Positions 1 to 64,000 of a DNA stretch of 64,000 bases are shown here, one piece after another. The translations under genes and the position numbers were made by a program. The first letter of the stretch is position 1; every line of letters begins with the position of its first letter. This DNA comes from Candidatus Kapaibacterium sp. (lineage in GTDB: Bacteria; Bacteroidota; Ignavibacteria; Kapaibacteriales; UBA2268): NCBI GenBank assembly GCA_963665665.1, contig OY762428.1, positions 2,752,001-2,816,000 of the forward strand, read 5' to 3'. Below the pieces are notes generated by a model that saw nothing but the letters and a program-made list of their open reading frames with translations, ran no database searches and was not told where the DNA came from.

Positions 1-944
1 TCAATAGCGAAGACCTTATTACCGTTGTTCAAATTGATTTTATTAATTTTTTCAGAACTAATCGCCCAGATATAATCCGGATTATTATCAAATGCCAGGG
101 CATTGGATGAAAAATCCCCGTACCTGATTTGCCTTATATTCCCTGATTGGATATCGACAATATAAATTCCTTCGATCGTGCAGTAGGCCAGCGTTTTGTT
201 ATCTTCGCTGATACACCCGGCTGATTCTCCCAATTCTTTTGTATTGTTATCATCAATTCTTAATACTTCACTGCCAGTAACTGTATTAAAAATCCTGAGG
301 GTGGAATCGTAATTGTGAGTAGCAATAAGCGATGCGTCCGGGCTGAAATAACTGCCAACTACGCTTGCTGCTTCAGTATCGAATGTGATGCTGTCATTTT
401 CGCGTAAGTCTTTAATTCTAAATTTACTGTAGTTACGCACAGCAATTTTTGATCCGTCTGTTGCCATTGAAGAAATCACCCATCCGTTTTCAAATGAGCA
501 GGTTTCAATTTCCTCCGTTGTAACGCTATTATATTTTACCATTTTCATTGTATGGCGAACCCATACATTGCCATCAGTATCAAAAATAACAGGATTTTGG
601 GGATAATCTGCTGTTTGAATATTTGAGATCAATTCCCCGGATGAAGTCATTACCGATACTAAATAATTATCATCTTTGATATTTATTACAGCAATCATGC
701 TGCCGTCGTGGCTGACTGCGCAATCATAAGGGTTAAGGCTTTGTAGCGGCCATACATCATTTTGCTCGCCGGTCTCTGTATTAAAAGTTGCCATGCACTG
801 GTTCATTGTAACATAGATAACTTCGCTATTGACAGGATTCGTCCTCAAACATTTGAATCCTCCCCCAACCTGAAGTATTTGTTCAATAGAATATACATTA
901 GTAAACGCCGCCAGTAAAATTACCAGGGTAAATATGAGTCTCAT
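1..944 (-). CDS. Secreted WD40/beta-propeller protein, partial (runs off the left edge)
   Basis: Manual translation from ATG at 944: MRLIFTLVILLAAFTNVYSIEQILQ... gives a signal peptide followed by WD40-like motifs (AVSHDGSMIA, FSPDASLIAT, ISEDNKTLAY). Absent from the ORF track because its stop is outside the window. Confidence 0.7.
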   Translation of the reverse strand, partial: MRLIFTLVILLAAFTNVYSIEQILQVGGGFKCLRTNPVNSEVIYVTMNQCMATFNTETGEQNDVWPLQSLNPYDCAVSHDGSMIAVINIKDDNYLVSVMTSSGELISNIQTADYPQNPVIFDTDGNVWVRHTMKMVKYNSVTTEEIETCSFENGWVISSMATDGSKIAVRNYSKFRIKDLRENDSITFDTEAASVVGSYFSPDASLIATHNYDSTLRIFNTVTGSEVLRIDDNNTKELGESAGCISEDNKTLAYCTIEGIYIVDIQSGNIRQIRYGDFSSNALAFDNNPDYIWAISSEKINKINLNNGNKVFAI

Positions 945-974
945 TGTAGTACCAGAAAAATAGTTAATAATATC

Positions 975-3287
975 TTATTTTAAAATAACAATTGGGTCAG
1001 TTTTAACCCCATCCCTTGTTTTAAGAATACAATAATACAAACCATTGCTGATATTATCAAGATCAATTTTCACAGAATTTCCCGTAAAAGACTGAATATT
1101 ATCCAGCCTAAGAATAACTGTGCCGTTTATATCCGTTATCTGTATTTCCATAATATCATCATTTATTCCGGAAATATCAATATCAAATTTTCCGCCGGAA
1201 GGATTGGGATAAATATTTAATTGGTTATCTGATAAAATTTCTTCTTCAACAGATATTATCAATCGCAAGGTATCTGCTTCTGAAAAGCAGCCGTTTTCTC
1301 CAAGTACTTTTACGGAATAATCTCCACCACCATAAACAATAAGCGTATCGTTGTGATCATTCTCTATATACTCATCTCCCTCGTACCAATAGTTGTTCAC
1401 CGGGGAGGAGGATATTAAGGCGAGAATTGTTTCAGCTCTTGTAATGGTTGGCTTTTCCGGCTGGGGTAAAACATTTACCACAATTGTATCCCGGCTTGTT
1501 TTACTAATTGATGGTATAAATTGCCGTAGTTCGATTCTTGCTTCTCCTTCATTTTCCCATTTCACCTCTACAACATCCTGGGTTGTATATCCGACAATAG
1601 AACAATTTTCAAGGGCTGTCCAATGGATATCTCTCCTTTCGTCTACAGCCTGGTAACTATCCGTAGCTCCTTCGCAAACTTCTTCCGGCCCGGTATAACT
1701 AATTTTAGTATCCAAAACCTTGTAGGTACCTGTTACCACATTGGTTGTAAATATCGATGTTTTGTAAGAAAATTTTACCAAATATCTTCCAGGCTCGGCA
1801 TTTTCATCAACTGTAAAATTAAAAGTCCCGTAGCCATAGTTATCTGTAATAACCGAATACTCAACCCCGGAAAGAGTATCATGGCAATTTATTGAAACTC
1901 CCATGGCCGGTCCTTGAAAAGTTTGAGCCCTGAAACGAAAATCTGCTGTTTCTCCCGGAAAATATTCCCGTTGGCTATTATCAATAGATAGGGAAATATT
2001 ATCCTCCCCGGAATTTTTTGCGATATTATCCAGAACAAGGAGCAATATACTTTCGGTATTTCCAATGTGCCTGAAATCCACAGCCACGTATATAACATTA
2101 TAATATAAAGTATTGTGCAAAACTGCTCCACAACTGTCGTTGCCAATGGAATTCTCATACATCATAAGATAGGTACAAAGCCCCTCTACATTCTGCTGTA
2201 CCGATAACAACCCGCAATATGGCTTCGGGTCGTTCTGAAAAGTGGTAATTTTTACAGGAGTTTGAATATAACCGTGCGTTTCAATAAGTTTGTTGCCATT
2301 ATTGCTAATATCTTTCCCCAATGGATTACCAGGTTCAACATTTTCTACAGCAAGAACTTTATTCAGGAATGTATTGTCGTAATCTGTTCCGCTGCTTCCA
2401 TGGTATCGGGCTGCTTCCTGGCTGAATATTGCAATCGAAGATTTGTTGTTATAATTGCCGTTCATGGCATATTTAATAATATTTTGTCTTTCTGTTTCTG
2501 CAATTGCTTTATCGTCGCCGTCAACCCAGAATAAAGTGTTGTATTGGGTATAATCTGCACTTTGCGGTTCCCAGGAATTCCTGTCGAAGTAGTCAAATAA
2601 TTTTCCAGGCTGTTGAAGCTGGTTCTCCAGGTTGGTACATACTGTATGGAGGGAGTCAAAATTTAATCTGCCGGCAATAATATCCCTATCGCTATTTAAA
2701 TCAATATCCTGCCAGGTGTTTTCCGCAGATAAAAGCGCAATACCTTTCTTCAGATACAACCTGAATACAATCTCTCCCGAATTGTTTGTAGTATCTTCGT
2801 CGGCTTCCAGTTCAACAACGGCCTTGTAGCGCGGAGTAACGTTGTTTGCCATATATTTAAACATATCCGGTATAATATAATCTGATCCCTGTGCGTTATA
2901 GTCATTGTATGACATCGGCTGAAAATCCAATTCTCCAGGGTCGATGTTTATTTCTACCGAGTCTGTTTCAGGTGGTAGAGAAGCACCGAAATATTTTTCT
3001 GCAAGCAAAATAGAAAAATCTCCGTTTTCATCTTCTGCGAAAATTTTTATCCGGCCTACATCACTTTTGCATACCACTAATGTGCCGTTATTGTTTAGCA
3101 GTAAATCGAAATGTACTTCTCCCGGGTTCATAATATACAAGGCATCGGAAAATACTCCTTCATCTGCCTGATAGCCTGAAGGAGATGCAAAAGATGAAAA
3201 TTCAAGGTCAAATACCAACTGTGCCTGAAGATTGATCGAAGTAAAAAGCGTAAATACAGCTATTAATAAGAGTAGGGCCTTTTTCAT
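975..3287 (-). CDS. Secreted protein with T9SS type A C-terminal sorting domain
   Basis: 770 aa; signal peptide; Ig-like segments; C-terminal LNIYPNPS...GLYYCIL...VILK. Confidence 0.8.
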   Translation of the reverse strand: MKKALLLLIAVFTLFTSINLQAQLVFDLEFSSFASPSGYQADEGVFSDALYIMNPGEVHFDLLLNNNGTLVVCKSDVGRIKIFAEDENGDFSILLAEKYFGASLPPETDSVEINIDPGELDFQPMSYNDYNAQGSDYIIPDMFKYMANNVTPRYKAVVELEADEDTTNNSGEIVFRLYLKKGIALLSAENTWQDIDLNSDRDIIAGRLNFDSLHTVCTNLENQLQQPGKLFDYFDRNSWEPQSADYTQYNTLFWVDGDDKAIAETERQNIIKYAMNGNYNNKSSIAIFSQEAARYHGSSGTDYDNTFLNKVLAVENVEPGNPLGKDISNNGNKLIETHGYIQTPVKITTFQNDPKPYCGLLSVQQNVEGLCTYLMMYENSIGNDSCGAVLHNTLYYNVIYVAVDFRHIGNTESILLLVLDNIAKNSGEDNISLSIDNSQREYFPGETADFRFRAQTFQGPAMGVSINCHDTLSGVEYSVITDNYGYGTFNFTVDENAEPGRYLVKFSYKTSIFTTNVVTGTYKVLDTKISYTGPEEVCEGATDSYQAVDERRDIHWTALENCSIVGYTTQDVVEVKWENEGEARIELRQFIPSISKTSRDTIVVNVLPQPEKPTITRAETILALISSSPVNNYWYEGDEYIENDHNDTLIVYGGGDYSVKVLGENGCFSEADTLRLIISVEEEILSDNQLNIYPNPSGGKFDIDISGINDDIMEIQITDINGTVILRLDNIQSFTGNSVKIDLDNISNGLYYCILKTRDGVKTDPIVILK

Positions 3288-3516
3288 AATATCTCCATTT
3301 TATATTATTTGTTCCCTGATTAACAAAAAAATCGGGAATAAGTTACGGAGATTATATTCTATACTCATTATTTTTTATAAGATACTGATAATCTGTAATT
3401 ACAAAGCTTTCGATTACGAGACCCAAAAATCAACAAGAAACTTGTAATTTTCAGGCAAGAGGAATAAATATCAGCTAATAGCAGAACACCTTGTGGGTTT
3501 TAATATCGCTCAGTTT

Positions 3517-3696
3517 TTAGGTCATATATATCTCTGGTTGGTTTTTCAGGTAGGTGAGGTTTACAATTTCTCCCTGTTCTTCGCGCAGCAGCTCATTCAG
3601 AAAGTCCATCAGCAGGTCTTTGTTTGGTTCCTATCCGAATATTCTTTTAAAACCAAAATCTGTAAACGAATTTATATATTTTTCTTCATTATCCAT
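3517..3696 (-). pseudogene. Truncated Rpn / PD-(D/E)XK nuclease family (PDDEXK_2) remnant
   Basis: MDNEEKYINSFTDFGFKRIFG*EPNKDLLMDFLNELLREEQGEIVNLTYLKN matches the typical Rpn N-terminus; in-frame TAG at 3631-3633; ends after 60 codons. Confidence 0.75.
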
Positions 3697-3812
3697 TTTT
3701 TTCTCTCCCGGAACCGGAAAACACAAAACTAAATACAATAAAGTACACGTTTAACTTACAGTTTTAGCACAAGATAAACAAATCGGGGATAATCTGAATT
3801 TATTAACTCTAA

Positions 3813-6800
3813 CTATTTCACAATAATCATCCTTCTGACGAGTGTATGGGAAGCTGTCTGCAAAATACAGAAGTAAATGCCTGAAGCAAGGTTGCCGGTA
3901 TCAATTTCCTCGCTGTAGGGGCCTTTTTTCATATATTCTGATTTTATATCCAATACCCTGCCGCCGGAAGCATCGGTTAGATATACTTCGGTTTGGCCGT
4001 CTTCGATAAGGGAATAGTTGATTGTAGCTTTTTCCTTAACAGGCGAGGGAGATATTTCGCCCAGGTCAATAATTCCGTTTGGATCGAACAAGCGGGGCGA
4101 ACCTCCGGCACGGCACAGATTCTCGTAGCATACATATCCGTGCCTGTAATTTATATTGATTCTCTCGGCATCTTTCCATACCAGTGAATCAATATGGACT
4201 TCCGTGCATTCATCTGTTCCCAGTGTAGCCAGGAACTTCAGGGAATGAAGAGTTCCCGTTTCCCCGGTTCTTGTGCCGCTGAGTTTAATAACCTCAGTAT
4301 ATCCGTCGTTGAATATAGTCTCAGGGCTGCCGAAAGGCATTAGCATGGTGGAATTGTACCTGAGATAAATATCATATTCATAAGCGCCGATCAAATCAAG
4401 GTTAAATGATGATTCAATTGATATATCAAGTTCCACGTCCTGTCCGGGATGTGAGAAAACAGTATCAGGCAGTGCAAGGGTCATTCCCGCTACGCCTTTC
4501 CAGAAATAAACAGTATCGGATTCCGCCTCGCAGCCGAATTCATTAGTTACCCTGACTGAATAATATCCGCTTTCATCGGGAACATATTTTTTCTGATTTG
4601 CGCCGGGGATGTCCACTTCATCCAATATCCACTGGTATGAGAAAGCATCTGTGCAGTAGAGACTGTCTTCCTGCCTTGTTATCAGGGGTTTATCCGGAAG
4701 GGGGTGTACCGTTACCCTGACCGGATCGGAGTCAGCCACGCAGCCGGAGCTGTTTGTAACTTTCACCGAATAATCTCCGCTTTTATCAACGCTGATTGTC
4801 CTGCTTGTTTCGCCGCCGGTCCATTCATAACTGTCATATCCGGCCCCGGCGTCAAGTGTAACGCTTTCACCATCGCAAAATTCCGTATCGCCCAGGGCCT
4901 GAATAATCGGTTCCGGGGTTGGGTTGATAGTTACATCATATTCAGTACTTGCCATGCAGCCCGTTATATCATTTGTTTCGGTAAGGAGAATCTTCGCGTT
5001 ATTCGCGGCGGGCCAGTCGATTGTAACCTGGTTTGTTCCATGTCCGGAAGTTATATCACCGTTAACAACCGTCCATGAATATGAATGCCCGCTGACTTCA
5101 GGTGTTGAATAAATTTCATTCATTGCCGGGGCACATAAATTATTTTCGCCACTTATCGTTGGGGCAGGATTCGGGAAAACCGATACGAGAACGGTATCAA
5201 CCCCCTCGCAGCCGGAATTGTCCCTAACCAATACATCATATTCGCCGGATGTTTTTACCCATATTTTTTGCGTGTTAGCGCCTGTATTCCATTTATAATA
5301 TGCATAGCCGGGACCGGCATCAAGTTCTATGCTGTCGCCCTCGCAAATATCGAAATCACCGATATCCGACATAATTTCAGGCATTAGTTTATCGCTAATG
5401 GTAACAATCAGCGTGTCGTAGCCTGTACAACCCGTTATCTGGTTTGTTTCTGAAACCATTACTTTACCGGTTCCGCTGGCACCCCAGTCAACAGTAACAT
5501 TCAAACTGTCAACTCCATAATCAAGCACGCCGCCTTCAACTGACCAGATATTAATATTTTCAGCCTCGGTATTTATCCAGTAAAAAATTCCTTCGGATTC
5601 CGCACAGACAACTTCAGGGCCATGTATTTTTGTCTGTGGATTGGGATTTTCAATAACGCTGACCGTGTCATAGCCAAAGCATCCGTTTTGTCCCTGCACT
5701 TCAATTATATATATGCCCGGAACTTTAATTGTCCTGGGAATATCAGTTACTCCGTCACTCCATTTCATAGAAATAAAATCGCCTTCAACAGTCAGCTCAG
5801 TGCTGTCTTCTTCGCAAAACTCAAGGTCTCCGGTTATTTCCGGCACGGGCAAGGGTAATGTTTCTACGAAAACCCTGTTGGATTCGCCCATACATCCACC
5901 TGTATCAACCACGGTGCAATAATATTCGCCTCCGTCTTTCACATAAATCTTCTGGCCAACCTGGCCGTCGGACCAGTAATAATTCCTATGCCCGTCTTCG
6001 GCAAACAATGCAACACTGTCCCCCGGACAGAAGGGCATATCTCCGAGAATAGTTATAATTGGTTTGGGTTCGTTCCTGCAAATTTTCATAATAAAAGCAT
6101 CTATAGCTCCTGCCAGAGTTTCCTGGTAGGCTCTGTAAACCGGGAATTCCTCGCTTGAAGTAGCGCCTACAATCATGGGATTCATCCTGATATCTGTTGT
6201 GATACCAAACCCCCAGTCGTTTGAAGTACCGCCAATATATGTACTCCAAAGCAATTCCATACCGTTTTTATCAAATTTAAAAGCCATGGCATCGCTTACT
6301 TCCGGAGGGCCGCTATATTCTTTTTGAATGGCCATGGCGCTGGTTTCAAGGTCGGGACTCATAGTCTCGCCTGTAACGGTAATATTACCAACAGCATCAA
6401 CCACCAGGGCATTGGCAATATCGTCCCTTGTGCCGCCGAAATAAGTTGACCATTCCAGCTTGCCAAGAGTATTTACTTTCGACACAAAAGCATCCATGCG
6501 CCCTGCATTCTGCCCCTGGTAGGCAGCGCCAAACACCGGGAAGTTGCGGCTGTCTGTTCTTCCGCATATAACAACTTTACCATCTTCAGCAGGGCTTATT
6601 GCATAGCATTCTTCACGATCCAGCCCGCCAAAAATATGAACATAATCTGTTGAACCTGTTTGCCACTGTACATCAAATTTAGCAACAAAGACTTCAGCAT
6701 CTTCAACAGTTTGTCTGTCGCTCGCGTCAACATTTTCAAGCGGGAAATTCAAACTTTCGGTATATCCGGTTGCTACAAGTTTACCGTCACTGTCATAAGT

Positions 6801-8192
6801 AATTCCCCTTCCGGCATCCGTACCGCTGCCTCCAATAAAAGTACCCCAAAGCGGAACGCAGTCATAAGTCATGGTAAATACCACGGCATCTTCAAGGCCG
6901 GCATGGTTTTTAGTATTTGAGGGAAGATGGAAATTATCGCTCGCAGACCAGCCGGTAATGGCTATTTCCTGCTCGCCGTTGGTGGTTACGGAATACAAGT
7001 GGTCGTTTTCATACCCGCCGTAATATGTACACCATACAAGTGTGCCATCTTCATAAAATCTGGAAATAAAGCCGTCAGTACCGCCGGGGAATGGCCCGAG
7101 GTGCGACCTTTGCCAGGCTGTCTGTGTTGTGGGGAAACTGCTTACACTCCAGGTAATCCCAACCATGAAAGTTCTTCCGAACTGATCTACTGCAATATCG
7201 CGGGCATAATCGGTTTCTTCGCCGCCGAAGTATGTAGCCCACAATACATCGCCGACATTATTCATTTTCATAAGCCAGGCGTCATAGAAACCCCGGCGTA
7301 TTTCCTGTTCGGCATCCTTCACGGGAAGGTCATTGCTTAGCGTATATCCTGCTATAATAAAATCGGCGTTTGGGTCTCGCTCAATATCAATAGCGTGGTC
7401 ACCGTTTGTTTCACCACCGTAAAATGTTGACCAGATAATATTGGGGTCTATCACCAGGGTCTGGTTTTTATCATATTCAGGCAGGTTAAAATTCATGTTA
7501 TTGTCAGATAAATTGTACGTGCACGGGACTTCTTTCAGTATCCTGTCCTTTTTACCTTTAATAAAAGCAAAGGGCTTTTGTTCCCTTATTGAACCGATTT
7601 CCGAATCAATAGTAATTTCATTGGATTCAAGAAGTAATTTACCGTTTGTTTCGTATTCGAATTCAACATCATCAGCATCTGCGCCGGGGTGGAGTATAAG
7701 GTCGTATTTCAGGCTGTTGTTTATCTTTCCCGGATATATTTGCATATCAATATCATCGTAAATATTTTTAAGCACGAGTTTCTTATAGGCCGGAACATTT
7801 GTGATACCATCGCGGCAATGCGGGTAATAGAAGTTAAACCTTGTTGTGATCGGCTCCTCCGGCGTGAAATCAGCGTCGCCTTCGGAGTTGAACCATACAT
7901 AGCTGTTTCTGATCTCAACTTCGGGGCTGTCTCCCGGATTTCTGATTTTCTTAAAGCTATACTTCAGGCCCTCTTTTGATATAAAGATGGAAAGCTCTTC
8001 GCCCCTTATATAATAATCCGGAGTAAAGCCTTTCTCATCGGGGAGTATCTGCCCCCGGTTCTCAATGAATATTGTTTTCAGGGCTTTCGTGGGATTGGTA
8101 TCAAAATCGCAATTGCTGTTTCCGGCTGCTATAGCCGAGAGCGCCGGAATTAATATCAGCGCCAGGTATATATTTTTGTAAAAGTCTTTCAT
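3813..8192 (-). CDS. Large secreted SBBP (beta-propeller repeat) protein with Ig-like repeats and T9SS CTD
   Basis: FIENRGQ N-terminal domain; repeated WSTYFGG...D.A..I..D motifs; C-x-G-D-S-V-x-L Ig repeats; C-terminal ASGIYFCIL...IVK. Confidence 0.85.
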   Translation of the reverse strand: MKDFYKNIYLALILIPALSAIAAGNSNCDFDTNPTKALKTIFIENRGQILPDEKGFTPDYYIRGEELSIFISKEGLKYSFKKIRNPGDSPEVEIRNSYVWFNSEGDADFTPEEPITTRFNFYYPHCRDGITNVPAYKKLVLKNIYDDIDMQIYPGKINNSLKYDLILHPGADADDVEFEYETNGKLLLESNEITIDSEIGSIREQKPFAFIKGKKDRILKEVPCTYNLSDNNMNFNLPEYDKNQTLVIDPNIIWSTFYGGETNGDHAIDIERDPNADFIIAGYTLSNDLPVKDAEQEIRRGFYDAWLMKMNNVGDVLWATYFGGEETDYARDIAVDQFGRTFMVGITWSVSSFPTTQTAWQRSHLGPFPGGTDGFISRFYEDGTLVWCTYYGGYENDHLYSVTTNGEQEIAITGWSASDNFHLPSNTKNHAGLEDAVVFTMTYDCVPLWGTFIGGSGTDAGRGITYDSDGKLVATGYTESLNFPLENVDASDRQTVEDAEVFVAKFDVQWQTGSTDYVHIFGGLDREECYAISPAEDGKVVICGRTDSRNFPVFGAAYQGQNAGRMDAFVSKVNTLGKLEWSTYFGGTRDDIANALVVDAVGNITVTGETMSPDLETSAMAIQKEYSGPPEVSDAMAFKFDKNGMELLWSTYIGGTSNDWGFGITTDIRMNPMIVGATSSEEFPVYRAYQETLAGAIDAFIMKICRNEPKPIITILGDMPFCPGDSVALFAEDGHRNYYWSDGQVGQKIYVKDGGEYYCTVVDTGGCMGESNRVFVETLPLPVPEITGDLEFCEEDSTELTVEGDFISMKWSDGVTDIPRTIKVPGIYIIEVQGQNGCFGYDTVSVIENPNPQTKIHGPEVVCAESEGIFYWINTEAENINIWSVEGGVLDYGVDSLNVTVDWGASGTGKVMVSETNQITGCTGYDTLIVTISDKLMPEIMSDIGDFDICEGDSIELDAGPGYAYYKWNTGANTQKIWVKTSGEYDVLVRDNSGCEGVDTVLVSVFPNPAPTISGENNLCAPAMNEIYSTPEVSGHSYSWTVVNGDITSGHGTNQVTIDWPAANNAKILLTETNDITGCMASTEYDVTINPTPEPIIQALGDTEFCDGESVTLDAGAGYDSYEWTGGETSRTISVDKSGDYSVKVTNSSGCVADSDPVRVTVHPLPDKPLITRQEDSLYCTDAFSYQWILDEVDIPGANQKKYVPDESGYYSVRVTNEFGCEAESDTVYFWKGVAGMTLALPDTVFSHPGQDVELDISIESSFNLDLIGAYEYDIYLRYNSTMLMPFGSPETIFNDGYTEVIKLSGTRTGETGTLHSLKFLATLGTDECTEVHIDSLVWKDAERININYRHGYVCYENLCRAGGSPRLFDPNGIIDLGEISPSPVKEKATINYSLIEDGQTEVYLTDASGGRVLDIKSEYMKKGPYSEEIDTGNLASGIYFCILQTASHTLVRRMIIVK

Positions 8193-8619
8193 GATTTTGC
8201 CTCTTCAGTTTAACATGCCCCGCTTTATGCCTGCTACTACTTTAATAACAGTAGAATAGCTAACTTGTAACAAATAATTTCAATTATTTATAAAATAAGC
8301 AAAAAACGTGCCTTTATGGGAAGGGGATTTTGTATTGAAAAATCATCCGATGAATGGCGGTAATTGGATGAATATTGATTGCTGCAGAAATCCGGAACCA
8401 GGTAATTTCAAGGCCGCATCATTTTATTCCAATTCTGTCTTCGGCTCTGGAATGTCCCCGCCAGCGGTGGCAGTTGATACTGATAATAATAATTCTTATA
8501 TCACTGTGATATCTGATAACTTGTTCATAGGCGGATAAACCCAATAGGGAAAAAATATCTCTATTAATAGCAAAAACGGCCGGATAAACCGATAATTTTA
8601 AAGATTTTTTGTATATTGG

Positions 8620-8643
8620 TTTTATATAAATGTTGTAGGGCAT
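8620..8643 (+). other. Putative attI-like entry site of the cassette array (core GTTGTAGGGC at 8632-8641)
   Basis: The core is the exact reverse complement of GCCCTACAAC (9325-9334) at the end of cassette 1, and no attC-like stem precedes it. Confidence 0.55.
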
Positions 8644-8661
8644 AAAAGACAGACTGCAAAT

Positions 8662-9312
8662 ATGAAACATAAGTTGATTGATAAAAAATATAACACACCA
8701 CTTGGAATTGTAAATTGCGGATTATTAGGTGATAAGACCGTGATTGAATGTATTGAAAATAAGACTTATGAAAATGGACAGTCGGAGATTTATAAAACAA
8801 ATAGTTTTCAAATTGAACTGATTGAATTTAAAATTCGTATTCCTTTATACAATGGTGATGTCTTGACTGATTCGCAAGGTTGGATTTGGCGGATAATAAA
8901 GCAACAAGATGATTTGGAATCAATTCAACTTAATTGCAATCTTATAGACTTTGATTCAAACACCGATTTTGACACAGCGACAGGTGAACATTTGGACGCA
9001 ATTGAAGCAAGTAATAATGACTGGATTTTACATATTGGAACTGAGGACGGAGAAGTAATGAATTGGAGAGCAAAAGAAAATGATTGGTTTCCCGAGCGCC
9101 TTCAAGACAAAGTGAATTTTTATCAATCGATTACTAAAATGGAAAAGAACGGATTTAAAACAAAAATCCCTGATTTGAAATTAAATGAAAGACTTCATAT
9201 TCAGTATATTTGTGCGTATGATAAACGGTCTGACGATAGGAATAAAGTGAATACATGGCTTGCGGTTGATGAATTTAAAAGAAAACTCGAAAATTGGATA
9301 GGAGTTTGGTAA
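8662..9312 (+). CDS. Hypothetical protein (gene cassette 1)
   Basis: 216-aa AT-rich ORF tightly bounded by recombination-like sites. Confidence 0.75.
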   Translation: MKHKLIDKKYNTPLGIVNCGLLGDKTVIECIENKTYENGQSEIYKTNSFQIELIEFKIRIPLYNGDVLTDSQGWIWRIIKQQDDLESIQLNCNLIDFDSNTDFDTATGEHLDAIEASNNDWILHIGTEDGEVMNWRAKENDWFPERLQDKVNFYQSITKMEKNGFKTKIPDLKLNERLHIQYICAYDKRSDDRNKVNTWLAVDEFKRKLENWIGVW

Positions 9313-9324
9313 TGAATAAATTAC

Positions 9325-9464
9325 GCCCTACAACACGCAATATAGCAAATGGTTAAAGCGCTAGTAGAATAAAGTTTTTTTGTCCGCTTCAGGTATTTTC
9401 CTCGGGGGATAAAAACGCAGTCCGCTGACCACCACTTGCCATATTGCAGAAACGTTAGCGGCAA
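9325..9464 (+). repeat. attC-like palindromic site 1
   Basis: GCCCTACAAC-AC-GCAATATAGCAAATGGT...ACCACTTGCCATATTGC-AGAAAC-GTTAGCGGCAA; imperfect stem-loop homologous to sites 2-4. Confidence 0.8.
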
Positions 9465-9485
9465 ATTAATGACACCGAATCAGAT

Positions 9486-10043
9486 ATGAAGAAACGTATA
9501 GAAAAACATATAAAAAATCATGACTTTGTAAAAGTCTACCTTGCTGATAAAGACGATTTATCAATGACTCATTTTGAGGGTTTCATATTTGAGCAATCTG
9601 ATAAATTCATATTAATGAGCGACACAACAGATTTCAATTATGATGGGATATCAGTACTACGAAAATCAGATATCTCAGAGATTAAGCATAAAGAGAATGA
9701 GAGATTCTTTAAAAAGATTCTAGACGGTGAAAATATTACTGAACTGATTATTACAAAACGAGATGCGCTAAACTTTTCTCTAGGTACATTTAAAGAGATG
9801 TTTGAGCAATTACAAAGTTCAGGACTGTCAATTATAATTGAATGTAGATACAGCAAGGATGACAGATTTCTTATTGGTCCGATCGTAAAGACAGAAAAAA
9901 AAAGAGTAAGATTAAAATACTTTAATGCTAATGGAGAGTTTGATCTGAAACCTACATCCGCGAAATACAAAGAGATTACTTTTTTCAAGATTGATTCACC
10001 ATATGCAAATATCTTTTATAAATATGCGAAGGATGTTGAATAA
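9486..10043 (+). CDS. Hypothetical protein (gene cassette 2)
   Basis: 185-aa ORF between attC-like sites; appears to contain two similar beta-rich halves. Confidence 0.75.
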   Translation: MKKRIEKHIKNHDFVKVYLADKDDLSMTHFEGFIFEQSDKFILMSDTTDFNYDGISVLRKSDISEIKHKENERFFKKILDGENITELIITKRDALNFSLGTFKEMFEQLQSSGLSIIIECRYSKDDRFLIGPIVKTEKKRVRLKYFNANGEFDLKPTSAKYKEITFFKIDSPYANIFYKYAKDVE

Positions 10044-10046
10044 TCT

Positions 10047-10183
10047 ACAGCTAACACGTGGTATAGCAAATAAGGGTTCCAGTGGTTTGCGAGCCTTTGT
10101 AGCCCGCTTCAAAGTCACTAACGGGTGATACGAACGCAGCCCGCAATCCCTTACTAGCCATACCACGGGAACGTTAGCGGCAA
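10047..10183 (+). repeat. attC-like palindromic site 2
   Basis: ACAGCTAAC-A-CGTGGTATAGCAAATAAGGG...CCCTTACTAGCCATACCACG-GGAAC-GTTAGCGGCAA. Confidence 0.85.
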
Positions 10184-10242
10184 CCAAAAAAGACCAGCGT
10201 ACTACTATAAAAACAGTTGATTAATATCTAAGACCAACGAAA

Positions 10243-10914
10243 ATGACTATTGACGAGATAAAACAGACATTTCAAGAAGGAAACGATAAAGATAAATTGA
10301 AAGCATTAAAATTTGCTTCGAGGATTGGTTTTAAGGAACCTGAAAGCGTTGAGCCAATATTGACAGAATTGACTGGATTTTTAAAATCGGATAATGAAGA
10401 TTTAGTTGAATATGCGTGTTGGACTGCTGGACAAGTCGGAATTAATCGACCTGATTTTTATGAAAATTCGATTACAGAAATTGTAAAACAACTTGATAGC
10501 AAAAATGAGAAAATCAGATCAAACGCATTATTTGCATTAGGTCGTATTGGGCGTTCGGATTTCTCATTGATTAGTGATTACCTGGACTTGATTATTAGCT
10601 TTTCAAATGATGAATCGCCAATTGTTAGATTAGGAATGATTTGGGCTTGTGAAAATATTGGAACAAATAATCCAAAAGTTTTTATCGAACATTTATCAAT
10701 ATTTGACAAATTATTGGACGACCCAAACACTGAGAAAGTGAGAGGAGAAGCTCCAGAAATGTTCAGAGTATTAGGGAAAAGAATTCCCGAAGTGATTGAA
10801 AAATACATCCCCAGACTGAAAGAGAAAACAAATGATGATTGCAGAACGACACGGATTCATTCGGAAGGAGCAATAAGGATAACTTTAAAATCATTGGAAA
10901 AATTGAAAAATTAA
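10243..10914 (+). CDS. HEAT/ARM repeat protein (gene cassette 3)
   Basis: Repeated L-D-S-x-N-x-x-[IV]-R-x-x-A-x-x-A-L-G type motifs. Confidence 0.8.
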   Translation: MTIDEIKQTFQEGNDKDKLKALKFASRIGFKEPESVEPILTELTGFLKSDNEDLVEYACWTAGQVGINRPDFYENSITEIVKQLDSKNEKIRSNALFALGRIGRSDFSLISDYLDLIISFSNDESPIVRLGMIWACENIGTNNPKVFIEHLSIFDKLLDDPNTEKVRGEAPEMFRVLGKRIPEVIEKYIPRLKEKTNDDCRTTRIHSEGAIRITLKSLEKLKN

Positions 10915-10920
10915 ATGGCA

Positions 10921-11094
10921 GCCGCTAACAATGTATATAGCAAATAGGCGAGATAGTAGTAAATTCAAGGGTTGTAGCCCGCATCAAAATTGTAACGGTT
11001 TGATAAGTTTGAAGCCCGCAATCGCCTACTTTGCATATACTTACCGTTCGCCAAGATTCGCTCTGCTCATCTTGGTGAATGGATGGAAATCGGC
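10921..11094 (+). repeat. attC-like palindromic site 3 with an extra hairpin at its 3' core
   Basis: GCCGCTAAC-AAT-GTATATAGCAAATAGGCGA...TCGCCTACTTTGCATATAC-TTACC-GTT, then 40 nt, then ATCGGC. Confidence 0.8.
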
Positions 11095-11171
11095 AGGCAT
11101 TTTCAATTATCACAAACAATATTTCGATTGAAAAGTAGCAATTTTACATAGATTAATTTTAAAAATTTGAG

Positions 11172-12191
11172 ATGAAAAAGCTTACAATAAAAGATGAATT
11201 AACAGATTTTTTGCTCTACTCTGCACCTGATGGAAAAGTAAAAGTAGAAGTTATATTAAATGAAGAAACAGTCTGGCTCTCTCAAAAATCAATAGCACAG
11301 TTATTTGGAGTGCAAGTCCCTGCAATCAGCAAACATCTAAAAAATATATTTGAGACAGGAGAACTTGAAGAAAATTCAGTTGTTTCCATTTTGGAAACAA
11401 CTGCTACAGATAACAAAATATATCAAGTTAAATATTTCAATTTAGATGCCATCATATCTGTAGGTTATAGAGTTAATTCAAGACAAGCAACTCAATTTAG
11501 AATTTGGGCGACAAAAACTCTTAAAGAATACATCATCAAAGGTTTTATAATGGATGATGAACGACTAAAAAATGGACGATATTTTGGAAAAGATTATTTT
11601 AAAGAGCTATTAGAGAGAGTTCGGTCAATACGTGCAAGTGAACGAAGAATTTATCAACAGATTACAGATATATTTGCGGAGTGCAGCATCGATTATAACC
11701 CAAAATCGGAAATAACCCAAAATTTTTATGCAACTGTTCAGAATAAATTTCATTTTGCAATTCACGGACACACTGCAGCAGAAATAGTTTATGATAATGC
11801 AAATGCAGACAAAGAATTTATGGGACTAAAAACGTGGAAAAATTCTCCAGATGGACGAATTCTAAAGTCAGATACGAATATTGCAAAAAATTATTTAACA
11901 GAACCTCAAATAAAAAGTTTAGAACGAACAATAAGTAGCTACTTTGATTATATTGAAAGGATTATCGAAAACAGGAATACTTTTACAATGGAGCAATTCT
12001 CTGAAAGTGTAAATAAATTTCTTGATTTTAATGAGTATAAAGTACTTGATGAGAAAGGACAGATATCTGCCAAACAAGCAGAGCAAAAAGCATTTTCAGA
12101 ATATGACAAATTTAATAAAACGCAGAAAATTGAATCTGATTTCGATAAAGCAATAAAAATGTTGGAAAAAAGAAATAAGAAGGAAAACTAA
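11172..12191 (+). CDS. Virulence RhuM family protein (gene cassette 4)
   Basis: Hallmark motifs VWLSQKSIAQLFGV, YFNLDAIISVGYRVNSRQATQFRIWAT, DYFKELLERVRSIRASERR. Confidence 0.9.
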   Translation: MKKLTIKDELTDFLLYSAPDGKVKVEVILNEETVWLSQKSIAQLFGVQVPAISKHLKNIFETGELEENSVVSILETTATDNKIYQVKYFNLDAIISVGYRVNSRQATQFRIWATKTLKEYIIKGFIMDDERLKNGRYFGKDYFKELLERVRSIRASERRIYQQITDIFAECSIDYNPKSEITQNFYATVQNKFHFAIHGHTAAEIVYDNANADKEFMGLKTWKNSPDGRILKSDTNIAKNYLTEPQIKSLERTISSYFDYIERIIENRNTFTMEQFSESVNKFLDFNEYKVLDEKGQISAKQAEQKAFSEYDKFNKTQKIESDFDKAIKMLEKRNKKEN

Positions 12192-12196
12192 CCCCA

Positions 12197-12334
12197 GCCG
12201 ATAACATTTTGTATTAGTAATGGCGGGGAAAGCAGTAAACATAAAGGTTTGTAACCCGCTCAAACTGGGTAGCGGTTTGACAGGAAAGTGCCACGCAATC
12301 GCCTACTATTCTTATACAAACCGTTGGCAGTAAT
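12197..12334 (+). repeat. attC-like palindromic site 4 (end of array)
   Basis: GCCGATAAC-ATT-TTGTATTAG...CTTATACAA-ACC-GTTGGCAGTAAT; shares internal GTARCCCGC and CGCAATCGCCTACT motifs with site 3. Confidence 0.8.
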
Positions 12335-12356
12335 TGCTATAATACACCACAACAGA

Positions 12357-12493
12357 CTCTGCTCAGGATGACATTCCGGCCTTACCACCATCAAATTCAA
12401 TAGCCAGGTTCTTTTGCTTAAAGCGAATCCGGAAAGAAAAACAGCCCCGTCAGGGCGATATAGACAAAAGATTGTGTCGCTCCTAAGGAGCTT
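12357..12493. repeat. Mosaic of partial REP-like elements
   Basis: GCTCAGGATGACA half-site; TCAAATTCAATAGCCA (also at 28706, 51746, 54861); AGCCCCGTCAGGGCGA...TCGCTCCTAAGGAGCT inverted pair. Confidence 0.5.
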
Positions 12494-13378
12494 TTATAAA
12501 TTTTCGTATTCAATTTCATTTAATGCTCTTTCGCAATAATGCCTGTAGTCGCAATTAGGAAGTTTTTTAACCACATCAGCATATTCATCTCTGCTCAGGA
12601 AATTCTGCATTAAAGCAATTTCCTCAAGGCAGGCAATTTTCGTTCCCTGTCTTTTTTCAATAGCCCTTATAAAATCAGAGGCATCATTCAGGGAATCCGG
12701 AGTGCCGGTATCCAGCCATGCAATACCCCTTCCGATCATTTCCACGCGCAGCTTGCTGTCATTCATATAGCTCTTGTGAAGGTCGGTAATTTCAACTTCT
12801 CCCCTGGCACTGGGTTTAAGTTCATTCGAACGTTTCGCGGCTTCAGAATCAAATATATAAAGGCCCGGAATTGCAAAATTGGATTTCGGCTTTACAGGTT
12901 TTTCTTCTATACTGATCACCTTGTTTTCCCTGTTGAATTCTACCACACCATAAGCCTCAGGATTTTCCACCCTGTATGCAAATATTGTTCCGCCAATATT
13001 GTTTTTAATGCCATCCCTCAGAAAATTTAGTTTGCCGTAAAAAAGGTTATCTCCGAGTATCAGGCAAACCTGGTCGTTGCCGATAAAATCCTCGCCAAGG
13101 ATAAATGCCTGGGGAAGTCCGCCGGGGTTGGGCTGGACAATGTACTCCAGGTTAACACCCCACTGACTGCCGTCGCCAAGCAGCCGTATAAAGTTGGGAG
13201 TATCCTGCGGAGTGGATATTATCAGTATATCCCTTATTCCGGCAAGCATTAGTGTGGCAAGCGGATAATAAATCATAGGTTTGTCATAAACAGGCTGTAG
13301 CTGTTTGCTGAATGTATATGTCATCGGGTAAAGCCTTGTGCCTTTGCCGCCCGCAAGTATAATTCCTTTGGTTTTCAT
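12494..13378 (-). CDS. rfbA: Glucose-1-phosphate thymidylyltransferase
   Basis: GIILAGGKGTRLYP, KQLQPVYDKPMIYYP, AWLDTGT. Confidence 0.95.
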   Translation of the reverse strand: MKTKGIILAGGKGTRLYPMTYTFSKQLQPVYDKPMIYYPLATLMLAGIRDILIISTPQDTPNFIRLLGDGSQWGVNLEYIVQPNPGGLPQAFILGEDFIGNDQVCLILGDNLFYGKLNFLRDGIKNNIGGTIFAYRVENPEAYGVVEFNRENKVISIEEKPVKPKSNFAIPGLYIFDSEAAKRSNELKPSARGEVEITDLHKSYMNDSKLRVEMIGRGIAWLDTGTPDSLNDASDFIRAIEKRQGTKIACLEEIALMQNFLSRDEYADVVKKLPNCDYRHYCERALNEIEYENL

Positions 13379-13530
13379 GATTCAGTATTGTTAATGAAAC
13401 AAAATGCAATTTAAATTTTTTTATGTGCATAAGAAAATATTATTTTAATCTTTGCTGTTGTTGCACATACATTAAGAAAAATTGTTTAATTTAATGATAA
13501 TAATTAGTTGCAGATATAATTGGAAGAACG

Positions 13531-14412
13531 ATGAAAAACATTTACAAATATTTTACCGGACTGATTTTAATATTGCTCTTTACAGTCTCCTGTTCATCTC
13601 CGAGAAATATCATTCGGCAAATCCCGTCCACATGCATGTGGAAAGTTAGTAAGGACAGCGCTACTGTATATCTTCTTGGTTCAATTCACATGGCCAGGGA
13701 AAACTTGTATCCCCTGGACGAACAAATTGAAAATGCCTTTGCTGATTCTGATTATCTCGTAGTTGAAATTGATACAAAGAATAACCAGCCGGACCCTATG
13801 GCCATGATGGCAAAAATGACTTTTCAGGACCCTGCAAAGTCTCTGAAATCAGAACTTTCCGAGAAAACTTATAAGATGATAAAAGAAAAGTTAGATGCAT
13901 TAAACATGCCGGAAATGGTATATTCAAGGCTCAAACCATGGGCAGCAATGCTGCTGATAATGACAACAGACCTTACCGGGGACGGATACCAGGCCCAACT
14001 TGGCATAGATAATTATTTCCTTGAAAAAGCAGGTGATGACAAAAAAATACTGGAATTGGAAACAATTGATTTCCAGATGGAAATGCTCGAATCTCTTGAT
14101 GATATGTCTGATGAGTATATTGAATACTCCATGAAGGAAATGGAAACAAGCAACCAGTCGGTAGATGAAATGAGTAATTTGTGGGAAACAGGCAACTGCA
14201 ACGAGCTTGTTGACCTGATTAACCAGCCTGCAGAAGACTTTCCGGAACATAAAACATTAATGGATAAGATCCTGAATGACAGAAATAAAAAAATGGCCGT
14301 GAAAATTTCTGATTACCTGAAAACAGGCAATACTTATTTCGTTGTTGTCGGTGCAGGCCACCTTGGCGGTTCCGGCGGAATTGTTGAGTTACTAAAGAAG
14401 ACCGATGACTGA
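13531..14412 (+). CDS. TraB/GumN family lipoprotein
   Basis: YLLGSIH, GIDNYF, LETIDFQ, RNKKM, FVVVGAGHL; lipobox near TVSC. Confidence 0.9.
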   Translation: MKNIYKYFTGLILILLFTVSCSSPRNIIRQIPSTCMWKVSKDSATVYLLGSIHMARENLYPLDEQIENAFADSDYLVVEIDTKNNQPDPMAMMAKMTFQDPAKSLKSELSEKTYKMIKEKLDALNMPEMVYSRLKPWAAMLLIMTTDLTGDGYQAQLGIDNYFLEKAGDDKKILELETIDFQMEMLESLDDMSDEYIEYSMKEMETSNQSVDEMSNLWETGNCNELVDLINQPAEDFPEHKTLMDKILNDRNKKMAVKISDYLKTGNTYFVVVGAGHLGGSGGIVELLKKTDD

Positions 14413-14817
14413 TAACATGATAGTATATGTTTTCCCTGGCTTTAGCATTATTTGACAGCTCAGATTTTTTTACTGAGAAACAAATATCAGAAGCGAAGAA
14501 TGAAGGATTCTTTAGTTAGATATTAATTCAAAAAGTGAAATAATAATAAAATATATCCTATATATCCATAATCAATTTAATAATATTGAGGAATCCGAAA
14601 CCCGTGTAATTTCCAGGCCACAGTTATTGATTATTCCAACTCAGTTTCTGCCCACTCCCCCCACACACAGTGTGGAACACACACAGTGTGGTAACCCACC
14701 CGAAGTGGAGAGCCTTGCAGTAAGCCTCTACTTCGGGTCCAGACAAGTCCCGGACAGGGCGGGGTTGGGGAAGTCAGGCATGATAATATGTCATAGTTCA
14801 GATATATTTCTGTGGTA

Positions 14818-15013
14818 GTTACTATTCAGTTGAACAATGTAAATTCGATAAAAATTGTATGAAGCTGTCATACTGAGCGAAGCGAAGAATCCATTCTTTA
14901 TGCATCAGCTACTAAGAAAGATGGATTCTTCCCTCACTGCGCTCGGTCAGAAGGACATTTCTTTGTATTTTTCTTCAATAACAGCAATATATTGTACCCA
15001 CCTGAGTAGAAAC
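14818..15013 (+). mobile_element. MITE-like element copy A (~195 bp) containing a GTCAT..GAC REP palindrome
   Basis: Colinear with 61457-61650 over its whole length; imperfect terminal inverted repeats GTTACTATTCAG / CTGAGTAGAAAC. Confidence 0.6.
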
Positions 15014-15263
15014 CTGTGGTATAATTATTATTATAAATGATAAATTATAAATGATAAATTGATTTTCGGCATTGCTCTTATAACTCGTTGAGTTTTCGTT
15101 GGCGGGTGTTGAGTTCTATTTTTCCTGATACAAATCAATAGCATAAGTAAACTTTTACCGTTTCAGTACCCGGGCTTATGATTTTCTATTTCATATCTCA
15201 TTTCAATTTTGTATTTTCAGAATCATAGGAAATTGATTTTATAAAATATGAATTTATAGCAAT

Positions 15264-16637
15264 ATGGGTAGTTACAACAGGAAAGAGATCATTCACGACG
15301 AGTATTTCAATAAACTCAGAAAAAATGAGTTCACCCGACTTTCTAAAAGCGGGCATATTTACTTAGACTACACGGGCGGAAATATATATTCGGAATCACA
15401 GGTGCGCAGGCATCAGGAAATGCTGCTTGAAAATGTTTTTGGCAATCCTCATTCCACAAACCCGACTTCGCAACTTGCAACAAAACTTACTGACGAAGCA
15501 AGGAATTCCGTTCTGAAATTCTTCAATGCCGAAGATTACCATTGTATTTTTACACAGAATGCAACAGGAGCGCTTCAGATCGTGGGGGAATGCTATCCCT
15601 TCCACGACAAAAGCTTCCTTCTTCTTCTATCCGACAATCATAATTCGGTAAATGGCATAAGGGAATATTGCAGGCGTGCCGGGGGTGATTTTGCATATAC
15701 TCCCATTCAGTACGAAGATCTTGGAATTGATGTTCCCCTTCTTGAATCTGCTTTGGACGGCAAGCCGGGATGTGATAATAAGCTATTTGCCTTTCCTGCA
15801 CAATCAAATGTTTCGGGAGTAAAGCACAGCCTTGAATGGATTGAAAAAGCGCATTCGAAAGGCTGGGACGTTCTTCTTGACGCTGCGGCTTTTGTTCCGA
15901 CAAGCAGGCTGAACCTGCAGGAAATAAGGCCCGATTTCGTGAGTGTATCCTTCTATAAAATATTTGGCTACCCTACAGGTATCGGTTGCCTGCTGGTAAA
16001 AAAATCAAAATTCAATAAACTAATTAAACCCTGGTTTGCCGGTGGAACAGTAACTCTTGCATCAGTACTGGCTCCGCACCACTACCTGGCAGACAACCAC
16101 GAAAGGTTTGAGAACGGAACGATCAATTATCTTGATATTCCGGCAATAAAAATAGGACTCGATTTTATTAATTCGATTGGAATGACGAAGATAAATGAAA
16201 GAGTTCACGGGCTTGCGGATTACCTGTTTTATAATCTGAAAGATATCAGGCACGATTCCGGAATACCGGTAGCAAATGTTTTCGGCCCTTCCGACAGATC
16301 GGGGACAGGCGGAACTGTAATCATGAACTTTTTAGATTCGGATGGCAATTTATATGAATTCGAAAAAATCGAGGAAGAAGCAAATAAAAGGATGATATCC
16401 ATACGCTCCGGCTGTTTCTGCAATCCGGGTATTGACGAAATTAACAACTGCCTGACTGATGATGAAATAGCAAAATATTTTTCCAGCAGGGACAAGGGCG
16501 ATTACCGCGATATGATAATGTTCCTAAAAAAAATGAGGGGAGCAACCCGCGTTTCCGTCGGCCTTGCAACAACAAAATCGGATATTAATACTTTTATAGA
16601 TTTTGTTGAATCACTGAAGAATAAAAAAATTGCATGA
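15264..16637 (+). CDS. Aminotransferase class V PLP enzyme (molybdenum cofactor sulfurase-like)
   Basis: IYLDYTGG, GNPHS, DNHNSVNGIRE, LLDAAAF, SFYKIFGYPTGIG, RSGCFCNPG. Confidence 0.88.
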   Translation: MGSYNRKEIIHDEYFNKLRKNEFTRLSKSGHIYLDYTGGNIYSESQVRRHQEMLLENVFGNPHSTNPTSQLATKLTDEARNSVLKFFNAEDYHCIFTQNATGALQIVGECYPFHDKSFLLLLSDNHNSVNGIREYCRRAGGDFAYTPIQYEDLGIDVPLLESALDGKPGCDNKLFAFPAQSNVSGVKHSLEWIEKAHSKGWDVLLDAAAFVPTSRLNLQEIRPDFVSVSFYKIFGYPTGIGCLLVKKSKFNKLIKPWFAGGTVTLASVLAPHHYLADNHERFENGTINYLDIPAIKIGLDFINSIGMTKINERVHGLADYLFYNLKDIRHDSGIPVANVFGPSDRSGTGGTVIMNFLDSDGNLYEFEKIEEEANKRMISIRSGCFCNPGIDEINNCLTDDEIAKYFSSRDKGDYRDMIMFLKKMRGATRVSVGLATTKSDINTFIDFVESLKNKKIA

Positions 16638-16666
16638 ATTTGTTAACTTAATTACAATCAATTTTC

Positions 16667-16777
16667 CTCATTGCGAAGTTGTACTTCGTAATGCTGTTCT
16701 ATATCGAAGCTTTGATTCGATGTATTTCAAAGTTCAACTTTGCAGGATATGGACTTCCCAAGTGCAACCTGGGAAGG
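16667..16777. repeat. Cluster of short hairpins (CGAAGTTGTACTTCG / CAAAGTTCAACTTTG / CCCAAGTGCAACCTGGG)
   Basis: A related cluster lies at 56465-56531; REP-like. Confidence 0.5.
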
Positions 16778-16851
16778 AGGAGAAAAATCTTGTGCTCTCA
16801 TCCCGGATAATTTGTTAAATTAATGAAGGAATTTTAAGAATTGTGGAATGA

Positions 16852-17301
16852 GTGGTTATGATAATATTAAAATATATAATTTGCGGTTTTATTTGCATTA
16901 TTTTATTTAGCTGCACAACGCCAAAATATCCGGATTGGATAACAGAACAGGAAGTTAAAGCCCAGATTGATCTGGTGGAATCATGGATAAATGATGAAGA
17001 ACTTTTTAAGGCAGCCATGTTTGATACTGTTAATTATGTTACTCCTGAAGAGTATGCTCATAATAAAAGCGTTCAGTGGGTAACAGGTTTTTGTGAATCA
17101 GAATTACCAATTATACAGGAAAAGTATTCGATTGATTATAAATTTAATGGCTATTATGAAAGACAAGGGCCTGCCTCAACAAGGAGTTACATTTTTACTA
17201 TTATAGTTTACAATAATTCAATCTACGATTATGAATTTTGGTTTAAAAAAATCGAAAATAAATGGAAACTGATTTTAATGATGAATAAAGAAAAGTTTTA
17301 A
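16852..17301 (+). CDS. Hypothetical lipoprotein
   Basis: Hydrophobic N-terminus with LFSC lipobox. Confidence 0.65.
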   Translation: MVMIILKYIICGFICIILFSCTTPKYPDWITEQEVKAQIDLVESWINDEELFKAAMFDTVNYVTPEEYAHNKSVQWVTGFCESELPIIQEKYSIDYKFNGYYERQGPASTRSYIFTIIVYNNSIYDYEFWFKKIENKWKLILMMNKEKF

Positions 17302-17868
17302 ATGAAATATATTGTCTGTATTTTTTTCAGTATAAATATTGTATTGCTTTCATCCTGCTCACCTGAGGTTAAGAAATATTTCATAAACAATGGCGACAAA
17401 TATTATTTCAATGATAAACAATCATTTTCCGGGATGAATATTTTACTTCCAGATTTTGAAATTAATGATTTTTCGAATACAACCAATAGCGCCGGGATAA
17501 CTTTATATACATACTTCCGAGCCGTGAATGATTCCCTGCAATTGAATTGTACCATATTTATGTATAAGAACTGCATTGATTCGGCGGCCTGTTTCAAAAG
17601 GATTTGCAAGAAAGCTAAGATTTTACTGCCGGGAGCAGATGCAAGATATTACCCATGGCTGTTTAAAATGGATTGGGATTTCTCCGGGCTATATCCCCGT
17701 GCTTTATATGAGTATCAATATCCGAAGAGCAACACAATACAGATGCAGAAACATTGCTTTATATTTTCCGGCGGCGAATGCTATCATGTTATCATCTCAA
17801 AAGATGAGTACAAGGATGGAGATATGGAGATTATTGATAAGGTAGTTGATACTATCAGGTTAATGTAG
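17302..17868 (+). CDS. Hypothetical lipoprotein
   Basis: LLSSC lipobox; abuts the previous gene. Confidence 0.65.
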   Translation: MKYIVCIFFSINIVLLSSCSPEVKKYFINNGDKYYFNDKQSFSGMNILLPDFEINDFSNTTNSAGITLYTYFRAVNDSLQLNCTIFMYKNCIDSAACFKRICKKAKILLPGADARYYPWLFKMDWDFSGLYPRALYEYQYPKSNTIQMQKHCFIFSGGECYHVIISKDEYKDGDMEIIDKVVDTIRLM

Positions 17869-17879
17869 GGGTTCAGACA

Positions 17880-18593
17880 ATGATGAATATTAAAAATAAT
17901 ATGCTGCAAACCATACTGATTTTTCTTTTAGCCTTTTTGTTCACCGGACTTCAGGCTCAGATTAATGAGCAAAAGATAGAAATTGATGCATACCGGGAAG
18001 CAGCCCACAGCTCGGTAGAAAAGTTGATTAAAGAAACGGGAAGAAAAAGCAGCAGTGATACTCTCGACCGTTTTAATATAGTTGTAAGCGCCTACAATAA
18101 TTACAATTACTGGACATGTGATTTTCTGACATTTGCATGTGCCTATACCGGTTCTTTTCCGAATGACCAATATTTTGTTGCTGTAGATAATTCTCTGAAA
18201 TCCTATATTATCCGTTTCGATTCGCTCGATACAATTAATGATCTGATTCAAAATAATATCGGAGAAATCGCAGGAGCTTCGGATGCCTATAAAATTGCAG
18301 AATTTATAACATCAACTTCAATCGGGGTGTACTCCGGAAGTATGATGCTTATCGATAATTTTAATTCGGATATTCCGAAACTTACTGATAATATTATTTT
18401 AAAGCCAAAATTACTGATTGAAAATGATAAATATCATATTGTACTTTTCACTTATTATCCGGATATAAACAAGGAGAATAAAGAGGATCGAAAACCAGTA
18501 TTGCAAAGATGGGATTACATTTTTGATTCTGAAAAATTAATCTCTCTGAATATCTATGATATGATTCCCTCGGAAGTTGAAGAGTATAATTAG
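17880..18593 (+). CDS. Hypothetical secreted protein
   Basis: Signal peptide ending LQAQ; 237 aa. Confidence 0.7.
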   Translation: MMNIKNNMLQTILIFLLAFLFTGLQAQINEQKIEIDAYREAAHSSVEKLIKETGRKSSSDTLDRFNIVVSAYNNYNYWTCDFLTFACAYTGSFPNDQYFVAVDNSLKSYIIRFDSLDTINDLIQNNIGEIAGASDAYKIAEFITSTSIGVYSGSMMLIDNFNSDIPKLTDNIILKPKLLIENDKYHIVLFTYYPDINKENKEDRKPVLQRWDYIFDSEKLISLNIYDMIPSEVEEYN

Positions 18594-18820
18594 GCGAAAT
18601 TCCTGTATTTTGCCATAAACTCTTCATAGTCAATTACATTTCCGTTTTCAATATCACGGATACCTGCAAGGATATCTGCTTTTTCATCACCTGAAAGGGA
18701 ATCCCAATAATCATCCTCTTCCTTGTTTGAGAAAATTTCTTTTAATGATCTTAAGATATCAGGATTATCCGTTTCCAGGATCATCTTCATCAGTTCCAGT
18801 TTTTCTGTCTGAATATTCAT
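18590..18820 (-). CDS. Addiction-module antitoxin-like protein (no partner toxin)
   Basis: MNIQTEKLELMKMILETDNPDIL...WDSLS...ILAGIRDIENGNVIDYEEFM; GGAG upstream of ATG 18820. Confidence 0.7.
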   Translation of the reverse strand: MNIQTEKLELMKMILETDNPDILRSLKEIFSNKEEDDYWDSLSGDEKADILAGIRDIENGNVIDYEEFMAKYRNFA

Positions 18821-18852
18821 ATTATTAGCTCCGTAATAATTTTTAGCGCAAT

Positions 18853-18945
18853 TCAAATTTTCAATTTTGCAGGATTCCGACAGCAGTCAAAAATTTCCTT
18901 TAATTGATTTTTTGCTGACTCTGTCCAAAAAGTGGTTTATTCCAT
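18853..18945 (-). pseudogene. RelE/ParE toxin N-terminal remnant
   Basis: ME*TTFWTESAKNQLKEIFD... overlaps the 3' end of the upstream antitoxin; stop at codon 3; truncated. Confidence 0.55.
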
Positions 18946-19172
18946 TCCTCAATATCCCGGTAAATATCAGAAGCTTTTGAAAGCCTGCCATTTTCTTCAT
19001 CCGATTCGGCAGCGTCAATCATTTCGTTAAATTCCTGGATTGTCATAGTTTGGCCGTCATTTCTCTGTTTCAATGATTCTTTCAGCATATTTTCCAATTT
19101 CCGGATGATGTCAATACTTTCAATTTTCAGAAATTCTCTGACAAATTCTATTTTTCGAGTATTTATATCTAT
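18900..19172 (-). CDS. Addiction-module antitoxin-like protein (ATA start; possible pseudogene)
   Basis: The frame extends upstream of the ORF call to ATA-GAT-ATA-AAT (xDINTRKIEFVREFLKIESIDIIRKLENML...), preceded by GGAG. Confidence 0.55.
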   Translation of the reverse strand: MDINTRKIEFVREFLKIESIDIIRKLENMLKESLKQRNDGQTMTIQEFNEMIDAAESDEENGRLSKASDIYRDIEEWNKPLFGQSQQKIN

Positions 19173-19241
19173 GATTTATGCTCCGAATCGATTTTCTATT
19201 ATCTGATTTTACCACGAAATAAAACAATTATTAGCGCAATT

Positions 19242-19249
19242 CAAAGATA
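19242..19249 (-). promoter_or_regulatory. Bacteroidetes-type -7 promoter element TATCTTTG
   Basis: Matches TAnnTTTG upstream of the antitoxin gene; the adjacent TTTGAATTGCGCTAA motif recurs at 18843-18857. Confidence 0.4.
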
Positions 19250-19418
19250 TTTATACGTGAGACACAAATTTTATAAACGAAGAGAAATGAAATTCGATAG
19301 TCGAACAATCCCGAATAAGTCGTAGGATAAATACTCCGCAGCTTGCTGCGGAATTAGTTTGCAAAGTTTACTTTGGGGTTCATACCCTTGATTGGTTTTT
19401 AAAATATCACTTGAAAAG

Positions 19419-19554
19419 TGTCATTCTGACCGAGCTTGCGAGGGAAGAATCCAGAATAAACAGCCGAAAATCCTGAAGTATGGATTCTTCGCTGTGCTCA
19501 GAATGACCGCTTTATATGGTTTTCCATAATATATAAGTTCAACTTGATAGTAAC
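19419..19554 (-). mobile_element. MITE-like element copy C (inverted, partial)
   Basis: Reverse complement reads GTTACTATCAAGTTGAAC...GGATTCTTCCCTCGCAAGCTCGGTCAGAATGACA, matching copies A and B. Confidence 0.55.
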
Positions 19555-19616
19555 AAGATATTTATAAATTTTTGTCCGGAATTATTCTACTTGCAAAATT
19601 CGTTTTTAATAAATAT

Positions 19617-19641
19617 ATTGTATATACATTGTTTATACAAT
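19617..19641 (+). promoter_or_regulatory. Putative MazEF autoregulatory operator
   Basis: ATTGTATATACATTGTTTATACAAT alternating palindrome ~30 nt upstream of mazE. Confidence 0.55.
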
Positions 19642-19670
19642 ACTTTTATTTAAACATTTAGTAAAAAATT

Positions 19671-19913
19671 ATGGAAGCAATAATAAAAAAATGGGGTAAC
19701 AGCCTGGGGCTTAGAATCCCCGGACTATTAGCAAAAAGTATTAATATTGCCGAAGGATCGCTTGTTGATATCGATACAAAGGATGGTAAGATTGAAATAA
19801 AACCATTGAAAAAGCAAGAGTATGATTTAGACGAAATGCTCCAGGAAATTGATGAATCCTGTATCCACGATGAAATTGAAACCGGCGCTCCAATTGGAAA
19901 AGAACTATGGTAA
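19671..19913 (+). CDS. mazE: AbrB/MazE family antitoxin
   Basis: IKKWGNSLGLRIP; C-terminal G.PIGKELW; overlaps the toxin. Confidence 0.93.
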   Translation: MEAIIKKWGNSLGLRIPGLLAKSINIAEGSLVDIDTKDGKIEIKPLKKQEYDLDEMLQEIDESCIHDEIETGAPIGKELW

Positions 19914-20248
19914 AATCTGATTACTGCCCCGACAGAGGCGATATTGTCTGGCTGAATTTTAATCCCCAAAGCGGCCATGAACAAAAAGGAAGAAGGCCTG
20001 CCGTTTGCATTTCTCCGTTCGATTATAATAACAAAGTAGGTCTGGCCTTGTTTTGTCCTGTTACTACTAGTGTAAAAGGATATCCCTTTGAAGTGATTAT
20101 TCCTGAAGAATTGCAAACCGAGGGCACGATTATCTCCGATCAGGTTAAAAGCCTGGACTGGCAAAAACGCAATGCTGAGTTTATTGAAAAAGCACCAAAG
20201 TATGTTATCTCAGAGCTTATTGACAAGTTTTCCGTTTTACTGCGGTAA
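19907..20248 (+). CDS. mazF: MazF/PemK endoribonuclease toxin
   Basis: PDRGDIVWLNFNPQSGHEQKGRRPA, KGYPFEV, DQVKSLDW. Confidence 0.95.
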   Translation: MVKSDYCPDRGDIVWLNFNPQSGHEQKGRRPAVCISPFDYNNKVGLALFCPVTTSVKGYPFEVIIPEELQTEGTIISDQVKSLDWQKRNAEFIEKAPKYVISELIDKFSVLLR

Positions 20249-20439
20249 AGGTTGGTAATTACTTCCTCGAATTGGGGATATTTCTCCAACCGCCACATCT
20301 AAATTACTACTAATCAATATTTCCTGAAACTAAAAATTTTTTATTCGGGCGAAATCAATTATAATTGTATGTGTTAAATATTGAATAAGTTGGTTTGGTA
20401 CTAAATGTTGATGTGTAAGTTTAAAATATTCGGCTGCTT

Positions 20440-21780
20440 ATGAATATTCTGATACTCGGTGCGGGAGACATCGGCTTCCAGCTTTGCAAGCGCCTTGCTC
20501 CCGAAAGACATAATATAACCATGATTGAATCGGATACCCAGAAGGCAAACAGGGCCAAGGAATATCTTGACGCTTTCGTTATCGAGGGTGATGCTACCGG
20601 TTATAAGCAGCTTGAAGAAGGCAATATTCAAAAAGCCGACGTGGTTGCAGCCCTGACTAATAACGATGAAGTGAACCTGATGGCCTGCCGAATTGCTAAA
20701 AAGTACGGCGTGGAAGTTACTATTGCCAGGGTAAGGAATCCTGATTATTGTTCTCCGGGATTTGTATTGAGCAAAGAAGAGCTTGGAGCGGATTATATAA
20801 TCCAGCCGGAAAGGCAGACGGCAAAAGCAATCGTGCGGCTTATTCGCCAGTCCAGCGCAACAGATATTATTGAAATTCATAGCGGCAAGATCAGAATGTT
20901 CGGAATCCGCCTGGATGACAACTCTCCTCTGCTGCACACTCCGCTGAAAGAACTTGGCAGAGTATTTTCCGATCCGCCGACAACACTTGTGGCTATCAAA
21001 AGGCGGCAGTTTACAATTATTCCCCGTGGCGATGATATCCTTGTTAAAGGCGACCAGGTTTTCCTGATAACCCATCCTGACAATATGGAAAAGGTGCTTG
21101 CCAATTTCGGAAAAGCCGATTCCAAAGTAGAGGATATTATGATAATCGGCGGTGGATTGATTGGCCGTTATATTGCAGAGGAACTTCAAAAAGATATCAA
21201 CGTGAAGATAATAGAGCAGGATGAGAAAAAATCAATTTACCTTGCCGAAAAACTAAAAAATACACTTGTTATTAATGGCGACGGCTCGGACCTTGACCTG
21301 CTAACACTTGAAGGACTTCAGGATATGGATGAGTTTATTACCGTGTCCGGCGATGACGAAACCAATATTATTACCAGCCTGTTGGCACGCCACCTGAAGG
21401 TTCCGCGCACTATCACACTGATAAGCAAGCTGGAATATTCCTCGCTGGCGCCGTCCATCGGAATGGACGCTGTGATAAGCAAGCAGCTTATAACGGTGAA
21501 TTCAATACAGAAGTTTATCCGCCGCCAACAGGTGGCTTTCTTTGCAGAGATTCCCGGCGTTGACGCGGAAATAATTGAATATATTGCCGGCGAAAAATCA
21601 AAGATTATCCGTAAACCGCTGAAGGATACACATTTTCCAAACCATTCGGTTATCGGAGCTGTGCTTAAAAAAGACGGGATGCTTGAGATTCCCAAGGGCG
21701 ATACTCATATCGAAGCAGGTGAGAAAGTGGTAGTATTTATGCTTCCGCGTGCACAAAAAGCCGTTGAGAAATTATTTTGA
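20440..21780 (+). CDS. trkA: Trk system potassium transporter TrkA
   Basis: Two RCK-N domains (ILGAGDIG, IIGGGLIG) plus RCK-C domains; 446 aa. Confidence 0.95.
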   Translation: MNILILGAGDIGFQLCKRLAPERHNITMIESDTQKANRAKEYLDAFVIEGDATGYKQLEEGNIQKADVVAALTNNDEVNLMACRIAKKYGVEVTIARVRNPDYCSPGFVLSKEELGADYIIQPERQTAKAIVRLIRQSSATDIIEIHSGKIRMFGIRLDDNSPLLHTPLKELGRVFSDPPTTLVAIKRRQFTIIPRGDDILVKGDQVFLITHPDNMEKVLANFGKADSKVEDIMIIGGGLIGRYIAEELQKDINVKIIEQDEKKSIYLAEKLKNTLVINGDGSDLDLLTLEGLQDMDEFITVSGDDETNIITSLLARHLKVPRTITLISKLEYSSLAPSIGMDAVISKQLITVNSIQKFIRRQQVAFFAEIPGVDAEIIEYIAGEKSKIIRKPLKDTHFPNHSVIGAVLKKDGMLEIPKGDTHIEAGEKVVVFMLPRAQKAVEKLF

Positions 21781-21848
21781 TATGCAGTGATTGGTTTTTG
21801 ACAATTGAAAATTTATTATTATGGGGCTGTCTCAAAAGGTAGAAAAAA

Positions 21849-21939
21849 TGTCATCCTGAGCACAGCGAAGGATCCATTCTTTTTAGTAAAGAGAGTAAGA
21901 AGATGGATTCTTCAGTCGCTTCGCTCCATCAGAATGACA
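21849..21939. repeat. GTCAT..GAC REP-like palindrome
   Basis: TGTCATCCTGAGCACAGCGAAGGATCCAT...ATGGATTCTTC...CAGAATGACA. Confidence 0.7.
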
Positions 21940-22043
21940 TTTCCATATGTGTCATTTTAAGTATTTAACCAGAATGACAAATCGACAAATTTTTGAATAA
22001 TGTGAAGTCTCTTACAAGTAGCATAGAAAGAAATATTATTTAA

Positions 22044-23486
22044 ATGAGATACAGAATTGTAATACGAGTACTTGGTTTCCTGGCAATGTTCCTTGGCGGG
22101 GCAATGCTGCTGCCTATACCTTTTTCACTTTATTACGGAGACAGTGACTGGAAGGCAATTCTTATTTCAGCCGGTATAACTATTGCAGCCGGTTCTGTAT
22201 CATTCTTTATTGCTAAGCAGAAAGCAGACCTCAGGCCCAAGGAGGGTTTTGCGATTGTTACATTCGGCTGGATAATTATGTCCGCATTTGGCTGCCTGCC
22301 TTTTATTCTGTCGGGTGCAATACCATCGGTTACCGATGCTTTCTTTGAAACTATATCCGGTTTCACCACAACCGGGGCAACAATATTAAAAGATATTGAA
22401 CCGCTTCCCCACGGTATCTTGTTCTGGCGCAGCCTGACCCACTGGATAGGCGGTATGGGGATAATCGTTTTGTCCCTCGCTATCCTGCCTTTCCTTGGCG
22501 TTGGTGGAATGCAGCTTTTCAAGGCGGAAGTTCCCGGGCCAATAGCAGACAGGCTGAAACCAAGAATAGCCGAAACTGCAAAGATATTATGGGGTGTTTA
22601 TCTTATCCTGTCTGCTGCCGAAACAATACTGCTAATGTTTGGCGGAATGAACCTTTTTGATGCCCTTTGCCATACATTCGGAACCATGGCAACCGGCGGA
22701 TTTTCAACCATGAATGCATCTGTAGGCCATTACGACAGCTCATATATTGATTTCGTGATAATATTTTTCATGATCGTTGCCGGTTCTAATTTTTCACTGC
22801 ATTACAGGGCAATGAAAGGTGAGATAAATACATATTTCAAAAGCCGTGAATTCAGGTATTATATATACATAATACTTGTAGCAACTATAATAATTGGAAT
22901 TGATACTTATTCGAATAATTACTCCACGATTTTCGAATCTATAAGGTATACTATGTTCCAGGTGGTTTCTATTATGACAACAACCGGGTACGGAACTGCT
23001 GATTATGAAAACTGGGCATTGTCCTCGCAGCTTATACTTTTCGGGCTTATGTTCTTTGGCGGATGCGCAGGATCAACCGGTGGCGGAATGAAAGTACTGA
23101 GAATATATGTTCTTGCCAAGGCAGCCTATTCCGAAATTGTTAAGCTGCTACACCCGCAGGCAGTAGTGCCCGTCAGGGTAGGCCATATTCCTGTCGAGAG
23201 GAAAATTATCACTAATATTCTCGGTTTCTTCGTTATTTACGTGATAATAATGGCTGTAGGAACTCTTGTAATGTCTTTCCTGGGGCTTGACCTTGCTACT
23301 TCACTCGGCGCTGTTGCGGCTACTTTAAATAATATTGGCCCGGGACTTGGGGCAGTAGGCCCCACGGATAACTACGCCGATATGCCCGGTGCAGCAAAAT
23401 GGCTCCTCTCATTTTTCATGTTGCTTGGCAGGCTTGAAGTATTTACTGTGATAATCCTGCTGGCACCTTCCTATTGGAAGAAATAG
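22044..23486 (+). CDS. trkH: TrkH family potassium uptake protein
   Basis: FFETISGFTTTGAT, TMATGGFS, TTTGYG, GGCAGSTGGG, GRLEVF. Confidence 0.95.
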   Translation: MRYRIVIRVLGFLAMFLGGAMLLPIPFSLYYGDSDWKAILISAGITIAAGSVSFFIAKQKADLRPKEGFAIVTFGWIIMSAFGCLPFILSGAIPSVTDAFFETISGFTTTGATILKDIEPLPHGILFWRSLTHWIGGMGIIVLSLAILPFLGVGGMQLFKAEVPGPIADRLKPRIAETAKILWGVYLILSAAETILLMFGGMNLFDALCHTFGTMATGGFSTMNASVGHYDSSYIDFVIIFFMIVAGSNFSLHYRAMKGEINTYFKSREFRYYIYIILVATIIIGIDTYSNNYSTIFESIRYTMFQVVSIMTTTGYGTADYENWALSSQLILFGLMFFGGCAGSTGGGMKVLRIYVLAKAAYSEIVKLLHPQAVVPVRVGHIPVERKIITNILGFFVIYVIIMAVGTLVMSFLGLDLATSLGAVAATLNNIGPGLGAVGPTDNYADMPGAAKWLLSFFMLLGRLEVFTVIILLAPSYWKK

Positions 23487-23497
23487 ATTTTTAGCAA

Positions 23498-23528
23498 TCA
23501 TCCGATGACTTTAAGTCATCGGATGATT
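23498..23528. repeat. Perfect palindrome ATCATCCGATGACTTTAAGTCATCGGATGAT between convergent genes
   Basis: 14-bp perfect inverted repeat; REP-like or bidirectional terminator. Confidence 0.65.
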
Positions 23529-23540
23529 ACAGTAATAACC

Positions 23541-24743
23541 TTATATCACTGGATTAGTCAGCTCACTTAAACTGAATTCCTGATAAATACCTTTAGGAAC
23601 TGATACACAGGGATTAGACTTGTATAAGCGCATGAACTTTCTGTCGAGATCAAAGAATGCAGTACCAAGAGTCTGTCCTGTTATCCCGCTCTGCGGGTGA
23701 CGGCAAGGAGAATACGGCCTGCCTTCGTGAGACGACAGCCATCCGAGAAAGACTTCCGGATTCTTCACTGGTTCGAGAAAATTCTCAGCTTTTTTACTTA
23801 AAACATTATATCTTGATATGGATGAAGAATTGCGGTAATCCATATCCTGATAGATATAATCTTTTGTTATTTCGTGTATTGTATGGTTAGTATGTATGTA
23901 CAACCATTCAGGCTCGGTATAATTATACTCGCCTTCGGGCAGTGTTTCAAGAGAAATATACCTGCCGGTATTCATCGAAGCCAGGTTGTGATGCCAGGGG
24001 AAAGCCCTTCCTTCACGTGTGGCTGTCGCAAAAGCATCCTCAAGCGACTTTACTTCAAGGCAGGCGCGGGCAAGGAAGTAACGGGGAATGCCGATCCTAG
24101 GTTTCAGGCATCCTATAAAATTGGATGAATGGACAACTCCTGCGCTGTTGAATCCCGGAGCAACACCCGGTATCAGTCCCGGATAAACAAATGCTGCAAA
24201 GCTAACCCCGGAAGGAGGATGTGCTTTAAGCACGTACATCTCATCATTATACGCAGCTTCGCCGTCCTCGTTCTGGAACAGCCAGTTACTCATTCCGTCA
24301 TTGTAGTAAATTGTTGAGCATCCCGGATTTTCATATCCGTAAGCGCTAATTTCTGACTTTACACTCATGGCAAACATCAGGTCTGGATCAATTTCCGATC
24401 CGGCTGCCATTCCGTTAATTTCATCAATAAACTGAGGATATGCTTTTGCAAGGGCATTTTTCAGGCCGCCTACAAATTTCGAGCCGCTATCGGATTTGTA
24501 AAACTCATCGAGGCCGGCAACCCAGTCTTTTCTTTTTTCCATTATAGCATGGAACTGCTTCCTCATATACTTGCCGGAAAAATAGCCAATATCGTAATAA
24601 TCTCCCCTGACTTCTATCATCGGATAAGTTTTTTCTGTTTCAGGCAGATACCTGACAGATGCGGATTGCCCGGATTTTCGGCAGGCAGAATGTATAAATG
24701 CCGGGGCGGCAAGAGCCAAAGCAATGAATGATCTTCTTTTCAT
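23541..24743 (-). CDS. C45 family autoproteolytic acyltransferase/peptidase (Ntn hydrolase), Tat-type lipoprotein signal
   Basis: MKRRSF...HSAC signal; GCSTI nucleophile; QNED, GFNSAG, HTNH. Confidence 0.85.
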   Translation of the reverse strand: MKRRSFIALALAAPAFIHSACRKSGQSASVRYLPETEKTYPMIEVRGDYYDIGYFSGKYMRKQFHAIMEKRKDWVAGLDEFYKSDSGSKFVGGLKNALAKAYPQFIDEINGMAAGSEIDPDLMFAMSVKSEISAYGYENPGCSTIYYNDGMSNWLFQNEDGEAAYNDEMYVLKAHPPSGVSFAAFVYPGLIPGVAPGFNSAGVVHSSNFIGCLKPRIGIPRYFLARACLEVKSLEDAFATATREGRAFPWHHNLASMNTGRYISLETLPEGEYNYTEPEWLYIHTNHTIHEITKDYIYQDMDYRNSSSISRYNVLSKKAENFLEPVKNPEVFLGWLSSHEGRPYSPCRHPQSGITGQTLGTAFFDLDRKFMRLYKSNPCVSVPKGIYQEFSLSELTNPVI

Positions 24744-24808
24744 GGTATATTCCAGAAATTAATTTCACAATTCCTTCAGCAAATTAACAAAGAAAAGGCA
24801 AACAGAAA

Positions 24809-24833
24809 AACCCGTCACAAAACATGACGGGTA
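24809..24833 (-). terminator. Intrinsic terminator after rpsU
   Basis: ACCCGTCA-CAAAACA-TGACGGGT hairpin with an A-run on the + strand (U-tail on the - strand). Confidence 0.7.
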
Positions 24834-24870
24834 ATCTATTTAAATTCGATTTTTTATCAACGAATAACGA

Positions 24871-25065
24871 CTAGTCCATTTCCTGTGAGGCTTTTTGCTG
24901 GCGTCTTGCTGCTTTCAACCTGGAGAGTCTTTTTTCAACCGATGGTTTCATGAATGCCGTGCGTTTTTTAAATTCACGGAGGATACCGCTTCTTTCGTAT
25001 TTCTTTTTAAAACGTTTCAACGCGCGGTCTATGTTTTCATTTGTCTGAATAGTAACACCAATCAC
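24871..25065 (-). CDS. rpsU: 30S ribosomal protein S21
   Basis: ENIDRALKRFKKKYERSGILREFKKRTAFMKPS; GTG start with GAAAGGTG upstream. Confidence 0.95.
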   Translation of the reverse strand: MIGVTIQTNENIDRALKRFKKKYERSGILREFKKRTAFMKPSVEKRLSRLKAARRQQKASQEMD

Positions 25066-25098
25066 TGCTATCACACCTTTCAGTAATAATTTATAAAA

Positions 25099-25500
25099 TT
25101 AATTCATATTTTCAATTAGTCGTCTTTCGTTGTTTTTCTCGAACTGAACAATAATGGCATGACCACCATTACTTGTCACTTCTTTCGACCTAACAATTCC
25201 CACGTCGTCCCAAACCTGGTGAAAGATCACGTCGCCAACCTGATATTCATCCTTGGGAGTATATTTTTTTGCATCCTCGCGGGAAATATGCACAACAGCT
25301 CTTGATTTATCTGCTTCCGCTTCGATAGCGTCCAGATTAACGAGCTGTGAGTGCCTGCTTCTTGTACAACGAGCCCACTGGTGACGTCCTGTCTCTGTTT
25401 CGATAGGCTCGCCAATAAGCTCATGTTTTGTTTCTTTCATCAAAAATGGCGAATAGAGGGTTATATATTTTGCCCTTCTGGATCTTTTTCTACCAGCCAT
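25099..25500 (-). CDS. Hypothetical protein (degenerate zinc-ribbon-like N-terminus, Tudor-like C-terminus)
   Basis: Start MAGRKRSRR after GAAGG; YSPFLMKETKH...RCTRSRH; YQVGDVIFHQVWDDVGIV. Confidence 0.7.
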   Translation of the reverse strand: MAGRKRSRRAKYITLYSPFLMKETKHELIGEPIETETGRHQWARCTRSRHSQLVNLDAIEAEADKSRAVVHISREDAKKYTPKDEYQVGDVIFHQVWDDVGIVRSKEVTSNGGHAIIVQFEKNNERRLIENMN

Positions 25501-25815
25501 ATTACCTTCTGAATTTTTGAAAAGAACGAAAAATACGTCCACAAATATAATAAATAAATTCCTAACCTGCAAGTTTTCAATGGTTAAGGAAAAACGTTAA
25601 AAAGCAGGATAGCGATAATTTTGAAACAAATAAGAGCTTGTCAGGCTTTTAGTTAGAAAATTTCAACTTGGAAAAGAACGAAATTTAATTTAAATAAATT
25701 TTTTATTTTTTTCAAAAAATATTTCAAAAAAAAGCATCATTATTAAAAAAATTCAATTTTTTTGTAAAACCATACGAATGCAACATACATCCCTGTGGTT
25801 AGACAGCAGGAAATG

Positions 25816-26901
25816 CTATTTTCCGGCAAGGAAATTTTTCAGCTTATTTATTAATGGTATAGGCGTAGGATCAACATTGTTGATCATAGCCATGTAATAA
25901 CTTGTCCAGTCTGCCAGGTAAAGCAGGTCAAACATTCTGGTCAGAAAATGATCGCCTTCGCCCTTAATCTTCTGAACTTCAAAACCCTTTTCTTCAAGGA
26001 TAGTCTCTAAAGCTTCGAAACGATATTTTACCCTGTCTTTATCCAGTGGGTCATTCAGAAATACCGGAATACCCGACTCGACAAAAACTGACGGGTGAGA
26101 CCAACCGTTGATCTCATTGTGGTTCATCTCCGGCAGGAAGGCTCCGAAAGCACAATTCTTAGCATTTTCCTGTATCTGTCCGCGCCAGCGAACATTCACA
26201 GAATCAAGCCCTTCTGACGATGAATAAATTACCGGAATTTTTCCGGACAGCTTGCAGGCAAGAACTACTGCCGGATTGTCTGCATTAACCACGGAATACA
26301 ATTTTGATTTTACCTCGAGCATGGGAATCAGCTCTTCAATTGCGGCTTCGCTTTCTTTTATAGCATCTTCTTTATAAGCACCGGATTTTATCATAAGTTT
26401 TAGCAACGGAAAAAATGAGTAACCGAGGGCACATCGTGGTTGGAGTCCGGCCGGAATTGAAATCCTCGGTATATCTTTTTCAGCAGCAATTTTTCCAATA
26501 CTTCCCCCGGTCGTAATGCAAAGTGTTTGGTTTGTTTTTTCAATTGCCTGGGTGAATCCGGAAATAGTTTCCTCTGTTCCACCTGAATAAGAGCTGGCAA
26601 TTACATTCCAGGTTGAATCAATGTAATTGGGGATATCATAGGTCCTGTTGACCGCAACCTGTAAATGATCTGCGCCGGGAAGTACTGATGAATAAGAACG
26701 GATAAGGTCGCCCCCAATAGCCGATCCGCCCATTCCAAGGACTAATATTTTCTCAGGTGTGGTAGAAGATTTAAAAACAGGCGCTTCATCGCCAATTTTT
26801 ACTGCTTCTTTCAACTGATCCGGAAATTTTTTTAAAACTTCGTACATATTATCTGAATCAACTTTTCTTGCTTCTTCGAATATAAAACAAGGTGATTTCA
26901 T
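25816..26901 (-). CDS. Bifunctional phosphoglucose/phosphomannose isomerase
   Basis: GMGGSAIGG, SYSGGTEET, QPRCALG, ENAK, PEMNHNEI. Confidence 0.92.
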   Translation of the reverse strand: MKSPCFIFEEARKVDSDNMYEVLKKFPDQLKEAVKIGDEAPVFKSSTTPEKILVLGMGGSAIGGDLIRSYSSVLPGADHLQVAVNRTYDIPNYIDSTWNVIASSYSGGTEETISGFTQAIEKTNQTLCITTGGSIGKIAAEKDIPRISIPAGLQPRCALGYSFFPLLKLMIKSGAYKEDAIKESEAAIEELIPMLEVKSKLYSVVNADNPAVVLACKLSGKIPVIYSSSEGLDSVNVRWRGQIQENAKNCAFGAFLPEMNHNEINGWSHPSVFVESGIPVFLNDPLDKDRVKYRFEALETILEEKGFEVQKIKGEGDHFLTRMFDLLYLADWTSYYMAMINNVDPTPIPLINKLKNFLAGK

Positions 26902-27100
26902 ATTATTTGCCTTAATTATTAATTTCAATCTTCAAAACTCTCAATATAGAAAAAATGTTTTAATTTCCTGTTAAGATTGTATCGAAAATTAAATTAAACC
27001 GGAATACTAAATCACCAGACTGTTATATACTTCTGCAATTCCAAAAAAATTGCTATTTTGTAAACTGAAAAATAATCTGCTCATATTTAGAAAGGTGAAA

Positions 27101-28561
27101 ATGAAAAAACTTCTGATTTTAGCTTTTTTCTCATCTCTGCTGTTTTCCTGCGGGAAAAAGGAAATTGAGAAAACAATTATTGCCGGTAAACTCCATAATG
27201 ATTACAAAGGCCCTATTGAGTTAGTCAGCGATAAACCTTATGATTACGGCTGGCAGGACAGCGCAGCCGTTTCCGGAGAAGTTGATGAGAACGGTGTTTT
27301 CAACCTGTCCTTGCAAATTGAAGAACCGGGTTTGTATCAATTGAATTTTGGTAATTCCCATCTTATCTGGGGTGTTTTCCTTATCCCCGGAGACAGCCTG
27401 CATATCGATATTTATGATGAAAAGGATAATATTTTTAATGGTTCGGGTAAGATTGTTAAAGGCAACAGGTTTTTTGAAATGTTCATGAGAACTTTCGGGG
27501 ATAGGGACGAAACATTTTACCAATATGCTTTCAATCCCGAATCAGCAAAGGCTTTTCAATACTTAGACTCTATAAATAATGCCAAGATGGAGTTGTTGAA
27601 TCAAATCAACAAAGATGCTATTCCGCAGATCGTTCAGGATTATGTATATGATTATATCCGTTTTTCCGATGCTGAAACAAAAATATATCATGTTCTGCTT
27701 GGAAAATTCTGGAATCGTTTCCCCTCGGATATTACAAACGTTGATTCAATCCTTTCCTTTACCGATGATAAATCATACTTAGAACCTAAATATCCCGGTT
27801 CTTATGCTTATTTGTCATATATCAGCCGTTACAGTAATTTACTCGGTTCCAAACTGCGTGAATCTGATACTTCTCTGAAATCCCTGGATTATAAGGAATA
27901 TTATAAAGTTTTCCTTGATCTGCTGAATGAAGAGCTTGAAGGAACGGCAAGGGAAGTTGCAATATATGATAACCTTCAATCCCAGACAGACTGGATAGAC
28001 ACTCCTGAACAATTGGAAATGATACAGGGCTGGCTGAAAAAATTTAAAGATAATAAATGGGATAAATACCTTACAAAGCTGCTTGAAGATAAGATCAATG
28101 CCCGCCTTCCATTCATGCCCGGTAAGCCTGCTCCTGATTTTACTCTTCCCGATACAAGCGGAAAAATGGTTTCTTTGAAAGATTTCAGAGGAAAAATTGT
28201 TTATATTGATTTTTGGGGAACATGGTGCGGCCCCTGCATTGGTGAAATACCACACCTGAAAGAAATTGAAAAGAAATTCCATGATAATGAAGATATTGTA
28301 TTTTTGTCGATAGCACTTGATAATGATGTTGAAGCATGGAAGAAATTTATTGCTGCTAAGGAGCTTGGCGGGATTCAGCTTTTTGCTGAAGGAGCTTTTG
28401 GCAATAAAACCCCTCAGGATTACGCGATTTCAGGCGTTCCTACATTTATGCTGATTGACAAGGAAGGAAAGTTTATAAGTTCAAGCGCCGAAAGGCCAAG
28501 CAATCCTAAACTACTCGAAAAATTGAATGAAATTCTTGGTATAACCAAGAAAATAGATTAA
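27101..28561 (+). CDS. TlpA/AhpC-TSA family disulfide reductase lipoprotein
   Basis: LFSC lipobox; APDFTL, IDFWGTWCGPC, GVPTFMLID. Confidence 0.9.
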   Translation: MKKLLILAFFSSLLFSCGKKEIEKTIIAGKLHNDYKGPIELVSDKPYDYGWQDSAAVSGEVDENGVFNLSLQIEEPGLYQLNFGNSHLIWGVFLIPGDSLHIDIYDEKDNIFNGSGKIVKGNRFFEMFMRTFGDRDETFYQYAFNPESAKAFQYLDSINNAKMELLNQINKDAIPQIVQDYVYDYIRFSDAETKIYHVLLGKFWNRFPSDITNVDSILSFTDDKSYLEPKYPGSYAYLSYISRYSNLLGSKLRESDTSLKSLDYKEYYKVFLDLLNEELEGTAREVAIYDNLQSQTDWIDTPEQLEMIQGWLKKFKDNKWDKYLTKLLEDKINARLPFMPGKPAPDFTLPDTSGKMVSLKDFRGKIVYIDFWGTWCGPCIGEIPHLKEIEKKFHDNEDIVFLSIALDNDVEAWKKFIAAKELGGIQLFAEGAFGNKTPQDYAISGVPTFMLIDKEGKFISSSAERPSNPKLLEKLNEILGITKKID

Positions 28562-28617
28562 CATTTCCGGTAAATCATTTTTAAAGCGATGTATCTTTAT
28601 TCAAAATATCTATGATT

Positions 28618-28860
28618 TATCATCCTGAGCGCATCGAAGAATCCATTCTTCATGCAAGCTATGGATTCTTTGATTCTCTCAGGATGACACCCCCAACTAC
28701 CTTCGTCAAATTCAATAGCTACGTGCTTTAGCTCGTGGATAAATGTGCAATGTGCGGAGGCTAAGAAAAAGAAACCACCCCGACTCTCTGCGCTCGCCAC
28801 CCCTCAACGAGCGGAATTTTCCGGAACTCCACCCCCGCCAGCGATGAACCGGGGGAATTC
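28618..28860. repeat. Composite intergenic REP mosaic
   Basis: GTCAT..GAC-type palindrome (28618-28689), YACGTGCTTTAGCTCGTGG hairpin (28706-28742) and CACCCCTCAACGAG unit also seen at 56280-56450. Confidence 0.65.
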
Positions 28861-29016
28861 TTTAAATATCCCGGTATTGAATACCATTTAAAGCCTGATT
28901 AACCAATTAACAGGCTAACAATATAAATAATCACCTAAATAAATATTTTGTATTTTATGAAAAAAAATGGAAATTGAAAAATATTGATTTGATAATTTTA
29001 ATAAACGCTGAAAATT

Positions 29017-30006
29017 ATGTCCGGTAAAAAAAGAAAAAAAGCCGAGCAGGCATCGAAAAAAGCAGAAAACGAAGTTAAAACTGAAGAAAAACCTGTTAAA
29101 AGCCCATCTTTTGAATTCAAGTGGTCGAATCCGAAATTCAGGGCTTTAATTCCTTTTGCAATTTTTGTGCTCGTATTCCTGTGGATATGGACGGAACCTG
29201 CGGAAAAACCTACAGACCCGTGGTTTGAAGCGGCATTCCTCGTGGATTCCTCAAGAAAAGTTCAGGATCCGAAATTGAAATCGGAAATGCTTGAAAAAGG
29301 TGGCGACCAGCTTCGTGACCTGGTAAACAGATATCCCAAACATGCAAGGGTGAAATTCCTGCTTGGGTATTACTATTCCAATGCAGGCAAACTTGATTCG
29401 GCTATTGATATGTATTCCGATGCTATCCGCATGGACAGCGGCGCCACGATAAATCCCGTTGCACCGATGGCCGCGCAGCAGGTGGGGATGATATATTCCC
29501 AAAAAAGCAATATGCTGCTGAACCAGGGAAAGATTGAAGAAGCAAAGAAAGCTATTCAGCCAGGACTTAAATATGCACGATATTCACCAGTAATTCCTAC
29601 CCAGATGGGAGTGGTTTTCCACCGCGAGGGGCAGATAGACAGCGCGATAACATATTATACCATGGCGCTGAATATCAACGGCAACCATAAACCGGCATTG
29701 CAGAATCTTGCATTGGCATTTTTCCAGAAGGGCAATGTGCTGCTGAAGAATAAAAACCTGACCGAGGCACTTGAATATTTCAACCGCTCGGCAAAGATGA
29801 ATTTCCAGAATGCTGACCTGTATAACAATATGGGCTATGTCCTAAACCAACTCGGACAGACAGAACAATCCGTGAACGCTTATAAAAAGGCTTTACAATT
29901 GAAACCCGGACATGTAAATGCCATTCGAAACCTCGCAGCATATTATCAGAAAACCGGCAACATGGCCGAGGCAAAAAAATATATGCAGATGCTTGGCGGG
30001 AAGTAA
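29017..30006 (+). CDS. Membrane-anchored tetratricopeptide repeat protein
   Basis: One TM helix followed by several TPRs (LYNNMGYVLNQLGQ...AYKKALQLKP). Confidence 0.88.
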   Translation: MSGKKRKKAEQASKKAENEVKTEEKPVKSPSFEFKWSNPKFRALIPFAIFVLVFLWIWTEPAEKPTDPWFEAAFLVDSSRKVQDPKLKSEMLEKGGDQLRDLVNRYPKHARVKFLLGYYYSNAGKLDSAIDMYSDAIRMDSGATINPVAPMAAQQVGMIYSQKSNMLLNQGKIEEAKKAIQPGLKYARYSPVIPTQMGVVFHREGQIDSAITYYTMALNINGNHKPALQNLALAFFQKGNVLLKNKNLTEALEYFNRSAKMNFQNADLYNNMGYVLNQLGQTEQSVNAYKKALQLKPGHVNAIRNLAAYYQKTGNMAEAKKYMQMLGGK

Positions 30007-30042
30007 CAGGCTAATTTCTTGTCTGCTTTTTGATGATTAATT

Positions 30043-30069
30043 ACAGGAGTTAATTCTCCTGTTTTTTTT
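30043..30069 (+). terminator. Intrinsic terminator
   Basis: ACAGGAG-TTAATT-CTCCTGT followed by a T-run. Confidence 0.75.
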
Positions 30070-30317
30070 GCATAAATCCGGGTGATACAGAGTATCATTA
30101 ATTAATTCAAGGCCTGTGTGTATATTCAAAAACTGCTGCCGGTAAAATTACACGGCATACCAAACGGAATTAAAATATTTGATGATATTTCAACATGATA
30201 TTCTTGTCGGCTATTTTTCACCAGTTTTTTATTATTGTCCAAACTTAGATAATGCAGAATATTGACCAATCCTTCTAACCCGTTATTAACAGTAGATGAT
30301 AAAGTGTCAGGTTTCTT

Positions 30318-30333
30318 TGGCACTTTATTTGAT
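30318..30333 (+). promoter_or_regulatory. Putative sigma-54 -24/-12 promoter of flgB (variant)
   Basis: TGGCAC-TTTAT-TTGAT: correct GG-N10 spacing but GA instead of GC at -12. Confidence 0.45.
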
Positions 30334-30367
30334 AATAATAGAGCGGAATAAAAATTTATTTTGGGGC

Positions 30368-30796
30368 ATGATGATTTTCAATGACCACATATTCAAGGGT
30401 AAGGTTCCTTTCCTTGGGAATGCTTTGAACGCGTACAGCATGAGAAATAAGGCAATAGCAGAAAACATTGCCAATGTAAGTACGCCCGGATACTCGCCGA
30501 AAGCTGTGAAATTCGAAGAGCTTTTCAGCGAGGATACTCCTGTTGCTACCGGTATCACCACCGATAGCAATCATATTCCGATAGGGCAGGAAACTGCCGG
30601 AGCAGCTAATCCTGAAGAAGTTACCGAAGAATTCCCCTTAGCCGAAGAATACTTTTCCGGGGAAAACCAGGTAAATATTGATAAGGAAATGGCAGCCCTG
30701 GCTGAAAATCAGATTCGCTTCAGATTTGCCTCAAGGGCATTAAAGAAATATTTTGCCGGTATGTCTAATGCCATACTTGGCCAAAGCAGGTATTAA
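30368..30796 (+). CDS. flgB: Flagellar basal-body rod protein FlgB
   Basis: AIAENIANVSTPGYSPKAVKFE; NQVNIDKEMAALAENQIRF. Confidence 0.93.
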   Translation: MMIFNDHIFKGKVPFLGNALNAYSMRNKAIAENIANVSTPGYSPKAVKFEELFSEDTPVATGITTDSNHIPIGQETAGAANPEEVTEEFPLAEEYFSGENQVNIDKEMAALAENQIRFRFASRALKKYFAGMSNAILGQSRY

Positions 30797-30923
30797 CACC
30801 AATTGGTATTATGTCTGCTTTTCTTGTTTTTGAAATTTATTCTTTAAATATCCGTAATTAAGTAATATTGCGGATGGATAATATATGTTTTTTTGACGAT
30901 AATTGTAACAGACGGTGAGCATT

Positions 30924-31409
30924 ATGGCAGAAAATCTGCTGACAACATTCAAAATTAGCGGAAGCGGGATGAGCGTTCAAAGAATGAGACTGAGCGCCGC
31001 CGCGAAAAATATCGCCAATGCCAATACAACAAAAGGCCCTGACGGGCTGCCTTACAGAAGGGACGTTGTAATCGTCAGCGCGGGTGAATCTTCATCCTTT
31101 GACAGCGAATTAAACGGGCAGTTACGCCTGGCCGGAACAGGCAGCGCACATATAGCAAATGCTTCTGATTCCTATTCGGGCGATACCGGAATGGCAATAA
31201 ACGCCATTACCGGGAAAGATAATTCTCCGCCGCGATTAATCTACGATCCGTCACATCCTGAAGCCGACGAAGAAGGATATATAAGGATGCCGGATATTGA
31301 TATTGTAACGGAAATGGTTGAGATGATTAGCGCACAAAAAGCTTTCGAGGCTAATACTCAGATAATTGAATCGGCAAAGAATATAGCCAGGGATTCATTG
31401 GAAATTTGA
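30924..31409 (+). CDS. flgC: Flagellar basal-body rod protein FlgC
   Basis: ISGSGMSVQRMRL...NIANANTT...PYRR; YDPSHPEADEEGYIRMP; EMVEMISAQKAFEAN. Confidence 0.95.
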   Translation: MAENLLTTFKISGSGMSVQRMRLSAAAKNIANANTTKGPDGLPYRRDVVIVSAGESSSFDSELNGQLRLAGTGSAHIANASDSYSGDTGMAINAITGKDNSPPRLIYDPSHPEADEEGYIRMPDIDIVTEMVEMISAQKAFEANTQIIESAKNIARDSLEI

Positions 31410-31440
31410 CATAAAGGATTAAAATAAAACGAGGGTATAT

Positions 31441-31722
31441 ATGAAAATTCAGGGCTACGACAGTTACAACCAGTACAATACTTATACTTCAGCCGTTAAT
31501 CCTTCGGCAAGGACAGGAAAGGTAAACGGCGCTGATACAAAACTACAGGGCGGACAACAGGCTTCTGGAACTGAAATAATTACAAATAAGGAAAGAGATT
31601 TCTTTATAAATATGTTTCCGGAAAGTTCCGAACAGCTTGCAAGGCATCAGGTATTTAACAGGAACGGCAAAGTGGAGGACGTAAATATTTACAAAGGCAC
31701 TATTGTGGACGGAAGAGCATAA
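31441..31722 (+). CDS. Hypothetical protein within the flagellar operon
   Basis: 93 aa; GAGG upstream; lies between flgC and fliE. Confidence 0.7.
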   Translation: MKIQGYDSYNQYNTYTSAVNPSARTGKVNGADTKLQGGQQASGTEIITNKERDFFINMFPESSEQLARHQVFNRNGKVEDVNIYKGTIVDGRA

Positions 31723-31795
31723 AAGCAGCTATTACAGGCTAAATAATATTGCGTTGATATTTTTGATCAGGACGATCATTTTTGAAAGGAATCAC

Positions 31796-32104
31796 ATGAA
31801 GATCAGCGAACTTGCAAATAATAATTTTGATGCGCTAATTCAGCAGCAGCCAACAAAAACCACGGATGCAAAATCCGGAAATGAGGCCACCTTCTCTTCG
31901 ACTCTCGGAGGCCTTATGGAAGAAGTAAACAATCTTCAGCTTGATTCAAAGGATATGACAGAACGATTCATCAAGGGTGAACCGGTTGACCTTCACGATG
32001 TAATGATTTCAGCGGAAAAGGCCAAAACCGGTTTCCAGCTATTGATGGAAATGAGAAATAAATTCCTTGACCTCTACAAAGAAGTTAGCAGGATGCAGGT
32101 GTGA
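31796..32104 (+). CDS. fliE: Flagellar hook-basal body protein FliE
   Basis: DLHDVMISAEKAKTGFQLLMEMRNKFLDLYKEVSRMQV. Confidence 0.93.
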   Translation: MKISELANNNFDALIQQQPTKTTDAKSGNEATFSSTLGGLMEEVNNLQLDSKDMTERFIKGEPVDLHDVMISAEKAKTGFQLLMEMRNKFLDLYKEVSRMQV

Positions 32105-32165
32105 TTTTGGTTCGGTAATGAATCAGCAGTAACTTGATATTTTTGGATTTAAGCGAAAAAGAGAT

Positions 32166-33965
32166 ATGGCTGAATACGCAGCAATGGAGCAAATCAAAGG
32201 ATTTTACGAAAAACTGACAAAAGTTCAGAAGATAATTATTGGTTCTGTACTTGGTGTTATCATAATTTCACTTGCTACCCTTATTTTTTCCTCTACGGAC
32301 AAAGAATTTTCAGTATTATACAGCCAGCTTGAACCCCAGGATGCATCACAAATAATCGAAAAACTTAAAGAAAAGCAATTTGATTATGAACTGAAAGATG
32401 AAGGTTCAACTATTCTTATTGAAAAGAGCAAAGTATATCAAACCAGGCTGGACCTTGCTGCCGAAGGGCTTCCCGAAACAAGCGTTGTAGGATATGAAAT
32501 TTTCGATAAAACAAACCTTGGTATGTCGGAATTTGTTCAGAAGCTGAACTATAGAAGGGCCCTGGAAGGTGAATTATCCCGTACAATTACCAACATGGAT
32601 GAGATTACCAAAGCTCGCGTCCATATTGTAATCCCTGAAAAAGTATTGTTCAAGAAAGATCAGAAGGATCCGACTGCATCGATCACACTAAGCCTTAGAT
32701 CAGGCAGGTCGATAAGCCGTCTGAATGTAGAAGGAATACAGAATCTTGTAGCCGGCTCGGTTGAAGGGATGGAACCTGATAATGTAATGATAGTTGACCA
32801 GCGCGGGCGCGTACTGTCCGAGAAAAAATCAGATAAAAGCACTATTGCAGGACTTACCGCTACACAGTACGAACAGCAGATGAATGTAGAAAAATATCTG
32901 TCTGGCAAGGTGCAGTCCATGCTGGACGGTGTTCTTGGCCCCGGCAATTCCGAAGTAAGGGTAAATGCTGATCTTGATTTTACGCAAATTGAAAGAACTA
33001 TTACCGATTTTGACCCTGAGCGCCAGGTGGAAAGGTCTACACAGGCAATTGAGGACAAAACAAGCAAGGTGGACTCGGTAACAAATTCATATTTCAACCT
33101 GAATGATAACACTAAGGACAGAAGTTCAACCCCGATGCTGAACAAAGATGAGAAATCAAAATCCAATATTATTACCAATTATGAAGTTTCTAAAAAGGTG
33201 GAGCGCATAGTTGAAGGTGTTGGCAATATAAAAAGGCTTTCCGTGGCGGTGATGGTGAACGGAACCCTTGACGTGGTTGAAAAAGAAGGTGACAAATCAC
33301 TGGAGTATTCCCCGCGCGAAAAAGAGGAAATGGAAAAACTTGAACAAATTATTAAGAAATCTGTTGGATTTGATCCTGACAGAGATGACCAGGTTTCTGT
33401 GATAAATGTTCCTTTTGATACAGTAATTCAGGAAAAGGATATTAATGATTTCTATCGCCAGCCATGGTACGAGATGCCGGAATATCAGAAACTTCTGTTG
33501 CTGATACTCGCAATGGCGGTTACGATATTTATTATGTACAAAATACTAAGGTCGAAACAGGTTAAAGACAGGTTAAGAATAGCATTTAACCTTCCGGATA
33601 AAATCGAGCTTGAGGAAGAAGAGGAAGAAGAAGACCTTGAAGAAATTCAGCTTGATGACGAAGAATTGCTGCTGATGCCTGCTGAATTGCCGGAGCAATT
33701 GCTACTGGAAAGCGAAAAAGCAGACAAGGCCTTGGGATTGCCTGAAGAAGAAATAATTGAAAGCGGAGACGGCGGTTCTCTGGCATCCAAGGCACAGGCC
33801 AAACTTGAGGAAACGCCGGAAATGACTGAAGAAGCGCTTATGAAACTTGAAATAAAAGAAAAAGTACAGAAATATATGGATTCTGATACCGAAGAAGCTG
33901 TGAAACTTGTTAAAATGCTATTGTCTCAGGATGTTATTGAAAGTGCTTCCGGATTTAATTTCTGA
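32166..33965 (+). CDS. fliF: Flagellar M-ring protein FliF
   Basis: GYEIFDKTNLGMSEFVQKLNYRRALEGELSRTI; ARVHIVIP; two TM helices. Confidence 0.95.
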   Translation: MAEYAAMEQIKGFYEKLTKVQKIIIGSVLGVIIISLATLIFSSTDKEFSVLYSQLEPQDASQIIEKLKEKQFDYELKDEGSTILIEKSKVYQTRLDLAAEGLPETSVVGYEIFDKTNLGMSEFVQKLNYRRALEGELSRTITNMDEITKARVHIVIPEKVLFKKDQKDPTASITLSLRSGRSISRLNVEGIQNLVAGSVEGMEPDNVMIVDQRGRVLSEKKSDKSTIAGLTATQYEQQMNVEKYLSGKVQSMLDGVLGPGNSEVRVNADLDFTQIERTITDFDPERQVERSTQAIEDKTSKVDSVTNSYFNLNDNTKDRSSTPMLNKDEKSKSNIITNYEVSKKVERIVEGVGNIKRLSVAVMVNGTLDVVEKEGDKSLEYSPREKEEMEKLEQIIKKSVGFDPDRDDQVSVINVPFDTVIQEKDINDFYRQPWYEMPEYQKLLLLILAMAVTIFIMYKILRSKQVKDRLRIAFNLPDKIELEEEEEEEDLEEIQLDDEELLLMPAELPEQLLLESEKADKALGLPEEEIIESGDGGSLASKAQAKLEETPEMTEEALMKLEIKEKVQKYMDSDTEEAVKLVKMLLSQDVIESASGFNF

Positions 33966-34034
33966 CAATAGTGCTATATGACAATAATGCAGGTAAAAGG
34001 CATAAGAGAGAATTGAAGGCTCTTTCAAGTTTTT

Positions 34035-34050
34035 TAGCACGATATTTGAT
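34035..34050 (+). promoter_or_regulatory. Possible sigma-54-like site upstream of fliG
   Basis: TAGCAC-GATAT-TTGAT, similar to the flgB site. Confidence 0.3.
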
Positions 34051-34137
34051 TGCAATAATATTGCTGCTTTATCGGATTTGAAAATAACACTATTATTGAT
34101 AAAGCATATATGTTGAACCGGGGAACAGGAAAGAAAA

Positions 34138-35160
34138 ATGGCGAGAGCAGGAATATCTGTTGATGATCTGAGTGGAAAGCAAAAAGCTGCCGTACTCCTT
34201 ATGTCGATGGATGTTGACGTTGCGGCAAAAGTTTTTAAGGAACTGGATATGAAAGAGGTTGAGCAGATCGCCGTTGAAATTACTAATATGCGCGACCTGC
34301 CCCCACGTGTGGTTGAAGATGTTATCGAGGATTTCTACCAGCTTATGACTGCCCAAAGCTACATGATAGAAGGTGGTATTGAATATGCACAGCTGATTCT
34401 TGAAAAAAGTTATGGCCTGGATCAGGCAAGAGATATAATCGAAAAAATCAGGGTTCTGACAACTGTCCGCGGTTTCAATATTCTGAAAAAGGCAGACCCT
34501 CAGCAGCTTGCAAGCTTTTTGGCACAGGAACATCCGCAGACTATAGCGCTTATCCTGTCCCACCTGCCACCGGATTCTACTGCTGATGTTCTGAATGAAT
34601 TCAAAGAAGAACTCAGGGCGGAAACAATCATGAGGATTGCCAAAATTGGAAAGGTATCTCCGCAGCTTGTATCTCAGATTGAGCATGTTGTGGATCAGAT
34701 AGCGGAATCTACCTTGTCTCAGAACCTGGCATCCCAGGGCGGCGCACAGCTTGTGGCAAATATTCTTAATAAGAGCAACAATGCAGTTGCAAAATCTATG
34801 CTGGAGAATATTGAAGATAAGGATTACAATTTATCAGTTGAAATAAAACGCCTGATGTTCCTCTTCGAAGATATTGTGCTTATCGACGATAAAGGCGTTC
34901 AGAGGATTCTGCGCGATGTTGATAAACGTGACCTTGCACTGGCACTTAAAGTATCCGAAGAGAAAGTTAAGAATAAAATATTCAAGAATATGTCCGAAAG
35001 GGCTGCCGAAGTTGTTAAAGAAGAGCTTGAATTTATGGGACCTGTTAAACTTAAGGAAGTTGAGTCGGCCCAGATGCGTATTGTTGACGTTATCAAGCAG
35101 CTTGAGGAGCAGGAAGAAATTGCAATCGGCGGCCGCGGTAACGACGATGTATTCGTATAA
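34138..35160 (+). CDS. fliG: Flagellar motor switch protein FliG
   Basis: LSGKQKAAVLL, EHPQTIALILSHL, MFLFEDI, NMSERAA, GPVKLKEVESAQ. Confidence 0.96.
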   Translation: MARAGISVDDLSGKQKAAVLLMSMDVDVAAKVFKELDMKEVEQIAVEITNMRDLPPRVVEDVIEDFYQLMTAQSYMIEGGIEYAQLILEKSYGLDQARDIIEKIRVLTTVRGFNILKKADPQQLASFLAQEHPQTIALILSHLPPDSTADVLNEFKEELRAETIMRIAKIGKVSPQLVSQIEHVVDQIAESTLSQNLASQGGAQLVANILNKSNNAVAKSMLENIEDKDYNLSVEIKRLMFLFEDIVLIDDKGVQRILRDVDKRDLALALKVSEEKVKNKIFKNMSERAAEVVKEELEFMGPVKLKEVESAQMRIVDVIKQLEEQEEIAIGGRGNDDVFV

Positions 35161-35194
35161 TCGATAAAAATTTACGTATGGACAGAGACCTGAT

Positions 35195-36124
35195 ATGCCG
35201 AAATTTGAAGTAAAATTGCCGAAAAAGATCAGCGGGATAAGTGTTATCCGCGCTGATTCGGTGATTCGCAGGGAGAAAGAAAAATTAAGACGGGAAGAAG
35301 AAAAACGCCTTGCCGAAGAACGCCGGATCAGAGAGGAACAAGAACGCATAGAAGCCGAAAAAGCTGCTGAAGAAGCTGAAAAAAATCGTATTAAAGATAC
35401 TTACCGCTACTATCAGGAAATTACTTTTTCCAGAGCGAATCAGCCCTTACAAATTGATATTCCAGAAGATCTTCTTATAGAGAAAGTACCTCTTACTGAT
35501 GCAGAAGAACAAGTTGAAAAGGCTTATGCCAAAGGATATGAGGAAGGAAGTGAAGAAACAGCAGCTATATGGCAGAAACAGGTAACCGAATTGCAGGACT
35601 GGATAAGAAGAGTTGATAAAGTTGTTGACAAACTAAAATCCGATTATAATAAATCTATTGCCGATTTCAGGGATACACTTGTTAAACTGTCGATAATGAC
35701 GGCAGAACATGTTTTAAGGCACGAAATAACAAAGAACAGCGAACTGGTTATCGATCAGGTTAAAAAAACTGTTGACAGCCTTGATAACGAGCAGATTTTT
35801 AAAATCCGGCTTAACCCGGATGATGTTGATATTCTGGAACAAATAAAAAGCCGCCTGGTATCTGATTCAACCAGAATTGAAGGTGCTGTTATTGCCCCGG
35901 ATAGTTCGATCAGCCGCGGTGGCTGTATCCTTGAAACTTCTTCAGGGCAGATTGATTCCAGAGTAGAAACTCAGCTTGAAATCCTTAAAGAAAAACTTGA
36001 CGAAATTGCCATCCAGCCTCCTAATTTACCATTAAACTCGACAGATGATATCTTGCCTGATACTGACGACCCGAAGGATGAAAATCTCTTGAACTCTACA
36101 GGGGATAATGATGTTCGGGAATAA
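35195..36124 (+). CDS. fliH: Flagellar assembly protein FliH
   Basis: AYAKGYEEG; IRLNPDD; ISRGGCILETSSGQIDSR; between fliG and fliI. Confidence 0.88.
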   Translation: MPKFEVKLPKKISGISVIRADSVIRREKEKLRREEEKRLAEERRIREEQERIEAEKAAEEAEKNRIKDTYRYYQEITFSRANQPLQIDIPEDLLIEKVPLTDAEEQVEKAYAKGYEEGSEETAAIWQKQVTELQDWIRRVDKVVDKLKSDYNKSIADFRDTLVKLSIMTAEHVLRHEITKNSELVIDQVKKTVDSLDNEQIFKIRLNPDDVDILEQIKSRLVSDSTRIEGAVIAPDSSISRGGCILETSSGQIDSRVETQLEILKEKLDEIAIQPPNLPLNSTDDILPDTDDPKDENLLNSTGDNDVRE

Positions 36125-37430
36125 TATGCTTGAAAAATTTGGCAGGGCAATCAATTCCACCGATACACTCAGGCGAAGTGGAAAAGTTACAAAAGTTGTA
36201 GGTATGGTTCTGGAAAGCGAAGGCCCAAAGGCGCCTATCGGACAGGTATGCCTGCTGAAAGACAGAATGGGTAATACAATAAGCAAATCAGAGATAGTCG
36301 GATTCAGAGAAAATAGAATATTATCCATGGTACTTGGCGAATTAGAGTCTATTGCCCCGGGAATGGATATTATTGCAACCGGTGATTCACTGAAAGTAAA
36401 AACGGGCGACCAGCTGCTTGGAAGAGTTGTGGACGGGCTCGGCAACCCCATTGACGGGCGCGGGTCAATAAAAATTGATACTAAAAGGTCTATTTACGCA
36501 GCCCCACCTAACCCGCTGGCAAGAATGAGAATTAACAGCCCTATATCAACCGGTATCAGAGCTATCGACGGCCTGCTTACAATTGGTAAAGGGCAGAGAG
36601 TTGGTATTTTTTCAGGTTCAGGAGTTGGTAAATCAACATTGATTGGTATGATAGCCCGGAATACCTCGGCTGATATAAATGTTATAGCACTTGTCGGGGA
36701 GCGTGGCAGGGAAGTTAAAGAATTTATCGAAAAAGACCTTGGCGATAGCGGGCTTGCACGTTCGATAGTTGTTGTGGCAACAAGTGATACCCCACCACTT
36801 GTAAGGGTAAAAGCTGCCCTTACTGCTACTACAATAGCTGAATATTTTCGTGATCGCGGCCTGGATGTTATGCTGATGATGGATTCCTCCACCAGGCTGG
36901 CCATGGCTCAGAGGGAAGTCGGCCTGACGATTGGCGAACCTCCCACAAGCAAGGGTTACACCCCTTCAGTTTTCAGCCTTATGCAGAAAACAATGGAAAG
37001 GGCCGGGACTTCCACCGAGGGCTCAATAACAGGGCTATATACTGTTCTCGTTGAGGGCGACGACATGAATGAACCTGTTTCCGATGCCGCCCGTGGTATT
37101 CTGGACGGGCACTTTGTACTTTCAAGGAAACTGGCATCGCTTGGGCATTATCCCGCTATTGATATATTGCAGAGTATCAGCCGCGTAAGAAATGATATTA
37201 TCAGTCCGGAACACTACCAGGCAGCACTTGCAATTCAGGAAATGAAAGCTACTTATACCGAAGCCGAAGACCTGATCAGCGTTGGAGCTTACCAAAGGGG
37301 AACCAATAAAAAAATTGACAAAGCCATTTCTCTTCAGGATTCAATAAATCAGTTTTTGCGCCAAAGAGTTGAAGAAAGTATTGAGTACGATGATGTTGTA
37401 AATGAAATGATTGATCTTGCCTCACAGTAA
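36108..37430 (+). CDS. fliI: Flagellar export ATPase FliI
   Basis: GQRVGIFSGSGVGKST, ALVGERGREV, GEPPTSKGY, LVEGDDMNEP. Confidence 0.96.
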   Translation: MMFGNNMLEKFGRAINSTDTLRRSGKVTKVVGMVLESEGPKAPIGQVCLLKDRMGNTISKSEIVGFRENRILSMVLGELESIAPGMDIIATGDSLKVKTGDQLLGRVVDGLGNPIDGRGSIKIDTKRSIYAAPPNPLARMRINSPISTGIRAIDGLLTIGKGQRVGIFSGSGVGKSTLIGMIARNTSADINVIALVGERGREVKEFIEKDLGDSGLARSIVVVATSDTPPLVRVKAALTATTIAEYFRDRGLDVMLMMDSSTRLAMAQREVGLTIGEPPTSKGYTPSVFSLMQKTMERAGTSTEGSITGLYTVLVEGDDMNEPVSDAARGILDGHFVLSRKLASLGHYPAIDILQSISRVRNDIISPEHYQAALAIQEMKATYTEAEDLISVGAYQRGTNKKIDKAISLQDSINQFLRQRVEESIEYDDVVNEMIDLASQ

Positions 37431-37654
37431 TCTGATTAAAATTTCAATTATTACTCAATTATTATTTGCAAATTATACAGTTTTATTATTATTTTGGATA
37501 TGATTATCTTATTATATTATTTGGATTATAATGAACTAATTTCCTTTTAATATCAATGTGAAAAATAACATTCTTTACTGGTTTTTGTGCTGCTTTTTTA
37601 AGTTAAAAAGCAGGCTTTATTTTTTATTGTATATTCAAAAACAAGGAAATTTTC

Positions 37655-38407
37655 ATGTCGTACTTTAAATTCAATAATAAAAAAATATACTTCAAAATCA
37701 CGGGTTCCGGCGACCCCTTACTCCTGGTTCACGGAAATACATTGTCCTCGAAAATGTTCCTTCCGGTAATTAAAATGTTCGCTAAGGAATTTAAAACTAT
37801 TGTTATTGATCTGCCGGGGCATGGCAAATCCGAGCGTCTGGAAAGATTCGAAACAGACTTCTGGTTCAACAATGCTCTTGCCTGTAATGCACTTCTGGAG
37901 GAATTGGACCTTGATAATGTATTGGTGATTGGTACAAGTGGCGGAGCTCTTACAGGGATAAACCTCTGTCTTGAGTTTCCGGAAAGAATCAGATACCTGG
38001 TTGCAGACAGCTTTGAAGGTGAATATCCGCTTGATACTTATATCGATTCAATTGAAGAAGACAGAAATCGGGATAAAAAGAAATTCTTGGCAAAATTAAT
38101 CTGGTTCTATTGCCATGGACGGGATTGGAGAAAAATAGTAGATATGGATACCGAAGTAAATATTGAATTTTCAAAATCAGGTAATTCATTTTTTCATAAA
38201 TCTATTACAGCACTGAAGATTCCAACGCTTATTACTGGCAGCCTGAAGGATGAATATTGCGACCATCTTGACATAATATATTCAGGCCTTCAAAAGAAAA
38301 ATCAAGACCTGTCAGTACACATTTTTGAATCAGGAGGCCACCCGGCAATGTTATCTAATAAAAATGATTTTTTTAAATTAGTTGTTGACAGAATCAAGGA
38401 CTGTTGA
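37655..38407 (+). CDS. Alpha/beta fold hydrolase
   Basis: LVHGN, DLPGHGKS, GTSGG nucleophile elbow, C-terminal GH. Confidence 0.88.
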   Translation: MSYFKFNNKKIYFKITGSGDPLLLVHGNTLSSKMFLPVIKMFAKEFKTIVIDLPGHGKSERLERFETDFWFNNALACNALLEELDLDNVLVIGTSGGALTGINLCLEFPERIRYLVADSFEGEYPLDTYIDSIEEDRNRDKKKFLAKLIWFYCHGRDWRKIVDMDTEVNIEFSKSGNSFFHKSITALKIPTLITGSLKDEYCDHLDIIYSGLQKKNQDLSVHIFESGGHPAMLSNKNDFFKLVVDRIKDC

Positions 38408-38546
38408 TATTAATATTTGAGTATCTTCAACTTGCCCGCCGGGAATGTAAAATTTTCCGGACGGGTATTAATTTTGTTGCCGATTTACAAACTTTCCACT
38501 ATCTTGCGGTATGGAATATGTTTAAAATTACTAAACGTGTAAAGCA

Positions 38547-39380
38547 TTGATAAAAAATATAATTACATTAGCAATAACGATTGTGTTAATAATGTCTTGC
38601 AGCCTTCCGCAAGGCTCGTCGCATAAATTATTCATTAAGGGTTCGGATACGATGCTGAACCTGACAGAGATAATGGCTGAAGATTTTATGAAAGTTAAGG
38701 ATAATATTTCGATATATGTTGATGGTGGTGGAACTCGTTCGGGGGTGCAGGCTCTTGCCAATGGTGAATGCCAGATATGCACTGCTTCCCGCGACCTTAC
38801 CTCATCAGAAATAAAACTGCTTGCCGATAAATACCAGAGCCTGGGAATGTCATTTTTAATTGCCAAGGACGCATTAAGTATTTATATTAATAAGTCAAAC
38901 GTAGTTAATGACTTCACTGTTGATGAACTTAATGATATTTTCACCGGTAAAATAACGAACTGGAAAGAACTCGGAGGAGCAGATAAAAAAATTATCCTTG
39001 TTCTTAGAAACCCCAATTCCGGAACTTATCAGTATTTCAGGCAGCATATTATGAAGGGGGCTGATTATCATAGTGATGCCATGATTGTAGGAACAACACA
39101 AAATATAATTGATGAGGTTTCCGGTGATGAAGGGGCTATCGGATTTGGCGGAATGACTTTTTTCGACGACGATGTAATCCATGCCTCGATAAACAGTGTC
39201 GAGGCCACAATAGAAAATGTCAGGAAGGATAAATATCCTATCAGCCGTTACCTCCATTTCTACACCCTGAACGAACCCCGCGGCCCCGTAAAAAATTTCA
39301 TCGACTGGGCATTAAGTCCCGACGGGCAGAAATCCGTGAAAAAAGCCGGATTTATTTCTCTTTGGGAAATATCGCATTAG
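38547..39380 (+). CDS. pstS: Phosphate ABC transporter substrate-binding lipoprotein (no pstCAB adjacent)
   Basis: KGSDTM, GGGTRSG, ASRDL, TNWKELGG, NSGTYQYF, YPISRYL. Confidence 0.88.
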   Translation: MIKNIITLAITIVLIMSCSLPQGSSHKLFIKGSDTMLNLTEIMAEDFMKVKDNISIYVDGGGTRSGVQALANGECQICTASRDLTSSEIKLLADKYQSLGMSFLIAKDALSIYINKSNVVNDFTVDELNDIFTGKITNWKELGGADKKIILVLRNPNSGTYQYFRQHIMKGADYHSDAMIVGTTQNIIDEVSGDEGAIGFGGMTFFDDDVIHASINSVEATIENVRKDKYPISRYLHFYTLNEPRGPVKNFIDWALSPDGQKSVKKAGFISLWEISH

Positions 39381-39491
39381 GGGTGATATTTGTTCTATTC
39401 ATTCATTTTACTCACTCTTATAAATTAAAAGCCTGACGCTATAAATCCCGAATTTAGAATACTGCCCGGCTGAATGTGCTCGGGGAATTCA

Positions 39492-40799
39492 TTAATACAC
39501 CCGGTTTAGCTCCCTTATAAATTCAGCATCCATGTATTCGCCCCTGTCTTGGAGTAATTTTACCAGGACGGGCCTGTTATGAATTTCATCGCCCAAGGGG
39601 AACCTGACGTTTATATAATTATCCGTCCAGCCGCTCCATACTTTGGTGTTTTTATTCTGCCTTTCAGGGATTACAATCCTATGCGTTCCTTTCTGTGAAT
39701 CATGGAAGGCCCTGCGTTTTTCATCCGATAGTTCCATTAATATTTTAGTACGTTCTTTCCTGATATTTCCCGGAACAACGCCGGGCATATCTGCCGCAGG
39801 TGTGTTATCTCTTTCCGAATACGAGAAAACATGCAGGTATGTGAACGGGAGCGATTTCAGGAAACTGTAAGTTTCCCAGAAATGTTCGTCAGTTTCGCCG
39901 GGAAAACCGCAGATAACGTCTATTCCAATACCACAATCTTTCACTTCCGAGTTGATCTTATGGATTAAGCCGGAGAATTTCTCCTTGTTGTAGCGTCTCT
40001 TCATTAATTTAAGAATTTCTGCCGAGCCGCTCTGCAAAGGGATGTGAAAATGAGGGCACACCGGGCCGCCTGTGGCTGCCAGGCTGATAATACCGGACGT
40101 TAGCTTGTTTGGTTCAATGGACGATATCCTGAATCTTGCCGCTGGCTTCCGCCTGTAAATTTCTTTAATAATATCAGTAAAATCTTCACCGGCAGGGGCA
40201 TTGTACTCACCCAGGTTTATTCCCGTCAGAATAATTTCCTTGAAACCGGCATTTGTGATTTTGTCTATCTCCTTGAATACTGAATGAAATTCCATACCCC
40301 GGCTTTTCCCCCTTGCAAGAGGTATTGTACAGTATGTGCATTTGTAATCGCAGCCATCCTGTATTTTCAGGTTTATCCTTGTGTGAGTGTCATTATCAAC
40401 CGAGGAGGCCGACTGAAAAGGAATTCCCTTGAGTGAGGAAACACAGATGCAGCATTTGCTTTCCTTACCGGCAGAGCTGATAATATCAGCAACCGAGAAT
40501 TTTTCCCTGTGCCCGAATATTCCGTCTGCTCCGGTGCTGACTATTTCATCGGGCTTTAACTGGGCATAGCAGCCGGTTACGGCTATGTATCCTGCCGGAG
40601 AGAATTTCCTTGCGCGGCGTATCATTTTTCTGCTGTCCGAGTCGGCCCGGTTTGTTACAGTGCAGGTATTTATTATTGTAATGTCTGCTTCCGAACCAAA
40701 TTCCACACTTTCGTGGCCAAGTTTTTCAAATTCTGATTTCATCCTGGAAAGATCCGCGAAGTTTACTTTACAACCGAGATTATAATAAGCTATTTTCAT
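39492..40799 (-). CDS. mtaB: tRNA t6A37 methylthiotransferase MtaB
   Basis: LGCKVN, INTCTVT, VTGCYAQ, KIQDGCDYKCTYCTIP, LHVFSYSER. Confidence 0.93.
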   Translation of the reverse strand: MKIAYYNLGCKVNFADLSRMKSEFEKLGHESVEFGSEADITIINTCTVTNRADSDSRKMIRRARKFSPAGYIAVTGCYAQLKPDEIVSTGADGIFGHREKFSVADIISSAGKESKCCICVSSLKGIPFQSASSVDNDTHTRINLKIQDGCDYKCTYCTIPLARGKSRGMEFHSVFKEIDKITNAGFKEIILTGINLGEYNAPAGEDFTDIIKEIYRRKPAARFRISSIEPNKLTSGIISLAATGGPVCPHFHIPLQSGSAEILKLMKRRYNKEKFSGLIHKINSEVKDCGIGIDVICGFPGETDEHFWETYSFLKSLPFTYLHVFSYSERDNTPAADMPGVVPGNIRKERTKILMELSDEKRRAFHDSQKGTHRIVIPERQNKNTKVWSGWTDNYINVRFPLGDEIHNRPVLVKLLQDRGEYMDAEFIRELNRVY

Positions 40800-41146
40800 T
40801 TATATGATATTTATATATTTTCAAAATACAAAGATAAGTCATATATGGCTGATATGCATTTTTAATCGGTGCTTATTAAAAGAAATCCGAAGGCAATATT
40901 CTTTGATGTCCACAATTTTGATATCAATATCATAAATGCTGATTCCCTTCAGGCTTGCAGTATCAATAAGCATAAATGATCTTATTTACAGCCACTTTAT
41001 ATCTGAATCCGGCTGTTAGCCTGCTCCGCCCTAATTATTCTGTTTTGAAAACAGCTAACATATTTTTCTTTTATGCTGAGTATAAAATTTATTCAGGATA
41101 ATGAAATATTTCCATGAACCTTGACACTGCGAAGCAATGTGGTATC

Positions 41147-43741
41147 CTATTCGATTATTAGTTTAATGTAACTAATATTGCCAGCGGCAGTTATTATAGC
41201 TAAATAAGCGCCGGAAGGTAGTTTTATTCCGGAATCTGTTTTTCCGTCCCACGAGAAATTACTTATACCGGAAGTTAAATATCCTTCAAATAATTGACAA
41301 ACAACTCGGCCTTCCAGGTCAATAATTTTAATTTCAGCCCGGGTATCCATGCTGCTATTAACAGATATTTGTGTTTTGCCGTTTGATATCGGATTTGGTG
41401 ATGCAGAAATATTAAGCGAAGGAACAATTTGTTCCTCAGCGACGCTTACTTCCGGATCAAAGAATGTTAGATTGAAATCCCAGATACCGCGCCCATAAGT
41501 TCCAAAGCGGGCAATATTCCTGTCGTCAAGATATTCAACTGTCCAGTATGTTTGGTCCGGTGCAGCCACGCCCGAAAGGTCATACCAGGTATCGGTATGT
41601 TTAATAAAAACATAAGGTCCGATAGAAGTAGCAGCAAATATCATTTCCTCATCTTCAGTCATTGCGATATCATAAACAAGAGTTGATGGCAGGCCGGTAT
41701 TCATTGCAGTGAAAGTTTCTCCACCGTCATTTGTTAACCAAACATTAGCCTGTGTATCTGAATATCCAGCTACAATTACCTTTGTTTCGCTTTCTGCTGA
41801 AACAGCAATTGAAGAACCATAAAAATAATGCCCTTCAAAGTCTTCGAAATCGTGAGATCTCATCCAGCCATCACCAGCGTTTGATGAACTGAAAAAAATT
41901 CCGTCATCCGAGACAACATAGATATAATCAGTATTATTTGGCGATATTCCAATTGAAGCAATTCTTCTGCTAATTGTATCACAAAAGTTATAATCAAATT
42001 TAGTTGCTCTGATGCCGTAATTGTTTTCATAAGACAGAAGCCATAATTTAGCGCCTTCGCTATCGCTGCCGGCTGCGCAAAGAGCCATGTTAGGCAAGCC
42101 GGGAACAGCCAGCGTGTATGGCATCCACATCCAGTTTGTTCCTTCAAAAGACCAAGCACTCGCATCCATATACGTTTCTGCATTCTGAAAATTCATTGCA
42201 AATCCGGGATAAACTGTCCATAGCGTGTGTCCTCCGTCGGAAGAAGTAATATGCCCGTAATCCCCAGTAATTGTCTGGTCGAATGAATAGACTCCGTTCT
42301 CCTCGCCATTGGAACGTTGAAATCCCTGATCCTGCGCTCCGGCATAAACGATATTTGTGTCAGATTTTGAAGACAGAACGCTGTAATACTGGCTGACATT
42401 CAATCCGTTAAGCGAGAGGTTTTTTACCGTCTGAACCTGGTCATAAGAAATGTACAGCCCGCCATCCGTGGAAATTAAAGTAATTTCCTGATTATCATGC
42501 AGGAAAACATCAACAGCAGGGATATCTGCGTGGAGCAGGTTTTCAGGATCGCCATAGTACTCGCCCCAGCCGTTCTTCCTTACCCATCTTCTTGCTCCAT
42601 CCCTTGATGTATAAAATTCTACTCCGCCAAAGTGCATTATATTTATATCTTTGGGCGACACATTGAAACTATTGTTATTAAAAGGCCCGAACTCAACATA
42701 CCACCTCGGATCCCATGTTTTACCGTCATCATCGCTTACATAGAAATAAACATATCTGTCTGTAGATGTCCTGAGGGCTGCAACAAGCCTGACAAATCCG
42801 TCCACAACAGTTCCCTTTAAAAGAATTTTTTGGATTTGATTCATATTTGATGTAGGAAGTTCTATCGATCCCTGGCTTTTCAGGTTAAAACTTCCATCGG
42901 GAGTTATGGTAAAAATACTGTCTTCATGCATAAAAAATACGGAATTATTATAGTATCTCGGAGCCCAGATATCCATACGGTCTGTATTGATATCATAATA
43001 CATTATTTTCTCGAAGGTTTCCCCACGGTTCCGGGAAATATAAACGCTTTTCCTTGCTTTCCATTCATCATAGTCCCATTCGTGAGCCAGCAGATATATT
43101 GTTTCATTGCCATCATTTGCAACTACAGCCCGTTTTACTGAGCCCCATCTTTTCAGGTTGTCAAACCCATCAGCCTCGTTCCATGTGTTTCCTTCGTCAT
43201 CAGAATAAAGGACTGTTCTGTTAGATGAAACCAGGATTCTTTTTTTGCCGTCAAATCTCATTATCCTGATCATGTTGCCTTCAAATTTCTGCCTGTCGTT
43301 CAGGCATTGCCAGTTTCTTCCCTCGATAGTACCCCGCCAAACATTCCCGCCTGCTGATATCGCATATATATAATTGCTTTCAAAATCAATATCGGCAGTC
43401 ATTATTCTTCCTGACTGATTGCTGCTGCCCCTTTCCTGCCAGAAACCTTTTATTCTTCCGTCAGCGATTATTTCTTCATTTCCCATAATTGACGGATGAT
43501 TGTTTTTCAACATTTTTATTCTTTCTTCTCTGGCTTTATTTTTCGAATAACGCTGCTCTGCTTCAAGAATTCTCCAGTCAACGCCGGGAGCTGTGCGATG
43601 CATCTGATCAATCCATTCTATTCTTCCCTGCTTAAGTTCGGGGTCATGTTCCCGTATAAGTTTATTAACTTTGTCATTAGCAAGGACTATGTTAGCCAAG
43701 GTTATCATTATTATCAAAGCTGTAATTATTGTTCTCATCAT
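41147..43741 (-). CDS. Secreted BNR/VPS10-type beta-propeller (glycosyl hydrolase-like) with T9SS/FlgD-Ig CTD
   Basis: Multiple SxDxGxTW Asp-boxes; GAQDQG; GTYGRGIW; WDGKTDSG...SGAY. Confidence 0.85.
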   Translation of the reverse strand: MMRTIITALIIMITLANIVLANDKVNKLIREHDPELKQGRIEWIDQMHRTAPGVDWRILEAEQRYSKNKAREERIKMLKNNHPSIMGNEEIIADGRIKGFWQERGSSNQSGRIMTADIDFESNYIYAISAGGNVWRGTIEGRNWQCLNDRQKFEGNMIRIMRFDGKKRILVSSNRTVLYSDDEGNTWNEADGFDNLKRWGSVKRAVVANDGNETIYLLAHEWDYDEWKARKSVYISRNRGETFEKIMYYDINTDRMDIWAPRYYNNSVFFMHEDSIFTITPDGSFNLKSQGSIELPTSNMNQIQKILLKGTVVDGFVRLVAALRTSTDRYVYFYVSDDDGKTWDPRWYVEFGPFNNNSFNVSPKDINIMHFGGVEFYTSRDGARRWVRKNGWGEYYGDPENLLHADIPAVDVFLHDNQEITLISTDGGLYISYDQVQTVKNLSLNGLNVSQYYSVLSSKSDTNIVYAGAQDQGFQRSNGEENGVYSFDQTITGDYGHITSSDGGHTLWTVYPGFAMNFQNAETYMDASAWSFEGTNWMWMPYTLAVPGLPNMALCAAGSDSEGAKLWLLSYENNYGIRATKFDYNFCDTISRRIASIGISPNNTDYIYVVSDDGIFFSSSNAGDGWMRSHDFEDFEGHYFYGSSIAVSAESETKVIVAGYSDTQANVWLTNDGGETFTAMNTGLPSTLVYDIAMTEDEEMIFAATSIGPYVFIKHTDTWYDLSGVAAPDQTYWTVEYLDDRNIARFGTYGRGIWDFNLTFFDPEVSVAEEQIVPSLNISASPNPISNGKTQISVNSSMDTRAEIKIIDLEGRVVCQLFEGYLTSGISNFSWDGKTDSGIKLPSGAYLAIITAAGNISYIKLIIE

Positions 43742-43832
43742 ATGTCCTTTATTTAAGCAATTATATCTGTCATCAATTATAATAACATATCAAAATAAAT
43801 AATGTTGCGGAATAAATAAAGTGTTTTCAAAA

Positions 43833-43860
43833 AAAAAGGTGCGGATAACCGCACCTTTTT
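43833..43860 (-). terminator. Intrinsic (bidirectional) terminator
   Basis: AAAAAGGTGCGG-ATAA-CCGCACCTTTTT. Confidence 0.8.
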
Positions 43861-43881
43861 AATCAAAATTGTTCAAGCATA

Positions 43882-46722
43882 TTAGTTCTTCATATCTTCA
43901 GGATAAAGAACAATTTTAATAATATCATTAAGTTTGATATATTTCTTAGCAGCTTTAAGAACCATTTTTGTATCGATTTTTTCAACAGCTTTCATGTAAT
44001 CTACTATGGATTCAATTTTTTCATTATTGAAATCTTTGTTGTAGATAGAGTTCAGCCAGTACCTGTTTTCTTTCTGTCCTGTTTCATATTCTCTGCCAAG
44101 GATTTCTTTGATTTTCTGAATATATTCAGCATCAACTTCTTTTTCGGTTGCTTCCTTCAGGATGCGTTTGATTTCTGTTACCAGTTCGTCAACGCGGTCG
44201 GGGTTTGTACTGAAGTATACGCTTAGTGAGTAATCTTCATTCGGGTAGTGGCTTGTACCTTCGTAAACGCCAATTCCGTAAACTCCGCCTTTTTCCTCGC
44301 GGATAGCTTCGCGAAGCTGAATTCTTAGTACTTCAACCAGTGCGTGAAGTTCCATTTTGTTTTCAGGTGTATATTTAAAGTCATCCCTCATAGTCAGGTA
44401 AACAGTACTTTTCTTTTCCTGTCCCTTGAAAACTTTTTTCTCAAGTTTGTTTTTAGGAGCTTTTACGCCAAGGTCTTTCCAGTTTTCTTTACGTCCGGTT
44501 GTCGGTAAAGTAGCAAGATATTTTTTAGCAAAATCTTTAAGCTGTTTTTCATCAATATTACCAACAAAGATGAATGTGAAGTCGCCGGCATCTGCATACC
44601 TGTTCCTGAAGAAATCATAAGCATCATCCGGGTCAACATTTTCCAGCATATCGGCTGTAAGCGGCCTTTCGCGTTTATGATAGTTGGACATAGTAACGCG
44701 GATTGTATCACGAAGAGCATTCTGGGGATCTTTATCCCTGTTTTTCAGAGCGTCTTTCTGCTTTGAAATAAAGCTGTCGAATGCATCATAGTCAAGCCTT
44801 GGGTTTGTGAAATACAGGTGTACAAGCTGCATCAGGATTTCGAAATCCTTAGGAGCTGCCATACCCCTGAAACCTTCAGTAAGTTCACCAATTGACGGTG
44901 CAATGCTGACAAGTTTGCCTGTAAGCATTTTCTGAAGTTCAATATCAGTGAAGTCTGCGATACCTGCATTATTCAGAATAGCATCTGCAAATTCAGCTGA
45001 CAGATAAATATCATCAGTAGCATTTGAGTATCCGCCCGGGCTGTATGCGCGAACAAGTATCTCGTCATTTTTAAAATCTGTTGTTTTGTAAATAACCCTT
45101 ACACCGTTGGAAAGAGTAAATTCTTTTACGTCGGCTTTGTCATATTTTTTCTCTGAAGTGATAGTGCCGGGAGTAAGTTCTTTATCAAAGAGAGGTTTGT
45201 CGGATACTTTATCAACATAAGGTTCAAGCTTCATAGCTTTAACTTCGTCGATTTTTGCAAGAATTTCATCTTCTTTAGGAACAACAATACCTTCAGCTTC
45301 GGGTGCGCTGACAGCTACAACAACACCTTCATCTTTGATATAAGACTTCATTACTTTATTAACTTCATCAATTGTTATTTCCGGAAGGAATTTTTTATAA
45401 AGGGCAACTTCATAAGCTATACCGGGCATACCTTCATCTTCGATAAAGTTGCGTCCGCATTCCATGGCATAAGCTTTTGATTCAGTTTTATCTTTTTCTT
45501 TAAGAGCGCTTTCCATATTGGTCAGCATTGCTTCTTTTGTTCTGTCAAGTTCAGTTTTGGTAAATCCGTGCTGATAGGCTCTGTAGGCCTCTTTAAGTGC
45601 TGCTTCGAAACCGTTAATAATACCGTTTCCTTCAGCTTTAGGAATTGATACAAGCGAGAATGATGCAATATCGCCAAGGAAGTTGCCAAATCCGCCGCCG
45701 GCAGCCAGGAATGGTGGTTCTTTTGATTGTGAAAGTTCCTGCATTCTCATGCTGAGCATCTGGCCGATTATCCTGTGAACAATGTTATCCCTGTATGTTC
45801 TGTATGTTCCTTCATCCATTCCCGGGTGCTTTATGTACATCTGAACCTGGGCCATTGGAAGTTCTTTATCTGTTGCAATAGAAACTATTCTTTCTTTGTG
45901 GATCGGAATTTTATATTCCTTGCGTTCTTTTGCATTTGCCGGGTTTTTCAGTTTTGAAAAACGTTCTTTGATAATTTTTTCGATTTTCTTTCCGTCAAAA
46001 TCACCAACTGCAATAACAGCTGTCAGGTTCGGGCGGTAAAAGTTAGTGTAAAGGTCCATAAATCTTTCACGTGGAGCATGAAGAATAACGGCAGTATCAC
46101 CAATAGGAAGGCGATCGGCATATTTTGAACCCTTAAGGAGGTTCGGGAAGTGTGTTTTCATTACTCGCTGGTTGGCTCCGCGATAAACTCTCCATTCTTC
46201 CATAATAACGCCGCGTTCTTTTTCAATTTCTTCCGGGTCGAAAGAAACATTAGAAGCCCAGTCTTCCAGCACCTGGAAACCGTTTTCGAGCATACCTGCT
46301 GAATCCAGTGGTATAGTAAGCATATAATAAGTACGGTCGAAACCTGTATTGGCGTTTACATCTGCGCCAAATCTCATACCTGTTTTTTCAAGGAAGCTAA
46401 CAAGCTCTGCTTTGGGGAAGTTTTTTGTTCCGTTAAAGCACATGTGCTCGGAAAAGTGTGCCAATCCTGCCTGGTCATCTTCCTCGAGAACTGAACCGCA
46501 CATGAATACTATCTGTAATTCTGCCCTGTTGGCAGGTTTATGGTTTTCCATAATGTAATATTTCAAACCGTTATCCAAAGTGCCGTGTTTTACTTCCGGG
46601 TTCATAGGAAGTTTATCATCAAGGCTGCTGTACTTAACTTCAGGCAATTTTACATCATCAGCAATCGCGTTAAAGCTGAAGAGTACTATTGCCATTAAGA
46701 AGATTGATAGGAACTTTTTCAT
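43882..46722 (-). CDS. M16 family zinc protease (PqqL-like)
   Basis: GLAHFSEHMCFNGT (HxxEH), LDNGLKYYI, REEKGGVY; 946 aa. Confidence 0.93.
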   Translation of the reverse strand: MKKFLSIFLMAIVLFSFNAIADDVKLPEVKYSSLDDKLPMNPEVKHGTLDNGLKYYIMENHKPANRAELQIVFMCGSVLEEDDQAGLAHFSEHMCFNGTKNFPKAELVSFLEKTGMRFGADVNANTGFDRTYYMLTIPLDSAGMLENGFQVLEDWASNVSFDPEEIEKERGVIMEEWRVYRGANQRVMKTHFPNLLKGSKYADRLPIGDTAVILHAPRERFMDLYTNFYRPNLTAVIAVGDFDGKKIEKIIKERFSKLKNPANAKERKEYKIPIHKERIVSIATDKELPMAQVQMYIKHPGMDEGTYRTYRDNIVHRIIGQMLSMRMQELSQSKEPPFLAAGGGFGNFLGDIASFSLVSIPKAEGNGIINGFEAALKEAYRAYQHGFTKTELDRTKEAMLTNMESALKEKDKTESKAYAMECGRNFIEDEGMPGIAYEVALYKKFLPEITIDEVNKVMKSYIKDEGVVVAVSAPEAEGIVVPKEDEILAKIDEVKAMKLEPYVDKVSDKPLFDKELTPGTITSEKKYDKADVKEFTLSNGVRVIYKTTDFKNDEILVRAYSPGGYSNATDDIYLSAEFADAILNNAGIADFTDIELQKMLTGKLVSIAPSIGELTEGFRGMAAPKDFEILMQLVHLYFTNPRLDYDAFDSFISKQKDALKNRDKDPQNALRDTIRVTMSNYHKRERPLTADMLENVDPDDAYDFFRNRYADAGDFTFIFVGNIDEKQLKDFAKKYLATLPTTGRKENWKDLGVKAPKNKLEKKVFKGQEKKSTVYLTMRDDFKYTPENKMELHALVEVLRIQLREAIREEKGGVYGIGVYEGTSHYPNEDYSLSVYFSTNPDRVDELVTEIKRILKEATEKEVDAEYIQKIKEILGREYETGQKENRYWLNSIYNKDFNNEKIESIVDYMKAVEKIDTKMVLKAAKKYIKLNDIIKIVLYPEDMKN

Positions 46723-47131
46723 GATAATCCTTATAAATTATTGTGATAATAATGTTTACGTCAATATATCCAATATTGTCAATTTATTCTCAATACAAGA
46801 ACATTCAAATTAAAAAATTATTCTTAAAGTTAAAACTGCAAATGCAGTAATATTCAATTTTCGGAGTGTAATGAATTTGCGGCTTTTGGCCAATACAACG
46901 ATTCTCGTTTTCAAATCCCGGCTTTATATACTCCAATTGTAATATACGTTCATGAGGAAAAAAAGTTTCGTAAAATATTCGCCAAAACTAAAAAAAAATT
47001 TATGCTGAAGGATTGTGTAACTCCGGCGTGCCTGTGTCGTATTAAAAAACGAAAGGGCTTTAATATTAGAATTATTCACAATTGCTTAATATATTTGTAA
47101 TTAGTTGTTATATATTAATTTTGGAGACACC

Positions 47132-49087
47132 ATGATCAAAGTTTTTAACAAGTTCACTATTTTTATTATTCTTATAGTAATTTCTGTTGGTGCGGTTTCT
47201 GCCCAGGGCCCCGGTTCATACAATGAAACAATTCAATTCAACGGCGAGGACAGAACAATATCAATGTATGTACCACTGGATTATGATTTTAACGAAGAAT
47301 ATGGCCTTATGGTATGTCTGCACGGTTTGGGAGACAATAGTTCCAATTTCAGAAACGCAATTGTAACTTACCTGAAATGGGACAGTTTTATGCCGAATAT
47401 GATATTTGCCTGCCCGGATGGCGGCAGCGATGAAGGAGGGGACTTTTACGAACCTGCCGGAGATGAGGAAATAATCCAAAGAACAATTGATCTTGTAAAA
47501 AGCAGGTACAATATTGACGAGGACAAAATTATTCTTGAAGGTTTTTCTCTTGGCGGAAGAAGCGCCCTGAAATACGGGCTTGAAAACCCGGAAAAATTTA
47601 TGGGTATGATGTTGAACACACCTGCCGTTCAGGGTGCATGGGATGCTATGAATGTTGATGATTACAGTATACAGTTTAAATATGAAAATGCCAATAAAAT
47701 TCCAATAACATTTTCTTATGGGGAGAATGACCTGATTTATACTAACGCAATTCAGCTTGCTATCGACAGCCTGAATAAATACGACGGGATTATATATGAT
47801 GAGCTTGTTCCTGATATGGGCCATACAATTGCAAACCAGCCATATATCGAGAAATATTACGAGTTTATTAATAATCCTTCCCCGCAGGAATATGATGCTG
47901 AAGTGCATTCCATTAATATTCCGGACCCGATGGCTTCTGTTGATTTTAATCCTTCGGTTACTTTCAGGAATCTTGGCAGGAAAAAGATTGATACTATCCA
48001 TTATACTTGCGAGTATAACGGGAACCAGCAAGCTTTTATCAGTTACGTGGAACTGGATACATGGAAAAAAATTGAGCTTAAATTACCCCAATACAGCATA
48101 ACTGCCCCGGAAAATGAAATTGAGATAGCAATAACCGGAATCAGATTAGATTCAACTGAAGAAATTCCGGACGGAATAATTGATGACGGCAATAATTTTA
48201 ACAATGAAATAGTCCTCAATTTCTATTATCCACTGGATGGATTTCAAACACCTGACCTTCAGGATTTCGAAACGGAGAATCCCGTGAATGATTTCTGGTC
48301 GACTAAGAAATCAGGTAATATATTTAACTGGTTTGTTGATCCGGGTGTTTCCAGGAGCGGAGAAAAATCTATGTTCTCGTTCAATACTCCCCAGCTTTTC
48401 CCCGGCGAAGGAATGAGAGAATCGATTATTTCCCCGAGATATAATATTAAAAATCTTAGCGAACCTGAGCTCTCATTTGATGTGGCTTTCAATTATCAAA
48501 AATATACACCTCCGTACTCAACCGAAGATATTACATTTTCCGATACTCTTGAAGTATTAGTTTCTACCGACCGGGGCATTACATTCCGTCCGGTCTATAG
48601 AAAAGCAGGAGCAGAACTTGCCACGGCAGATGAACCAATACTAAACCCTGTTAATAACATAAGTGACGGTTTCTTTATTCCGGAAAGTAATCAGTGGAGG
48701 CGCGACAGGATCGATCTTTCGCAATTTAAGAGCTTTGATCAGATAGTGGTAAAATTTGATTATATCTGCGGCCTTGGCGGTTCAATAAATATCGACGATA
48801 TTGCCATTGCCGAGAAAGGCTTTACTGATGTGCCTGATCTGTCTCCCACCGGGAAAATCTCTGTAAGACCTAATCCTGCTGACAACATAGCCATTATCAG
48901 CACTGCGGGTGGTTTCAATTATAATGATATAACAATTTATGATGCTCTTGGAAATATAGTTGAAATTGTTAATAATCCCAATAGCTTTGTTGAACTAAAT
49001 GTCAGCAACTACGCACCGGGAATGTATTTCATACATATCAGGGAACAAAACGAAGTAATAGTTCAAAAGCTGGTTATCAGGAGGTAA
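47132..49087 (+). CDS. Secreted esterase/alpha-beta hydrolase with T9SS CTD
   Basis: LHGLGD, GFSLGG, MGH; C-terminal VRPNPA...PGMYFI...KLVIRR; TATATTTG at 47090. Confidence 0.8.
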   Translation: MIKVFNKFTIFIILIVISVGAVSAQGPGSYNETIQFNGEDRTISMYVPLDYDFNEEYGLMVCLHGLGDNSSNFRNAIVTYLKWDSFMPNMIFACPDGGSDEGGDFYEPAGDEEIIQRTIDLVKSRYNIDEDKIILEGFSLGGRSALKYGLENPEKFMGMMLNTPAVQGAWDAMNVDDYSIQFKYENANKIPITFSYGENDLIYTNAIQLAIDSLNKYDGIIYDELVPDMGHTIANQPYIEKYYEFINNPSPQEYDAEVHSINIPDPMASVDFNPSVTFRNLGRKKIDTIHYTCEYNGNQQAFISYVELDTWKKIELKLPQYSITAPENEIEIAITGIRLDSTEEIPDGIIDDGNNFNNEIVLNFYYPLDGFQTPDLQDFETENPVNDFWSTKKSGNIFNWFVDPGVSRSGEKSMFSFNTPQLFPGEGMRESIISPRYNIKNLSEPELSFDVAFNYQKYTPPYSTEDITFSDTLEVLVSTDRGITFRPVYRKAGAELATADEPILNPVNNISDGFFIPESNQWRRDRIDLSQFKSFDQIVVKFDYICGLGGSINIDDIAIAEKGFTDVPDLSPTGKISVRPNPADNIAIISTAGGFNYNDITIYDALGNIVEIVNNPNSFVELNVSNYAPGMYFIHIREQNEVIVQKLVIRR

Positions 49088-49137
49088 GGATTCCGGTTAG
49101 TACTGTAATTTATGCATCTTCAGTTTAAGATAATAAA

Positions 49138-49170
49138 ACCTTCCGAAGGACCCGAAAACTTCGGAAGGTA
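49138..49170. repeat. REP-like hairpin ACCTTCCGAAG-GACCCGAAAA-CTTCGGAAGGT
   Basis: 11-bp perfect inverted repeat after the stop codon. Confidence 0.6.
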
Positions 49171-49475
49171 AACTAATTTTATTTGAATATCCGGGCCCAG
49201 AAAACAAATAAAAATAAGGTATGATTTTACTGTAAATTAGAAATTTTAAAATTTTTGGACCGGTCAGACATGATAATATTATAATGTTCAGATCTATTGA
49301 TATGGTAAAATTATTGATAAATATGACATATTAATATATAGAGTTGATCAAATAATTTATTGTTTTTTAGTTTATGGGTTAGGAGTTATTACTTAAAAAA
49401 TTAAAAAATTCTTGTTTTATTCATCCAAAGCAGATAATTTTTGTTTTTCGATTTATGCAATTTTATGGAGTTATC

Positions 49476-51557
49476 ATGCTTAAATATTTCACAGTCCTGG
49501 CAGCGGGAATAATCCTTCTTTTCTCGTGCGAGAAAATTCAACAACAGGGGGGAAGCGATTCCGCAGAGGATAATAATTCGGAGGCCGCAACAATGCTTAC
49601 TATCGATAATACAACTGCTGATAATGTAATTAATAAATTGATCGGTAAATACGGTGAAAACAAACGCTTCAGGATAGAAAGAGGCGTTAGGCAGTGTGCT
49701 TCACTTTGGCGCGATACTGACGGAAATGCAGAAGAATTTGCAGGTTTCTGCGAGAAGAACTTTATTGCTGATGAAAAAGAACTCGATATTTTCTTTGATA
49801 AAATTCAGACAAATTATGAGATTATCCAGGGCTATCTCGGGAAAATGAACCTTGAGCTGAACCAGCCTGTTCAGCTTACCGGTTATGAACTCAGGGATAT
49901 TGACCTTATGTTCGGCGCCTGGAATCCATGGGCACATCTTGAAGATGATTTCTATGCAAATAAAATTGCCTTTGCCATAGCTCTGAATTTCCCTCATTAT
50001 TCATTATCGGAGAAAATGCAGGAAGCACCGGAGTGGTCACGAAAAGACTGGGCTTATGCCCGTGCCGGCGACCTGTTCACATCAAGAGTTCCCGCTGAAG
50101 CACAGCAGAGACTTTCCCGGGTAATGGCCGATGCCGATCATTATATTAGCAATTATAATATTCATGTAGGCTATCTTGTTGATGATGCAGGAAATACATT
50201 TTTCCCGAAAGACAAGAAGCTTATTACCCATTGGAACCTCCGTGATGAGCTTAAATCCCAGTATGCCGAATCTGACGGCCTTGAAAAACAGAAAATGATA
50301 TATGAAGTAATGAAACATATCATCAATCAGACAATTCCTGAAAAAGTAATTGACAGTGATGAATACACCTGGAATCCATACACCAACGAAGTTAAAGAGA
50401 ACGGCAAAGTTGTCGGCTCCGATCCGGAACCCAATACGCGTTACCTCCAACTGCTTAATAATTTCCATGCCTGCCGCGAGATTGATAAATACAATCCGGC
50501 AATGCCGACTTATATCCAGAGGAAATTTGACGGTGAAATGGAAATACCGGTTGATGAAGTGGAAGAACTTTTTATAAGAATACTATCTTCACCGGCCGTT
50601 CAGGAAGTTGGCGAACTAATCAAAAAACGCCTTGGGCGCGACCTTCAGCCATTCGATATTTGGTACGATGGTTTCAAGGCCCGTTCTTCCATATCAGAAT
50701 CGGAATTAAGCGCAAAAACAAAAGCCAAATACCCCAACCCGGAAGCATTGAAAAAAGACCTTCCGGAAATCCTGAAAAAACTTGGTTTTGTACCATCAAG
50801 GGCTGATTACATTGCTTCAAAAATTGTTGTTGATCCGTCAAGGGGAGCAGGCCACGCTTCCGGTGCTTCAATGAAAAGGGATGTTTCCCACCTGCGCACC
50901 AGGATTGGCGAAGACGGAATGGATTACAAAGGATATAATATAGCAGTGCACGAATTTGGGCACAATGTGGAACAGACTCTCTCGATGCAGGATGTAGATA
51001 ATTTCTTCATGAGCGGTGTGCCGAACACGGCTTTTACCGAAGCATGGGCTTTCATCTTCCAGAAAAGAGACCTTGAACTTCTTGGCATGAAGGAAACCAA
51101 CCCTGATAAAAAATATCTTGATATACTGGATAATTTCTGGGGTGCATACGAGATAATGGGTGTATCTCTGGTTGATATCCGCGTGTGGAAATGGCTGTAT
51201 GAAAATCCTGATGCAACAGTTGATGAGCTGAAGGAATCAGTTATAAGGATTGCAAAGGATGTATGGAATGAATTCTATGCCCCGGTATTTGGCATTGAAG
51301 ACCAGCCTGTACTAGCTGTTTATTCGCACATGATAGAAATTCCTCTTTACCTGTCGGCATACCCTATTGGCAACCTTATTGAATTCCAGGTTGAAAAATG
51401 GGTTGAAGGAAAGAACCTTGCAGATGAAATGCAGCGCATCCTTGTTCAGGGAAGGGTACTTCCGCAGGTATGGATGCAAAATGCAGTTGGCGAGCCGCTA
51501 TCGGCTGAACCAATTATTGAAGCTGCAAGCCAGGCGGCACAGCATTTGAATAAATAG
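49476..51557 (+). CDS. Lipoprotein zinc metallopeptidase (M3/gluzincin-like)
   Basis: LFSC lipobox; AVHEFGHNVE (HExxH) with downstream AFTEA. Confidence 0.75.
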   Translation: MLKYFTVLAAGIILLFSCEKIQQQGGSDSAEDNNSEAATMLTIDNTTADNVINKLIGKYGENKRFRIERGVRQCASLWRDTDGNAEEFAGFCEKNFIADEKELDIFFDKIQTNYEIIQGYLGKMNLELNQPVQLTGYELRDIDLMFGAWNPWAHLEDDFYANKIAFAIALNFPHYSLSEKMQEAPEWSRKDWAYARAGDLFTSRVPAEAQQRLSRVMADADHYISNYNIHVGYLVDDAGNTFFPKDKKLITHWNLRDELKSQYAESDGLEKQKMIYEVMKHIINQTIPEKVIDSDEYTWNPYTNEVKENGKVVGSDPEPNTRYLQLLNNFHACREIDKYNPAMPTYIQRKFDGEMEIPVDEVEELFIRILSSPAVQEVGELIKKRLGRDLQPFDIWYDGFKARSSISESELSAKTKAKYPNPEALKKDLPEILKKLGFVPSRADYIASKIVVDPSRGAGHASGASMKRDVSHLRTRIGEDGMDYKGYNIAVHEFGHNVEQTLSMQDVDNFFMSGVPNTAFTEAWAFIFQKRDLELLGMKETNPDKKYLDILDNFWGAYEIMGVSLVDIRVWKWLYENPDATVDELKESVIRIAKDVWNEFYAPVFGIEDQPVLAVYSHMIEIPLYLSAYPIGNLIEFQVEKWVEGKNLADEMQRILVQGRVLPQVWMQNAVGEPLSAEPIIEAASQAAQHLNK

Positions 51558-51626
51558 TTAAGCTGTACTGGCAAACGAGGGATAATTACCTTTGATAAAG
51601 CCCGGCGAAAATTCCATTCTTTATCC

Positions 51627-51658
51627 ACCTTCCCGGGTTACGCCCGGGAAGGTTTTCT
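51627..51658 (+). terminator. Intrinsic terminator
   Basis: ACCTTCCCGGG-TTACG-CCCGGGAAGGT followed by TTTCT. Confidence 0.7.
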
Positions 51659-52053
51659 GTTTAAAAAGCAATCATTTTTCCCCGTCAGCGTATACCTGAT
51701 GTTTTTATAGGGCTTTCTAATTATGACATCACATTCCTGCCCTCGTCAAAATCAATATCCACGTGCTTTAGCTCGTGGATAAAAATACAATGTCCCAACC
51801 AAAAAATGTCATTCTGAAGGAGCTTGCGACTGAAAAATCCATATTCCTAACCCTCCTGCCCGATAACTTAACCCACAGCAACAGCAACGATACAGGAACA
51901 AGAAACATTTGCGGGAATAATAAAGATTGATTAAGTTCCGGTAATCAATAACAATGCGAAAAAGTTTGAGACCAAATTGAATTTGATATGTTACTATGAA
52001 TACAAAAACTACCCCTTATGGTAGTAATGTAAAAACAATTATGGGGCTTTACC

Positions 52054-53316
52054 ATGAAAAAATTCATTTTATTAAGCGCGTTTTTATCATTCTTATTTTC
52101 TGCCGGGGCAAGGGCACAGGCCGATTCCCTCGTGATGTGGACTAATAATGAGGTTCAATTCCACTCTATGCCTGCAATTCATCCCAACGGGAATGTGTTG
52201 ATACGAAGCCATTACGATATCCTGGAAATTAACGGTTTAACCGGCGAAATTATGAGGAATATCAATGTTCCTTTTACAGGTATTGTTAGCGATTGGATTG
52301 ATATTTCTAAGGATGGCACACGTTTCGTAGCTTGCCGGAAAATCGTTGATTACGAGACAGGGGAAATTATCGGAGAACTGCCGGAGGAAACTGCATACGT
52401 TAAATTTTTCCATCCGGATAATAATTTGTTGATCTACAAAATAAATACTCTGGAAAATAATCGCTGGTTCATCATGAATATTGATCAGGGTAATTCAATT
52501 ATAGTTGAAAATTTGTCGAATTATACAACAGCCTTTGAAGTATCACTTGACGGCAGGTTTTTAGCACTTGCAACATTAGAAAACTACGACACAGAAGATG
52601 AATCTACCCACTTCTACCTTTTCGATGCGCAAACAATGCAGTTTATTAAGGAGCTTGAAGACTACCCTGCCAATGGCAGAAGAATTGAGTATATTCAGTT
52701 TTCTGAAAATGCTAAGTATGTGGGGTATGGACATAAAAATGGCCATAAAAAAGCAACATTCTTCACATGTGAAGCTCCTTATCAGAAATGGGAATATGGA
52801 TTTTATAATATCGGCTTTATAAACGAAGAATATATTTTTTTATTCTCTTCTAGTGTTAACTATTGTTATGGTGTAATTCGCAGGATTTCTGATAATACTG
52901 ATATTTATGAAACAAATATATATTCATCAAGAATCCCTCTTTTTAATGATAATTACAATTCAATCATTACAGATTACTTTTTTTTATCTGATCCAGAACA
53001 ATTTATTCGTTGTTTAAATTCCTTAGATTTCGAAAAAATCCTTAGTACCGTAGGCGTTAAAGAAGAAGAGGATGCAAACGCGTTCAGGGCTGAATACTCG
53101 GGCGGCATACTGACAATAAACGGGCTTGAAAGCCAAAGCGTAGAAATCAACCTTGCTGTTAATAATATTCAGGGGGAAGTGGTTTTTTCTCAAAATATTG
53201 CTGCTGTTCAGGGTTCGCAAATATCGTTGCCCGTATCATTGCCCTCGGGGGTTTATATTGCCCGGATCAGGACGAGAGAAAATAATTATTCCTCAAAATT
53301 TATCGTGGTTAACTAA
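52054..53316 (+). CDS. Secreted beta-propeller protein with T9SS-like CTD, paralogue A
   Basis: Signal peptide; WD40-like motifs (ISKDGTRF, VSLDGRFLA, FSENAKYV); C-terminal LPSGVYIARI...KFIVVN. Confidence 0.8.
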   Translation: MKKFILLSAFLSFLFSAGARAQADSLVMWTNNEVQFHSMPAIHPNGNVLIRSHYDILEINGLTGEIMRNINVPFTGIVSDWIDISKDGTRFVACRKIVDYETGEIIGELPEETAYVKFFHPDNNLLIYKINTLENNRWFIMNIDQGNSIIVENLSNYTTAFEVSLDGRFLALATLENYDTEDESTHFYLFDAQTMQFIKELEDYPANGRRIEYIQFSENAKYVGYGHKNGHKKATFFTCEAPYQKWEYGFYNIGFINEEYIFLFSSSVNYCYGVIRRISDNTDIYETNIYSSRIPLFNDNYNSIITDYFFLSDPEQFIRCLNSLDFEKILSTVGVKEEEDANAFRAEYSGGILTINGLESQSVEINLAVNNIQGEVVFSQNIAAVQGSQISLPVSLPSGVYIARIRTRENNYSSKFIVVN

Positions 53317-53533
53317 GGGAAAAAAATGAAAAAGATAATTCACAATAGTATTTATTGAACTAACCCCGCCCCGCTTTCAGCGCTGACAGGTTCAGGATTG
53401 AAAGCGGCGGCTGGAAAAATGAAGAAAAAAAGCCGGGAATCATGAGACCGAATTGAATTTGATATGTTACTAACTATATATAAATAATACTACCCGATGG
53501 TAGTAATGTAAAAACAATTATAGGGGCTTTACC

Positions 53534-54790
53534 ATGAAAAAACTAATTTTATTATGCACGTTTTTATCATTCTTATTTTCCGCCGGGGCAAGGGCACAGG
53601 CCGATTCCCTCGTGATGTGGACTAATAATGAGGTTCAATTCCACTCTATGCCTGCAATTCATCCCAACGGGAACGTGTTGATACGAAGCCATTACGATAT
53701 CCTGGAAATTAACGGTTTAACCGGCGAAATTATAAGGAATATCAATGTGCCTTTTACAGGCTATATTAGCGATTTGATTGAAATTTCTACGGACGGCACA
53801 CGTTTTATGGCCTGTGGCTGCCTTGTTGATTACGAGAGTGGAGAAGTTCTAAGGAATGATTTGCCAAGGTATCATGTTCTATTTAAAAATCCAGATAGTG
53901 ACAAAATAATATTCAATAAAAGTAATAAATCAATAAGAATTATGAATTTGAATGATAATTCATATATTGATTATAATGTATTGCCTGCCAAAAGGTCAGT
54001 TACCGCAATTGAAATATCCAATAACGGGCATTTTCTTGCATTAGCACAAATAGATTTCGATGACGAAGAACACACCCACTTCTACCTTTTCGATGCGCAA
54101 ACAATGCAGTTTATTAAGGAGCTTGAAGACTACCCTGCCAATGGCAGAAGAATTGAGTATATTCAGTTTTCTGAAAATGCTAAATATGTAAGTTATGGAC
54201 TTAATCATTCTGGCTCACCAAAAGCTGCCATTTTTTTAACGGAAACGCCGTATTCAGGGTGGATATTAAAAACTGAAACAACTCCGCCCAAAGGATTTTA
54301 TGGATTAGGTATGATTGGTGATAAATATGTTTTTGCAACGTCAGCTATTGGAAATGATTTTCATTCAATTATATGGGATATTGATAATGAAAAAGAAATA
54401 TATTTTTCATCAGAATATGGTTCTTCAAATCCGCTATACAACTATGCAGCTAAAAATATAATTGTACACGATAATGGAAATTATACATTAGTCGCCCTTG
54501 ATTTCGAAAAAATCCTTAGTACCGTGGGCGTTAAAGAAGAAGAGGATGCAAACGCGTTCAGGGCTGAATACTCTGGCGGGATACTGACAATAAACGGGCT
54601 TGAAAGCCAAAGCGTAGAAATCAACCTTACAATTAATAATATTCAGGGGGAATTAGTATTTTCTCAAAATATTGCTGCTGTTCATGGCTCGCAAATATCG
54701 TTGCCCGTATCATTGCCCTCGGGGGTTTATATTGCCCGGATCAGGACGAGAGAAAATAATTATTCCTCAAAATTTATCGTGGTTAACTAA
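53534..54790 (+). CDS. Secreted beta-propeller protein with T9SS-like CTD, paralogue B
   Basis: Tandem duplicate of 52054-53316, including upstream and downstream flanks. Confidence 0.8.
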   Translation: MKKLILLCTFLSFLFSAGARAQADSLVMWTNNEVQFHSMPAIHPNGNVLIRSHYDILEINGLTGEIIRNINVPFTGYISDLIEISTDGTRFMACGCLVDYESGEVLRNDLPRYHVLFKNPDSDKIIFNKSNKSIRIMNLNDNSYIDYNVLPAKRSVTAIEISNNGHFLALAQIDFDDEEHTHFYLFDAQTMQFIKELEDYPANGRRIEYIQFSENAKYVSYGLNHSGSPKAAIFLTETPYSGWILKTETTPPKGFYGLGMIGDKYVFATSAIGNDFHSIIWDIDNEKEIYFSSEYGSSNPLYNYAAKNIIVHDNGNYTLVALDFEKILSTVGVKEEEDANAFRAEYSGGILTINGLESQSVEINLTINNIQGELVFSQNIAAVHGSQISLPVSLPSGVYIARIRTRENNYSSKFIVVN

Positions 54791-54860
54791 CTCCGCCCCC
54801 GCTTTCAGCGCTGATAAGTTCAGGATTGAAAGCGGCGGCTGTCCCTCAACTCAACCATCA

Positions 54861-55040
54861 TCAAAATTCAATAGCCACGTGCTTTAGCTCGTGGATAATA
54901 ATGCCTTGACCGGAGTCAAAGCAAGAAAACCACCCCTGTATTCCCCTCCTACTTTAGGAGGGGATAAGAAGTTAAATATCATAGAATTAACTCCCCCTCC
55001 TTCCCAAGGAGGGGGCCGGGGGGAGGTAGGAGGGGGCTAT
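54861..55040. repeat. REP mosaic (CCACGTGCTTTAGCTCGTGG and CCCCTCC..GGAGGGG hairpins)
   Basis: Hairpins TCCCCTCCTACTTTAGGAGGGGA and CCCCCTCCTTCCCAAGGAGGGGG; first unit shared with 28706 and 51746. Confidence 0.6.
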
Positions 55041-55052
55041 GGTAATGCACCG

Positions 55053-55934
55053 ATGTTTGAAGATAATGAACTCTTGGTTGAAGCTATTGCAGCAATGTTT
55101 TGCTTTATTGCTGCCTTGGTCGGAGTTATTGCTGCCTTGGTCGAAGTCATTGCTGCCTTGTTTGAAGATAATGAACTCTTGGTCGACACTATTGCAGCAA
55201 TGTTTTGCTTTATTGATGCCTTGGTCGGAGTTATTGACACCTTGGTCGGAGTTATTGCTGCCTTGCTCGAAGTCATTGCCGCCTTGTTTGAAGATAATGA
55301 GGTCTTGGTCGACACTATTGCAGCAATGTTTTGCTTTATTGACGCCTTGGTCGGAGTTATTGACGCCTTGGTTGAAGTCATTGCCGCCTTGGCCGGAGTT
55401 ATTGCTGCCTTGGTCGGAGTTATTGCTGCCTTGGTCGAAGTCATTGCTGCCTTGGTCGAAGTCATTGCTGCCTTGGTCGAAGTCATTGCTGCCTTGGTCG
55501 AAGTCATTGCTGCCTTGGTCGGAGGCATTGAACTCTTGGTTGAAGGCATTGAACTCTTGGTCGGAGGTATTGAACTCTTGGTCGGAGGCATTGAACTCTT
55601 GGTCGGAGGCATTGAACTCTTGGTCGGAGGCAAAGAACATGTTCAGTAAGATCAACCAAGCGTTCAGTAAGGTCAAACAAGTGTTCAGTAAGATCAACCA
55701 AGTGTTCAGTAAGGTCAACCAAGTGTTCAGTAAGGTCAAACAAGCGTTCAGTAAGGTCAACCAAGTGTTCAGTAAAGCCAACCAAGTGTTCAGTAAGGTC
55801 AACCAAGTGTTCAGTAAAGCCAACCAAGTGTTCAGTAAGGTCAACCAAGTGTTCAGTAAAGCCAACCAAGTGTTCAATGAGGCCAAATTTCACTACAATA
55901 AGGCCAAACAGTAGTTCAATACCTCCGGCCAAGG
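55053..55934. repeat. 21-bp tandem array with two opposed halves
   Basis: 28 units 55053-55640 (TTGGTCGRAGTYATTGCTGCC / TTGGTCGGAGGCATTGAACTC), then 11 units GTTCAGTAARGYCAACCAAGT (55641-55871) and 3 degenerate units. Confidence 0.95.
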
Positions 55935-56113
55935 CAGTTTAAAGCCCTGCCAACAAGGCATTTAGCCCAAACATTTGAATTCTGGTTCAAAACAGCATTG
56001 AAGTAAGGAAATTATTCGATTCAATGAAACCACCGGATGGGGAATTAAGGCCGGCGGCCGCTTCATTGGGGTGGAAGAACGGGTAAACAGAGCAAATGAA
56101 TGAGGTGTTATGT

Positions 56114-56531
56114 TGTCATTCCCCGACACGTCACCGAAAAATCGGTGCAGGCAGGGGCAGGCTTCCGGAGCTTGCGACCGAAGAATCCATCTTTGTTTGC
56201 AGATAGTGTGTGAAGAATGGATACTTCGCTTCGCTCAGTATGACAATACACAAACTATAATAACTTCAATCGCAAAAAGAAACCACCCCAGCCTGTCCCG
56301 ACGTGTCGGGAACTCGCTGCGCTCGCCACCCCTCAACGAGGGGAATTTTAAGAATCCACCCCGCCCTTCGGGCACCCCTCAACGAGGGGAATTTTCCGGA
56401 AGTCCACCCCCGCCCTTTCCCGACACGTCGGCGCCAGCGGGGGACAGGTGATTTTCACTCCTTACCAAGTTGTACTTGGGAAGGATTATTTCCTGCAAAG
56501 TTTGACTTTGGAATAGAGAAGCTCAGCTTCA
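56114..56531. repeat. Composite REP mosaic
   Basis: GTCAT..GAC palindrome (56114-56245); two CACCCCTCAACGAGGGGAATTTT units; CCGACACGTCGG-type palindromes; CCAAGTTGTACTTGG hairpin cluster. Confidence 0.6.
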
Positions 56532-56642
56532 AATGAAAACTGCATTAGCAAGGACAATTTGGGAAAGATTAGAACAAACGGACATCAGAATTAAGATTAA
56601 TATTAACTATCGGGCTTTGCTCTGCTTTCTGATTACCCAATA

Positions 56643-58607
56643 CTATTTCTGGTTAATAGCTCCACGCATTTTCAGTATATACTTTGATCTGTCGAGTGGA
56701 GATATTCCCTTGTATTCCCTTGTTTTTCCTTCACCCTGCGGACATTTCTCATAACCGGAAAGACGAACAGTAAATTTTGCCCTGCCACCGGTTAGCGAGC
56801 TAAGCCTGATGGAATAATCCATAGATGATGCCAGCGGTACTTTCCCCACGAGTTCAAATATTCCATTATTTATCATCGCGGGTTCGAAACTGCCTCGCAT
56901 ATTTATTATATCGCCGGTTATCCTGCCGAGGAATTCATCCGGGGCAATAATCTTAAATGACAGAATCGGTTCCAGCAGGTTGGTCCCGGTTTCGGTCAGG
57001 CCTTTCATCAGGGCAATCGGAGTCGCAAGCTTAAAATCACCCGGATTGCTGTGCATCACGTGGTCTTCGCCATCCACGAGCGTTACTTTCATATCAGTTA
57101 CTTCCCAGCCTTTTATTCCCTGCTTTATTGCTTGCGGGATAGTCACTTCAACTTCATTCTGATATTTCCTTTGGATAAAATCAGTGCTGAGTTCCGATTT
57201 GTAAATAATGCCGCTTCCCGTTTTTCCGGGTTCGATTAATAGTTTGATAACGGCCCAGCATGGTTTGGGCATTGTGTATCTATCAATTCCGAATCCTGAT
57301 CCGGACGGAGTTTCTTTATATATAACTTCCGGATCGGTAAACCTTGCTGCAATTCCGAATCTCAGGTTAAGTTGTTCAGTAATTATCTCTGTCTGTATAG
57401 CCCCCATAATCTTCAGCTGAAGCTGTCTTTCTTCTCTGAACCATTCAAAATTGAGAGTTGGGTCTTCAGATGACAGCATTTGCAGGGCTTCGGCAAGTTT
57501 TAAATAGTCAGCGTCGTTTTCCGGCAGTACTTGTACTGACAGAAGTGGCTCGGCTATCGAGCATTTTCCGGGAACAGGCCCGGGATTACCAAGAATATCA
57601 CCAATCCGTACTTCAGGCATTCCACAAAGCCAGGCAATATCACCGGCTGAAAATGAAGGAACACTTTCCAGTTTATTCGAGAATTTTTTCCTTATCTGGG
57701 AAATTTTTTCATCCCTGCCGGCAGTATGGTTTTTTATAATATCTCTTGTGATTATAGTTCCTGAAAATAGTCTTACTCCCGCTACCCTGCCAAGCCTGTC
57801 ATCATGATCGATACTGAAAACCAGGCCGGAAGGAGGAGTTTCAGTATCAGCAGATGCATCAGGGAATAGTTCAATAATTCTGTCAAGCAGGTAATCAACA
57901 CCAATATTATTTTTTGCTACACCAAATATTATCGGAAATATTTTTCTTTCCGAAACACTTTTTTTCAGTGAACCTGAAATTTGATCAAAATTAATTTTTT
58001 CGCCGTTCAGGTATTTTTCGAGTAATATATCGTCCTTTTCGGCAATGGCTTCTATAAGTTCTTCATTTTCAATTTTAAAAATATCAGTTATTCCGGCATC
58101 CTGGACGCCTTCATTAACAGTTTTATTCAGCATAACAAGGTCACTGCTGAATTCTTTCCTGATATCAATAATTAATTTTGGCGTATCAGTGCCAACGCGG
58201 TCAATTTTATTGATAAATATTATTGTCGGGATATTTAGTTCTTTCAGTGCGTTCCAGATAGCTGATGACTGTGCCTGAATGCCTTCTACTGCGGAAAGAA
58301 GCAGTACGGCACAATCCATTACCCTTATTGAACGCTCAACCTCGGCGGAAAAATCAATATGGCCGGGGGTATCGATTAAATTTATACGAACATCCTTCCA
58401 GTTGAAATACACCGACGAAGCCCGAACAGATATACCACGCTTTTTTTCTACCTCCAGGTAATCTGTCTGGGAAGCCCCTTTATCCACACTTCCGGCTGAT
58501 TTTATCCTGCCGCTTTGAAAGAGCATATTTTCTGTTAATGTAGTTTTTCCTGAATCAACATGCGCCATCAGCCCGAGATTTCTGATCTTATCAATATTTT
58601 CCGCCAT
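56643..58607 (-). CDS. TetM/TetO-like ribosomal protection (EF-G-like) GTPase
   Basis: AHVDSGKTTLTE, RGIS, NLIDTPGHIDF, NKID, QGIKGWEVTD, LLEP; 654 aa. Confidence 0.85.
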   Translation of the reverse strand: MAENIDKIRNLGLMAHVDSGKTTLTENMLFQSGRIKSAGSVDKGASQTDYLEVEKKRGISVRASSVYFNWKDVRINLIDTPGHIDFSAEVERSIRVMDCAVLLLSAVEGIQAQSSAIWNALKELNIPTIIFINKIDRVGTDTPKLIIDIRKEFSSDLVMLNKTVNEGVQDAGITDIFKIENEELIEAIAEKDDILLEKYLNGEKINFDQISGSLKKSVSERKIFPIIFGVAKNNIGVDYLLDRIIELFPDASADTETPPSGLVFSIDHDDRLGRVAGVRLFSGTIITRDIIKNHTAGRDEKISQIRKKFSNKLESVPSFSAGDIAWLCGMPEVRIGDILGNPGPVPGKCSIAEPLLSVQVLPENDADYLKLAEALQMLSSEDPTLNFEWFREERQLQLKIMGAIQTEIITEQLNLRFGIAARFTDPEVIYKETPSGSGFGIDRYTMPKPCWAVIKLLIEPGKTGSGIIYKSELSTDFIQRKYQNEVEVTIPQAIKQGIKGWEVTDMKVTLVDGEDHVMHSNPGDFKLATPIALMKGLTETGTNLLEPILSFKIIAPDEFLGRITGDIINMRGSFEPAMINNGIFELVGKVPLASSMDYSIRLSSLTGGRAKFTVRLSGYEKCPQGEGKTREYKGISPLDRSKYILKMRGAINQK

Positions 58608-58713
58608 TCCTGTCCAAGCAATTATTCATTTCTTTTAATAACAAATATATTGATTTTTTAATTCGTATTATTGTTCGTGGAATAAGAAAAGTTTGCTGAA
58701 ATCAGGAAAACAA

Positions 58714-59739
58714 CTATTTTTTTATTACCAGGACAGCTGAATTTATTGAACTATGAATGAAATAAATTCCCGAATGAAAATCCCGGGTATCGATTCTAAT
58801 TATGCCGGGGCCTCCGGAAGTATTGATCCGTTCAGTTGTTTGGCCGTATAAATCTGTGATAGTAACTATTTCATTTTTGCCTTTTGCATCAAGGAAGAAG
58901 TAATCCGATGCAGGATTCGGAAAAATATTAAAGGAATGCACTTTAAAATTCATTTCCTCCGAAACATCATTTGCATTTCCAGTTAGCCATGAAACCATAT
59001 TAAAAAGTAAATTCCAATCGCTTTCAATATCGTCCAGTTCTCCGGCAAAATCTGTACCATCCCGGCTGTCATTCTCTTCAATTTCAAGATGAGGGCCAAT
59101 CAGCAAAACCTTGCCATTTCCCCGGGTAAATTTGATAATTGCCGGAAGTTTGTTATACTCATCCCAAACAGAAACTGTATCAAAATCGAAACCACTATCG
59201 GAAAGAAAATATGGTCCGCCGTAATATAGTACATGATTGGTCAATGTATCATTGGGGGCAAATTTGGGATCAATTGTTTTTATTTTGGTCATGCTGTATT
59301 GATCCCACTCGGCAATACTATCAATTGCGCCGACTGTACTGCCCTGAAAAAGTCCGAGGCCATACTTATAGCTAAATCCCTCCCAAACAACCTCTGTGGA
59401 TGCAAAGTAAGCGCCGGCACAAATTCCAAGGTAAGCTCCGCCTGAATCAATATAATTTCTTATTGCATTCAGCCCTTTATTAGTCAGGGCTTTCTTGTAA
59501 TTGTATGCATAGCCTCCGGGAAAGCAGATTATCCTGCAATCGCTATCAATTACCCCGGAATTAATATCATCAGCATAAATCCTCTTCGTGCTCATGCTAT
59601 AGTAATCATAAAAGTTTTCAAGGGCAATTATCCCGGGTTCCCAGGCACCATCGTCTGAATAGATTAAAACATCTTCAGCCTTAAGGCTAATCGATATCAT
59701 AAAAATAACAACTATATATTTTCTTATTTTTCTATTCAA
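58714..59739 (-). CDS. BPL-N (class I glutamine amidotransferase-like) domain protein with T9SS CTD
   Basis: FPGG, GGAYLGICAGAYFA, YYGGPYF, GPHLE; C-terminal IFPNPASD...SGIYFI. Confidence 0.8.
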   Translation of the reverse strand: MNRKIRKYIVVIFMISISLKAEDVLIYSDDGAWEPGIIALENFYDYYSMSTKRIYADDINSGVIDSDCRIICFPGGYAYNYKKALTNKGLNAIRNYIDSGGAYLGICAGAYFASTEVVWEGFSYKYGLGLFQGSTVGAIDSIAEWDQYSMTKIKTIDPKFAPNDTLTNHVLYYGGPYFLSDSGFDFDTVSVWDEYNKLPAIIKFTRGNGKVLLIGPHLEIEENDSRDGTDFAGELDDIESDWNLLFNMVSWLTGNANDVSEEMNFKVHSFNIFPNPASDYFFLDAKGKNEIVTITDLYGQTTERINTSGGPGIIRIDTRDFHSGIYFIHSSINSAVLVIKK

Positions 59740-59787
59740 AATAACAACCCGGGTTATGAGTTTCCCGATATTACTACCAACAATATT

Positions 59788-60423
59788 TTACTTTTTAATC
59801 TTTATATGTCCGTCTTTTGCCAGCGAATTAACTATATCTTCGGCAAATGAACCGGCAACTGTCTCAAAGTCGTCGTTCATACCTTCTGATTTAGATGTAG
59901 CTGTCCATGCCACTCTTGAAGATTTTACATCAATCATATCGGTCTTGAAATTAGCGAAAAGCTTCCTTTCCTCATCACCGTCTTTTACTGTTGTTTTGGT
60001 GGTTTCTTTATATACTTCGCCCCTTTTTGTTTTGGTAGTTTTTCCTTTTGTTTCAGTAACAACTTCCGGGGCGGATTTTTCCACTTCCACGTGTTTGTCT
60101 GAAATACTTACAAGCAGGTAAGCATCGTAACCTTTTTCTCTAAGTGTACTTTCAATAGTTTTGTCATCCCAGTCGCGTGTAGGTGGGAATAGTTTATAAC
60201 CGGGCATGGCTTCGTAGCCCTGCTGCCTGAGGTATTTCACAACATTGTTTTCGATATGCTTTTTATCGTCGAAATCAGAAATTGTAGAATTCACGCAGAA
60301 CTTCTTATACTGCTTTCCCATGAAATCAGGATCAGAGAAGGAAGTTGTTTCGGTGAAAGCGCATGAACCAAGTAAAAAAGCCACTACAAGGCCGAGTGTG
60401 ATAATTTTGTAATTTTTAATCAT
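59788..60423 (-). CDS. Hypothetical lipoprotein (DUF4136-like)
   Basis: LGSC lipobox; GYDAYLLV...DVKSSRVAWTA. Confidence 0.7.
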   Translation of the reverse strand: MIKNYKIITLGLVVAFLLGSCAFTETTSFSDPDFMGKQYKKFCVNSTISDFDDKKHIENNVVKYLRQQGYEAMPGYKLFPPTRDWDDKTIESTLREKGYDAYLLVSISDKHVEVEKSAPEVVTETKGKTTKTKRGEVYKETTKTTVKDGDEERKLFANFKTDMIDVKSSRVAWTATSKSEGMNDDFETVAGSFAEDIVNSLAKDGHIKIKK

Positions 60424-60585
60424 AAGTGTTCTCCCGAAAATAAATCAATTTTTTTTCAAATTAATATTTTTTGTTTCAAAAACGAAAAATAATATTCCAT
60501 CTAACAATTTATTGCTGCTTGTGCGTAATATCTTATATTGCAAACCTATTGATAACAAGGTTTCTAAAAATTAAAGATAATCAAA

Positions 60586-61398
60586 ATGGACGATAAATAT
60601 TCAGACGTACAAAGATCAGAGAAAATAACAGATTTTGATAAATATTACTGGGGTTACCAGTACCGCCTGGCAAATGAAGTACTCGTGCCAATGATGATAA
60701 AAAACAACTGGTTCAAACCAGGAGATATGGTTTCCGAAATAGGCTGTGCCGAGGGCGGAGTGCTGCATGCTTTTATTGATGCAGGTGCTAAAGGAGCACT
60801 CGGAACAGACATCTCCGAAACAAGGCTTGAAACCGGAAAGGTGATCTCCGATATTATTAATCTGAAAACAGAGTATAAATATCACGATATAATAAATGAA
60901 GAGCCATACGATGAATGGAAGCAGGCTTACGACCTGGTACTGCTGCGCGATGTGATAGAACACCTTGACGACACTGAACAGGCCCTTGCAAATATCAAAA
61001 AGATAATCAGGCCCGGCGGCAGGCTATTCGTTACCTTTCCGCCTTATAATTCCCCATTTGGCGGCCACCAGCAGACGCTTATGAATTTCTGGGGCAAGCT
61101 GCCCTACATACACCTACTGCCCAAACCGATATTTTATAAAATGATAGCTTCAGGCAGAAAAAACGACATAGGGGAAGTTAAAAGGCTTCATAATATCCGT
61201 ATGTCTGCAAAAAAATTCATGGATGCGGCCGGGGAAACCGGATACACAATTGAAAGGCAAGACTATTACCTGCTGCGGCCTGTATTTAAGATGAAATTCG
61301 GACTTCCTTCGATAAAAATTACCCCCATTTCCGGGCTTCCGCTTGTAAAAAATTTCTTCAGCCTTGAGGCCTCATACATTCTCAGGGTTGATGGTTGA
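60586..61398 (+). CDS. Class I SAM-dependent methyltransferase
   Basis: EIGCAEGG, DLVLLRDVIEHL, RPGGRLFVTFPP. Confidence 0.9.
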   Translation: MDDKYSDVQRSEKITDFDKYYWGYQYRLANEVLVPMMIKNNWFKPGDMVSEIGCAEGGVLHAFIDAGAKGALGTDISETRLETGKVISDIINLKTEYKYHDIINEEPYDEWKQAYDLVLLRDVIEHLDDTEQALANIKKIIRPGGRLFVTFPPYNSPFGGHQQTLMNFWGKLPYIHLLPKPIFYKMIASGRKNDIGEVKRLHNIRMSAKKFMDAAGETGYTIERQDYYLLRPVFKMKFGLPSIKITPISGLPLVKNFFSLEASYILRVDG

Positions 61399-61456
61399 TA
61401 ATTTTATCTCTTCCAACGAACTATGTAGTTGGTTTAGTAATTTCAATTGATAATTC

Positions 61457-61650
61457 GTTACTATTCAGCTGAACTTTGAAAATCTGGAAAAATTGTATAA
61501 ATCGGTCATTCTGAGCGCCAGCGAAGAATCCATTCTTCAATAAATCTTTAAGAATAAAATGGATTCTTCCCTCGCTTACTCGGTCAGAATGACATTTCTC
61601 TGTATTTTTCTTCAATAACAGCAATATATTTTAAAAACCTGAGTAGAAAC
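61457..61650 (+). mobile_element. MITE-like element copy B (~194 bp)
   Basis: Colinear with 14818-15013. Confidence 0.6.
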
Positions 61651-61744
61651 GATATTTGTTTTATACATCGAATCAAACAAATCATAATATTATTATTTTC
61701 TTTCGTTTATATCATAATAAAGAATAATTTTTTTGAGGCAAATT

Positions 61745-61927
61745 ATGCTAACAAAGGAATCTGTTATAAAAAATCTTGAAACTTTACCTGATGAATTTTC
61801 TTATGACGAATTATTGGACAGGTTGCATTTATTATACAAGATTGAAAATGCACGTGAACAAGCCATTAAAAAAGAAGTTATAAGTGAAGTGGAACTTGAG
61901 GAAAGATTCGGGGAATGGTTAAAGTAA
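61745..61927 (+). CDS. Small antitoxin of a RelE/ParE module
   Basis: MLTKESVIKNLETLPDEFSYDELLDRLHLLYKIE...W; overlaps the toxin start. Confidence 0.75.
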   Translation: MLTKESVIKNLETLPDEFSYDELLDRLHLLYKIENAREQAIKKEVISEVELEERFGEWLK

Positions 61928-62215
61928 ATTGGACCTTGCAATCTGTTTCTGATCTGGAGAATATCGCAGATTTTATTAGCAGAGATTCCAGGAAATTTGC
62001 GGCTATTCAAGTACGAAGGATTATTGGCAGGACAAAAACAATAAAAAAGTCAGCAGTATTCAGGAAGATTTGTCCCGGAACTTAACGATCCCAATATTCG
62101 TGAACTTATCATGGGGAATTATAGAATAATTTATGAAATCATTTCTGACAGTCTGATCAATATTTTTACAATTCACCATTCGGCACGATTGATTGATTCA
62201 AAAAAATTGAAATAA
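61915..62215 (+). pseudogene. RelE/ParE family toxin with a one-base frameshift
   Basis: MVKVNWTLQSVSDLENIADFISRDS... continues in the +1 frame as YSGRFVPELNDPNIRELIMGNYRIIY...IHHSARL; 301 nt; extra A probably in the run at 62043-62048. Confidence 0.8.
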
Positions 62216-62443
62216 GTTTCTCAACTTTCAACCAATTTTTCGGAACGTTTCATCTTTTGCCATTTTAAATAAATTAAATTTCTTTCCAACGAATCTATTC
62301 TACCTTTGACGCACGATAAATCAAATCCGATATTTTTTTTATAAAGTCTGGATTATTATATTAATATTTTAGAATTTAAACTTTTTATTCGATCCTTTGG
62401 ATGTTTCAGAATAAGCAAATCATCAAACAATGAAAGACCGACA

Positions 62444-63127
62444 ATGAAAAAATTTCTCATTCCACTGTTTATACTGACTATTGCCATTATTCCGGCATGC
62501 CGCGAAGAAAACACGAGCGACTGCAGCACTCCGACAAACGGAACCGAGTATATTGATACATACACCCTGAAAGGCCCGATGAATTTCCTGAGCGGATACG
62601 AGGCGATGAACAGCGACAGCAGCGTGAACGTAGTGGTTGAAATTCCGGCCGGAACCCGCCAGAAATGGGAAGTGGATAAAGAAAGCGGTAATATTGTCTG
62701 GACTTTCAAAAACGGCGCCCCGAGGGTAGTTGATTACCTGCCATACATCGGCAATTACGGTATGATACCGAAAACCCTGCTTCCTGAAGAACTTGGCGGA
62801 GACGGCGATCCGCTTGACGTCATTATTCTCGGTGAGCCAATTGAAAGAGGCAGCGTGGCGAAAGTCAGAATCATCGGAGTTCTGCGCCTTCTCGACGGCG
62901 GCGAACAGGACGACAAACTGATTGCCGTTACGGATGAAGAAAATTTCCAGTCAATCAGTGATATTTCCGAACTAAATGAAAATTACACAGGCGTGAAAGA
63001 TATAATCGAAACATGGTTCGTGAACTACAAAGGCCCCGGCGAAATGGAAGCCGACGGTTTCGGTAACAGGAACGAAGCCCTGCAAATACTGCTAAAATCA
63101 ATTCAGGAATATGCAAACAGGAATTGA
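62444..63127 (+). CDS. ppa: Family I inorganic pyrophosphatase with lipoprotein signal
   Basis: VVEIPAG, NYGMIPKT, GDGDPLDV, DGGEQDDKLIAV, WFVNYK; N-terminal IIPAC lipobox. Confidence 0.88.
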   Translation: MKKFLIPLFILTIAIIPACREENTSDCSTPTNGTEYIDTYTLKGPMNFLSGYEAMNSDSSVNVVVEIPAGTRQKWEVDKESGNIVWTFKNGAPRVVDYLPYIGNYGMIPKTLLPEELGGDGDPLDVIILGEPIERGSVAKVRIIGVLRLLDGGEQDDKLIAVTDEENFQSISDISELNENYTGVKDIIETWFVNYKGPGEMEADGFGNRNEALQILLKSIQEYANRN

Positions 63128-63185
63128 GGCTAAATAAAATTATTTTTAAATATATCTTACTGAATTACGAGGATTATTCATTAAA

Positions 63186-64000
63186 TCACTGATCTGTTTG
63201 TCCGTTCTGTTCTTTCCGTAGTGCACTTATGTCTTTTTCATCAGGCAGTGATTTTATATTTTCACGGAAAAAGAAGAAACCGCCTACACTGATTTGTATC
63301 ATATAACTGACAAAATGCGCAACTGCAGCAAATGCCAAAGATTCTTCCTTCGGAATGCCGTATAGGTTATGCAGGGCATCCCTGATAAGCCAGTGGTAAA
63401 TGCCAACAGCTCCCGGTGTTGGAGCAATTGTAACGCCAACACCTGAAACAATAATCAGGAATATTGCTGCATCGAACCCAAGATTGTACTCTTGCTGAAA
63501 CGGAAAAGCAAAAAATGTCATGTACAGTGGAATGGTATAGAAAAACCATATTAAGATCGAATCAAATGAAACCCTTAAATACCTGGATGGGGTTTTAATA
63601 ATTGTGAATCCCTTAAGGAATTTCTCATAGAGTTCAGAAATCCTGTTATAGAATTTTTCAGAAAAGGGTTTTAGTAAAATTTGTATAAATTTCCTGAAGA
63701 AAGGAGGATAAAAGCTGAATATTAATACCAATGCAAAAAGTACAATCAATGTAATAATGGCATTAATATCAATTTTTGCCGGAAGGGATTTTACAACGAT
63801 ATCCCCGAAAACAATAAAAGCAAACGCAAATAACAGAAAAAGAGTAACCAGGTCAATGAACCTTTCTGCTATGATTGTTGCAAATGTTGTTGTGTATGAA
63901 ACTTTTTCTCTTCTGGCGTAAACATAAGGCCGAACGAACTCTCCGCCGCGAGGCAGAACACAGTTGACCGCATATCCGATCATAACAGCCGAGAAAAGAT
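63186..64000 (-). CDS. Lysylphosphatidylglycerol synthase TM / flippase-like protein, partial (5' end outside window)
   Basis: IGYAVNCVLPRGGEFVR, ERFID, PTPGAVGIYH. Confidence 0.85.
   Translation of the reverse strand, partial: LFSAVMIGYAVNCVLPRGGEFVRPYVYARREKVSYTTTFATIIAERFIDLVTLFLLFAFAFIVFGDIVVKSLPAKIDINAIITLIVLFALVLIFSFYPPFFRKFIQILLKPFSEKFYNRISELYEKFLKGFTIIKTPSRYLRVSFDSILIWFFYTIPLYMTFFAFPFQQEYNLGFDAAIFLIIVSGVGVTIAPTPGAVGIYHWLIRDALHNLYGIPKEESLAFAAVAHFVSYMIQISVGGFFFFRENIKSLPDEKDISALRKEQNGQTDQ

Follow-up and report, generated by a model that had tools for sequence, protein, structure and literature searches.

A four-cassette array with attC-like sites, probably from an integron-like system of gene capture in Bacteroidota

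The region between positions 8632 and 12325 of the window, i.e. the whole stretch of 64,000 nucleotides analysed here, is best explained, with a probability of roughly 0.8, as an array of four cassettes from an integron-like system by which Bacteroidota capture genes, which employs an Xer-like tyrosine recombinase and not IntI, and whose recombinase has been lost from this genome. Four co-oriented genes of low GC content stand there in series, and each is ended by a homologous imperfect palindrome of about 137 nt with AAC at its start and GTT at its end, such that every cassette consists of a single gene and its site. The observation of a four-gene array with homologous end sites was confirmed.

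Results

All four sites of the original prediction were recovered at their positions with the site model R1 (104.6–138.7 bits), site 3 being the top match genome-wide. The genes had been called AT-rich, which agrees with a GC content of 0.315–0.368 (8401–12200) below that of both the left (0.407–0.488, 4001–8200) and the right flank (0.415–0.44, 12401–13400). Downstream of site 4, terminator-like hairpins (12444–12491) precede a convergent gene. The features are as follows.

3813..8192, minus strand: left flank, outside the array; gene of a surface protein of 1459 aa carrying a C-terminal sorting domain for T9SS (Pfam DUF7948, PKD_6, SBBP, Por_Secre_tail)
8500..8634, plus strand: array head, candidate attI-like leader with two GGATAAAC repeats and TTTGTATATTGGTTTTAT; GTT 8632–8634 at its end
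8632..9453, plus strand: cassette 1, 822 bp; ORF 8662–9312 (216 aa, no family) plus site 1
9324–9463, plus strand: attC-like site 1; AAC 9332–9334, GTT 9454–9456; R1 104.6 bits
9454..10172, plus strand: cassette 2, 719 bp; ORF 9486–10043 (185 aa, no family) plus site 2
10045–10182, plus strand: attC-like site 2; AAC 10053–10055, GTT 10173–10175; R1 111.1 bits
10173..11045, plus strand: cassette 3, 873 bp; ORF 10243–10914 (223 aa, HEAT repeats) plus site 3
10919–11055, plus strand: attC-like site 3; AAC 10927–10929, GTT 11046–11048; R1 138.7 bits
11046..12322, plus strand: cassette 4, 1277 bp; 41-nt hairpin element 11046–11086, ORF 11172–12191 (339 aa, RhuM family) and site 4
12195–12332, plus strand: attC-like site 4, array end; AAC 12203–12205, GTT 12323–12325; R1 114.1 bits
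12494..13378, minus strand: right flank; gene of a 294-aa nucleotidyl transferase, running convergently to the array (Pfam NTP_transferase, 6e-68)

A trace of recombination lies in the cassette ends. The 5' core of each cassette had been expected to complement the 3' core of its own site, and this held for cassette 1, where GTT-GTAGGGC complements GCCCTAC-AAC over 7 nt directly after the head GTT (8632), and for cassette 3, where GTT-AGCGGC complements GCCGCT-AAC over 6 nt. Complementarity was weak in cassette 2 (only 3 nt past GTT) and missing in cassette 4 (0 nt at the junction, 1/9 matches), for which the anchor formerly placed at 11089 lies off the junction, with the 41-nt hairpin element between the two; the same element follows GTT at two further loci as well. 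Across 16 cassettes from ten arrays the complementary run past GTT averaged 3.94 compared to 1.26 when permuted, a mean reached by none of 20,000 permutations, and the controls gave 1.04 for neighbours at the same site (n = 27) and 0.95 for all-against-all pairing (n = 729). At attI junctions, the start of the first cassette matched the first detected site over 6–7 nt in eight of ten recombinase-linked loci; with the junction read correctly, locus L053 adds a ninth match, and the relative G047 matches likewise. Such an own-end complement is what a circular cassette leaves behind when it has been opened at GTT.

A contig of a second organism (organism B, record 17) joins window position 8631 directly to 9454, contiguously at record positions 1583/1584, and lacks exactly cassette 1. 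It is 99.6% identical over 9454–11036 (seven differences) and covers 6500–8631 with 124 differences. One cassette is hence present in one organism and absent in the other, precisely from GTT to GTT. Because of this one-cassette difference, together with the complementarity of cassette ends to their own sites, recombination is placed at or next to GTT. Of the checks proposed with the original prediction, the comparison of cassette content in another organism came out in its favour by this gap, and the search for excision circles against it: none were seen, and paralogous loci or generic repeats account for the joints found besides the cassette-1 gap.

The four sites align at 70–73% mean column identity and share a fold made up of the AAC/GTT pair of R boxes, an internal loop and a stem that is long and covaries, with a central part that is conserved between genera. 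In a MAFFT alignment of seven sites from the host genome, the 17-pair stem was 81.5% paired, compared to 71.7% after shuffling and 29–39% with slid partners. In 44 distinct sites, aligned by fitting to R1, 86.1% were paired versus 61.6% in shuffles and 29–34% with slid partners, with 178 double-change cells versus 64.6, and the independent MAFFT-based count agrees. AAC and GTT were retained in 40–42 of these 44 sites, so that the earlier description of the cores as non-canonical was overstated. Within the stem, unpaired positions lie opposite each other (A in 44/44 versus C in 38/44, and A in 32/44 versus C in 29/44), unlike the one-sided extrahelical bases of attC. Folding energies of single sites were mostly unremarkable, with z between −1.0 and −1.5 in three of the four lower strands and −3.95 in site 2 (−27.4 kcal/mol, lower-strand DNA). 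Wobble counts of top and lower strand were indistinguishable (25 versus 25 cells), and none of the four sites held a sense-strand terminator-like match. A scan of 7000–14000 with Rfam 15, which is not known to include an attC family, gave no match at E ≤ 1.

Further arrays and a linked tyrosine recombinase, for which a scan had been suggested, were both found. Sites of the same family occur in 28 of 61 related genomes, counted with R1, which detects only sites similar to those used to build it; the host genome itself has 13 matches at E ≤ 1, with solitary and half copies scattered. In relatives, an Xer-like tyrosine recombinase gene lies 5' of the array in the same orientation and is followed by an attI region ending ...TATAAAC(A/G)AGTT; in 10 of 18 loci this attI region forms a hairpin of its own. 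In G047 a 344-aa recombinase stands directly upstream of a five-site array, the adjacency recurs in G055, G011 and G045, and in G009 a C-terminal recombinase fragment adjoins the array. Among 33 recombinase loci, drawn from named Bacteroidota-labelled records and a few others, all 17 R1 matches were downstream and on the recombinase strand, while only 28.6% of flanking bases were downstream. An R1 match was absent at four of the twelve loci whose downstream sequence extends to 1.9 kb or more, and in the order of G061 all 14 loci lacked an R1 site within 1.5 kb except for one 14-bit match (E 0.36).

The array-linked recombinase scored 208.9 bits against the integron integrase model TIGR02249 (cut-off 265), with model positions 181–236 unmatched, and 227.7 against NF040815, above the cut-off of 220. 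It lacks the IntI-specific insert, having 21 residues versus 63 in VchIntIA (2a3v). Its best matches among solved structures are of XerA type (PDB 4a8e, 5hxy; E 7.5e-42 and 2.7e-41), with the catalytic domain ungapped, and an extra N-terminal part of about 70 residues has no Pfam match. None of five array-bearing relatives had a TIGR02249 match above cut-off.

The host genome, a single contig of 5.46 Mb, was searched as a whole. No integron integrase exceeded the TIGR02249 cut-off of 265 bits (best 90.5 + 51.8 bits, both on a single 325-aa frame), nor was there any close copy of the array-linked recombinase (best tblastn match 31.7% identical; 0 matches at E ≤ 1e-40). The lack of an integrase, formerly noted for the array, is thus true for the entire genome at the thresholds applied, and as part of the overall explanation the host has probably ceased to carry the recombinase of its array.

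Homologues of the leader stand in front of further gene sets of this genome (C1:2589333–2589450 and 2591556–2591639, both minus strand; 2432747–2432879 and 2429282–2429414, both plus strand), and a copy in another genus (G015:C90:9813–9928) lies 1.25 kb upstream of an R1 site. Between the leader and recombinase-linked attI regions nhmmer gave no match, and the leader does not fold (z +0.44). Its role may be that of a secondary site of insertion or of a module with a promoter.

The proteins of cassettes 1 and 2 had no match in Pfam, NCBIfam or PADLOC; homologues of the former occur in two of 60 relatives, in neither beside an R1 site, and of the latter in none of the 60. Cassette 3 encodes a HEAT-repeat protein (Pfam HEAT_EZ 3.4e-11, HEAT_2 4.3e-10), and cassette 4 a protein of the RhuM family (Pfam Virulence_RhuM 1.1e-104; PADLOC PDC-S05 2.9e-151), to which a RhuM protein from the array of G030 is 53.6% identical. 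In the arrays of G030 and G047, 37 sampled ORFs were mainly of defence, toxin-antitoxin or enzyme types (GmrSD, SIR2, AAA_15/21, HepT, DUF1016, RhuM, methyltransferases, reductases). The present cassettes are probably accessory genes for defence or conflict, a role for which the hint in this array is the RhuM family (PADLOC candidate PDC-S05) only.

Discussion

According to the favoured reading, the recombinase would excise cassettes as circles by recombination of site with site and insert such circles at the array head. Like attC, the site would act in single-stranded, folded form, and the two A.C mismatches conserved in its stem (T.G when the lower strand is read) may take over the role that extrahelical bases have for IntI. 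Unless a recombinase comes in trans, the array studied here would be frozen. A cassette system of the FCB lineage with attC-like sites of its own and a lost or trans-acting recombinase had been proposed originally; the occurrence in 28/61 relatives, the Xer-like recombinase and the footprints fit this proposal. The system is not wholly undescribed, given the rAID-1 clusters discussed below.

The array could be a classical CALIN instead, i.e. attC sites of an ordinary IntI-type integron with a lost integrase gene. A CALIN is defined by at least two attC sites with no integron integrase nearby; here, four attC-like sites stand in a genome with no integrase. In build (AAC...GTT with paired arms and an internal loop, length about 137 nt) the sites correspond to those of attC cassettes, as does the footprint that the cassettes show, and the recombinase fragment beside the G009 array shows that such genes decay. 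CALINs are also common, according to the IntegronFinder 2.0 preprint (Neron et al., 2022). However, no TIGR02249 match above cut-off exists in the genome or the five array-bearing relatives, and every recombinase beside such sites is Xer-like and without the IntI insert. The sites moreover have paired A.C mismatches where attC reportedly carries one-sided extrahelical bases on the recombined strand, as is said of the VchIntIA-VCR structure, and an IntI-type origin is very unlikely. Scarcely credible is the reading as an intergenic repeat family (REP/MITE-like or terminators) that merely follows genes without cassette recombination. The scattered solitary and half copies would suit it, as would the abundance in metagenome contigs, where sites 3 and 4 are covered at depths of 116–290 in X6 and X11; it is opposed by the own-end complementarity, the precise gap of cassette 1 in organism B, the strictly downstream, co-oriented position of the 17 matches beside recombinases and the lack of sense-strand terminator-like matches inside any site.

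A different purpose of the same machinery, as an rAID-type store of orphan immunity genes that counter contact-dependent toxins, is rather unlikely. In its favour, rAID-1 shows the same build of a 5' XerD-like recombinase, short co-oriented low-GC genes and a repeated intergenic sequence, and polyimmunity loci are found beside XerC/D recombinases (Zhang et al., 2012); cassettes 1–3, too, encode small proteins of no known enzyme family. Against this, searches with the four proteins in Pfam, NCBIfam and PADLOC gave no immunity family, and the ORFs sampled in G030 and G047 are mainly of the other types listed above.

A wider proposal, to which we give slightly less than even odds, is that Bacteroidota possess a second, phylum-wide integron lineage with an insert-less Xer-like recombinase and attC-like folded sites, in which strand or partner would be chosen via the two conserved A.C (T.G) mismatches and not via extrahelical bases, orphan arrays would persist and turn over by recombinase supplied in trans from incoming elements, and rAID-1 would be a gut-specific branch. 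The combination of integron cassette logic (AAC/GTT cores, own-end complementarity, attI, orphan arrays) with an insert-less recombinase bears on the origin of integrons from Xer-like enzymes. It also suggests that surveys based on IntI and standard attC models may undercount cassette arrays in Bacteroidota, for which only In0 elements and one complete integron are reported in the IntegronFinder 2.0 preprint (Neron et al., 2022). The sampled arrays carry defence-type and toxin-antitoxin genes as well as enzyme domains of resistance-related families, which makes the system a plausible means by which accessory genes spread among environmental Bacteroidota.

Comparison with known systems

The closest published system is rAID-1, the recombinase-associated acquired interbacterial defence clusters of Bacteroidales (Ross et al., 2019, bioRxiv 10.1101/471110; also PMC12247911). 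They are defined by a 5' XerD-like recombinase with an identity of 44% or more to BF9343_RS08045 and at least two co-oriented downstream genes with a GC content of at most 41%, and have a recombinase whose close homologues (>50%) are confined to Bacteroidales. Homologues of the G047 recombinase were detected in 54 of 121 genomes from the order of a Bacteroidales-titled record (38–65% identity, residues ~65–344), the published figure being 226 of 423, and six of seven loci of that order have an attI ending ...TA(T/A)AAnnnAGTT, with none in L076. The four plus-strand ORFs of the present array resemble rAID-1 by their co-orientation and a GC content within the published limit of 41%. Intergenic repeats are present in the array; repeated intergenic motifs belong to the description of rAID-1. 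In contrast to rAID-1, the recombinase is absent from locus and genome, the cassettes are not recognisable as immunity genes by Pfam, NCBIfam and PADLOC, and the host shares its order with the genome of a protein labelled 'Chlorobi bacterium OLB6' at NCBI and not with Bacteroidales; furthermore, the 14 recombinases from the Bacteroidales-titled order had no R1-type site within 1.5 kb, apart from the single 14-bit match (E 0.36).

Xer proteins act at a single dif site, where they resolve dimers of the chromosome. The array-linked recombinase is close to these and to archaeal XerA in its best structure matches and in its NF040815 score above cut-off, yet differs by the N-terminal extra of about 70 residues and by its ties to cassette arrays.

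The function of integrons is thought to rely on the IntI-specific insert, which reads extrahelical bases of the folded attC. Integrons and CALINs share with the present system the promoterless single-gene cassettes with imperfect palindromes at their ends and AAC/GTT cores, the cassette 5' end carrying the partner of its own inner core, the insertion at an attI beside the recombinase gene and the frequency of integrase-less arrays. The arrays of Bacteroidota differ from them in a recombinase that has no IntI-specific insert and is co-oriented with the cassettes, in two conserved A.C mismatches as opposed to one-sided extrahelical bases, in a site centre conserved across genera and in an attI that forms a hairpin in 10 of 18 loci.

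Structure and gene content of the array

The array comprises four cassettes, each ending with an attC-like palindrome of ~137 nt that runs from AAC to GTT (sites 1 to 4). With its leader and flanking genes it is arranged as follows.

Features of the array (window positions)
Left flank, minus strand: gene of a T9SS-sorted surface protein, 1459 aa
8632, plus strand: GTT ending the non-coding leader
8632-12325, plus strand: ORFs of cassettes 1 to 4 with 216, 185, 223 and 339 aa (ORF reading)
9332, 10053, 10927 and 12203, plus strand: AAC triplets opening sites 1 to 4
9454, 10173, 11046 and 12323, plus strand: GTT triplets closing sites 1 to 4
Right flank: nucleotidyl transferase gene, convergent with the array

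We regard the array as real; the reading preferred for it, with a probability of about 0.8, is that it forms an orphan array within a Xer-like, integron-like cassette system. Its GC content of 0.315-0.368 compares with 0.41-0.49 in the flanking genes. Two facing terminator-like hairpins were located at 12444-12491, between the array end and the convergent nucleotidyl transferase gene. A sigma-70 promoter scan with 22 matches against 18.5 expected was uninformative, and its consensus does not fit Bacteroidota.

Cassette 3 encodes a HEAT-repeat protein and cassette 4 a protein of the RhuM family, which matches PDC-S05, a candidate in PADLOC, while cassettes 1 and 2 found no family match in Pfam, NCBIfam or PADLOC. 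For cassette 1 the protein atlas returned unnamed clusters and one bearing the name of DUF317, for cassette 2 unnamed clusters alone; recognition was below 2300 in both cases, and these clusters serve as leads only.

Sequence and structure of the attC-like sites

Sites 1 to 4 share a mean column identity of 70-73% when aligned, and used as nhmmer query they retrieved more copies from the 5.46-Mb single-contig genome of the organism itself. Seven full copies, with 17 stem pairs specified by hand, served to build the covariance model R1, which gave 13 matches at E<=1 in this genome, seven of which are full strong sites with 103-138.7 bits. Stem pairing amounted to 81.5% in a MAFFT alignment, compared with 71.7% in shuffles and 29-39% with slid partners. 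Across 44 distinct sites, drawn from a total of 11 genomes and records, it reached 86.1% (61.6% shuffled, 29-34% with slid partners), with 178 double-change cells against 64.6, in an alignment which was fitted to R1 and is biased towards the structure. AAC and GTT were retained in 40-42 of these 44 sites, and parts of the site centre are conserved across genera. At two stem positions A and C face each other, the first with A in 44/44 and C in 38/44 sites, the second with A in 32/44 and C in 29/44; on the lower strand these would be T.G. Wobble counts of 25 cells on the top and 25 on the lower strand gave no signal of preference. Single-site folding yielded weak z-scores for three of the four sites on either strand; the structural case rests on covariation and not on folding energy. 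An Rfam scan of window 7000-14000 gave no match.

Two other explanations have to be weighed against captured cassettes. If the four genes were a fixed conserved operon, they should recur together in relatives; homologues of cassette 1 were detected in two of 60 relatives and of cassette 2 in none, by which such an operon is excluded. R1 detected no site in the two loci carrying cassette 1 homologues (L070, L071), and reading of the flanks in one relative (G014) revealed none there. Were the repeats solitary terminators, terminator-like matches should lie inside them; on the sense strand none was found within any of the four sites.

Hybrid sites, whose 5' half is attC-like and whose 3' half is that of the leader module (GATAAAC onward), were observed in the own genome at G000:C1:2049139-2049271(-) and 1834101-1834208(-), and the same join is present as contig joint 10978>8583 in the sequencing run X1. 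Another, unrelated intergenic repeat recurs at G000:C1:2585450-2591700 (L014), downstream of genes and ahead of two leader copies; two small hairpins lie within it, and its end is AATGAGGGAA.

Cassette ends

As a test for a recombination footprint, the nine nt after a cassette's 5' GTT were compared with the reverse complement of the nine nt before the AAC of its own site, taking each two successive sites of ten arrays in turn; ten sites were skipped, AAC or GTT not being at the expected place.

Complementarity of cassette ends
Own cassette: n=16, mean matches 5.69 of 9, mean run 3.94
Same-site neighbour pairs: n=27, mean matches 3.22 of 9, mean run 1.04
All against all: n=729, mean matches 3.16 of 9, mean run 0.95

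The observed own-cassette run was reached in none of 20000 permutations. In the window itself, where such complementarity had been claimed for every cassette, it holds for cassettes 1 and 3 (runs of 7 and 6 nt), is weak for cassette 2 (3 nt) and is not found for cassette 4 (0 nt), which fails because a 41-nt hairpin element sits after its GTT.

Hairpin elements of this kind, 29-41 nt long with a ~9-bp stem and one compensatory change between copies, lie directly 3' of the GTT junction at three loci (window 11046-11086; G000:C1:239752-239792; C1:2589307-2589335), heading three different genes, namely those of RhuM, Fic and an AAA ATPase with S8 peptidase. A solitary cassette in the own genome (L008 3750-5112; G000:C1:239750-241112) consists of a SoFic-like Fic gene and one R1 site of 103 bits. 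It starts at a GTT 3 nt past the stop codon of an upstream 226-aa ORF (L008 3069-3749) and looks like a secondary-site insertion outside any array.

Cassette difference in organism B

Sequencing runs of a second organism label, organism B, contain 68-71% of the words of window 8300-12500. A contig of 9357 nt from run X4 maps to window 6500-8631 with 124 differences and, from the next record position onward, to 9454-11036 with seven. Since 8631 continues directly at 9454, the 822-bp cassette 1 is missing exactly from the leader GTT to the site 1 GTT; being an assembled contig, it documents the presence of the joined form and says nothing on absence of the other. The 124 differences fall in 2.1 kb of chromosomal flank and only seven in 1.6 kb of cassettes 2 and 3, which reflects either a fast-evolving surface-protein gene or recent cassette exchange. 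The contig joints 8625>11046, 10978>8583 and 1098x>12277 were rejected as excision products, as they match paralogous loci of the own genome or generic repeat copies.

The associated recombinase

The integron integrase model TIGR02249 had no match over cut-off in the own genome or in any of five relatives with arrays. In one relative (G047), however, a 344-aa tyrosine recombinase is encoded immediately 5' of a five-site array and co-oriented with it. It scored 227.7 bits with NF040815 (cut-off 220) and 208.9 bits with TIGR02249 (cut-off 265), positions 181-236 of the latter model being unmatched. Its alignment to VchIntIA (2a3v) covers 77-248 and 270-342, with 21 residues between these parts against 63 in the integron integrase, and that to archaeal XerA structures is unbroken. 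Pfam assigned PF00589, PF13495 and PF02899, with no match for the first ~70 residues. The recombinase shares 100% identity with a protein that NCBI lists under 'Chlorobi bacterium OLB6' and 66-82% with proteins listed under Flavobacteriales, Sphingobacterium, Cyclobacteriaceae, Ignavibacteria and Paludibacter.

Searching genome contigs with this recombinase gave 33 loci of 34-82% identity, ten of which contained 17 R1 matches. All 17 lie downstream of the recombinase on the same strand, although downstream sequence makes up only 28.6% of the flanking bases. A match was present in 8/12 loci for which 1.9 kb or more of sequence was available downstream. Many contigs end at most ~170 nt past the recombinase gene (L033, L036, L039, L041, L043, L049, L050, L052, L061, L064), which fits repeated sites breaking assemblies; arrays in draft genomes are probably undercounted.

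attI regions and the leader

The region after the recombinase stop codon ends with ...TATAAAC(A/G)AGTT, and in 8/10 loci tested the 6-7 nt past this attI GTT are complementary to the first site detected; the junction also matches in G047 and, correctly read, in L053, and does not in L032. A hairpin forms in the ~85 nt preceding the attI GTT at 10/18 recombinase-linked loci (L034, L035, L036, L037, L039, L045, L051, L053, L056, L063; z -2.46 to -5.12, mononucleotide shuffles), and none was found in the other eight or in the leader of the window. Classical attI sites are not known to form hairpins.

L034 (9143-9418) and L063 (8242-8518) have 278 nt in common at 89% identity, from ~11 nt before the attI GTT to ~265 nt past it, whereas their upstream attI parts differ; resembling motifs follow attI in L038, L073 and L085, and the stretch could be a conserved leader of the platform or else a cassette without an ORF. 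From ~3700 in L067 (G055:C11, past the recombinase stop) a G+C-rich ORF-less unit directly follows attI, bounded by GTT/GAGCGG and CCGCTC/AAC (slashes marking the junctions) and another palindrome that closes with GTT, which suggests a different, shorter site class within the same system.

An nhmmer profile of the 18 recombinase-linked attI regions found no match in the own genome, and blastn of the leader against the attI regions of G011, G055, G045 and G009 gave only chance-level matches of 16-18 nt; the leader was therefore not assigned as attI.

Distribution in relatives

The covariance scan that had been proposed led, beyond the further sites of the own genome, to R1 sites in 28/61 genomes, the own included, and within the family in 23/36 with the own excluded. 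The recombinase was detected at E<=1e-40 in 10/61 genomes, the own not among them, and adjoins sites in four (G047, G055, G011, G045). In G009 only an 89-residue C-terminal piece of the recombinase is left upstream of a site, and in G030 13 sites or more make up an array of ~30 kb that has no recombinase beside it. Arrays are therefore more often orphan than not.

Among the 37 ORFs in the arrays of G030 and G047 are GmrSD, SIR2, AAA_15/21, HepT, DUF1016, RhuM, methyltransferases and reductases, as well as metallo-beta-lactamase-fold, LinB-like nucleotidyltransferase and pterin-binding (DHPS-type) domains (L030, L031, G030:C1:3955001-3992000; L028 of G047), all of them, the resistance-related ones included, as matches at domain level only.

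Within the order to which a record titled Bacteroidales belongs, 54/121 genomes carry a recombinase homologue (38-65% identity over residues ~65-344), followed by the same attI ending in 6/7 loci read. At 14 recombinase loci of this order, that of G061, R1 found no site within 1.5 kb apart from a single 14-bit match.

Comparison with known systems

Recombinases beside gene arrays have been described before. XerC/D genes have been noted next to polyimmunity loci (Zhang et al., 2012), and in the recombinase-associated acquired interbacterial defence clusters of Bacteroidales (rAID-1) a XerD-like recombinase is joined by low-GC genes in one orientation and by recurring intergenic sequences, described as 'reminiscent of integrons' (Ross et al., 2019, bioRxiv 10.1101/471110; see also PMC12247911). 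The same account reports rAID-1 in 226/423 genomes and close recombinase homologues as confined to Bacteroidales (Ross et al., 2019, bioRxiv 10.1101/471110), and in the integron literature searched, In0 elements and a single complete integron from Salinibacter are all that is listed for Bacteroidetes (IntegronFinder 2.0 preprint, Néron et al., 2022). The literature searched held no description of folded sites, a GTT crossover, an own-end footprint or a spread beyond Bacteroidales; the supplements of Ross et al., outside this search, may show motifs.

From IntI-type integrons the array differs on two counts, integrase and extrahelical bases. In its build, judged from the description by Ross et al., the system equals rAID-1; because the defining recombinase is absent from this array, it was not filed under rAID-1. 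In its mode of working the array is like both IntI-type integrons and rAID-1.
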